A DNA stretch of 64,000 nt from Lama guanicoe (GCA_013239625.1 MU053792.1:197618-261617); one strand, 5' to 3'; shown: positions 1-64,000, numbered from the stretch's first letter. Notes: generated from the letters alone by a model not told the origin. A program made the numbers and translations.

Positions 1-2432
1 CATCCCAGGGACACAAGGATGATTCAACATATGCAAATCAATCAATGTGATACACCACATCAACAAGAAAAAGGGCAAAAATCACATGATCATCTCAATA
101 TATGCAGAAAAAGCTTTTGATAAAATTCAACATCTATTTATGATAAAACCTCTAACCAAAGTGGGTATAGAGGGGACATGTTTCAACATAATAAAAGCTA
201 TTTATGACAAACCCACAACCAGCATAACACTCAGTGGTGAAAAGCTGAAAGCCTTTCCACTAAAATATGGTACAAGACAAGGATGCCCATTGTCACCACT
301 TCTATTCAATATAGTATTGGAAATCCTAGTCATAAAATCAGACAAGAAAAAGAAAAAAGGGATCCAAATTGGAAGAAAAGAAGTAAAATTGTCATTATAT
401 GCAGATGACATGATACTGTATATAGAAAACCCTAAAGACTCCAGCTCTCTACTAGAGCTGATAACAGAACATGGCCAGGTAGCAGGATACAAGTTTAACA
501 TGCAGAAATCAGTTGCATTTCTTTGCGTTAACAATGAAATATCAGAAAAGGAAAGTAAAGAAACAATCCCTTTTAAAATTACATCCAAAAAAATAAAATA
601 CTTAGAAATAAATCTGACCAAGGAAGTGAAAGACTTATACATGGAGAACAACAAAACATTGACTGAGGAAATTAAAGATGACTTAAAGAAATGGAAAGAT
701 ATCTCATGTTCTTGAATTGGAAGAATTAATATTATTAAAATGGTCATACTGCCCAAAGAAACCTACAGATGTAATACATTCCCTATCAAATTACCTGAAC
801 ATTTTTCACAAAACTAGAACAAATAATCCTAAAATGTATATGGAATCACAAAAAAACTCAGACTTACCAGAGCAATACTGAAGAAAAAGAATGAAGCCAG
901 AGGAATAACCCTCTGAGACTTCAGGCAATACTATAGAGCTACAGTCATCAAAACAGCATGATATTGGTACAAAAACAGACATATGGATCACTGAAACAGA
1001 ATAGAGAGCCCAGAAATGACTCCACAAACTTTTGGTCAATTAATCTTCAACAAAGGAGGCAAGAATACACAATGGAATAAAGACAGTCTCTTCAGCAAAT
1101 GGTGTTGGGATAACTGGACAGCTGCATGTATCTCAGTGAAGTTAGAACACTCCCTCACACCGTACACAAGAATAAACTCAAAATGGCTTAAAGACTTACA
1201 CATAAGACAAGACAAAATAAATCTCCTAGAAGGAACATAGGCAAAACATTATCTCACATACATCTCAGCAATGTTCTCTTAGGGCAGTCTACCCAAGCAA
1301 TAGAAATAAAAGCAAAAATAAACAAATGGGACCTGATTAAACTTACAAGCTTGTGCAGAGCAAAGGAAACCATAAGCAAAACAAAATGACAACCTACAGA
1401 ATGGGAGAAAATATTTGCAAAAAATGAAACTGACAAAAGCTTGATCTCCAGAATATATAAACAGCTCATATGACTTAATAAGAAAAAAACAAATAACCCA
1501 ATCCAAAAATGGGCAGAAGACCTAAACAAGCAATTCTCCAAGGAAGACATACAAATGACTAACAGACACATGAAAAAATGCTTAATATCACTAATTATCA
1601 GAGAAATGCAAATCAAAACTACAGTGAGGTATCACCTCACACCAGTTAGAATGGCCATCATTCAAAAGTCCACAAATGACAAATGCTGGAGAGGGTGTGC
1701 AGAAAAGGGGAACCCTCCTACACTGCTGGTGGGAATGCAGTTTGGTGCAGCCACTGTGGAAAACAGTATGGAGATTCCTCAAAAGACTAGGAATAGACTT
1801 ACCATCTGACCCAGCAATCCCATTCCTGGGCATACATCCAGAGGGAATCTTAATTCAGAAAGACACCTGCACCCCAATACTCATAGCAGCACTATTTACA
1901 GTAGCCTAGACATGGAAACAATCTAAATGTCCATTGACAGATGTCTGGATAAAGAAAATGTGGTATATTTATACAATGGAATACTACTCAGACATAAAAA
2001 ATGATAAAATAATGCAGCAATGTGGATGGCCCTGGAGAATGTCATTCTAAGTGAAGTAAACCAGAAAAGAAAGAAAAATACCATACGATATCACTTATAT
2101 GTGGAATCTGGAAAAAAAAAAGACAAATGAACTTGTATATAAAACAGAAACAGACTCACTGACATAGAATACAGGCTTGTGGTTGCCAGTGGGGAGGAGG
2201 GTGGGAAAGGATAAACTGGGAGTTCAAGATTTGCAGACACTGACTGGTATGTATAAAATAGATAAACAAGCTTATACTGTATAGCACAGGGAAATATATT
2301 CAATAACTTGTAGTAGCTTAAGGTGAAAAAGAGTATGAAAATGAATATGTGTATATTCATGTATGACAGAAGAATTGTGCTGTGCACCAGAAATTGACAC
2401 AACATTGTTAATTTATACCTCAAAAAAAAATT
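1..2432 (+). mobile_element. LINE-1, 3' half (degenerate ORF2 RT and C-terminal domain, 3' UTR, A-tail); runs off the left window edge
   Basis: ORF 47..715 has [18 protein letters not shown] and YADD RT motifs; later frames give L1 ORF2 C-terminal peptides ([14 protein letters not shown]); stops and frameshifts present; A-run at ~2422. Confidence 0.95.
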
Positions 2433-3609
2433 AGGCCATAGCATAAAGAGTCCATGTCTTACATCAGCAAACTCATACTAAAATACTCTATTTTTGTAAG
2501 ATAAATGTCAACAAAATTTTACATATGCTGCAAGTTTATACCATGTGTTTACATAGCTCTTTCCTAGGTACTTAAAACTTTCACATTGTACACCTCCCCA
2601 CTTTAAACAAGCTTTGCAGAGACTTGAAGCCACATCACTGTCAGAATAACGCGTGCAGTGCCGTAATACAAAAATGCATTTTGAAAGCTACTCGGTGAAC
2701 ACCAAACATTGTTTCTGTAAAAAATGGTTTTGGTGCATTTGTTGGCAGACACTTATCCACTGCATGTCAGAAACAGGGCCATTCGGGTATACTCTTTCAT
2801 TTTGAGCAGCCCCCACTTTCCCTTCCACGTTCACTATCATACAGTTCACTAAAACATGACTATCCGCTAAAAAAATTCACATTTTCTTTTGGCAGTGCAT
2901 CAGGTTTTTGGCATATTACTGGTTTAGGTGTTTCTAGGATATTAAACTTTTAAATATTCAATTAGTTTTCAACTCTTATATGCCTTAACTGGCTGCTTAT
3001 AATCAGATTCATCAGCTTTCAACAAGTAAATCTGCTAACACTAAATCTAATAACCTTAAATTAGTATTTTCCCCCAACAAGCAATAGAAAAAGCTGATTC
3101 CTTTATCATTCTCCAAATCTAAACCTGAATGGTTTCACTTGGTTACTCAAATGAGAACACTTAATATCGATATCAAGAAAAATTATCATTAATTTAGTTA
3201 TTTTAAGTTGCACTGATTTAACCATTACATCACAGTGCACATAATACATAAAACAAGATGAGGTCTAATTATATTTTCTACATTAATTAGCAGTTTTACA
3301 GATTAATTCCCTAGTGAATTTAGTCTGAAACAATTGCCAATTATCCTTAAATATGACTAAATTTAAACATTAGTGCTTCATCTTATTTTATGCCTGTACT
3401 TTAAATAAGGTTTTAAGTTGAAATATATGATTTAAAGAATAATCAAATTATTTAACCAAGATTTTTTTGCAATAACATTTTTCATTCTGAGAAGAAAAAG
3501 TACGTCTCTGTATGGAAGGTACAGTCTTTTGACAATAACAAAATAGCCCCAGAGGGATGTTCCAGGAATTGGAAATATACTCATGGATATATTTTACATC
3601 TATAAAGAC

Positions 3610-3830
3610 TAGGGGTCAGCAAACTATGGTCTCCACGTTCAAATTCAGCCTCATAGTTGTTTTTGTAAATAAAGTTTTATTGGAACACACCGACATTTAT
3701 TTTGTGCTTATTATCTATTGCTGATTCCATGCTACAACAGCAGATTTGAGCAGTTGTTATAGGAAACCAAAATGCTTAAAATATTTACCCTCTGACTCAT
3801 CAAAGAAAAGTGTGCCAACACATGCTCTAG
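3610..3830. mobile_element. MER58-like hAT-Charlie MITE
   Basis: taggggtcagcaaact...gtttttgtaaataaagttttattggaacac...gtgtgccaac; family assigned by recognition. Confidence 0.65.
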
Positions 3831-4784
3831 AGAGAAAGACACATCTATGTTCCTCTAACCTTCAATTTCCCTATATTTTCCTTAATAAGGAGAAATCTAG
3901 TTTCTCAGATATTTGTCCCTTGGTCTAATCGAGAGCTAAGCAGAAGATGGTAGATTTTTTTCTACTGAACATTCTGTATCTGGAATTGATTCGGGAGGCC
4001 ACAGTGTATGGCCAGGGCAGCAAAGATTAACTAAAGAGTATCATTTAGTTTAACACAGCACCAACACCATTTATTCACTTAACAAATATTCACTCAGCAC
4101 CTATTATGTGTCAGGTGCCATTTCCATGAGTTCGGGCTATGTTCATGAACAAAGCTGACAAAGATCCATACCTCACTGAGCTTACACTTCAGCAGGGAAA
4201 GCTATAATAAATAAATGAATGTTATCAAATGATTGAAAGTGACAATTGCTAAAGAAAAAAGAAAGTGGGCAGCAGTGTAAAGCGGCTGGGGATGCTGAAA
4301 CAGGGACTGGGACAGATGAGGGAATTTTGCCATATTAAGTAAGATAGATGGATAGATGGGCAAATAAGATGCTGCAGAAGTGAACAGTTTATTCTGCACT
4401 TGCAGCCAGAAGTAAGACAGAAACCGCATAAGGCTAGTAGATAGAGAACAAGTGACTTGCCCTTCTCCCAGGTACGCATTTAAACTCAGCCATTTCTTGG
4501 GGTTGAAGTGACGGCCCGTTAAAACCTTTGCCTGCATTTGCGTTTTCTCAGTGAGACCATCAGCCGGGTCGTCAGTCCTGTTCACAGTGAGGTTTGCTTC
4601 GTCCCTTAATCTTCGTAACTCACCCCTATTTAACACATTATTTTCCATCAAGTCAGCAAATATGCGACCCAGCACATTCCTTGCAATCGACTTCACCACG
4701 TTGACATAATCTTTTTGGCTCTGTAAGAATGATAGGATTTTAGATATGGACAGGGGCTTAGATAGCAAATTAAGAAAAACAAAT

Positions 4785-4928
4785 CTCCTGAAAAGCTTGA
4801 TAAGCAGAGCTTCCTGCACCCCATTCTCAGAAATTCTGATTTGATAGATCAGGGTGGAGCCCACGAATTTACATTTATAACAATTTCTGATGTGGTACCA
4901 AAGCTGCTGGTCTGCAGACCACACTTAG
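4785..4928. mobile_element. MER5A-like fragment
   Basis: ctcagaaattctgatttgatagatcagggtggagccc...gctgctggtctgcagaccacactt. Confidence 0.55.
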
Positions 4929-5161
4929 ACTAACAGCTATCTTGTTCAATCTTCTACTTTTGTACAGTTGGGGAAACTGAGGTCCAGAGAAGTGAAGCAA
5001 TTTCACTGTGTAAGTTAGTGAGAGCTGACTCAGTTTAGTCTTGGTATCACCCATGATCCCTTCACTTCCTGGCATTTTTATCAATACCTAATTTAAAAAT
5101 GCATTATACTTCAATATATATAGTAAAATACAAACATATTATACCTGTAAGAGTATGCATT

Positions 5162-5412
5162 TTTCTAACATCTTTATTGATTTATAATCATTTTACAATG
5201 TTGTGTCAAATTCCAATGTAGAGCACAATTTTTCAGTTATACATGAACATATATATATTCATTGTCACATGTTTTTCTCTGTGAGCTACCATAAGATCTT
5301 GTATATATTACCCTGCGCTATACCATATAATCTTGTTTATCTATTCTACAATTTTGAAATCCCAGTCTATCCCTTCCCACCCTCCGCCCCCTTGGCAACC
5401 ACAAGTTTGTAT
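5162..5412 (-). mobile_element. 5'-truncated L1 3'-end (lineage-type) in CASP12 intron 1
   Basis: Same sequence family as the 3' UTR at 2200-2430 and copies at 40.9, 52.3, 63.4 and 63.7 kb. Confidence 0.8.
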
Positions 5413-6699
5413 AAAAGAATGTATTTTTGCTTCCATGGGCAGAACTGGCAGGGCGGAGCTGTACGCAAAGATTGCACACACAAGCTGTACCTGGTTTGCT
5501 TGCTGCTGTAAATGAAAGTTCACACAGAGAGCAGAAACAGGGAGGACACTCAAGTTACTCTGCGTTTGAACTGCACGGTCTTTCACCCTGACAAGAGAAC
5601 ATTTATAAAATGGGTGAGGATTCTGGGTCCAAAGAAAACGAACCCAAAGAAAGGCTAAAACCACAAGGAAGTTTTAAGAACATAGGTCCAGATTTTCTAT
5701 ATTTTCCTTTTTCCCAAGAAGCTGTAACATATTACCTAAAACACTTTGTTAGTATGACCATCACTTTGCCCAAGCCGCCATCACTTACATTTCCAGAGTG
5801 AGACAGTTGTGTCTGGTGAGTGCCTCCCTCATGGCTCCTGCCCCGCCCCCTTTCTCCTGAGCTGTTTCTTGCCCAGTACACAGCCACGAACAGCAGACAA
5901 ACTGCAGCATCCCACCAGCCACTGCTGCTCCAGCTCCCCGGGAAGGGAAAGCAGCCTTCTTGCTTTGCTCTCAGTGGACCAGCGTGCTAACATTACCTAA
6001 ATGGGAAACTGCAGCTTCTCAGATTTTCTTGTTCTTTGCCAGGATAGAACTTGACTCTTCCTCTGATATAAAGCTTCTCTCCTTTGGAAAACAGGAAGCA
6101 GATACTGTCTTGTCGTCTTACTGTGACAAATTCCGGAGGATGAAAAGCACACACACACACACGCATGCACGTTTCTTTGTTCTATTTTCCAAGCTTTTTT
6201 TTTAACACAGTAGGTCAAATTGACCCTTATTTGTCTCTGTGTCACCCCTTAGGGACTGAATGGTAGAGGTGCCTCACTTAACTGTCTGCTCAACCCAGGA
6301 AATGAAGTGTGAATATGGAAGCCTTGATGGGAGTGTGAAACTGACTGAAAACTGCCAAACAATTTAAAAAAAAGAACAAAAAACAAGATGAAGACTCTGT
6401 TTTCATCTTTCCTCTTCTGCTATTTGTCAATTTTGGTTATTGTTTATCCTTGAGATTCATGTGTATATTTTATTTGTTAAATGCACAAGGAACTCTCACT
6501 TAAAAAATTTCCTATAATAATAGATAATTGTTTGCCATTAAAATGAAACAATAGAAAATTTTGTGAAATGAAGTAAGATCTTCCAGCTTCTTTAATTGCA
6601 CACTACAAAGTAACCACAATTAAATGTTTAGCTTGCATCTTTGTGATTTTTTTTCTTATGTGTTTAAAAAACACAATACAATACTGATTTTATTGATGG

Positions 6700-7175
6700 A
6701 CGCTGTCATTGGCCTCCTGTATCCAGGCCCTTTGCTCTGACTACAGACTGGCCTTATAACTTGGTTTTGTGACACAGTAGAGGGACATTGTGCAATTCTG
6801 AGCCCAGGTCTTTGGAAGCACTGTGCGCTCCTCCCTCCTGGATACCCAAACCTCCATGTGAGTGAGCCTGGGCTAGGCTGCTAGAAGAGTAAGAGACACC
6901 ACAGAAAGGAAGGGAAGTCCAGTTGTCTCAGCCAAGGTCACGCTAGACCAGCTTTAAGCTTTCCAAAGCCAGATGCTTTCCAAATATGTGAGAGAACTTA
7001 GTACTGTCAGTAGAAATGCTTCCCCTACATGCAGGTACCCTTAGACACATGGATAATCCCAGAGACAAGGAGAAACGCCCAGCTAACTGGTCGACTTGTG
7101 AATAACAGTAAGTGCTTATTGTTTTAAGCCACTGAGTTTAGAGGTAGTTTGTTACTCAGCAAGAGATAACTGACA
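6700..7175. mobile_element. MLT1-type (MaLR) LTR relic
   Basis: gtgcaattctgagcccaggtc...ttgttttaagccactgagtttagaggtagtttgttactcagcaagagataactgaca terminus. Confidence 0.6.
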
Positions 7176-9494
7176 AATACATATTTACCTATAACTTCTT
7201 TCTTGTATTATTGATAATTTGCTTTTTAAAAATTTGACAATGTACAACAAACATTTATAAAAGTCAACACATTAAGAACTATCTCATTTTTATGACTATA
7301 TATTAAAGTTTTGCTAGATTACAATTTAAAAATCTTTGTCAAATTAAAGCATACATATGGCAACTAATCCAGTAGTACAGAAAAATGTATGATTAAAAAC
7401 CACATTCTCCATTACATCTCTCCCCATCTTCTCTCCCATATCCTACATATCATTTCCCTAAATTATGTATGTTTTTATTTTCTGGTGATGATAATCTTCA
7501 GAACTCTCAATAACATGCCCATTTTATTCCTTTATTTTCTGATATATCAAATGCAATGTTGTTGATTACCGCATATGAAAAATGAGATGCAGTTCATTTA
7601 TACTGCCTCATTTAAATCCTATTCTACCTAATATTTGATGATACCATAGTTTAAAATTTTGATTAATTTTTAAATATTAAATAACCTATTAACCATTTCT
7701 TCTTCCATCTGTGTTGCTCAGTAGTTTAATTCTCTATGTAAGCTGATTTTAGTCGCCCCAACACAATTTCTTCCATCTTTACTCACCTCCAATTATGCCA
7801 TCACTTTTAATCTATATTTTTATTTTACTTTGTCAGCTTATTAAAATTTACATCCACTCCTGCATCTACAGCCAAGTCTACCGTGCTTGTCTGTAAAATA
7901 ACTAAAGTTAAAGAGCCAATGCAAAACCATTTACAGTATTTTTGGCCATGTATATATTGCAATCTGTCTAGCAAAGTGATACGTTGGGATTAAATTTCCT
8001 TCCCATTGGTCCCAAATCTCCCAAATAATTTTCCATTCGAAGAGAATATTTCTAGCCTCAGTATCTACTAACTTACAGTTACCTGGTCTCATATTGTTGG
8101 CCTTCACTCCTCCAGCTCCATCTAAGGCTAAGCCATCACTCTTTTCATTTGATTTATTCACTTTCACCTACTCAAGGACATTATTTAACAGTATTCCCCT
8201 TGTGCTCTTAACATCGTTAATTTTCCCACTTAATCATATCATTGCTATAACATAAAAGCACATTATAATATCCCATATTAAAAAATAAACTCTTGATCCC
8301 ACTTCCCCACAACTCAGAAGCATTGTCTGTCCTTTCTGTCTCCAAATGTGGTTTATTCTCTCTTGAGCCAGCTCGTCACCCTTTTCTCTTTACCCCTCAA
8401 CCAGAGCAACTCTTGTTAATGTAACCAGCGACTTCCACGTTGTTAAATTAAATGTTATACCTCAATTGTTATTCTGACCTATAGAAGCATTTCACACTGA
8501 TATTTGCACTTCTCCCTGAAACCCTTCATTCTAAATCACAGCCCTGTCTTGACTCCCCTGTTACTTCACCGGCTGCTTCTTCTAGTAACCCTTGCCAGTT
8601 AATTCACATCTTTCGTCTTTGCTCTAGTTTTTCTCACTTATTTAGCAGCCTCATCCAGTATTTTGATTTTCAGTACTGTTTATTTATAAGAAAGCAAATA
8701 AAAATGCTAATCTCTAGCCTAGGCCTGTTCCCTGAGTACCATATTCATACAGCCAGTATCAACTGGGCACCTATTGAAATGTCTGGTAGACATCTCAATT
8801 TTGATATCTCAAACCCCACCCCACCAATATACTACCTTCCAAGAATTCAGAGTAGAACACTTTTTTCCCCCTTTCTCAAAACTTTATGCAATCTGTTGGC
8901 TTTACCTTCAAAACATGAAGCTTGCTCAAAACCCTTCCTTCTAAGCTATTCTGACTGTATTACCTTCCAAACAAGCAGTATAAACAAACTGTCAGGTTCA
9001 AGAAGATACCCTGTTAGGTTTTCTTTGGGATTTTGTTGGGTTTATAGATTAATTTGAGTGGAAAATGGAAATCTTTTCATGTATTCATCTTCTCATCAAT
9101 AATGGAGGTATAGCCCTTATTTTAGTTAAATCTTCTTTTATGTCACCCAATATTAAAAAAAATTTTTTTCCATGTATAGTCTGCAAATATTTGTTTAGAA
9201 TTTTCTTTAAGTGTCTTATGATATCTTTTGCTTCTACAAAGAGAGGCTTTAAAGTACCAAAATAACAAAAAACAATACTTTCTAATAAATTGTCTTTCAA
9301 ATACAAGAATGATATTGAATGTTGTATATTGATTTGATTTCTTGCAAATGTGGGAACTTTATTATTCATTCTAAGAAATTTTTAATGAATAAAAGCATAT
9401 TTTCCAGGAATAGTGACGGTTTTGTTTCTTGTGTTCCAAACATTTTTGCTTTTGGTCTTATTGTCTTAGAAGTCTAGTGCAAAATTGAATAGGA

Positions 9495-9822
9495 TTATTA
9501 TTTTTTTTATTGAAGTATAGTTAATTTACAATGTTGCATTATTTTCTGCTGTACCATATAGTGATTCAGCCATACATATGTACATATACATTTTCTTTTT
9601 CACATTCTTTTTTTTATAGATTATTTCAAGAGGTTGAGTATAGTTCCCTGTGCTATACCATAGGAACTTGTTTATTTTATATATAGTAGTTCGTGTCTGC
9701 CAATCCCAAACTTCTAATTTATGCCCCCTCCTTTCTCCTTTGGTAACTATAAATTTGTTTTCTATGTCTGTGAGTCTATTTCTATTTTGTAAGTGAATTC
9801 ATTTATCTCATGTTTTAGAGAT
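9495..9822 (-). mobile_element. L1 3'-end fragment embedded in older L1ME-like sequence (~9000-10850)
   Basis: ttttattgaagtatagttaatttacaatgttg...; surrounding T-rich degenerate L1 antisense sequence. Confidence 0.7.
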
Positions 9823-11049
9823 AACACAATTATTTTTATTTAACATTTATTTAAAGACAATGCTTAAGTAGTTTTGCACAAGAGGGCTATAAATTTCCTC
9901 ACATTTAGTGTTTTTCCTCTGCTGCTATTTTCCTGGTAGGCTTTTATTAGATGCATCCTGTTAGATTAAGGAATTATTTTTGTCTCTGTTTTTCTAAGAC
10001 TTTTTATGTCATAAATGAGTTCTGAATACTATCGAATGACTTCTAAACCTCTTAAAATGTTACAGTTTTCCCTTTAATCTCTTATTTGAGGAACGCTATC
10101 ATAAATATTTTATTATTAAACTATAGCTGGATTCCCAGAGTAAATACTAGTTGGTTACAAATAATAATAATGTTTCATACATAGCTGGAATTTCTTTGCT
10201 AACTTCTTATTTAGAATGTTTTCATCAATATTTCTGAGAAATAATCCTATATTTTTCTAAATTTACCTCTATTTCTCTAGTTTATGTTTTTAATCAGTTT
10301 TGCACTAGCTTTGTATAAAAATTTAAGGAGTATAATATTTTTACTATTTAGAAGTGTTGAAGCAAAATTGAACTCATCAATTTCTTAAAAGTTTAGTAAG
10401 ATATTTCTTTACAATCATTTGGGTTTATTAAATATTTTTGCACTAGATATGACAAAGAAAAATTAATTTAATGTTTATTGATCCCATTTAGCTTTTTATT
10501 TTTTTATGTATTAATTTTGTTAACTTCCTTTTTCTAGAATCTCATTTATGTTATAAGTGATGTTCTCTTATGTTTTTTCTGTATTTATGTTTATCTATAT
10601 TTATTGTATCTTCCTATCTCTAATATTCTCTTTGTGCTAATTTTATTATTTAATATCACTCTTGCTGAATATCTACTATTTGACCAGTCTCTTTTGAAGG
10701 ACTAGCTTTTTTTTTTGGTTTTTCTTTTTTTACTATCTCAATAATGTTTTGTATTTTAATCTTTACTGTTTTCTCTTTTCTATTCTTAGTGGTTTATTAT
10801 TTTTCTGACTTCTCAAGTTGAATGCTTAGTTCATATGTTTTTCCTTGTTTTTCTATCTGTGTATGCATATGTTTTAAGTTATATGTTGGTATATGTACAT
10901 ATACACATGTATGTACATGTTTGTATATGTGTACTTTTTAATTTCCAACTGTGTGTAGATGTATGGCTGTCTTTGTGTAACTGGCTTTCTATTATGATCA
11001 TACAGTAGTCAGAGAATGAGGTCTCTATTTTTTCTCTCACAAATTTAAA

Positions 11050-11522
11050 TTTTTATTTTTATTATTTTTCACTTAAATATCATCAGTTTACAATGCTGTG
11101 TGAATTTCTGTACAGTATATTGATTCAGTTACACACATATATATATATTTCTTTTCATATTCTTTTTCATTGCAGGCTATTTCAATATATTGAATATAGT
11201 TCCCTGTGCTATTCAGTAAGACCTCATTGTTAGTCTATCTTATATATAGTAGTTAGAATCTGCAAACCACAAACTCCCAATGTATCCCTCCACCACCCCT
11301 TTCCCCTATGGTAACCGTAAGTTTGGTCTCAATGTCTTTGAACCTGTTTCTGTTTTGTAAATCAGTTCATTTGAGTCATTTTTTTAGATTCCATACATAA
11401 GTGGTATCATATGGTATTTTTCTCTTTCTGGCTTACTTCACTTAGTATGAAAATCTCTAGATTTATCCATGTTAATTAAAATTGCATAATTTTATTTCTT
11501 TTATGGCTAAGTAGTTTTCCAC

Positions 11523-11553
<31 letters not shown>

Positions 11554-11716
11554 GTATGTGTGTGTATGTGTGTGTATATATATATTCCATATATAGGTGA
11601 TATCATGTGGTATTTTTCTTTCTCTTTCTGGCTTACTTCACTTAGTGTGACAATCTCCAGGTCCATCCATGTTGCTGCAAATGGCATTATTTTATTCTTT
11701 TTTATGTCTGAGTAGA

Positions 11717-11757
<41 letters not shown>

Positions 11758-14700
11758 ATTTTTATTTTATGTATATACACATACGTGTGTGTGTGTGTAT
11801 ACCACTCTTCTTTATTAAACATCTGTTGATGAACATTTAGGCTGTCTCCATGTATTGGCTGTTGTAAATAGTGCTACTATGAACATTGGGGTGCAGGTGT
11901 TTTTTGAATTAGAGTCTCCTCTGAATGTGTGCCCAAGAGTGGGATTTCTGGATCATAGGATAAGTCTATTTTTAGTTTTTTAGGAAATCTCCAAACTATG
12001 TTTTCCATAATGGCTGCACCAAACTGTAGTCCCACCAGCAGTGTAGGAGGGTTCCCTTTTCTCCACAGCTTCTCCAGCATTTATCCTTTGTGGACTTTTG
12101 AATGACGGCCATTCTGACTGGTGTGAGGTGATACCTCATTGTAGTTTTGATTTGCATTTCTCTGATAATTAGCAATATCGAGCATCTTTTCATGTGCCTG
12201 TTGGACGTTTGTATATCTTCATTGCAAAGATTTTTTTAGGTCTTCTGCAATTTTTTGATTGGGTTGTTTGTTTTCTGTGATTGAGTTGGATGATCTGTTT
12301 GTGTATCCTGGAAATTAAGCCCTTGTCAGTAGCATCTTTTGTAAATATTTTTTCCAGTTTTGTAGATTCTTGTTTTGTTTTACGTATGGTTTCCTTTGCT
12401 GTGCAAAAACTTATAAATTTAACTAGGTTCTATTTGTTTATTTTTGCTTTTATTCCTATTGCCTGGGTAGACTGCCCTAGGAGAACATTGCTAAGATTTA
12501 TGTCAGATAATGTTTTGCCTATGTTTTCTTCTAGGAAGTTTATAGTGTCTTGTCTTACATTTAAGTCTTTAAGCCATTTAAAAAATTTTGTGTATGTTTT
12601 GAGGGAGTGGTCTGACTTCATTGATGTATATATAGCTATCCAGTTTTGTCAACACCAATTGCTGAAGAGGCTGTCTTTTCTCTATTGTATATTCTCTCTC
12701 CTTTGTCAAAGATTAATTGGCTGTAGGTGTGTGGCTGTATTTCTGGGCTCTCTGTTTTGTTCCATTCATCCATATGTTTGTTTTTGTGCCAATACTAAGC
12801 CGTTCTGCTTATCATAGCTCTGTAGTATTGTCTGAAGTCTGGGAGGGCTAATTACTCCAGCTTTGTTCCTTTTCCTCAGTATTGACTTGGGTCTTTTGGG
12901 ATTCCATATACATTTTAAGATTATTTCTTCTAGTTTGTGAAAAACATGATGGCAATTTGATAAAGTTTGCATTAAATCTGTAGATTGCTTTGGGTAGTAC
13001 AGCCATTTTAACAATATTAATTCTTCCAATTTAAGAGTCATGGGATATGTTTCCCTTTTTTTAAATCATTTTTAATTTTTTTAATCAGTGTTTTACAGTT
13101 CTCCCCATATGACTTTCACCTCCTTGGTAAAGGTTTATTCTTAAGTATTTTATTTTTTGATGTGATTTTAAAAGGATTTTTTTTTGGTAGTTTCTTTTTC
13201 TTATATTTCGTTGTTAGTGTAAAGAAATGCAGCAGATTCCTGTATGTTAATCTTGTCTCCTGCTCTCTTACTGAATTGGTTTGTTAGCTCTAGTGGTTTT
13301 TGTGTAGAGTCTTTAGAGTTGTCTATAAATATATATATATATACAGAATTATGTCATCTGTTTATAGTGACAATTTTACTTCTCTTCCAACTTGGATCCA
13401 TTTTATTCCTTTTTCTTATCTGATTGCTTTATCTAGGACTTCCAGTACTATGTTGAATAGAAGTGATGATTGTAGGCATCGTTGCTCCAGATTTCAGTGG
13501 GAAGGCTGTCAACTTTTCATCATTGGGTATTATGTTCACTGTGAGTTTGTCATAAATAGCTTTTATTATGTTGAGAAATGTTCCCTTTATAACCCATTTT
13601 GACAAGAGTTTTTATCATAAATGGGTGTTAAGTTTTATCAAAAGCTTTTTCTGCATCAGTTGAGATGATCATGTGATTTTTGTCCTTTCTCATGTTGATG
13701 TGGTGTATCACATTGATTGACTTACATATGTTGAGCCATCCTTGTGTCCCTGGGATGAATCCAACTTGATCATGGTGTACAATCTTTTTTATATACTGTT
13801 AGATTCTGTTTCCTAATATTTTGTTGAGAATTTTTGCATCTGTGTTTATCAGTGATATTGACCTGTAAATTTATTTTTTGGTAGTTTTATTGTCAGATTT
13901 TGGTATCAGAGTGATTGTGGCTTCATAGGATGAGTTTGTGAGTGTTCCCTTCTCTTCAACTTTTTTGTAAGTTTGAGAAGTTTTGGTATAAGTTCTTCCT
14001 TGTATGTTTACTCAAATTCCCCAATGAAGCCATCTGGCTCTGGACATTTTTTTGCAGGGAGGTTTTTTATTGCTGATTCTGTTTCACTTCTAGTGATTGG
14101 TCTGTTTAGATGATCTATTTCTTCTTGATTCAGTTTTTGGGGGATTGTATGTTTCTAGAAACTTGTGTATTTCTTCTAGATTGTCCAGTTCATTGCCGTG
14201 TAGTTGTTCATAGTATGGTTTGTTGTATTTCTGTGTTGTTGGCTGTAATTTCTCTACTTTCACATCTTGTCTTGTTTATTTGTATCCTTTCCCTTTTCTT
14301 CTTGGTAATCCTGACCAGAGGTTTGTTGATTTTGTTTACTCTTTCAAAAAAATAGCTTTTGGTTTTTGATTGATTTTTCTATTGTTATGTAAATCTCTGT
14401 TTTACTTATTTCTTCCCTCATTTTTATTATTTCTTTCCTTCTGCTGACTTTAGAGTTTTCTTAAATCTTCTTTTCCTAATTGTTTTAAATAGTAGTTTAG
14501 GTTGTTTATTGAGATTGCTCTTATTTTGTGAGGAAGGCCTGGATCACCATAAACTTTCCTCTTAGGACTGCTTGTGCTGCATCCTCTAAATTTTATGTGG
14601 TTGTACTTTCATTGTAATTTGTCTCAAGGTAATTATTTTTAATTTATCCTTTGATTTCATTATTGACTCATTGGTTTTTTAGCCTGTTTTTAGGCTCCAT

Positions 14701-17700
14701 GCAGTCATTTTGTTTGTTTGTTTGTTAGTCTTTTCTCATTTGTTTTTTTGTAGTTGATTTCTAGCTTCATGCCCTTGTGATCAGAAAAGATGCTTGAAAT
14801 ATTTTCTACCCCCTTAATTTTGTAGAGGCTTGTTTTGCATCCAAATATATTGTCTGTCTTAGAGACTATCCCCTGTGCACTTGAAAAGAATATATATTCT
14901 GGTTTTTTTTTTTTGAATAATGTCCTGAAAATATCAATTAAGTCTAAGTGTCCTGTGTCATGTAGTATCTCTGTTATTTTGTTGATTTTCTGTCTGGAAG
15001 ATCTGTCCAATGATGTTAGTGGAGTTTTAAAGTCTTTAATATTATTGTGTTCCCTTTAATTTCTCCCTATTAGTGTTTATTTCATGTATTTAGGTGCTCA
15101 TTTAATTGGTTCATATATGTTAATGAACATAATATCCTCTTCTTGTATTACTCCATTTATTATTATATAGTGTCCTTCTTTATCTTCCTTTATGACCCTT
15201 ATTTTAAAGTTTATTTGTTCTGTTATAAGTACTGCTACCTCTGCTTTCTTGTCATTTCCATTTGCATGAAATATCCTTTTCCATCCTTTCACTTGTAATC
15301 TATGTGTGTCCTTTGCCTTTAAGTGGGTCTCTTGTAGGCAGCATATTGTAGGCTCTTGTTTTAGTATCTAATCCTCCACTCTGTCTTTTAATTGGAGCAT
15401 TAATTCCATTGACATTTATGGTAATTATTGATAGATGTGTGTTTATTGTCATTTCTAACCTTATTTTCTAGTTGATTTCATATTTCTTCTTTGTTCCTTT
15501 GTTTTCCTTTTCCTTTTTTATTTTTTCTTTTGTGCTTACATAATTTTCTTTTGTATTCACTTGCTTTCTTTTCTTTTTGGTTTTTGTGACTCTACTGCAT
15601 GTTTTTGATTTGTGCTTACAGTGTTTTTCATGTATGTTAACTCTTTACCATGTGTATTCCCTTTAGACTGGTAATCATATAAGCTCAAATACATCCTAAA
15701 AAGGATGAAAATAAATCTACACTTTCTTACTCTCCTCTCCTACATTTTATGATTTTGATGTCCTCTTTTACATCTTCATGTTTATTCTTTTGCAGCTCAT
15801 TGTAATTATCACATTTCCAATTGTGTGGTTTTTTTTTTCTTTTCTATAGATTCCTGCTTTTTTTCTATTTAGAGACTATCTTTCAACATTTCTTTTAGGA
15901 TAGGTTTAGTATTGATACTTTCTTTTAGTTTTTGCTTGTTTGAGAAATTCTTTATCTCTCCTTCTATTCTAAATGACAGTATGGCTGGGTAAAATATCCT
16001 AGGATGCAAGTTGTTTTTCTCTTTCATGACTTTAAATATATCTTGCCGCTCCTTTCTGGCCAGCATCATTCCTGTAGAGAATTCATCTGATAGCCTTATG
16101 GGAGTTCTCTTGGAACACACTGCTTTGCTTCTGCTTCCTTTAGAATCTTTTTTTATCTCTAAATTGGACATCTTAATTAGAATAATATATCCTGGTGCAG
16201 ATGTGTTTGGGTTCATCTTGTTTGGGACCTTCTACACTTCCTGTATTTGGATATCTGTTTCCTTCTACAAGTTTTGGATGTTTTCAGTCATAATTTATTC
16301 AAATATATTTTTGATCCCATTTTCAACTTCCTCTTCTGCAACTCCTATTATTATTTTTAGATTGTCATACTTTATATTATCCCATAGGTCCTTACATTAT
16401 TTTAATATTTTTCATTTGTTTTCCTGCTGTTCTGATTGGGTCATTTCCATTATTCTATCTTCTAAAGCACTCATTCTTTCTTCTGCATAATTAAATCTGC
16501 TATGAATTTCCTCTACCTTGTTTTTTATCTCAGCAATTGAGTTTTCCATTTTTAATTGGCCCCTCTTTATAATTTCTATTTCCTTTTTATAGTATTTGAT
16601 ATTTCTATTGATCACCTCTTATTTTCCTCAGTTTTTTATCTTTTCCTTTTTGAACTTAAGTTCTGGTAGAATCTAGAAGTCTATTTAATTGTTCATTTTT
16701 TAGGGGACTTCTTTGTTCTTTTAATTTTGAGTTGTTCCTCAGCCTCTTCATTTCATTTATATTTCTCTAAATCTGTGAATTTAAGAGTAACTTGCATCTA
16801 CTTGAAGGGCAGTTTTGATGTCTAAATGTCCCTTTGTCAACTGTGTGCACCTAAAAATTTTGTTGCAAGGGCTGGTTTTAGTATGGCTGGCTGCTACGTC
16901 TTTCTCCTGTATGTGCTGACTATTATTCTCTTGATTGGGAGTGTGTTTGGTTTTGTGGTGACTGGAGTCTTCCCTGAATGTTGAGTGAGACCTCCTGTTT
17001 GCTCTGTGGTTATCACAGCCCTGTCCAGGCTCATGTCTGCACCCCTGTGTTGGAATAGGTGCCCCTAGCTCCATTTCTGAGCTGTGATGTGTGATGGGTG
17101 GGACTGGATAGCTTCCGCTAGGAAAGGAGCTGCGGAGTCTTCCTCCACAGCCAATGTCCACTGGGAAGTGCCCTCTGTGGTGCCACCTGTCACTCATTGT
17201 GCTAGCTTACAAAGCAGTTTGTTGATGCTGCCTTTTCCCAGTCACAGCTGTGGGAATGCTGGCATCTTGCCCTTTGGTCACCAGGCTCCACACCGACAAA
17301 GCCAACAGTGTAGGTCCACAGACCTCAGGGACCAGGACCAGCCATAGTGCCTGTGCCATCATGTGCCATGATCCACTCTGGGCCACAAGGTCAACCCTGT
17401 GCCCAGCCCCACATCCGCATGTGCACACCTGCCGCTACACAACTCCTGACCCCACCATGCACCAGTACTATTCTTGGATGTCCCAGTCCACCAAGGCACC
17501 AGTGGAGCAAGTCCACCACAGTTGCCTGGGTCTTGACCAAATTCTCGTCCCACCTGTGAAGTCATGCAATTCCTGAGAATGGGTTCAGATTTCAGCCCCG
17601 CCTTTGCCTGGGATCCTCCCACCAGTGAATATGCCCCAGCAGAGCAAGCTGAGAAGACTGCTGTGTCTGGATCTGGCCCCTCCCTCTGCAAGATGACATG

Positions 17701-18685
17701 AGTGATGAGCAATATCTGGGCTAACAGAGAAGTCCGCTGTGGTCAGCCACCTTTCACCCAGCCCCAGGAGCATGCCAGGAGTGGAGATTTCTATGGTAGA
17801 CTCAGGTTATTTTATGCACACTCCCAACCTCAGCCTGTACTACACTCCCTGAGGCTGCCTCTGCACAGTCAACCCGAGTTGACTGGGGCTTTACTCAAAT
17901 CTCAGTCCCATCTGCAAAGCTGTGCTATCCCTGGGGATGTGTTCGTGTTTTAGCCCCTCCTCCTCCTCCTGGAAGCTGTCTGTCAGCCACTGTGCTCCTC
18001 CAGGGCAAGCCCAGAAGTCTGTTATGCCTGGATCCCACCCTTTCCTCCACAAGAGTGCTTTAAGAATGGTGCAATATCCTCTGGGCTAGTAGAGAAGGTG
18101 GCTATGGCCAGGCTGCATTGTGGCCCTCCCTCCTCGTGCACCAACAGTGAAGCTTTCTAAGGTAGACCCAGGCTCTTCTGCAAACACTCCAGCCCCCTGA
18201 GGATGCTTCTGCACAGTCAACCCCAGTCCTCTCCCCAAGTCCATCCTCTGAAGCCCCAGCTCCAGCACCCAGTCCCGGCCTGCACCAGCCAGCTCGCGTT
18301 GTGGGCTAGGAATTGCACATGACCTCTATTCCAGTGCCTCTCTGTTCCCTCTGCCCAGAGGCTGCTGCTTCCTCCTCCGAATCTCTGAAGCCTCCTTTCT
18401 GATCCAGCTGACCACCCCACAGGAGAGGGGGCTTCCAAGGGCGAGGGCACTTTTCCTCCTCCCTGTTCCCTCCCCAGGTGGCAGGTCCAGCCCAGATTTC
18501 CTTGCGATTTTTTTGCCTTCTCCCTGGTTTCGTGACTATTTCCCCGGCAGTTCCAATTGTACGAGTTATTCTGCCAAAGTTCCGTAGGTATACTGTGAGA
18601 ACTGTTCCACATGTAGATGGAGTTTTGATGTATTCATGGGAGAGAGTGAGCTTTGCTTTATTTTCAGCCATTTTGAACCTCCTCT
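11050..18685 (-). mobile_element. Near-full-length degenerate LINE-1 (GC-rich 5' UTR ~16800-18685, ORF1 ~15870-16790, ORF2 ~11880-15480, 3' UTR)
   Basis: Fragmented ORF1 (PIRLSDEFS, LSFRIEGEIKNFSNKQKL) and ORF2 endonuclease/RT/C-terminal peptides in the ORF track; L1-type start gaggaggttcaaaatggc at ~18685. Confidence 0.92.
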
Positions 18686-18856
18686 GTATTTTTGGATCTT
18701 TGTGCTGTGCCTCGTGTTTCCATGCGGACAAGCAAAGTCCAGAAAAATAAACATCATAAATCTTTGTAATGTTAGTTAACCCTTACAATTAAAAATTCAA
18801 CTAACCCTTACAATTTAAAAGGCATACAATTTCAGTCTCTCCTTTCTTTGGAGAAG

Positions 18857-19372
18857 CAATGCAGTGCAGTGGTTAATAATGCAGATTCCAGAGCAGGTAA
18901 GGTTGCATTCAAATCCTGGTGTGGTCATCTATTAACTGTGTGACTTTGGACACATCACTTTAGCTCCATTTCCTTTTGTTTCTCCTCTTTCCATGAGCAT
19001 TAGCCCTTGTAGGGCTGGTGTGAGCCTGAAGCCACCAGGAGCCATTGTGGGGAACCTGATAACAGAGGCATCAAAGAGGACAACAAGATACATAAGAGAG
19101 ATTTCTGGTCAAGATGGAGGGGTGGTAGGACCACGAGCGTCCCTCTCCTCAGGACTATAACAAATCCACAACTGAATGCTAAACAACCATCGAAAAAGAC
19201 TAGAACCTACTTCCTTTTGTCTCATTATCTGTAAAATGGGGATATTAATAGTAATTACATGGCTTTTGTGAGGTTTAAAGTAGTTATTTATATATAAAAA
19301 AACCCTTAAAATAATCAAAATCTTAAAAATAATCCTGACATACAGTAATAAGTATTAACTATTATTGTTTAT
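18857..19372 (+). mobile_element. MIR interrupted by a 231-bp insert
   Basis: cagtggttaa...ttcaaatcctgg...tgtgtgactttggac and atctgtaaaatgggga MIR core halves. Confidence 0.65.
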
Positions 19373-20124
19373 GTTTGACAACTAGAACATCTTTAATTTT
19401 TTTAATTCAGTTCAGTGTGCACTAAAATATTTATTCAGCATTCTGCGTGTATGTAGCAAAAGTGGTACATCCCCTTACTTCGTAGCTCAGGTGTGTATGT
19501 TGGCAAAATTCCTTTACCAACATTCATCCTTCCAGAAATTTTAACATTCATTCTTCCAGTGCTGACACTCCCCATCCTCTCTGTTGTGCTTTTTCTAATG
19601 ACATTTTTATTTATATACAAATACACTCAGGTTACACCATCTTAAACCAAAATCTCAATTTATTTCAAACAATAACCAAGTGTTTGTTAAGTAATACAAT
19701 TTTGCTGAAGCTTGGAAATCTAAAAAGAGATAATCAGCAAGAAAGTGAATTAACTTATAGGCAAGAAGAAAGAAAGATACATAGGTACAATTTGCTAAAA
19801 TCATAATAACTTGCTGAAGAAATGAGTTCATTATGATTTGGGCTAAAGGATAAATTAGAAAGCTTCTTCTGGACCATTCTAGAGTCAGGATTTGATGGAT
19901 GTGCAAAAAAGAAGCTGACCAGTTTATAGTTCTCATATCCAGATGGGCACCAACTTTTTTCACTCTGTTGCTGACACCAAATCATGGTCAGTTTCCTTCA
20001 CTCAATAAAGTGCAAATATGATATGAGTCATAAAGCTAGAAAATCCAGTTTACTTCTTCCACTTCATTTCCACTCATCTGCCATTTGAGTTGAAATTCTA
20101 TTCTGTCTTAGAAGACCCCCAAAA

Positions 20125-20237
20125 CACAGTTCACTTGTTTTCATTTTTACTGAAAGCCAGAAGTTAAACATGTGTAATGTACTGGTAATAAATGGTGCTT
20201 CTTGAAGTTGATAAAGGGCCAGACTGCCTGTGATTTT
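20125..20237 (-). terminator. CASP4: CASP4 non-coding last exon with variant polyA signal AGTAAA (20146-20151)
   Basis: Acceptor tcctcttctgcag| then ...ATCAACTTCAAGAAGCACC..., which resembles the human CASP4 3' UTR as recalled; 3' end approximate. Confidence 0.7.
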
Positions 20238-20329
20238 CTGCAGAAGAGGAAAAGAACAGAAAGTTAAAGTAGTAATCTCTGGTAGCTTTCAATCCGTACC
20301 TTATCATGATGCTTCTTTGATCTTATTCT

Positions 20330-21030
20330 GTACACTTTTGCTGTTTCCCTTGGCATCTATGTCTTAACCTTTATACTCTATTCACCAAAAAGTACTCAGA
20401 GGGATCTTTGCAAAATCTGCATTAGATTCTGTCATTTCTCTGTTTAAAAGCATTTGAAGGATTTCCTACATGACTCAGGATAAAATATTTTAAAACATTT
20501 GCCTTTTGATCACCACGGCTCATGTGATCAAGCTTCCCACCATTTTTCTGAATGTTACTCTGCCATGTTCCCCACTCTCATTCTCCTTCAGCTCACTGCC
20601 TTCTTGCAGTTCTTTAAACATCTTAAACACATTTCTTCCTCAGGGCATTTGCACGTCCTGTCTCCTGTGCTGAGATACTTTTCCTGCATAGAATCACAGG
20701 CTCACTCTCCTGCTCTGCCTGTTCTCTGTTCTGGTTTCATCATTTCATCACTGTAAAACAGCCTTTCCTGAATAATGTATCTATAACAATACAGTATCCA
20801 CCTTTTTGTGTCCCTTTGGCCTTTTTTTAAATTTTTTTCCTTAACTCTTACCACTCTCTGACATATAATATATTTACTTGTTGTGTATTTAGAGTCTGTC
20901 TTCACTCTCTAGAGTATGAGCTTTCTGAGAGCAAGGATTCCATTAATTTTGTTCATTGGCATATTCCAAGTATCTAGAATAGAACCTGGAACATACAAAG
21001 TGCTTGATAAATATTAGTCAAATAAATAAT
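20330..21030 (+). mobile_element. L2 3' relic
   Basis: ctcagggcatttgcac...ctagagtatgagctttctgagagcaagg...ctggaacatacaaagtgcttgataaatatt. Confidence 0.6.
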
Positions 21031-21982
21031 TCAATCCCTAAATATGGGTCTATTGGACGAATTAGGCACTAAAAGCTGTTCTTTTGAAGTATCTTTGCAC
21101 TTATGCAACCAAGGTGTCAGAAACCAGGCGTAGCAGATGGTGGGTACATATTTAAAGTATTGAGATAGAGTTTACTATGATGTACAATTTAATTATGCTT
21201 CTGAGAGGGAAATTCACAATATTCTTATAAGATTGTGTGATATAAAGCTGTTACAAGTGAGTCAAGTAATTGTTGGGTCAAATCTTGACATACTCATTCT
21301 AAAATATTTTGACCAAAAAGTTGTTTAAATGTTAACATGGGTGATTGAAAAGGTTTCTGGGTGGTAATTAAGAATCTGAGAACTGACACTGAATGTTCTG
21401 TGGTCTACACTGTGAGAAGAGTCAGAGAACCAGAGTTAGCACTGACACAAAACTTGCAACCCAGGGTGTGTTTGATATTGTATGGTAATGGTAGTCAGTG
21501 TCAGTAATGTGACACCTGTACTAAGAGGACCGCAGTCCTGCTTTCTCCGGAGTCATCTTCTCTGGTTTCTGTATTTTTAGGATCTGAGGCAATATTTGGT
21601 AACTCAGTGTGTGTGAGAGAGAGAGAGAGAGAGAAAGAGAGATGAATACAAGTAATAAGAGAAGTCTGAGTACCTCTCTATTTTAATAGCTGCTACCCTT
21701 GTCCTTCATTGCTTATTACTTCCTATCTTGGTTTGGCTTGCCTGACTGATTGATTGATTGACTGATTGATAATTATGGAGAAGGAGAGATATCCAAATGC
21801 ATATAAGTAGAGTAAAAAATAGCAGCTAATCACCCAACTACATCAACAAGGAACACAAATCTGACCATGCGAGAAATGGGCTGTCATTGGCCATTGGACC
21901 TCAGACCTCATCCTTAATATATATTATATTAAATCTCCCATTTATTTTACCTGCCAGCAACAACGTTTGATACTTACTATTT

Positions 21983-22081
21983 TCAATTGCCAGGAAAGAG
22001 GTAGAAATATCTTGTCATAGACAGTCGTTCAATGGTGGGCATCTGGGCTTTAACATTCGGTTTTTCAAATGACTGTTGTAC
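21983..22081 (-). CDS. CASP4: CASP4 exon 8 (to stop)
   Basis: [32 protein letters not shown]; a gtaagt donor follows 5 nt after TGA. Confidence 0.96.
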
Positions 22082-25000
22082 CTAGAGACAAAAAGAGGTT
22101 CTGGATGACACATACTTCGTATGCACTCTCAGGAAACGTTCTGCACAATGAGCCAGAAAATTTTTGGAATGAAAGATGTTCCTAATATTGATGGAACCAA
22201 GCTCATGGACGTTCTAACTCCCTGTCACTGCCACCTTACCTATTAGAAGTGACACTGAATGTCAGAATATGTTCTTTATCTCAGAATGGATGCACTTTAT
22301 GCCTAATCCAATCTTTTCCAACTGCATTTCCTCTACTTTCCATATCTGATGACTGATTATCCATTGGTGTCCATTCTTGATAACTGGACCTCAAAGATTC
22401 TCTCTCTTCGACCTCCAGCAAGGCTTACTTGTCAACTCAAAAAGGCTTAAGCCCCAGGATTTTGTCCTTAAGGCCTGAACAATGAACAATTTTCACATCC
22501 CCACCACCATGCTGACCTTGGAAATCTTTTGCCATAGACTGATCAGTAAGATCCTACTTACCCTAGATCCACTGTTTCCAATATTTTCCTAAGAATTCCC
22601 TTGAAATTACAATGTCTAAATACTATTTATCCAATAGGACTAAGTTCCTACTCACAGAGACCCTGACTTCTGTTACAGTGTAATCTTCTCCAACTCACTT
22701 AAGGTACATCCCTCCTTTCCCACGGGAGTGCTACTCTTCTCTATGGGTTTAGTTTAAGAATAAACACCCTTCCCCACGTTCTTAATACTAATCCCCTCCT
22801 CTCTAAAAAAGAGAGAGGGCATCTACCCATTCATTCATGCATTGACTTAGTCAATGAATATTAATTCCCATGTGGCGGCATATTGTGGTGTTGAACAAAT
22901 CCCTGCTTCATGAAACTTGCATTCAAGTGAGTAAATGCAGGTAAAAAACAAACAAACAGAGTATATATTGGGTGGGTGGTGGTAAAAGCCATGGAGGAAG
23001 ATGAACTAGGAAGGAAGGGGGAGGTAAGGGATGTCCTGAGTTGGGGCAGGAGAAGCAAGTCTTTCCTTCTGGACCACTCCATTCAAAACATGTTTTCTCC
23101 TGTATCCTCTTGCACGTGTCCTGGGTCTTTTTCTTCATGGCTCCTATCACAATCTGCATCACACATTTTTTGTTGCTGTTGATCTACTTGTTCAGTATCC
23201 ATCTCTCACAAGCATGTTGGTTCTACACAGCCTTAGGTCACATATGTCTAATTTAACCCTGTGTGACTGGGATCAAAGCCATTACCAATAGACCACCCAA
23301 TATATATTTATTTCATAAATAAATCAATGAAACTTAATTCAAGATACTTCCAATTCTTTGAATTTTAAGGACTTATAGTCCATGACATACAAGTTCATAT
23401 GTTATAATATTTTGTTCTATTTTGATCTTCTGCTGTGGGGCATTGACATCATTTTTTTCTTCCTAAATCAGAATTTGAACACCTGTATTACAGAAACTGG
23501 GTACAACTCTTCTGTTTGCCTTACAAAGTCTGTTACTTTCACCTGAAAGGTGAATGATAGTAGAGCCATCCTGAACAAAGTAATTGATTAGAAGAGGAAA
23601 GAGAAGCTTACCTTCCTGAATACTTCCTCTAGGTGACAGCGCCAAGCGTATTTTTGGAAGCATGTGATGAGTCGTGTAATGAAGAGAGAACCCTTTGTGA
23701 TATCTCTCCAGGACACATTATCTATGAAGATAAGGAGTGATAAGCCTTGAGTTGTGGCCTTCACCATTATTTTTTCCACTTTTTTTTTTCTCTTTTTAAG
23801 CATAGCTTGGGAATTTTCTTGACATGTTTAGGGGAAGAATCTTCCATGAACTCAATTTCCATGAGAACGTTCCATGAACTAAAGGGGCAGCTCACCAAAA
23901 CTGCAGAACATTACATAGTGATTGCATTGTATTTTGGGGATTGACTTTCTAGTATGTCACTAATATTTATTCACTTTGCTCTGAAAGGAGGCTTGAGAGA
24001 TAACTGTAATTACCTCATTTTACAGAGGAAGGAATAGGAGCTCAGAAGGATTAAGAAATTCCCCATGTTCACACAAGCAGTTGTTTACAGATTGCATATC
24101 ATGCTGTCTTTTGCAACACAGTAAACAAAATAAAAGGACAGGTCTAGACTAAACTTTTGGAGGGGAGGAATGTATTTTTGGCATAGATAGTGGTAATGGT
24201 TTCACAGGTATGTACTTATCTCCAAACTCATTAACATATATATATATTAAAAACATACAGCTTTTTATATATTATTTATACCTTTATAAAGTGGTAAAAG
24301 GACTTAAAATAAAATTTGCAAGTTAGAAACACTCCAATGTAAGTCTTCTTAAGATGATTACCTAGAGGTCAAGGACTAAGCACTGCTCCCTGTTATCAGG
24401 TCTAATACCCCCGTTGTATCATTTTCTTCCTCTTTTTAAGAGCATCTCCCTTCTTGCTGACACTCTATGACACTACTCTAACTGGCATCCAGATAGGAAA
24501 TACGGTAAAAAAAGATGCCTTATAGATGACAATTTTTCAGAAAGAACAGTCAGTCCCTAGGTCCATACAAATTCTACTCAAAACCTTAAATGAAGTTAAC
24601 TGACAACTGATCATTTGTTTTTAACTATTGTGATGGTGAAGGGGTTTCCTTGTATTCAGTTGTTCTAATGTTTGCTATACCTTTGGCTCTAAAGTGCAAC
24701 CAACGTATAATCAAAGTCAATTTTTAAAAGTGGGAAGAAAAGTAGAATATTTTGATAGCACTCAAAATTGTTACTAAATTGTTGCTGCACTGAGACTATC
24801 TTGATTTTCCAGAATCAAGCAGGGGTAGCTTCAGACCCACAGATCACTGTCGGCAACTGAGAGACACACGTACGTGGGGTTGAGGAGCAGAAAGCAATGA
24901 AGTCCTTCTCCACATGCGTCTTGTAAACGGCATCTTCCTCCAGGTTGTCAAGAGGCTCTGAAGAGCTGTCTGTCAAGCATGCTGGAGGGGCGTCACTGAC

Positions 25001-28000
25001 CCACAATTCCCCACGATTTGCTGTAGAGACATCAACATTCTGTGCATTGTGCCTCCCTCAGCGTGATTATTACAACTGTCTACCTCATTCTTTTACAATG
25101 TTTATTCTAACTAGTTTCATACACACACACACACACACGCGCGCGTGGTTGCATCTCCACCCCACCCGCATCTTGCCTCTCTCTAGTGCTGTTGAGCAAT
25201 GTGCCAATTCATAGTGACGGCGCCATGTCAGTAAATAGTGGCAGTGTGGTAAAAGAACCCACTTGCCAAGAATAACAAAGGAGTTAAAGCCTTATCTGCA
25301 TAGTCTCAGAGCATAGTTATCACTTTATAGCTGAATTATTTCTGCTTTTCCTCTTTGAACGCTGCACCGAAAAGTGAAAAGGCAACTGGGAGTCAGAAAA
25401 AAAAAAAAAAAGAAAGAAAGAAAAGAAAAGAAAGAAAAATTTAACTGCAACCCCAAGTTCCCTCATCTCCCTACTCACTTCCCTTTCAATAATGTATGAG
25501 GAAAAAACAAAAAAAAACAGTGCTGCTGTTGCATAATAGCCCCACTTTCAAATGAAATTCTTTTCAAGCCAGAGATCGTCAAAATGTCTGTAAAACATTT
25601 ACAAGTTTACAAGTAAAGCTGTCAATAAAAGAACTTCATTCCAAGGTCAGCCTATTTGTGTTTAACTTTGATTTGAGGATTCTGGTCTCCTTCACCACTT
25701 ACCTTGGATTAAATTGAGTGGAAATTTCTCAGCTGTCAAGACAAATTCTTATGATACCAGCCCCCTGGATGGAATTTCCTAATAATTCAGTTCAGATTTT
25801 TTTTTTTTTTTGCACTGGATGGGGTCTAAGATGGTTTCTCCTAGAAATGAAATCTACGTTACAGTCCTCTGTGTGAGTACCTTTATGGCCTCTGAACTTT
25901 TCATCTCAGGACTCACCACCTCTGCAGGCCTGGACAATGATGACCTTGGGTTTGTCCTTCAGACTGAGGCAGTTGTGGTTGTTGAAGATGCGGAAGATGG
26001 TATCGTAAGGCAGCACATCTGGTTTCTCATCACTGTGCGTCTTTCCGCAGATGCCATCCAGGATGCCGTGAGACATGAGCACCAAGAACATGCTGTCTGA
26101 AGACTTGTGCTCTGGGCGGGCAGCAAACCTCCGCAGCACTGATTCCATGTCCTGAAAAAGCCCACAGAGTCTTACTGCAGCAGGACAAGCATTAAAACTA
26201 ACCCGACCTCCTCCTCTTTACCATGAGCAGTGTCAGAGACGTCTGTGAGTTCCAATCATGGTGCGTCACGCAGTGGTCGCTCTTTCATTTCTCTTTCTAT
26301 AATGGATCAGTGGGTTCCACTTTCTGTTGTTGATGACATGATGTAGCCTGTCCTTTTGATATATTTTTACCATTGCTTGTTGTCATTAATATATTTTCCC
26401 TTCCATCTCTGTTTTTTCTCTCAATACTTAATAAGAACCTTGAATAATAAATGTATCATAATCACCTCCCTTCTAAAACACTTCCCACTGTACTTAGAAT
26501 AAAATAAAACTTCTGACATATGCATACTTCTTCCTGCTGCCTACCTTCCTCCTTCTCTAGGCTCTAGTCACACTGGTTTTTCTGTACTTTTCACATGCTA
26601 GTTTCATGTGCAGTTCACACTTCTCACTTGTAGTCATCCCTGCTTGGAATGTATTTCATTCATGTCTTTCCAGAGCTAGCTTGTCTCTGATAGTCATATG
26701 ACAGCTCCTATATTATCTCCTCAAATCTGTTCTCACTGGCCATCTCATCAAATGCTATTACTTCCCGCACACCGGTTTGTTCTTACGTTTCCTTTTTTCC
26801 TTTTCACTTGCTTTTCACTTTCTGTTCAATCTTAGAGACATATAGACACATCAAATCTCTGAAATTTTCTGTTTTGTTATAGTTTGATCATCCCTGCCAA
26901 GTGAACCTACATCAGTGTGACCTAGGACCCTTCAGTCTCATTTACAAACCCATCCCCAACGCCAGGAATTGCCCCTGGGACACAGTCAGGACTCAGTATT
27001 TCCATGGGGAGTACACGCCTGGTAACATTCATTATTCTGGAGTTTTCTGGGGAACACTGGGGCTGAATCTCAGTCATCCCACGTTAGAACTAAGAACTGT
27101 GTGGGTACACATGCCAATCACTCTTCATCCAGCTTTAAGAAATTGAGGACATTTGGAGCTGTATGGAGACAGAGATATCACCTCTCCTAATAATCTTGAT
27201 TTCTAGCACACATTTACACACTTAGACACACACACACACACACACACACTCATACAGAAGTGAGATTGACGGTGGTTAAAGTATTTGCTTAACATTACAA
27301 AGCATCCTTGTTAGTAAGAAGCCATGTGTTGAAGTTACGTGTGTTTGGGGTGCACAAGGTGCCCTCACCTTGGCCGTGAGCCTCTCTTCCACATCCACAC
27401 AGTAGCCAAGGCCCTCAAGCAGCCCCTTCATTCCTATGATGTCAAGGGCAGCCCCGTCCCTGACAGGAAGATGCTCAAACTCTGTATTGCATAGAATGAG
27501 AGCCAGACGGGTTCGGTCCTTCCTCTCCTTTATTGGATAGATCTGCGGGAAGTGGATATGCAGTGAGTTTCCTTTCTCTCTTAGACCTTCATACACCAAC
27601 CGCTGTTGCTTTTAAGGACTCACGTAGCTGCCTCTCCTCTCCTGTACTAGAAGACACCGCCTTCCCCTCCTCTGGTAAGGGATTGAGTGGACAACGGAAA
27701 GGAGGGTATATTGGAAGTGGATTACTTTTCAGGAGCCCAGACAGGATCCAGATCACATTTGTGATGGCTACGCAAGAATCCAGAAGAGACTAGAACAGCT
27801 CCTACCCTTGCCTTCTCCTCTTTCCTCTCCATTTAGTCAAAACTTTCTCAACACTCAAGGTTCAGATCAAATTTAATGAAACCCATGAGACATTTGCCAC
27901 TGGACCCAGCTGAAAATAAATACACCAATATTCTCTGCCTTGAGGGACATTATTATTTTGGTACCATTTTTAACACATCAACTTCTAATGCTTTGCAGTC

Positions 28001-31000
28001 TTTAATTTTTTTCATTAGAATGCAAACAATTACTACTCAGCCACATTATCTTATAAATATTTTGATTCTATGACTACAGCTAGAATTCTAATAATAGTCC
28101 CAAATATATATATGAAAACAAATAAATGAAAAAAAAAAGAGAGAGAGAGAGAGAGATCTGCATTTTATCATAAGATTAGAAGAGGATTGGAATCTGGGTG
28201 AGACCATGTGATTTCCTACTGTTCAAAGCATCTATGAAACAGATTACCCCTGTCCCCAGCCCTGCCACTCTGTAATTAGTGCTTTAAGAAATCGTATAAT
28301 TAGTGAGAACACTCGTTTTCTTTTTCTCTATTTAGTGTACAGAGCACAGCACCTCTCCAGCCCTTTCTTTGTACAGTTTCAGGAATTCCTCATGAGGGCA
28401 AAGCTTCAGGGTACCTTCTTCTGCCTCATCCGGTCCAGCCTCAATTTCTGCAGGAGCTGCAAGACACATCACACAATATGAATTGTGCTATCTGTCCCGG
28501 CGACCCTGTTATCACCTAAGAAAACTGCCAGAGAGGAGAAATTCTGGGAAAAAGGGTTTTAACAAGTAGGGGTCATGGTTGTAGCTGACTTCTAGTATGA
28601 GCAGATAGATGTATTTTGACAGAGAAAGAGGGAGAAATCCCTGTTAGGGAAAGCAGATCCACGCAAAAATTGCAGTAATAGATTCTCATAGTTCTGAGGA
28701 AAACACCTAAATAAATTTGGGCCCAAATTTAGCACTTCTGTACTCAGCAAAACTAGTCTAATTTTTCCAGTTGTTTTATGTGGACTTTCTATTGTCTCCG
28801 AGCAGGAGGACCTTGAGCAAAGATTCATCAGAGTGACATCTATTAGAAATACTGTTGAGTCACACGTACAGTTTTAAATTTTCTAGTATCCATATTAAGA
28901 AAAATAGATACATTCAATTAATTTGATGACACATTTTGTTTAACATCATATACCCAGAATATTATCATCTCACCATGTGTTGCTAGCCACAATTCAAGCA
29001 CTTAAAAGCCACCTGTGCCCAGTAGCTCTCGTGTTGGATAGCGTAACATCCCGAGTGAACTCCTAATTCACACAACATACACAAAATTCTCAGCCCATCT
29101 TTTTCAATGGGAGGAAATAATTTTTGTTTCTGACTCATCCTGACCTAATCTCTTGAGAAATGAAATATCTGAAATGGTTTCGTTTTACTTGAGTTTGTGC
29201 AAGCGACTGGGAAAGTCCAGAGTCTTCCTGCGGAGAAGGAAGAAAGAGGAAACCCCAAACAGAAATCAGAAGAGAAGTTTCCTAAGACCTAAAGTAACCA
29301 GATTTTGGTCTATTAAAGGAATAAACCTTTATGTTGTTACCTGAACCAACCACTACATTGTCTGATTTTATTTTATTTAAATTAGAAAAGCAATATTATC
29401 CTGTATAAAATTTTCAGGTTTTAAATGTTATACTTTTTTTTCCTACTTCACTCATTTGTTTCCATCAATTTTTGAATAATTTTTTCTGATAAATGTCTTT
29501 CTAAAAAGTATGCTAAAAATCTAAGCTCTGGGGATGCGGCAAATGGTAAGTCTTTAAGAGCACCAAACTTTCTGAACATTTACTTTTGTAGATTAAGCAG
29601 TGATACATACTCTCCCTTCAGACTCCAGAACATCCTTCCAATATGGAGATGTCTGAGGTCCCGGCGTAGTCCCTGGTCAGAGGGTATGTTTTGTTATCGA
29701 AAGTCTCCTGTTTCCAGGTCATTTACAGGCTTGGCGAACTCTCCAATTTAACAAATGTCATCTCCTCCTGACCATGATGTGTTTATGTGTAGATAGAGAA
29801 TTTACAGACAAAACTGAGAATTAGGATGTCTATCTTCTATCTAATAGTAAAATTAGCATGAAAAAAGTCCTTTCGTTACAACATAATAAATATTAGAGTG
29901 CAGTTCTGATGAGCTCGACAGCACAGCAAAAAGAAGTAAGAAAATGAGGAGTTTAGATAAAGAAATTAATATCTAAGTTGTATCTGTTACCTAATGAAAT
30001 GCTTAGGAAGCTCTTTAAACTGAAACAACAATGATGAGACTGATACTAGATAAGACAAGGCCGTCTCCCTTGGGAGGCAGAATTCGAGTGATCATCTCTT
30101 GAATATTTTTGTGCATATTGAATAAACAGACTGCTTATTAAAATAAACAAATAGATAGCTTGCATTCTTCCCATCCCCAACTCGGTCTCCTTAGCACTGT
30201 ACTAGAAAGCCTCAGAATTGTATACATTATCGAGAGGACTGGCCAGGGCTTTTACGTAAGTGTGCCCAGCTTCCTGGCCTGCTGGGCCAGTGTTCTCTGG
30301 GTGGCCTGGGAGTCCTCTGGAGATTCCACGTAAAGATAGAGCCCCGGGGGGCTGCTGGATGCTTCATGAAAGGGCCCATACCTGCCTCCTGCCTGCCGCA
30401 GACTGCTGAGGCGATAGGTTATTTCAGTTTAAGGCCCATTGTGATTCCTGGAGTTGCTAAAATCATTTTGAAGTTCCCATTAATTCAGTTCTGATTCCTA
30501 CTTGCTGAATTATCCCTGATTTTGGTTTTAAATCCAAATTAGTTTCATCCCACATCAAGTTTAAGAGACAGTAATGAACCTGCACAAGGACCAACCTGGC
30601 CGCATCGCAGACATCTATCAGACGAGCAGGTGCTTCCTCCATAGAGAAGGGCTTGTTGGAAAAGCACACTTGAGCAAGTGAGGTCTCTATAGTTATGTTG
30701 CATTTTGTTCATTATTGCTTATTATTATTGATGAACTCTAGAATTCAAGACTGGGGTTTCAGGTTAAACTCTATAGCGAATCGAGTCCATCATGGGTGAA
30801 CTTGGGTCTGAGGCTATTACAGACTCTAATAATGTTTATAATTCAATCCAAGTCAAAAGTTTTGAAAGATTTCAGTATATTGGACACCTGATGGATGTTC
30901 TCTTGATCACATTTTGTAACTCACACAAATAAGTAAGCACTGGAAAGATCTAAATATTATAAGCCAAATAATAATTATGGTAACTAATCTTCATTGGGTT

Positions 31001-34000
31001 CATGTTTTCCATTTGTCTTTTCATTCTGTATTTATTGTGTGTCTGCGCTGTGCTTGGCACTCTGCTAAGAGCTATGACTCCTTGGTGAAGACACAGTTGT
31101 GCTCCGGATTGGGAAACTCAGTGGACTATAGTCCTGTCTAATGAGATGGAAAGGCGATAAAAGTGGGATAGATTTGATAAGGGAATCGAGTGTTTCATTT
31201 CCTATATCCTAGTTCTGTGAAGCCAGGGGAATATTCAGGTGGAACTGTTGACATGTGTAGCTACAGCTAAAGGTATTTAGAGCTCAAAGGAGAGTTCTGA
31301 ATGAGAGCTAAAATCTTGGGAATTGCTAGCCTACGCCTGCCATTTACAACCCTAGCCTTACAAAGATGGTGACAAAGTTTCTGAAGGTGTCCCCATGTCA
31401 CAGATGCTCATGCTGATGCCTAGGGAGCGTTGAGCAACTTGGATGAAGTCACATAGTGTCGAGTGACAGACATCTGATTTCAGGTTCAGGTACCCCTTAC
31501 TGCAAAGTGTCTGCAGCCAGCTATTACGATGAGTTGAGTCCTATGAAGGACTCAGCTTCTCAACTAATTGGAAACTGGATTCCTTCCCACAAATGACAAG
31601 GCAGCCTCTAATAAAATCAGAGATAGGTTTAGTGAAAATTATACGTTAGTAATGAAAGGAGGAGGGGATTATGGAGAACAGTGGAGTGGCTGTAGAGCCA
31701 AGTATATTCTGAAAAATTTAAGACATTCCTTGTAAATGAGTCCAGTCTTACCTTCTACACTGGTGGCATTTTTGTCTGTGTTAAGGAAGGTTTGGAGTAA
31801 GATTTGACCTGCCTCATGGTGTCTCTGTCGTATAGAATCCACCAAGAATTTTAAATCGTAAACCTTTTTCTTCTCTGCTTCCTCCAATTTCACGTCATTT
31901 TTTTCCATGAAGTCCTCTACAAAGCCGGTGAGGAACTCTTTGCCCGCTGACTCCAGAAACTTAAGTGGGTTTTTTTTGTGTTTGTGTTCTGTCAGAAATA
32001 CAAAATTTCCTTTGATTTGATCTTGTCTCAGTAAAAATTCAGAATTGAAAATAATCTGATGACTCACTTTTCAATGTTGGTAGATTAATATGACACCAGG
32101 TTAATTTATTACCCTCTGGATAATCTGAATTTCTGTAGGGGAGTATTGAAGTCAAATTAAGAAGCATTTTGTCGTAATACCACAGATATTATTTGAACAG
32201 ATAGTGCATGGGAAGGCAGGATGAATCATCAATTCTTAATTAAATCTCTAAAGATAGTTATACAGTTCATCTAGATGTAAAAATAATCTTGACACAAAAC
32301 GACATATTCTAAAAAATAACCAAAATGTGACAAGACATTGAACAAGAACTTTGGCCCAGAAACACCAGCCTCATTGCTCATGTTATGGTGAAATATTCTC
32401 CCAATAAATGTTTATTAAGCAACTATTATGAGAAAGAAACATGGAAATTACAAATCATAACGAAAACGTTACCAAATATCAGTCTGTTTGATAAGAGCTA
32501 ACATGTCTTACACATTTACGACTAAAAAAGAAATACATACAAAGTAATGTGAATCATTATTATTATTGTCACTTTTGTTATTATTTACAAGTCTCTGCAC
32601 AAAATAGTTCACAAATATTAATATGCTGGACCCTCACAATAATTCAATGTGATGGTTAATATTTTCCTTATTTTAAAGCTCATTTAAATTAAATGTCCAG
32701 ATCACACAAATTAGGATTCAGATCGTGCTCTTCCACCATATTCTATGGAGTTAACCATAGCACAGCTTCAGTAATAATAGTTAATATTCATCGACTCCCC
32801 ATTGGTCTCAAGTGCTTCGCACAAATCGTCTCACCAAAATTCATTTCAAGCTCCGTATAACAGATAGACCAATATTTCTGTGATATAGTTAAGGAAACAG
32901 ACACAGAGAAGTTAGTTAAGCATTTCATCCAGATTATGTGAATACTGCACATAGTTTAGTAAGGGGGCGGGAAGGAATTCAAACTCAGAATGCAGAGTCC
33001 CCTCTTTCAAACTACATTGCATGCGACTTGGTGAAGAGTTACCTGAGAGAATGAAAAGTGGTCCAGGGACTCAGAAAAGACTCGGCTAATTCTTGCAGGT
33101 GACATCACAAAAGACCTCTTAGAAAAGGTGACAAAAAACACTGGTCTTACAACAGAGTATAGAGCTAGAACAGAGGGTTTGAAGACTTACAGACAACATG
33201 CAGGTTAGTGTCTAAAGCATTCACTTTATCCGAGTCCTGGGTTTCTATTTTATTGATTTCTGCCCTCAACAAGGGTGAGTGTTGACTGAATGAGTGGTAT
33301 GGGGAGAAATATGGTAAAAACAATAAAAGCAAAGAGTTTTGGCTTCAGATCCTCTTATTTACATGTTCTCATGGCTTCAATTATTCACTTTAAAATAATA
33401 AATTATTCCCAGGTTTATAGATTCAGCCCCAAGGTGGATCCTAAAATTGAGGCTCATGTATCCATCCCTTCTCAGTGTTCCCCACACTCGTTAAACTCAT
33501 TTTGTAAAAATCCGAACTGCTCATTTTTTCATCCATCTGCTGTATTCCCTATGCTGGCAAATGATACCTTACCGTTAAGTACACCAACACAGCAAAAGCT
33601 GGTGCTGCTAAACCTCTTCTTCCTTCTTTATATCTAATTTTCCATCTCACTTCAAATTATCTGCAAAATACTTGCAGAATCTGACCACTTCTCTCATTTC
33701 TAACTGCTCGTTACTCCAGTTTACGCCAACATCCTTTCTTTCTTAATGACGCTAAGAATCTGATAAATACACTCCTGTCCCCTTCGAAGCCAGTCTTTAC
33801 AATGAAGCAGACTCAGGGTTCTGAAATCTAGTTTTAACCATGAGATGTCTCAGCTTAATCTAATCGAGGTCTTCTCATTCAGCCCCATCCTTTCCTACTA
33901 TACCGACCTTGCTCACTACATTTTAAACACTTTGCCCTTCTTTCAGCTTCTAGAAAGCCTAATAAAGGCTCCTAGGTGTGCAGTTTCCCACACACAACAT

Positions 34001-35776
34001 TCCTTTCATTCCCAGCTGCTGACTGTTCACGTCTCAGATGACACGCCACTTCCTTTAGGGAATTGCCGTGATGCTGAAGGCAGAGTGTGAGAGGTCTGTG
34101 CCCACAGGGAAGCTAGTTTCTCCCTAAGCTAGCACGTTTTCCCTTATTTGTGTTAATTAGTTAGCAATGGCAACCAAACTCATGAGTTTATGTTTATCGG
34201 GTCTCTTTACATGGTTTTGTCTACTGTTTTTCAGTCTCTCAAATCTGTTATCTAATGATGCCCTGATTTCAATTCAATAACCACGGAGGTCATCCTGCCT
34301 GGCTGAAGACGCAGTCGTGAGTGTGGATTTAATTCATTACTCCCCAGCCAAATGCTGTATTAGTATCATGAAGAAGATAAGAAAACAGTCAATCCTTACA
34401 TCATTTTAGGAGCTTAAATTAAATGTGTAAGGTGAGACATAAACCCTGGAAAGAATTCTACTACAGGGAAAATGAAAGAAATAAAGAACCACAACAGAAA
34501 GGAAGTATGAGTGGAGGGAATACAGAAAATATTTTTTTTTAATGAAGCTGAAATCATGCTTCAGAAGGGTTAATGGAAAGTGAGTAAATGTATTTTGAAA
34601 GGTAAGAAAATTGTCTGACAAGTTTAGACTTCTTTTTAAACGGCAATACAGAGCCGTTGCATGGTCCTAATTAAGAAGATTGCACTAGTAACTACTAGAA
34701 TGTGAGAAATGAAAGATAGCCAACTGGTCATCATGCCTAATTATGCCAATCTGAAGGCAAACCCAGACCAGCTACATAAGAATTATCTATAGATCTTGAA
34801 AGGCTACGAACGCTTATGGTCTGTTTATGGTTGGGTAATCTGGGATTAGGGAAGGGGAAATAATCCATTTTGTTTCGTCTGTTTTCGGTTTTGGTTTTTT
34901 GTTAATGGAGGTGCCGGGGATTGAACCCAGGACCCTGATGCACGCTAAGCATGTGCTCTACCACTGAGCTCTACCCACCCTCTAAGTTTGTTTAATGTCT
35001 ACAGATTATCCAGATACGTTTTAAAATTTAGAAACCACTGATCTAGTTGACCCTTTTCCTTTTCAAATGAATCAGATGAAGCCAGAGAAGTGCTGTGACA
35101 TGCCTGAATACTAGCTGCATACACAGCTCATGACTCCATTCCTAATGCTTTTCAGCTTCTATCTGTAAGCTGTGCAACCTGAAAGCAGCATGCAGGATGG
35201 ATTGGAGCTTAAATCCCGGAGCAAGGGAGACCAGTTTAAAAACCGTGATAGCAGTCCAAGAAGTACTGCACCAGAGCACTTAGCACCAGGGCTGGAAAGG
35301 AGGGGAAAAAAAGGAGTTATTTTATAAAGCCCAAGAGTACAATTCAGTAGAGGAGATGGCAAGGGAGGTGGGAATTCCAAGGCTCACTGATCTGATTTGG
35401 GGAACAATGTTGATGGAATCAAGAGGAAGCTGAGACTTCAGAGTACATTTAGACATTTTCAGAGTTTTCTCAAACACAAATAACTTACTCTGTTTGTCTT
35501 TACCAACCCCCTACTTTGATTCCCAGAAGCTGCAAAAAAGGAATTAACTTCCTCCTGGCTCTGAGATATCCGGAGACCATACTGTCTTAAGTGTCTCTAA
35601 GGTGGTGTCCCCCAGTTCAAGCTACCCAGAGCTAAGAGGGAGACAGATTCAGCTTGCATGGGGTTGGCTCACTTCCCTTTTGACATCTCTGCCTGTTACA
35701 GAGCAATGGATAAAGTGTCTTCTGAGACCCAAGTTCCTGACCCCTGGCGAGAAAAGGACCCCTACTTACCAGCCAT
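21983..35776 (-). CDS. CASP4: Caspase-4 (caspase-11/bovine caspase-13 orthologue; non-canonical inflammasome LPS sensor), 370 aa, 8 coding exons
   Basis: Exons 35770-35776, 31752-31988, 28353-28456, 27369-27542, 25917-26151, 24874-25020, 23612-23721, 21983-22081 (7+237+104+174+235+147+110+99=1113 nt), all GT-AG and in frame. Encodes [54 protein letters not shown] and YFYLFPGN*. Confidence 0.95.
23612..23721 (-). CDS. CASP4: CASP4 exon 7
   Basis: 110 nt; [37 protein letters not shown]. Confidence 0.95.
24874..25020 (-). CDS. CASP4: CASP4 exon 6 (interdomain linker)
   Basis: 147 nt; [49 protein letters not shown]; donor gtacgt. Confidence 0.94.
25917..26151 (-). CDS. CASP4: CASP4 exon 5 (catalytic His and Cys)
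   Basis: 235 nt; [29 protein letters not shown]...IIVQACRG. Confidence 0.97.
27369..27542 (-). CDS. CASP4: CASP4 exon 4
   Basis: 174 nt; [58 protein letters not shown]. Confidence 0.96.
28353..28456 (-). CDS. CASP4: CASP4 exon 3
   Basis: 104 nt; [35 protein letters not shown]. Confidence 0.93.
28825..29046. mobile_element. MER3/MER33-like hAT MITE in CASP4 intron 2
   Basis: ttttaaattttctagta...gctagccacaattcaagcactt...agtagctctcgtgttggatagc. Confidence 0.55.
31752..31988 (-). CDS. CASP4: CASP4 exon 2 (CARD, shortened)
   Basis: tctgacag|AACAC...GTAGAAG|gtaaga; 237 nt; [79 protein letters not shown]. Confidence 0.93.
34868..34980 (-). mobile_element. tRNA(Ala)-derived SINE (Vic-1 type, camelid) in CASP4 intron 1
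   Basis: Minus strand reads gggtgggtagagctcagtggtagagcacatgcttagcgtgcatcagggtcctgggttcaatccccggcacctcca plus an A-rich tail; Pol III A and B boxes present. Confidence 0.8.
35770..35776 (-). CDS. CASP4: CASP4 exon 1 (ATGGCTG)
   Basis: ggctgttacctATGGCTG|gtaagt; leader resembles human CASP4. Confidence 0.9.
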
Positions 35777-35825
35777 AGGTAACAGCCTGAGTCCCTTTCT
35801 GTTGTCTTGAGAGGAGCACAGGCTT

Positions 35826-35930
35826 GAAAATGAAAGTCACTGAACATTTCCTTAAGGCTGGGAAAGTGTTGCTCAGGATTTCTGGGCTCACTGTCGGGAA
35901 GTCCCCTGTAGTCAGCAAGTGGATTTTCCA
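35826..35930. promoter_or_regulatory. CASP4 proximal promoter: IRF-E (GAAAATGAAAGT, 35826-35837), NF-kB site (GGGGACTTCCC on minus strand, 35896-35906), second kB-like GGATTTTCC (~35921-35929)
   Basis: Motifs 50-150 nt upstream of the ATG; consistent with known NF-kB/interferon induction of CASP4/Casp11. Confidence 0.7.
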
Positions 35931-37114
35931 GCCCTTTGGCAAGAAATATTTCTTCCTTTTGGAAGGAAAAAATAAAATGAAATGACAAAACATTGTTTAA
36001 CCTACGTTGGCACCTCTGACTGCTTTTTCCCTCTGTTTCGTTTTCTTTCCTGATAGCTCCACATCTCCTTTTCTCTGTCCTTCTCTTTCTGATCGCTCAG
36101 TATTTCTCCTCTGTTCACCTAAAAGTGCAAATCATGAAGGAGTTAAAACTAACAAGTCTCCTGTCATTTCCGGATAAGGGCTTCCCAAAAAACTTGTTTC
36201 CTGTTTTCACTGTGCTGATCACGGCAGTATCGTCCCCTCCCCACTTCCCTATTATCTTCAACTTTTATTGAAGTAAGTTCTGAACCTTCGGCTCCACTCC
36301 TTTCATGTTTTTTCTTTAACTGCCTAAGCTTCCTTTTAAGATTTAATTTTTACTGAAGGTGAACAGACTATAAAAACAGTTTCAGGCTGCAGTAGAACTA
36401 TTATGTGATAGTACAAAAGAGATATATCCAGAAGTACAGTTAGTGAAAGGAAAAAAAAAAAGGACTGTGGCATGCTCAACTTTGAAGGTCTTCAAAAGGT
36501 CAGAAACTCGCCTTCACTTTTAATAGGTTAGCCTTAGAAAAGGCTCATATTTGCCAGGTGAAACAGTAGTAAGTTTAACCTTGCTAAGTGAAAAATTTCA
36601 CCCAAAATTTATTATCACCGCACTACACAGGGACATTATTTTGCCTACAGCTCATTTATTCATAGGGTGTCAAGTACTGTCTGCTAATTTGGTTTCATGT
36701 TTATTGACTGTCTTGTCTTCTCAATGAAACTGTAAACTATTAGGCATCTGGAGTTGAATCAAAATACTTTGTATTCCTGAAATGCCTTAAGGAAGGGCTA
36801 GAATTATGTAAATGGTAGTCATGGCTTTGTCAGTGATAAACCTGGGGATTTCAAGTAAGTTACAGATCACATTACCTTTTCTGAATCTCTCCTGTTGAGC
36901 TTCAAATTTTTTGAAGTCAGGTATCTACTGTAATTTGCATGTCTGTCCCTAAAGCAGAAAGTTTAGCAAATCATTTCTAGAAAGAAAGAATGTTGCTATT
37001 AGCCAGTTCAGTTCGTATGAAGTCTAAAGACTCTAAATCCATTACTTGCTCCAAATTCCACCCCCTGCCTTCTCAGAGTGGTGAAGGGGGAAAAAAAAAG
37101 AACACGACAGACAG

Positions 37115-37216
37115 CCTTTCATGTTTATCTCAGATTTATTGAAATGTTTAAAGAAATGTCTGCTTTCTGCATACACGATTCCAAAACAGGTACAGAATGA
37201 CAGGAGTCCTGGCTTT
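37115..37216 (-). terminator. CASP1: CASP1 non-coding last exon with AATAAA polyadenylation signal (37135-37140)
   Basis: Acceptor ttttcctacag| at 37217; AATAAA ~75 nt downstream; GT/T-rich tract beyond; 3' end approximate. Confidence 0.75.
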
Positions 37217-37622
37217 CTGTAGGAAAAGGATACATAAAAAAAAGTAAAAAATAGAGTTCCACTAAAAGAAATGCAAGTTGTAAAATCACTCCACTGAGGG
37301 GTTACAACCACTCATAAAAGGAAAGTCTATGATATGCCTAAATCTTGGCCTTCTGAGGTGAAAGGGAGGAACATTTAAACTGAGGCCACTTCTCAATCTA
37401 ATCAGGTAACTTTGAGAAAAGGCCCCCTAACTCTGCTTAACTCTGAGAGAAATGCAACGTGCCCTGCACTGCACAGCAGAAAGGCATCCTTTCATTGCCC
37501 TCTGTTTCTTATATTAAACTTTGAGACCTAAACCAGGGAGAAGTTCAGCACTCTTCACCCAGCCTCACCCCAATCCCACCACATACACATCCACCCACAG
37601 ACGTTGATGTAACTTACGAATT

Positions 37623-49394
<11,772 letters not shown>

Positions 49395-49423
49395 GGCTTT
49401 TCTCTTTTAGCCTTGTGTGGTAT

Positions 49424-49434
49424 GAAACTGAAAG
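49424..49434. promoter_or_regulatory. IRF-E/ISRE (GAAACTGAAAG) at the CASP1 transcription start
   Basis: Motif 30 nt upstream of the ATG; an IRF-1 site at the CASP1 start region is established in human and mouse. Confidence 0.75.
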
Positions 49435-49727
49435 CGTGTTCCACCTTCCTTTTCAGCAGGGTGCGTATGCATTGAGAAACACCCACCGCGCATGCATATA
49501 CATGACTTTATTATTTTTTTTCCAAAGAAATAATCAGATTGCTGAAAGTTAGATCACATCAGGGAGAGTATACTTGGGAGATTTCCTTCACCAGAATTTG
49601 AATCAGCTCACTGCAGGAAGAGAGTGGGGCTTAGAGAATAAGAAAAGAAAGAGAAAGTGTTCATACAGTTAAACTCGCACAGTAATGACCCTCCTATTCA
49701 TTAGGAAGTGTGGTCCGTAAGAGTAAC

Positions 49728-50072
49728 TAGTCCTTCGGTATCTCCACCCACCAAAACACCACAGACAGGTTGGCTTATAAACAAAGGAAATGTGTTTTTC
49801 ACAGTTCTGGAGGCTGAAGTCCAAGATCAGGGTGCCCGCACGGTTGGGTTGTGGTGAAATTCCTTTTTTGTGTTGCAGACTGTCAACTTCTCACCGAGCC
49901 CTCACACGGCAGAAAGGGCGAGGTGTCTCTCTGGGATCTCTGTGATCAGGGCGCCAGTCCTGTTCATGATCTGCGCTCACGATCAGTTCAACACCCGGAG
50001 CCCCCACCTCCACACGCTGTCACCTTGGGCTTTAGGCTTTCAACATGTGACTTTGGCGGGGACACACAGACG
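49728..50072. mobile_element. MLT1A-like MaLR LTR just upstream of the CASP1 promoter
   Basis: caccacagacaggttggcttataaac...cacagttctggaggctgaagtccaagatcagggtgcc...tttcaacatgtgactttggcggggacac. Confidence 0.75.
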
Positions 50073-50169
50073 CTTGATTTCTAGCATTGGGAGAAGCTGA
50101 ACCACTGGGACCCATGCCCCCCATCCCATGGCTCTGGACCATGTCCTGGGAACTATGTGTCCCTGTGCT

Positions 50170-50236
50170 AGGAAGGGAACTTCCTGAAAGTTCTACTAAA
50201 AGAACTTCCTAAAATTTCCGCTTTTAGGAAGGAAAC
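50170..50236. promoter_or_regulatory. Cluster of ETS/PU.1-like (GAACTTCCT x2) and STAT-like motifs upstream of CASP1
   Basis: gggaacttcctgaaa...agaacttcctaaaa...ttttaggaagg; motif match only. Confidence 0.35.
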
Positions 50237-52327
50237 ATTTTTCTCCACAACCAAATCTAACACTCTTCCTTTTCAGGTGGTTCTGCTTTGAGGGACATGA
50301 TAGATGCTAAAAGCACAGGCTCTGGACTCAGAAGGTCAAATTTAGCATTTTAGCTATCCATTCTTGGATAGCTAAATTTTTTTGTGCTTTGGTTCCTCTA
50401 TCCGTAAAACACTTTCATTAGTAGCAAATACCTACTGAGTTTTGAGCGTTTAGTGAGTGAAAATGTGAAAACTGCACAAAACATTGCCTGACACATGGTA
50501 AGGACCTGATAAGTGGTGTGATTGTTTTTAATATAAATATGTCACACCAGAAAAAGAGCCAAAGTTAATTCCCCTTTTGTGCATCTCATCTATTTATTTA
50601 TTTAGCAAATAATGTGTGGATGACCTGCTCCGTACCTCTGTGCTAAGGGCCAGGACTCAGCCAAGCGAGACAGTGGTCTCCTACCCCCATGGCCTCACCT
50701 TCGAAAATGAAAACACAAACATGAAATTTAATATGTGTAACGGGGATATTCAGAACATTAGATGGGGTAAGTGCTGAGGAAAATAAATTAATTACAGAAG
50801 TAGGTTATAAAATATTGGAATACTAATTGATACTGAAGATGGAGGAATCCAAGAAGGCACAGGAGGTCACTGCTTTTTGTAAACACATGTGCAATCAGTT
50901 ATTCCAGAAATAAACTCAAGGTGACCAATTTATCTTTCAGATTTACTTGAGGAAAAATAGGCCAGTAACAAAATGCGGATATCAGAACTTCATGTTTATT
51001 CATTTATTACTGAAAATACCATGGGGATTATTACCTTATTATCTTAAGAGAATGAGGACCCAGAGTTACTAAAATGCTCAGTGATGTGTGTATACGTGTG
51101 TGTGTGCATACATACACACGTGCATGAAATATCTAAATTAAATATTGACAGCTCTATTACTATTGTTTTAAAACTATGCAATTAGAAACAGACTTGCCTT
51201 TGGGCCTGTGGGTACCAGTTTTGCTCCCTGCACTCTAGGCCACGTGTGTGAAATTATTTTAATTAGAATAAAATGCACTGTGTTGATTTGAATCTAAGCG
51301 TTTTCTCCAGGTGGCTTTATCTTTACTCCTTTGCTGTAATTACTCAGTCCAGTTTGCTGCACCGTCTTGTGCTCCTTGCCACAGGGAGACACTGTACACT
51401 TCTTCCTTTCCATTTTTATATTTATTTGTTGATGTCAAACGCCTTAAGGACTTCACACGAGGTTTCCGCCACCAGCCAGGGCCACACGCCACTGAACTGA
51501 GGCATGCTGAGGTGGTATTCGGGCTACAGGGGATGGCCTGGAAATGTAAAACCATAATTACATGATTAATTGATTATCCCATTGATTCCAGGAGGCTCAG
51601 CAGAGAGCCGCTACAGAGCAAGGGTTCACTGTTTCCTCAAAAATGAAGATGTTAAAAACCGGAAACATCCCAAATATCCATTATAGGTGAATGGCATGAG
51701 TAAATAAATTGTGTTAAATGCAGATACTGGCATGCGACTCAGCAATTAAAAAAGGAACAAAATATGCATACATGCAGAAACACAGATAAAAACATTATGA
51801 ATATCGTGAGTGAAATAAGCCACATACTCTTATACAATAGAATGCTTGCCCTATGATGCCAATTATATGAAGTTCTAGAATAGGAAAAATCATGTACTGT
51901 GAAAGAAATAGGATCACTAATTGTCTGAGGAGGAGGTGGAGGGCCATTCAACGCAAAGAGCACGAGAGGACTTTCTGGGGTGATGGGTGGTATACCACGA
52001 CGTACATTTGCCGTTGATAATCCAACGGTGTCCTTAAAAGAGACATATTTTATTTTACATAAATTGTGCCCCAGTAATATTGAATTTTAAAAACTGAAAT
52101 CTATTGCAGTGATAGACTAAAAAGGGTTTTCTTTCCATTTTGTGTTTTTCTTGATGTAATCAAGCTCAAATCAGTCAAAACCCTGGTAAAAGGAAGAGGA
52201 TCCTATAATGACTGAAATGGAATTATCTGCGGTTGGATGAGGATTTGTAGACAGAAGGCAAATAATGATCAATTTATCAACTAATATATGGACCCAGAAA
52301 GTAGTAATACATACCTAGAGTGTTATA

Positions 52328-52565
52328 TAGGGATAAACTGGGAGTTCGAGGTTTGCAGATACTGACAGGTATATATAAAATACATGAATAAGTTTATACT
52401 GTATAGCACAGGGAAGTATATTCAAGATCTTGTCTCAGCTCACGGTGAAAAAAATATGAAAATGCACATACATATATTCATGTATGACTGAAGCATTGTG
52501 CTGTACACCAGAAATGGACATGACATTGTAAACTGACTATAAACTATAACTCAATAAAAAAATTA
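52328..52565 (+). mobile_element. 5'-truncated L1 3'-end
   Basis: gggataaactgggagttcgag...ctataactcaataaaaaaa. Confidence 0.8.
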
Positions 52566-55344
52566 ATGCAGCAGTACAATTTTAAGCAGTGTTTTAAAGG
52601 AAGCATAGTAATTTTTTTAAAAAGCCCTTACACGGAAAGTAAAAGATCCCTCTGCTTGTTATAGTTGTGTCATTTTTATCCGTTAGACATCCACTTACCC
52701 CTACAATTTATCTATTTCTTATTCTTCTTTATGTTTTCAGGACATTTGTGATAATGCATCTTAATGAGAGTACTAACCAGCTATAACAGGTTGTTTTATC
52801 GGTTTCTTATTTAAAACCTTCCCTTTCGTACAGCTTATCCAAGTGGACTTTGAGATTCAATAGCTCTAAGATCAACTTGCGTTTACTAGCTGAAGATCTT
52901 GGACAATTTATTTAACATTTCTAAATTTCGGTTTTCTCATCTGTATGGAGGAACTCATAATCATTCTTATTTTGTAGGATGGCAGGGTGTGTGCGAAGAC
53001 CATACCACAGTGTCTCCCTGTAGTAGTCATGTGTTATATTCCAAAAACAAGGTAATGCCAAAATATGCCTTGTAAAATGCTTCTCAATTTTTCATGTGAC
53101 TTATTAGACAGCCTGCCATAACAACTGTGCAAGTGAGGTTAAATGAACATTGATTTTATTCTACAAATAAGATCAGGTAAACAGTTCAGAGACTCGGAAG
53201 CCCAAGTTTTGCAACTTGGGTGAGAAGCCCGCTTTCGTCCCCATCTACCACTTGCTCTGTGTGATGCGCCACTCCCCAGCTGGCCACTGCTCAGGAAACA
53301 TGGAAGATAAAAGCAGAGAATTGAACTATGCACTTGTCTTTATGGAACTGAAGATAATTTAGGAAGATAAAATATAAGCATTGATAAGAATTATAGTGGT
53401 GATAAATGAGGGCATAGGTAAACGTGCTGTGAGGCATCAGGAAGGAGTCACTTAAACATGACCTGAAACAATCGAGGAAGCACGCACAGGCTCGCAGAAC
53501 AGGCTCTAACGGCAAGAGGGGTGGGGCTCGGATTGGTAATAGGGGAGAGAGAACGTAACTCACTCACTGATGCATTTCTGTGTTCTAGGTACACAGTGAC
53601 ATCCTTTCACCCACTCAATACTGCTGAACAGTTATTACTAGCATCTCAGTTTTAAAGACCAGAAAATGAGATTCACCGCGGAGAGCTCCCCTTGTCAATA
53701 GCAGAGTCCATGACCGCAAAGTATAATTTGGTTGCTTTACTCTAAAGTCCATGATTTAAAAAAAACAAAAAACGAAAAACAAAACAGCTATAGAGAATAG
53801 AAATGTGAGACCAGAGCAATCCAATGAGAAGAATAAAAAAATTTTTTTTTAAGCCAAAGCCAGAGTCAAAGAAGAGGGAAAGTATATTTTATTTTTTTTA
53901 AATTTTTGTTTGAATCAAAGGATGTTTGTTTGGGATCAGCAGAAAGTGTGGTTTGAGACAGAGATTGGATCTAGATTAAGACAATTTGTAACAAACAGCC
54001 TCAGTGTGGAATTTTAAACTGATGTGACAGGAATAGGGAGCCAATGTAGCTTCTTGAGAAGGAGAGTCAAATGAACATATCTCTAAAGTAGCACATTTAT
54101 ATTCAATGTTTAAGAACTAGACGTTGAAATAAGTACTTAATCTACATTGGTCCTGGTAGTGGAAACTCTTGAAAATACTGATATTTAAGTTGACTCCAGA
54201 TTATTGACTTCAGAAGCTCCAAGCATAAGGCTCCATGTTTGAATATACAAACATAATTTTAGGTGTTTTTTGATATATATCCTCTATTGAGTATCACTGC
54301 TGGATGTCCTCATCTAGCACCAGAGATAACTGGGAGCTCTCTGAAACCCACATCCACCACCGCATTGAGAATTTAACAGCACATGTTCTTTGAGGTATTG
54401 AAACAGGAACTGGCCCTCAAGTAGCCAGGGCACTCAGGCCCACGGATGGGATTGGAGCCCCTGGGAGCTAGGGTTGGCTGGGAAGAGAAGCTGCAGACGT
54501 TGTGAGCTGGAGAGGAGCAGCAGCCGGGAGGGGCGTGGTCTCCTGGCATCAGATTTCTATTACAGCAGTATCATAAAAATGCTGACCTATGGAACCTACA
54601 CAAGGTGGAAGGCGGACCTGGGAATAGCACTGGGGCCAAATCCCTGGGGAGGAAATGCATGAGGTCTTGAATCTGGTCTTGTCACCTGGCAGCAAAAGCA
54701 GAAGGAATTATTTTCCAAGTTTGGCCCCCAGGCCTTTTACTCAGAATAGGAACTGTACTAGCAGGTAATGTTCATAAACACACTAGAAAGCAAACCACTG
54801 TGAGAATATATCAGAGGAAACAAGAAACTCCAAATTTATGTCCCCGACGACATGCGGATACTGGACTAATCAGACACAGAGTATAGAATGGCAGTGTCTG
54901 AGGGATTCAAATAAAGGAACAAAAATCAGTTATTTTATAATGGAGAATGATCAGAACAACTTAATGAAAGTAGAACGTATATAAAGGACATATATCAAAT
55001 GCAATTAACAACAGACAGGTTATAAGGAAGACACACATTTGTGAGAGCATAGGTGATCTGGAGACACACAAACAATTTATCTTGAACGCAATAAACAGAG
55101 ATGAGGAGCTGGAAATTGTGAAAGATGGATTCAGACATATGAAGGATGGAACGAGGAATTCTAATATATATCTGACTCAAATCCCAGAAAGATATAATTG
55201 AGAAAATGGAAGAGAGACAAACTTTTACAAGGAATTTTCCAGAACGAAGGAAGAATGGGTCCGCTGAATGGGGAAACATGACGTAACTCAGGACAAATCC
55301 AAAAGATGACTGCCTTATAACAGCCCTCTGAGTTAAGCATTCTT

Positions 55345-55785
55345 CTGGGTTGAATTCTCTACCACAAAAATACATGCTGAAGTCCTAACCCACTGTAACT
55401 CAGAATGTGCTCTTTTTTGGAAAAAGAGTTCCTGCACATGAGATGAGGTCATATTGGAGTAGGGTGAACCCTTAACTCAGTATGACCAGTGACGTTTTAA
55501 AAAGAAAAGAGACTCAGAAACAGAAAGACAGCACCACATGTGAAAATAAAGACACACAGATGGAAAGCAGCAAGAGGATATTGAAAGCGGAAATTAGAGT
55601 TATGCGCTGTGAGCAAAGAAACATCAAGAATTGTCAGGGACAAAGCCAGAAGCTGTCAGAGAGAGCATGGCCCTGCTGAAAACTTGGTTTAGGGCTTCTA
55701 GGCTCCAGAAGCGTAAGAGAATACATTTCTGTTTTAAGCCTCCCAATTTGTGCTGCTATGTTCCAGCTGTCCTACAAAAGGAGCA
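55345..55785. mobile_element. MLT1C/B-like LTR
   Basis: gggttgaattctct...gaagtcctaaccc...ggcttctaggctccagaagcgtaagagaatacatttctgttttaagcc. Confidence 0.7.
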
Positions 55786-57222
55786 CAGGTGTTGTTGCTT
55801 CCATTTTGCAGATGAGAAAAGGCTCAGAGAGATGAACTACTTGGTGTCATGAGTGAGGAGCAATCTCAGCTCAGGGATGTATAATCTAATAATAGAGCTG
55901 AGATCATATGAGTTATAACAGAAGTCAAAAATCGGTGGTCCACAGACTCCATCATGAGCAAAGATGTGTTTTTGTTGAACCTCACAGATATGATTTCTTT
56001 TGGCATTGATTATTTGCCAGACATTAAAAATTAACAGATTTCAAATCAAATTTTGGAATGCAGTTCTCTCTTACCTGAATTTCCACATGACATTAATTAC
56101 CTGGAACCACGTTCGTAATGCTGCATTCATACACTCTCCCGTTTTCCCTGTGCCTACTTAACCTCATTATCTTAATTTGTGTTTCTTACCAAGCTTATGG
56201 ACTGTTTACATTTTCAACCTCTGATGCAGGGATCAAAGGCCAGATTTTGGACTCAGCCATTTCCTAATAATATTAACACTTAACATCGGTATAATAATTG
56301 GTGTGATGATTATCCAACTCAAGTCTCAGTTTCTCTGCCTATAAACTTTCTGCCTTTGAGAATTTGTTGGATGGGTTAAATCTAATGCTTGAAAACCAGT
56401 GTCACCTGTTGAACAGTGAACATTCAGCAACGTAATTATTACCTTAATATAATTCTTCAAGTATCTGTAATGCTAGTAGAAAATGAAAAGTGCCATAAGA
56501 GAAAAGTTTGCACAAGAGAAAAACAGTGTGTTTTTGCAAGGAGTTCAAAAGAGTGAAAAATTACAACTGTTACAAGGGTGGAGGAGGGGGGTGTGGAGAG
56601 ACATGGAGATTATATTGATTGAAAAAAGAAAAGAAATTTAAAGGCCAAATAGTATTACATAACTTTCACAAGCAATGTTGTACGTGATGTTAATTTGCAC
56701 TATGAATTTAAGGAAATCACTATCATCACATGCCACTACCCCTTTGCCCACCTGATTTGAATGGTGCAGTGGTGGAGAGTTCCTTGCATGTGGCTAGCCA
56801 TTGTACCTCAGGTTTTTTTCTGCTTTGCTTCTGGAGTTGTTCGCCAAAATACTGAGGGATGCTCAGGTGTGATCTTACGCACCTAGAACTTTGGGCTTGG
56901 TTAGGGCCTGCCTCTGTCAAACATCAACCGATGGAGGGCAGTAGCCAGTTGATAAACATCCTCCAATTTCCCGCCTTCTCAGATGGTAGATTCTACAGTG
57001 TCCCAGAGGTTCCCCCAGGAAGAACCTGGTTCTCCTTCTCTGGTTGCTCCGAGTAGTAATGAATTCATTGATGCAATTTTTTGGGGTGATTTTCTCTTTT
57101 TCATTGCCCTTTCCCACTCCCTCACTGCTGTTTTCAGGCAAGGCCTCCAAATAAGCTACTTGCACACAAATGCCTGACTCTGTATCTGCTTCCAGGGGCA
57201 TTCGAATTGAGACAATATCTAA

Positions 57223-57565
57223 ATCACCATCACTACCATCATCATCACCACCCCCACCATCATCATCATCACCATCACCACCACCACCACCATCATAACC
57301 ATCACCACCACCACCATCATCACCATCACCAGCACCATCATCATCATCACCATCACCATAATCATCACCACCATCATAAACACCATCACCACCACCATCA
57401 TCACCACCACCATCATCATCATCACCACCATCATCATCATCACCGTCACCACCACCATCATCATCACCATCATCACCACCAATATCATCATCACCATCAC
57501 CACCACCATTATCATCATCACCACCATCATCATCTTCATCATCATTCTTGTTGTTATCATCAACC
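57223..57565. repeat. Imperfect (CAT/CAC)n trinucleotide repeat, ~340 bp
   Basis: Directly visible; produces a spurious poly-His ORF. Confidence 0.97.
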
Positions 57566-58841
57566 TTAATTGAGCACTTTCTGTGTGGGAAGTATTATGT
57601 TTCATTTCCTTCATATATATCTCATGTAATCCTTACTACACTGAGATTGGTAGTATTAACTCTCCTCACAGATGAAAATCTCTAGCTAGGGTTAATTACA
57701 CATATAATCATACATTTAATAACAAGGTGGATTTGAATACATATCCAAATTATTTTAACTCCCTAAATCCAACTTAGACAGACTGATGATGGATCTGGGA
57801 TACTAGATGGATGCTAGGTTCATTTTTTAATTTTTTAAATAGACTTTACTTTTTTAGAGCTGTTTCAGATTTACAGCAGAATTGAGCAGAAATACAGAGC
57901 TCCCACATAGCCCTCCCGAACCACACATACCACAAAACCACCCCTACCCTCAACATCCCTCATCAGTGTGGGATATCTGGTACAATCAATGTAAGTTTAC
58001 TTATTTTCAATAGCCTGTGCTACAACCTTTTTACCTTAGCTTTTAAAGCCTGAAAATATGTTTCTAACGTGTCTCATCAGAGTTACTCCGCACTGCCCTC
58101 CACAATATTCATATTCACTAACTTTAGGCAAACCAAGCTGCCAAATAATCCCTAAAGTATTTGTCTCGTCTGCTTAGTCAGACTAAAAGCTTCCTGTTTT
58201 GTTTTTTGGGTTTTTTTTTTTGAGTTTTGATTTGTTTTGCTTGAGGGATCTCTACATATTCCTCTGTGATCCTTCACTACTCCTTGAAGAGGTCATTAAA
58301 TGATAAGTGAACTGAGTGTGGCAGGAATGTGTAGGCTTATTTTCTGTGAATAAGTGGTATTGGAGATAACTCAGGAAGGAATACATAAAACAATATGGAA
58401 AAGAAATCACTGTAAAAACGAAGACACTCATTTCAGCTGTCTAAATGTCTTCACTTGGGTCTTCATATTGCTTGGCCTCCTGCTCCTTCTTTTTTTGGAT
58501 TTATTGAAGTCTGGATATTGGTGACCTCAACTCATAAAAACTGTCTAGAAATCTAAGTCCTTGAGACTGAAGGGTAGAAAGCAAGAAAAACCTTCCTCCC
58601 CTGGGCTTTGTTAATGGAGTCATCTGGGTCCAGCAAGGAAGTAATCCCAGGTAGTCTAGTGACTTCTTCACCCATACATATTCTTTTACAGAGAAGAGCG
58701 CATTTACTGAAAAATAGATGCACTGCAATTTCACTGAAAACATCAAGAAAACATCAGTGTAGTCATCCTTATACATTTTTTCTCATAGTCTCCTTTTCTT
58801 TCCGTCATTATCCCCCACATCTCTGTCTTTCTCTTTTTCTT

Positions 58842-58877
<36 letters not shown>

Positions 58878-60255
58878 TTTATTCACTCACAACCCACTTC
58901 CTCCAACCTCCCACAAACAGTCAAAGCTTTATTTCGCTTCTCCTTAAAAAAGACTACTCCTTAAAACAAAACCAATTTATCCCAATAGGCTTTGAAAACA
59001 GATTAAAAAACTAATTGTTAAACATTAAAATATTTATTAAATATTCATCTCCTACTTGCTCAGTGACTTAACAGCAAGATAAAAGCAATAAGAAAGTAAG
59101 TTCACAAGAGGCACTGAACAGTTTTTGACCTTTATCAGTCTAAGTACCATTGAGTCCAGTGAGAAATACTGGATGATAACAAGATATTTGAAATTCTTCC
59201 CTCTTAACTAAAGCAACACAACAGTTACTCAGCAGTAGGTCTCAATGATGATCTTCAGTTTGTCCTTAAAATTGTCCTTAGAAAGTTCCTCTTGTTTCAT
59301 ATTTGGAAGGCTGTGATAAAGGCATCAAGTAGATCCCTGATGGTGAGTCTGTGCTCATCCTGGCAGTACTAGAATTACCTGTGGCTCATAAGAAATGCAG
59401 AATCTCAGGCCCCACCCAGACTTGCTGAATTTGAGTTTGCATTTTGACAAGATCACCAGGTAACTACCTTAAATGTATTTGTACATTTAAGTTTTGAAAC
59501 ACTGCTCAAAGGGCTTCTTCCCAGTGACCCTCTCTCAGCTATTACAAGATATAAATACAAGAAAAGTTGCCAGCAGAAATCCAAGGTTCTGTGCAGGCAG
59601 CAAAAAACTTAAACTGAAGTCACATCTTGAAAACATTCCAAGGCTACTGAATTTGAATTCAGTTGAAGTACAGCCTACTCATTAGCACAAATTGAATGCA
59701 CAATAAATAATCTTAAATTAACAAATCCTTTCCTTTATTCTCAAGTTTCCTCTTATCCATTTTCTCATTGACAATTGCATTTCCCATTAAAGAACTCAAA
59801 AGACAAAGAATTAATTTGTTTTAGGGTATACTGGGATACAGCAGGAAATAACATAAACTTGGAGGACTGGGAATTTTTTTTTCTAGTCTAGAAACCTGCA
59901 GAAAAAAAGGGAGAGAGGAACAGTTTGGCAAAAGCTACCTTAAGCCATTTCCTGAAATAATAATAGACTATTAGTCTCCAGTGTCAACAGTATATACGTC
60001 CTAGGATACTTCATGATGATTTCAGGTCAGAGTCACTTAAAGATACTGGTGCATTCAGTTAATCCAAGACTTGATTTCTTCATATTTGATCATCTCTGCT
60101 AAATCAGAGTCTGATCATTCCCAGTGATAGACAACAATGTGTTTGTCAAATGGCTCTGTATGACCACATAACAGTCTGAATGTAATATCCTTTTCATCAC
60201 AAAATTACCCATGCTTGATTTTTTTAAACAGATATGAGGAGAACACACACACACA

Positions 60256-60291
<36 letters not shown>

Positions 60292-60769
60292 AACCAGAAG
60301 CTAAATGCAGTTACCATCATACGGTGGTCCTTTAGGACCCAGGTTATCATGAATTGCATATTGTACTCTAGCCATTTATGTAAGTTGCCAACCACAGCTA
60401 TTGCTACCAAAGAGGCTTTATGAAATCTCTAGAAATCAGTTAAGAAGTTATAATACCCCAAGTGAGTGCAAAGTCAAGAATAGCTACCTTGAAATGGGTA
60501 AGGGAGCTGTGGCATTTTATTCATGATAGCCCTTTCCTCAAGCTGACGTGCCTCAGTGTGATAGGAAGAAAGCACCCAGCTCACAGACTGGGTCTCTCCC
60601 GGAGGTGAGAGAGGAGTGGAATGTGTAACTAATATTAAAGGCTTTCTGGGGACTTCCCAAGGGACCATCTGCTGTCTTGTCTGACTTGGAGCACTGACAG
60701 GGAAATAGAATACTTTGGATGCTTGAGGGCCCTTGAGAATAAAGGAGAGCTCAGTGACTTTTTACAGCA

Positions 60770-61655
60770 CCAGAGAACCTGCAGTGCTGCAGGCAGACAC
60801 TAGAGAGAAGAAGAGATTATGACCTCTTGAAAAAAGAAGGCCGCAAACTCCTCTAATTCAGAAATTACACACATAATTCCAAAGAAAACACATCCCGAAA
60901 AAGGTTAGTGATGCCCCTAGAATTTCTAGCGGGGCTGATTGGTGAAGGCCTTCTCCTATCCAATCTTAGGCCATAAAAGCTGAGAGCAGTGGTTGTATTT
61001 TGCAAATGCCCAAATCCCAAGGGAAAAAATAAGGCATACAAAGAAACACGGAAACATGGCCCAATCAAAGGAATGAAATAAATCTCCAAAAACTGACACT
61101 GGAAAAGGGAGATCTTTGAATTACCTGACAAACAGTTCAAAATAATTGTCTTAAAGAAGCTCAATTATCTAAAATAAAGCAAATTGAAAACTAAAGAAAA
61201 TCCAGAAAATGATGCATGAACATAATGAGAATATCAACAGATAGAAACTATTAAAAAGAATCAAACAAATTATAGAGCTAAAGAATGCAATAACTGAGTT
61301 GAAAAATTCATTCAAGGAGTTCAACAGCAGACTTGATTAAAGAGAAGAAGGAATTAAACTCAAAGATAAGTCATTTGAAATTCTTAAGTCACAGGAACAC
61401 AAAGGTAAAAAGAAGAAGAAGGAGAAAAAGAAGAAAAATGAAGAAAATCTCAGGGACTTATGGAAAATCATCAAGCAGATCAATATACACATTATGAGAG
61501 TCTCAGAAGAGAGAGACAAAGGGCAGATAGTTTATTTGAAGAAATATGGCTGAAAATTCCCATATCTGAAGAAGGAATAGACATCCAAATTCAAAAAGCT
61601 CAGAGGATTTTAACTAGGATAAGTCCAAAGAGACCCACACCAAAAATTCTGTGGC
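60770..61655 (+). mobile_element. Old L1 ORF1 fragment
   Basis: Degenerate ORF1 peptides (IDIQIQKAQRILTRISPKRPTPK). Confidence 0.7.
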
Positions 61656-61659
61656 ACTA

Positions 61660-63395
61660 AATGCTTTTTCAGTTTTATACAACAGCACCACTATCTAGAC
61701 TCAAAATTTTTATCATCCCCAACAAAATCTCTCTACCCAAGTTAAACAATAACTCTGCCTTACACTCTTCTTGCAACCCTTGACAACCTCCATTCTACTT
61801 TCTCTATGAATTTGCATATTCTAGGTACACCATATAAATGGAGTCATACAATAGTTGTCCTTCTGTGCCTGATTTATTTTAGTAAACATAATGTTTTAAG
61901 GCCCATTCATCTTGTAGCATATATCAAAATATCATTCTTTTTATGACTGAATAATATTCCATTTGTGTTTATACCATCTATTGTTTACCCATTCATTTGT
62001 TGGTGAACACTTGGATTATTTCTACCTTTTAGCTTTTGCAAATAATGCTGCTATAAACATTAGTGTACAAATGTATATTGAAATCCATATTTTTCAATTA
62101 TTTTGGACATATACCTAGAAGTGGAATTGGTAAATTATATAGTAGCATAACATTTTGAGAAAAAACTGAACCATTTTCCACAGTGGCTGTACCATTTTAC
62201 CACCAACAAAGCACAGTTTTCCAATTTATCCTGTGCCAGTATCTGTTATTTTTCATGTGTGTATGTTTCTGTTTTAATAACCTACCTATTTTTGTTTTAG
62301 TTGAGTTTTAGAAGTTATTTATATAATCTGAATATTAGTCCTTTATCAGATATAAGATTTGCAGCCATCTTCTCCCATTATTTAGTTTTTTTTCACTTTG
62401 TAGATTGTATTCTTCAAGGCATAAAACTTCTTAATTTTGATGAAGTCCAGTTTATTGTTTTCCTTTTACTGCCTGGTCTTCTGGTAACATGAAGTTGTTT
62501 CTAAATGCAGTGTCATGAACATTTTCTCCAATGTTTTCTTTTGAGTTTTATAGCTTTATCTGTTAAGTTTATTTTAATTCATTTTGAGTTAGTTTTATAT
62601 ATGGTATAAGGTCATATGGAATAAGTCCAACTTTATTCTTTTGCGTGTGAATATCCAATTTTCCCAGTACCGTTTGTCCTTTCCCCTTTGAAAAGTCTTG
62701 GCACCCTTCTAGAAAATTAATTAACCATACACATAAAGATTTATTTCTGGTTGCTCTATTCTAGTCCATTGATCTGTCCTTATGTCAATACCATATTGTT
62801 TTAAGTTACTATCGCATTATAGTACGTTTCAAAGTAGGGAAGCATTAGTCTTCCAATTTTATTCTTCTTTTTCAAGATGTTTTGGCTATTTGGGGTCCCA
62901 TGTAATTCCATATGAATTTGAGGATTGTTTTCTCCATTCACTTCTGTAAATAAAAGGCTATTGGAATTCTGATAAGGATTGTATTGCATTTATAGATCAC
63001 TTTGGGTATTATTGACATTTAACACTATTAAGTCATGAGGACGGGCTGTGTTTCCCCTTACTTAGACCTTCCTTAATTTCTTTCATCATTGTTTTGTAGT
63101 TTTCAGTGTACAAGTCTTCATCTCCTTGATTAGATTTATTCCTAAGTATTTCATTATTTTAGATAGTACTTTATATGAAATTGCTTTCCTGATTTTTCTT
63201 TTCATGTGTTCATTGCTGGTATACAGAAACATAACTAAATTTTGTGTGTGTTCCTCTTGAACCCTGCAATTCTGCTGCATTTGTTTATTAGTTCTAGTAG
63301 ATTTCTTGTGAATAATTTGGGATTTCCTATACATAGGATATGTCATCTGTGAACAGAGATAATTTTACCTTTTCATTTTCAGTTTGAATGTCTTT
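61660..63395 (-). mobile_element. Old L1 (L1M-type) ORF2 3' part and 3' UTR
   Basis: ORF2-like peptides KYLGINLIKEMK and KKKNKIGRLMLPYFETYYNAIVT. Confidence 0.8.
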
Positions 63396-63399
63396 GTGT

Positions 63400-63613
63400 T
63401 TTTTTTAACATTTTTTATTGAGTTATAGTCAGTTTATAATGTTGTGTCAATTTCCAGGGTAGAGCACAACTTTTCAGTTATACATGAACATACATATATT
63501 CATAGTCACATTTTTTTTAGCTGTGAGCTACTACAGGATCTTGTATGTATTTCCCTGTGCTATACAGTATAATCTTGTTTATTCTGCATATGCCTGTCAG
63601 TATCTAAAATTTC
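63400..63613 (-). mobile_element. L1 3'-end fused directly to the U6 copy
   Basis: Lineage-type L1 3' UTR plus AATAAA and A-tail immediately 3' of U6. Confidence 0.85.
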
Positions 63614-63719
63614 AAAATATGGAACTCTTCATGTATTTGTGTGTCATCCATGTGCAGGGGCCATGGTAATCTACTCTGTATCATTCCAATTTTAGTATAT
63701 GTGATGCTGAAGTGAGCAA
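63614..63719 (-). pseudogene. RNU6: U6 snRNA retropseudogene (full length, diverged)
   Basis: Minus strand reads ttgctcacttcagcatcacatatactaaaattggaatgatacagagtagattaccatggcccctgcacatggatgacacacaaatacatgaagagttccatatttt, i.e. U6 with CpG decay. Confidence 0.92.
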
Positions 63720-63730
63720 AACCTGATATC

Positions 63731-64000
63731 TTTTTTTTAATTTTTTTATTGAGTTATAGTCATTTTACAATGTTGTGTCAAGTTCCAATATAGAGCACAA
63801 TTATTCAGTTAAACATGAGCGTACATGTATTCATTGTCACATCTTTTTTCGCTGTGAGCTAACACAAGATCTTGTATATATTTCCCTGTGCTATACAGTA
63901 TAATCTTGTTTACCTATCCTGCATATGCCTGTCAGTATCTACAAATTCTGAACTCCCAGTCTATCCCTTCCCACCCCCCTTCCCCTTGGCAACCACAAGT
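63731..64000 (-). mobile_element. L1 3'-end (runs off the right window edge)
   Basis: tttttattgagttatagtcattttacaatgttgtgtca... same family. Confidence 0.85.

Follow-up and report, generated by a model that had tools for sequence, protein, structure and literature searches.

How the CARD of caspase-4/11 converts lipid binding to oligomerisation is an unresolved problem, and a structure of the LPS complex has never been obtained according to a review (PMC13570427). In the guanaco the CARD of this sensor has changed on a conserved protease. A sequence-only reading of a 64,000-nt stretch of the Lama guanicoe genome (GCA_013239625.1 MU053792.1:197618-261617, hereafter the window) had claimed that CASP4 lost six CARD residues in frame, and that lipid A recognition or oligomerisation may be altered or lost. 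Our analysis indicates that the deletion is real and lineage-wide, and that it makes this known LPS receptor a variant that seems to be undescribed and whose functional effect is predicted from sequence.

The window holds a complete camelid CASP4 gene

Six-frame motif and tblastn searches showed that the window is the camelid CASP1–CASP4–CASP12 cluster, entirely on the minus strand, with two complete inflammatory caspase genes and one further CARD exon (Table 1). This exon, which we take to be CASP12-like from its position, fixes the gene order, and CASP4 lies between it and CASP1 on the same strand, where the orthologue is expected. Because the encoded protein shares 96.5% identity with the 'caspase-13' of Camelus dromedarius and C. 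bactrianus (record P0002) and 73-82% with the caspase-4s of other mammals, the gene is, on sequence identity, camelid CASP4, the single camelid orthologue of caspase-4/11/13 as far as the window extends. Its 13 differences from Camelus are in keeping with a South American camelid. Caspase-4 structures were also the top-ranked matches of the profile A2.

Table 1 Positions of the caspase features in the window, counted from its first nucleotide
Feature	Position	Strand	Remarks
CASP12-like CARD exon, downstream of CASP4	4499..4720	-	label presumed from position
CASP4	21983-35776	-	8 coding exons
CASP4 exon 8	21983..22081	-	p10 end, stop codon
CASP4 exon 7	23612..23721	-	p10, SWR
CASP4 exon 6	24874..25020	-	W267, D270, interdomain linker, D289 and V291 equivalents
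CASP4 exon 5	25917..26151	-	SHG and QACRG catalytic motifs; R241H in the guanaco window
CASP4 exon 4	27369..27542	-	p20
CASP4 exon 3	28353..28456	-	linker and p20 start
CASP4 exon 2	31752..31988	-	CARD exon, 237 nt, phase 1-1, AG/GT ends
F76 equivalent (F70 in guanaco)	31786..31788	-	retained; acyl-binding residue in PMC11887843
Deletion junction Y-D-L-K-F-L	31843..31860	-	gap between 31849 and 31848 in the alignment
Codons D34 and V35	31891..31896	-	V34, L35 in most mammals; pocket residues in PMC12757046
K19	31939..31941	-	retained; K in 87/87 non-camelid rows covering the position
CASP4 coding exon 1	35770..35776	-	7 nt, start codon, phase-1 intron
NF-kB-like (35896-35905) and IRF-like (35826-35837) sites	35826..35905	-	promoter-proximal; consensus pattern match only
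CASP1, upstream neighbour of CASP4	37623..49394	-	intact 383-aa ORF, 8 coding exons, full-length CARD

The coding exons of 7, 237, 104, 174, 235, 147, 110 and 99 nt, all joined across GT-AG introns, make a 1113-nt ORF that encodes 370 aa uninterrupted by stops. Equivalents of H210, C258, R152, Q256, R314, D270 and D289, which comprise the catalytic His/Cys, the substrate-binding residues and the Asp sites of autocleavage, are all kept, and so are those of W267 and V291. With these residues, splice sites and ORF, the earlier statement that the catalytic exons are intact was borne out, and the protease part is intact and conserved at the sequence level, its activity being predicted. The claimed NF-kB/IRF promoter was likewise found again, as one NF-kB-consensus and one IRF-like site upstream of exon 1, both being pattern matches with no chance control.

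Some smaller features of the gene may be mentioned here. The length of exon 2 is a multiple of three and its phase is 1-1, so that skipping it would yield an in-frame, CARD-less caspase-4; a search of the window gave no duplicate or alternative CARD exon and no GT[AG]AG-type donor inside exon 2. Common to guanaco and Camelus are a 2-residue deletion in the CARD-p20 linker (exon 3) and a 1-residue insertion in the interdomain linker (exon 6). The Camelus ferus record P0001 ends at 355 aa, 15 residues before the p10 end, which may be a genuine frameshift or an assembly error of that genome. In intron 1 lies a short tRNA-like SINE with an A-rich tail (34905-34981, minus strand), which presumably resembles a camelid SINE family; ARAGORN gave no tRNA gene at this place.

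Six CARD residues are missing in all camelids sampled

Exon 2, read from 31988 to 31752 between AG and GT ends, is 237 nt long, as had been reported. Its codons 46-54 (31860-31834) encode Y-D-L-K-F-L-V-D-S, with three residues between YD and the L/M-V/A-D-S motif, against nine in the proteins of sheep, pig, whale, bat and ape, and the net in-frame loss of six residues is thereby confirmed. The 255-nt exon 2 given for human and cattle agrees at the protein level only, through the six additional residues. The missing residues are about 50-55 in human numbering, K53 included, with breakpoints that are approximate and set by protein alignment; the one lysine adjoining the gap is K49 or K53 depending on the breakpoint. 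The gap is bordered by A48L and V56F, which may belong to the same event.

In the alignment A1 the six-column gap was present in all 3 camelid rows and in none of the 34 non-camelid rows. A wider sample was collected by a profile search (best 120 of 571 matches); 127 proteins plus the window protein gave 92 CASP4-type CARD rows, 37 proteins yielding none. Of these rows 89 are non-camelid CASP4/5/11-type CARDs, which include isoforms and close relatives and are not independent. Positions 45-60 are gap-free in 88 of the 89, the sole exception being a Chlorocebus CASP5 model with several gaps, and position 53 is basic in every one (K in 87, R in 2). Position 48, L in camelids, is A in 83/89. The idea that the deletion might be shared widely among laurasiatherians was also checked: it is absent from the others in the sample and fixed in both camelid branches sampled. 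The camelid CARD breaks 4 of 12 otherwise invariant columns, which is no higher a number than in zebra, bonobo and elephant (4 of 16 each).

The second change is at the pocket pair V34/L35, which is replaced by D34/V35 in 3/3 camelid rows. The earlier description of a broken NVL motif holds in that V34D is unusual, position 34 being hydrophobic in 87/89 non-camelid rows with divergent lemur and loris paralogues as the exceptions; NVL itself, however, is no fixed motif (N in 46/89 and D in 35/89 at position 33), and camelids keep N33. Similarly, the deletion was said to overlap a basic KRW cluster. It does remove K53, but KRW is the mouse triad and not a general one, since residues 53-55 are K-A-R in artiodactyls and K-V-R in apes, and K53 alone is conserved. 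K19 is retained as stated, and L11, F21/L22, the 21-26 hydrophobic patch (25/26 included) and F76 are kept in all three camelid rows as well.

The shortened domain is clearly homologous to CASP4-type CARDs, matching the caspase-11 CARD structure 6KXG with an E value of 6.6e-9 and scoring 98 bits against a CASP4-type CARD profile, but it stays below the Pfam CARD cut-off, with 17.8 bits against 23.9. Net charge shows no shift from sheep, pig or hippo. Mean hydrophobicity over seven pocket positions places camelids among the lowest five of 79 rows, and that of the helix-1 patch is ordinary (58th lowest of 90). For the idea that A48L and V56F compensate by forming a new amphipathic helix, the hydrophobic moment was computed: it is 0.30-0.35 in camelids, close to the median of 0.28 (range 0.07-0.47) for 82 further rows in which the corresponding columns were masked.

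Could the gap be an assembly or annotation artefact? The records of Camelus ferus, C. dromedarius and C. bactrianus, which are independent protein records, carry the same gap together with D34-V35, and these rule out an assembly error as its cause. In addition, 14 of 24 listed public runs (7 studies, 3 organism labels) contain all 55 sampled words of 31600-32150; 10 of the 14 are flagged as a possible source of the window DNA, while 4, from 2 studies, are not. Six rows of this listing that come from RNA or presumed RNA runs, with shares of 0.07-0.24, were left out of the evidence. We regard the probability of an artefact as negligible.

Among the primates of the wider sample, P0066 (Eulemur) and P0090 (Nycticebus) are second CASP4-like paralogues that are polar at 34-35 and have a 2-residue gap in helix 4; judging from sequence, another natural loss of the LPS pocket is possible in these strepsirrhines.

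The changed positions coincide with those of published mutants

Two AlphaFold2 models were built from one set of 37 sequences, headed by sheep in one case and by dromedary in the other. The sheep CARD model has helices at 10-31, 39-47, 50-63 and 67-77, with a low-to-moderate pLDDT of 57-70 over residues 21-60. Since its fourth helix begins at residue 50, the deleted segment would be the first six residues of helix 4, in agreement with the earlier placement; helix 4 of 6KXG, as PMC13570427 describes it, corresponds to this sheep helix. The dromedary CARD came out as a weak model with one fused helix at 39-70 and pLDDT 26-44, and the paired contrast says only that the usual helix 3/4 hinge was not recovered in the camelid. 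A fold search with the sheep model gave only protease matches among the best 50 listed.

Mouse and human CARD numbering coincide in this region (alignment row P0054). In PMC12757046 the acyl pocket comprises residues 4-37 and helix 5, and the mutants L11E, V21E/L22E, V34E/L35E and F76E/F77E are impaired in oligomerisation, in LPS binding and in pyroptosis. According to the same source K53/R54/W55 and K62-64 lie beyond the pocket and close to the oligomer interface; it reports that K53E/R54E/W55A almost abolishes mouse CARD oligomers, and describes human CARD cross-links that involve K49, K53 and K64. The role in LPS binding that had been assigned to the 53-55 triad is thereby adjusted. Because this paper places the triad at the oligomerisation interface, the deletion, by which the K53-centred surface at the predicted start of helix 4 is absent, would affect clustering above all and lipid A binding less, and V34D would be the change that touches the acyl pocket. 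The proposal of altered or lost lipid A recognition or oligomerisation is thus upheld in that the changed positions matter in published mutants, and shifts toward clustering. All the functional steps considered here are extrapolated from mutants of the mouse and human proteins.

Other published results also bear on the CARD. PMC11887843 finds K19, K28 and F76 important, and reports that caspase-11 still signals when a fish CARD takes the place of its residues 39-90. Without two residues at 44-45 such a chimeric CARD signalled as well, but more weakly, and it improved once they were added. PMC13622861 names residues 21-29 as a key oligomer-stabilising patch, and PMC13570427 regards the CARD as a mostly unstructured module that resembles a molten globule on LPS.

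The CARD changed on the camelid stem and was then apparently kept

Branch lengths were estimated under JTT+G on a fixed 13-taxon tree with an assumed topology, gap columns being dropped. On the camelid stem they were 0.341 substitutions per site for the CARD and 0.052 for the protease, where the tree-wide ratio is 2.3. With counts rounded to 24 and 13 the excess has an odds ratio of 3.1 and p 0.0013, or 0.03 after multiplication by 23 branches, in an approximate branch test with 15 branch entries tested; p is 0.004 when the two gap-flanking changes are left out. An excess in the CARD was likewise seen on a branch of the bat Hipposideros (p 0.014). Relative-rate tests exceeded a chi2 of 3.84 in 2/12 triplets for the CARD and 0/12 for the protease.

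After the split from Camelus the picture is different. Guanaco and Camelus CASP4 differ at 3/82 CARD positions, 5/254 protease positions and 5/34 linker positions (against the linkers, p 0.047 for the CARD and 0.003 for the protease). In CASP1 the CARD exon differs at 7/90 positions; the overall divergence is 13/370 for CASP4 and 10/351 for CASP1. In these sequences the CARD changed in one burst on the camelid stem and then evolved at a background rate, with the protease conserved. Both parts look constrained since the Camelus split, and because few differences have arisen in the shortened CARD since then it is not visibly decaying, the counts being small in each case.

These data bear on the possibility that the deletion inactivated the sensor and that the gene is drifting to loss, a stop codon merely having yet to arise. 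Among the 13 CASP4 differences, 10 of the 11 that could be polarised lie on the guanaco branch (p 0.012), including I141L and R241H in exons 4-5 and S99A, all three at columns invariant in 11 non-camelid outgroups, and some relaxation in the guanaco lineage is possible. Polarisation of CASP1 as a control gave 2 vs 3 with 5 unclear, and its contrast with CASP4 has p 0.06. The guanaco gene, however, keeps its ORF, splice sites and catalytic residues, two Camelus species have a recorded full-length 370-aa protein, protease differences are few relative to the linkers, divergence is like that of CASP1, and the Camelus branch carries only one change. We therefore consider drift to loss very improbable.

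An LPS sensor that may cluster differently

What would such a CARD do? The reading we prefer, held at a little below even confidence, is that it still binds lipid and clusters weakly or with altered selectivity. This fits best because the CARD changed in one burst and both domains were then conserved, and because the docking residues were kept whereas the oligomer surface and one wall of the pocket were changed. The sharing of the gap with Camelus and its rarity elsewhere, the Pfam score below the cut-off, the hinge missing from the dromedary model and the weaker signalling of the chimera without two residues at 44-45 (PMC11887843) also speak for it. The camelid stem would have seen a single remodelling of the CARD, which was retained afterwards; the N-terminal half (K19, L11, F21/L22 and the 21-26 face) and F76 would still dock the domain on anionic long-chain lipids. 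Without the 50-55 surface, and with an acidic residue at position 34 of the pocket, it would be less prone to form the large LPS-driven oligomers, about 8-mers, that protease dimerisation would need. Its threshold would be raised or its lipid selectivity shifted, so that it would fire only where LPS is locally dense, as on GBP-coated bacteria, or in response to another set of lipids, and gasdermin D would still be cleaved once caspase-4 had clustered. Camelid cells may in that case respond less, or differently, to cytosolic bacteria.

The natural changes coincide with positions at which mouse mutants impair oligomerisation (PMC12757046). The published mutants are, however, charge reversals or double mutants, neither V34D alone nor this deletion, and a molten-globule-like CARD may tolerate indels (PMC13570427), both of which count against the preferred reading, as do the unshifted net charge, the number of broken invariant columns, which is about that of zebra, bonobo or elephant, the Hipposideros excess, the few relative-rate tests above the threshold and the low confidence of the AlphaFold models. 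The same plasticity, together with the fact that the CARD is the only known activation route of a still-conserved protease, makes near-normal function a serious rival: the shortened CARD would sense LPS about as well as other artiodactyl caspase-4s, the domain being flexible and its essential N-terminal residues intact. The kept lipid-contact residues with their ordinary helix-1 patch, the background rate of the CARD and conservation of the protease since the Camelus split, the retained signalling of the fish chimera (PMC11887843) and the naming of residues 21-29 as the key oligomer-stabilising patch (PMC13622861) agree with this. Against it, camelids lost a segment that is elsewhere free of gaps and carries a basic residue in 89/89 rows, and gained a polar residue in the pocket, the corresponding mouse mutants lose oligomerisation (PMC12757046), and the stem burst is specific to the CARD with no match in the protease. 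On this evidence a merely tolerated change seems rather unlikely to us, though well worth weighing.

On one branch V34D altered the pocket and the 50-55 loss the oligomer interface, and this coincidence of two separate hits could also mean that the CARD does not cluster on LPS at all and that the protease is kept through another activator, such as another lipid, a protein scaffold or an upstream protease; camelids would then lack a non-canonical inflammasome by a route unlike the carnivore CASP1/4 fusion. No replacement sensor was seen: exon 2 is the only CASP4/5-type CARD exon of the window, with no second one between CASP1 and the CASP12-like exon, and protein searches gave no second Camelus CASP4-type CARD. 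Precedents exist in two papers. Cytosolic LPS caused no lysis of dog cells (PMC8411117), and in one assay, in which 16/22 mammalian CARDs were protected by self lipid, some showed no LPS protection (PMC11887843), although human caspase-4 itself was hard to score there. Against this reading, no alternative activator is known, and 3/3 camelid rows retain K19 and the N-terminal hydrophobic face, features peculiar to CARDs that bind lipid. Complete LPS blindness is in our judgement improbable. Because K19, L11, F21/L22, the 21-26 patch and F76 are kept and the CARD differs from Camelus at so few positions, LPS sensing that is 'lost' is less likely than 'altered', as far as sequence indicates.

A more speculative extension, which we also doubt, is that cytosolic LPS sensing was rewired or switched off on the camelid stem, the shortened CARD and the protease then being selected for a ligand or scaffold other than hexa-acylated LPS. 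If true, lipid binding would be naturally separated from LPS-driven oligomerisation, and camelids would join Carnivora as a second lineage of mammals that has no standard non-canonical inflammasome.

Relation to known caspases and novelty

Compared with other artiodactyl caspase-4s (bovine 'caspase-13', sheep P0005, pig P0007), the camelid gene has the same locus position, exon layout and protease. Overall identity to sheep and pig is 79-82% (p20 83-87%, p10 95-97%) with K19 and F76 kept, whereas the CARD is six residues shorter, has no K53, carries D34/V35/L48 and is only 60-66% identical. The mouse caspase-11 CARD (6KXG) mutants K53E/R54E/W55A and V34E/L35E are altered at the same positions, but in camelids a deletion takes the place of the charge reversal, V34D occurs singly beside L35V, which is conservative, and the change is lineage-fixed and apparently under constraint.

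The closest precedent is the carnivoran CASP1/4 fusion, which likewise gave a whole mammalian lineage an altered non-canonical LPS sensor (PMC8411117 and PMC11117641) by a different lesion. Carnivores fused two genes and retain a full-length CASP4-type CARD exon, whereas camelids have separate, intact CASP1 and CASP4 and changed the CASP4 CARD itself. Human caspase-5 isoforms with an altered or missing CARD also show CARD-length variation on an intact protease; according to PMC13570427 these arise by splicing from a duplicate gene that coexists with a normal CASP4, whereas in camelids the only CASP4-type gene of the cluster is changed.

Camelid caspase-4 proteins are already in public databases under ordinary names. 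Judged by titles and abstract openings, with subscription papers mostly outside this scope, no paper on camelid caspase-4 was found, and the bovine caspase-13 literature surveyed in the same way gave nothing on it. The main texts of PMC11887843, PMC13426443, PMC11117641 and PMC8411117, as far as available, contain neither 'camel' nor 'alpaca'; the main text and one supplement of PMC11887843 name no camelid, the species of its 22-CARD panel being given in a figure.

A natural allele without the proposed interface and with an altered pocket, in which K19, helix 1 and F76 are kept, offers a test of models of the CARD. Normal signalling by the camelid CARD would show that the 50-55 segment is dispensable, and if signalling were lost, camelids would offer a naturally occurring model for a blunted endotoxin alarm. 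Either result would be relevant to camelid veterinary immunology, where responses to Gram-negative bacteria are usually extrapolated from mice and cattle.

Neighbouring caspase genes

The CARD frame of the presumed CASP12-like exon is open in phase 0 only, from the nearest acceptor at 4720, and in phase 1, the phase of CASP1 and CASP4, it meets a stop at codon 22. Neither an exon-1-like motif nor a protease exon of this gene was found within the window, and it is probably a pseudogene. In CASP1 of the window the CARD exon is spliced straight to a 116-nt exon, giving 383 aa where the human chain has 404 aa. The same junction occurs in the C. ferus model P0045, and a short CASP1 linker exon may have been lost in camelids; P0045 is an older fusion model in which CASP1 is joined to CASP4 exons 4-6 without the CASP4 CARD.
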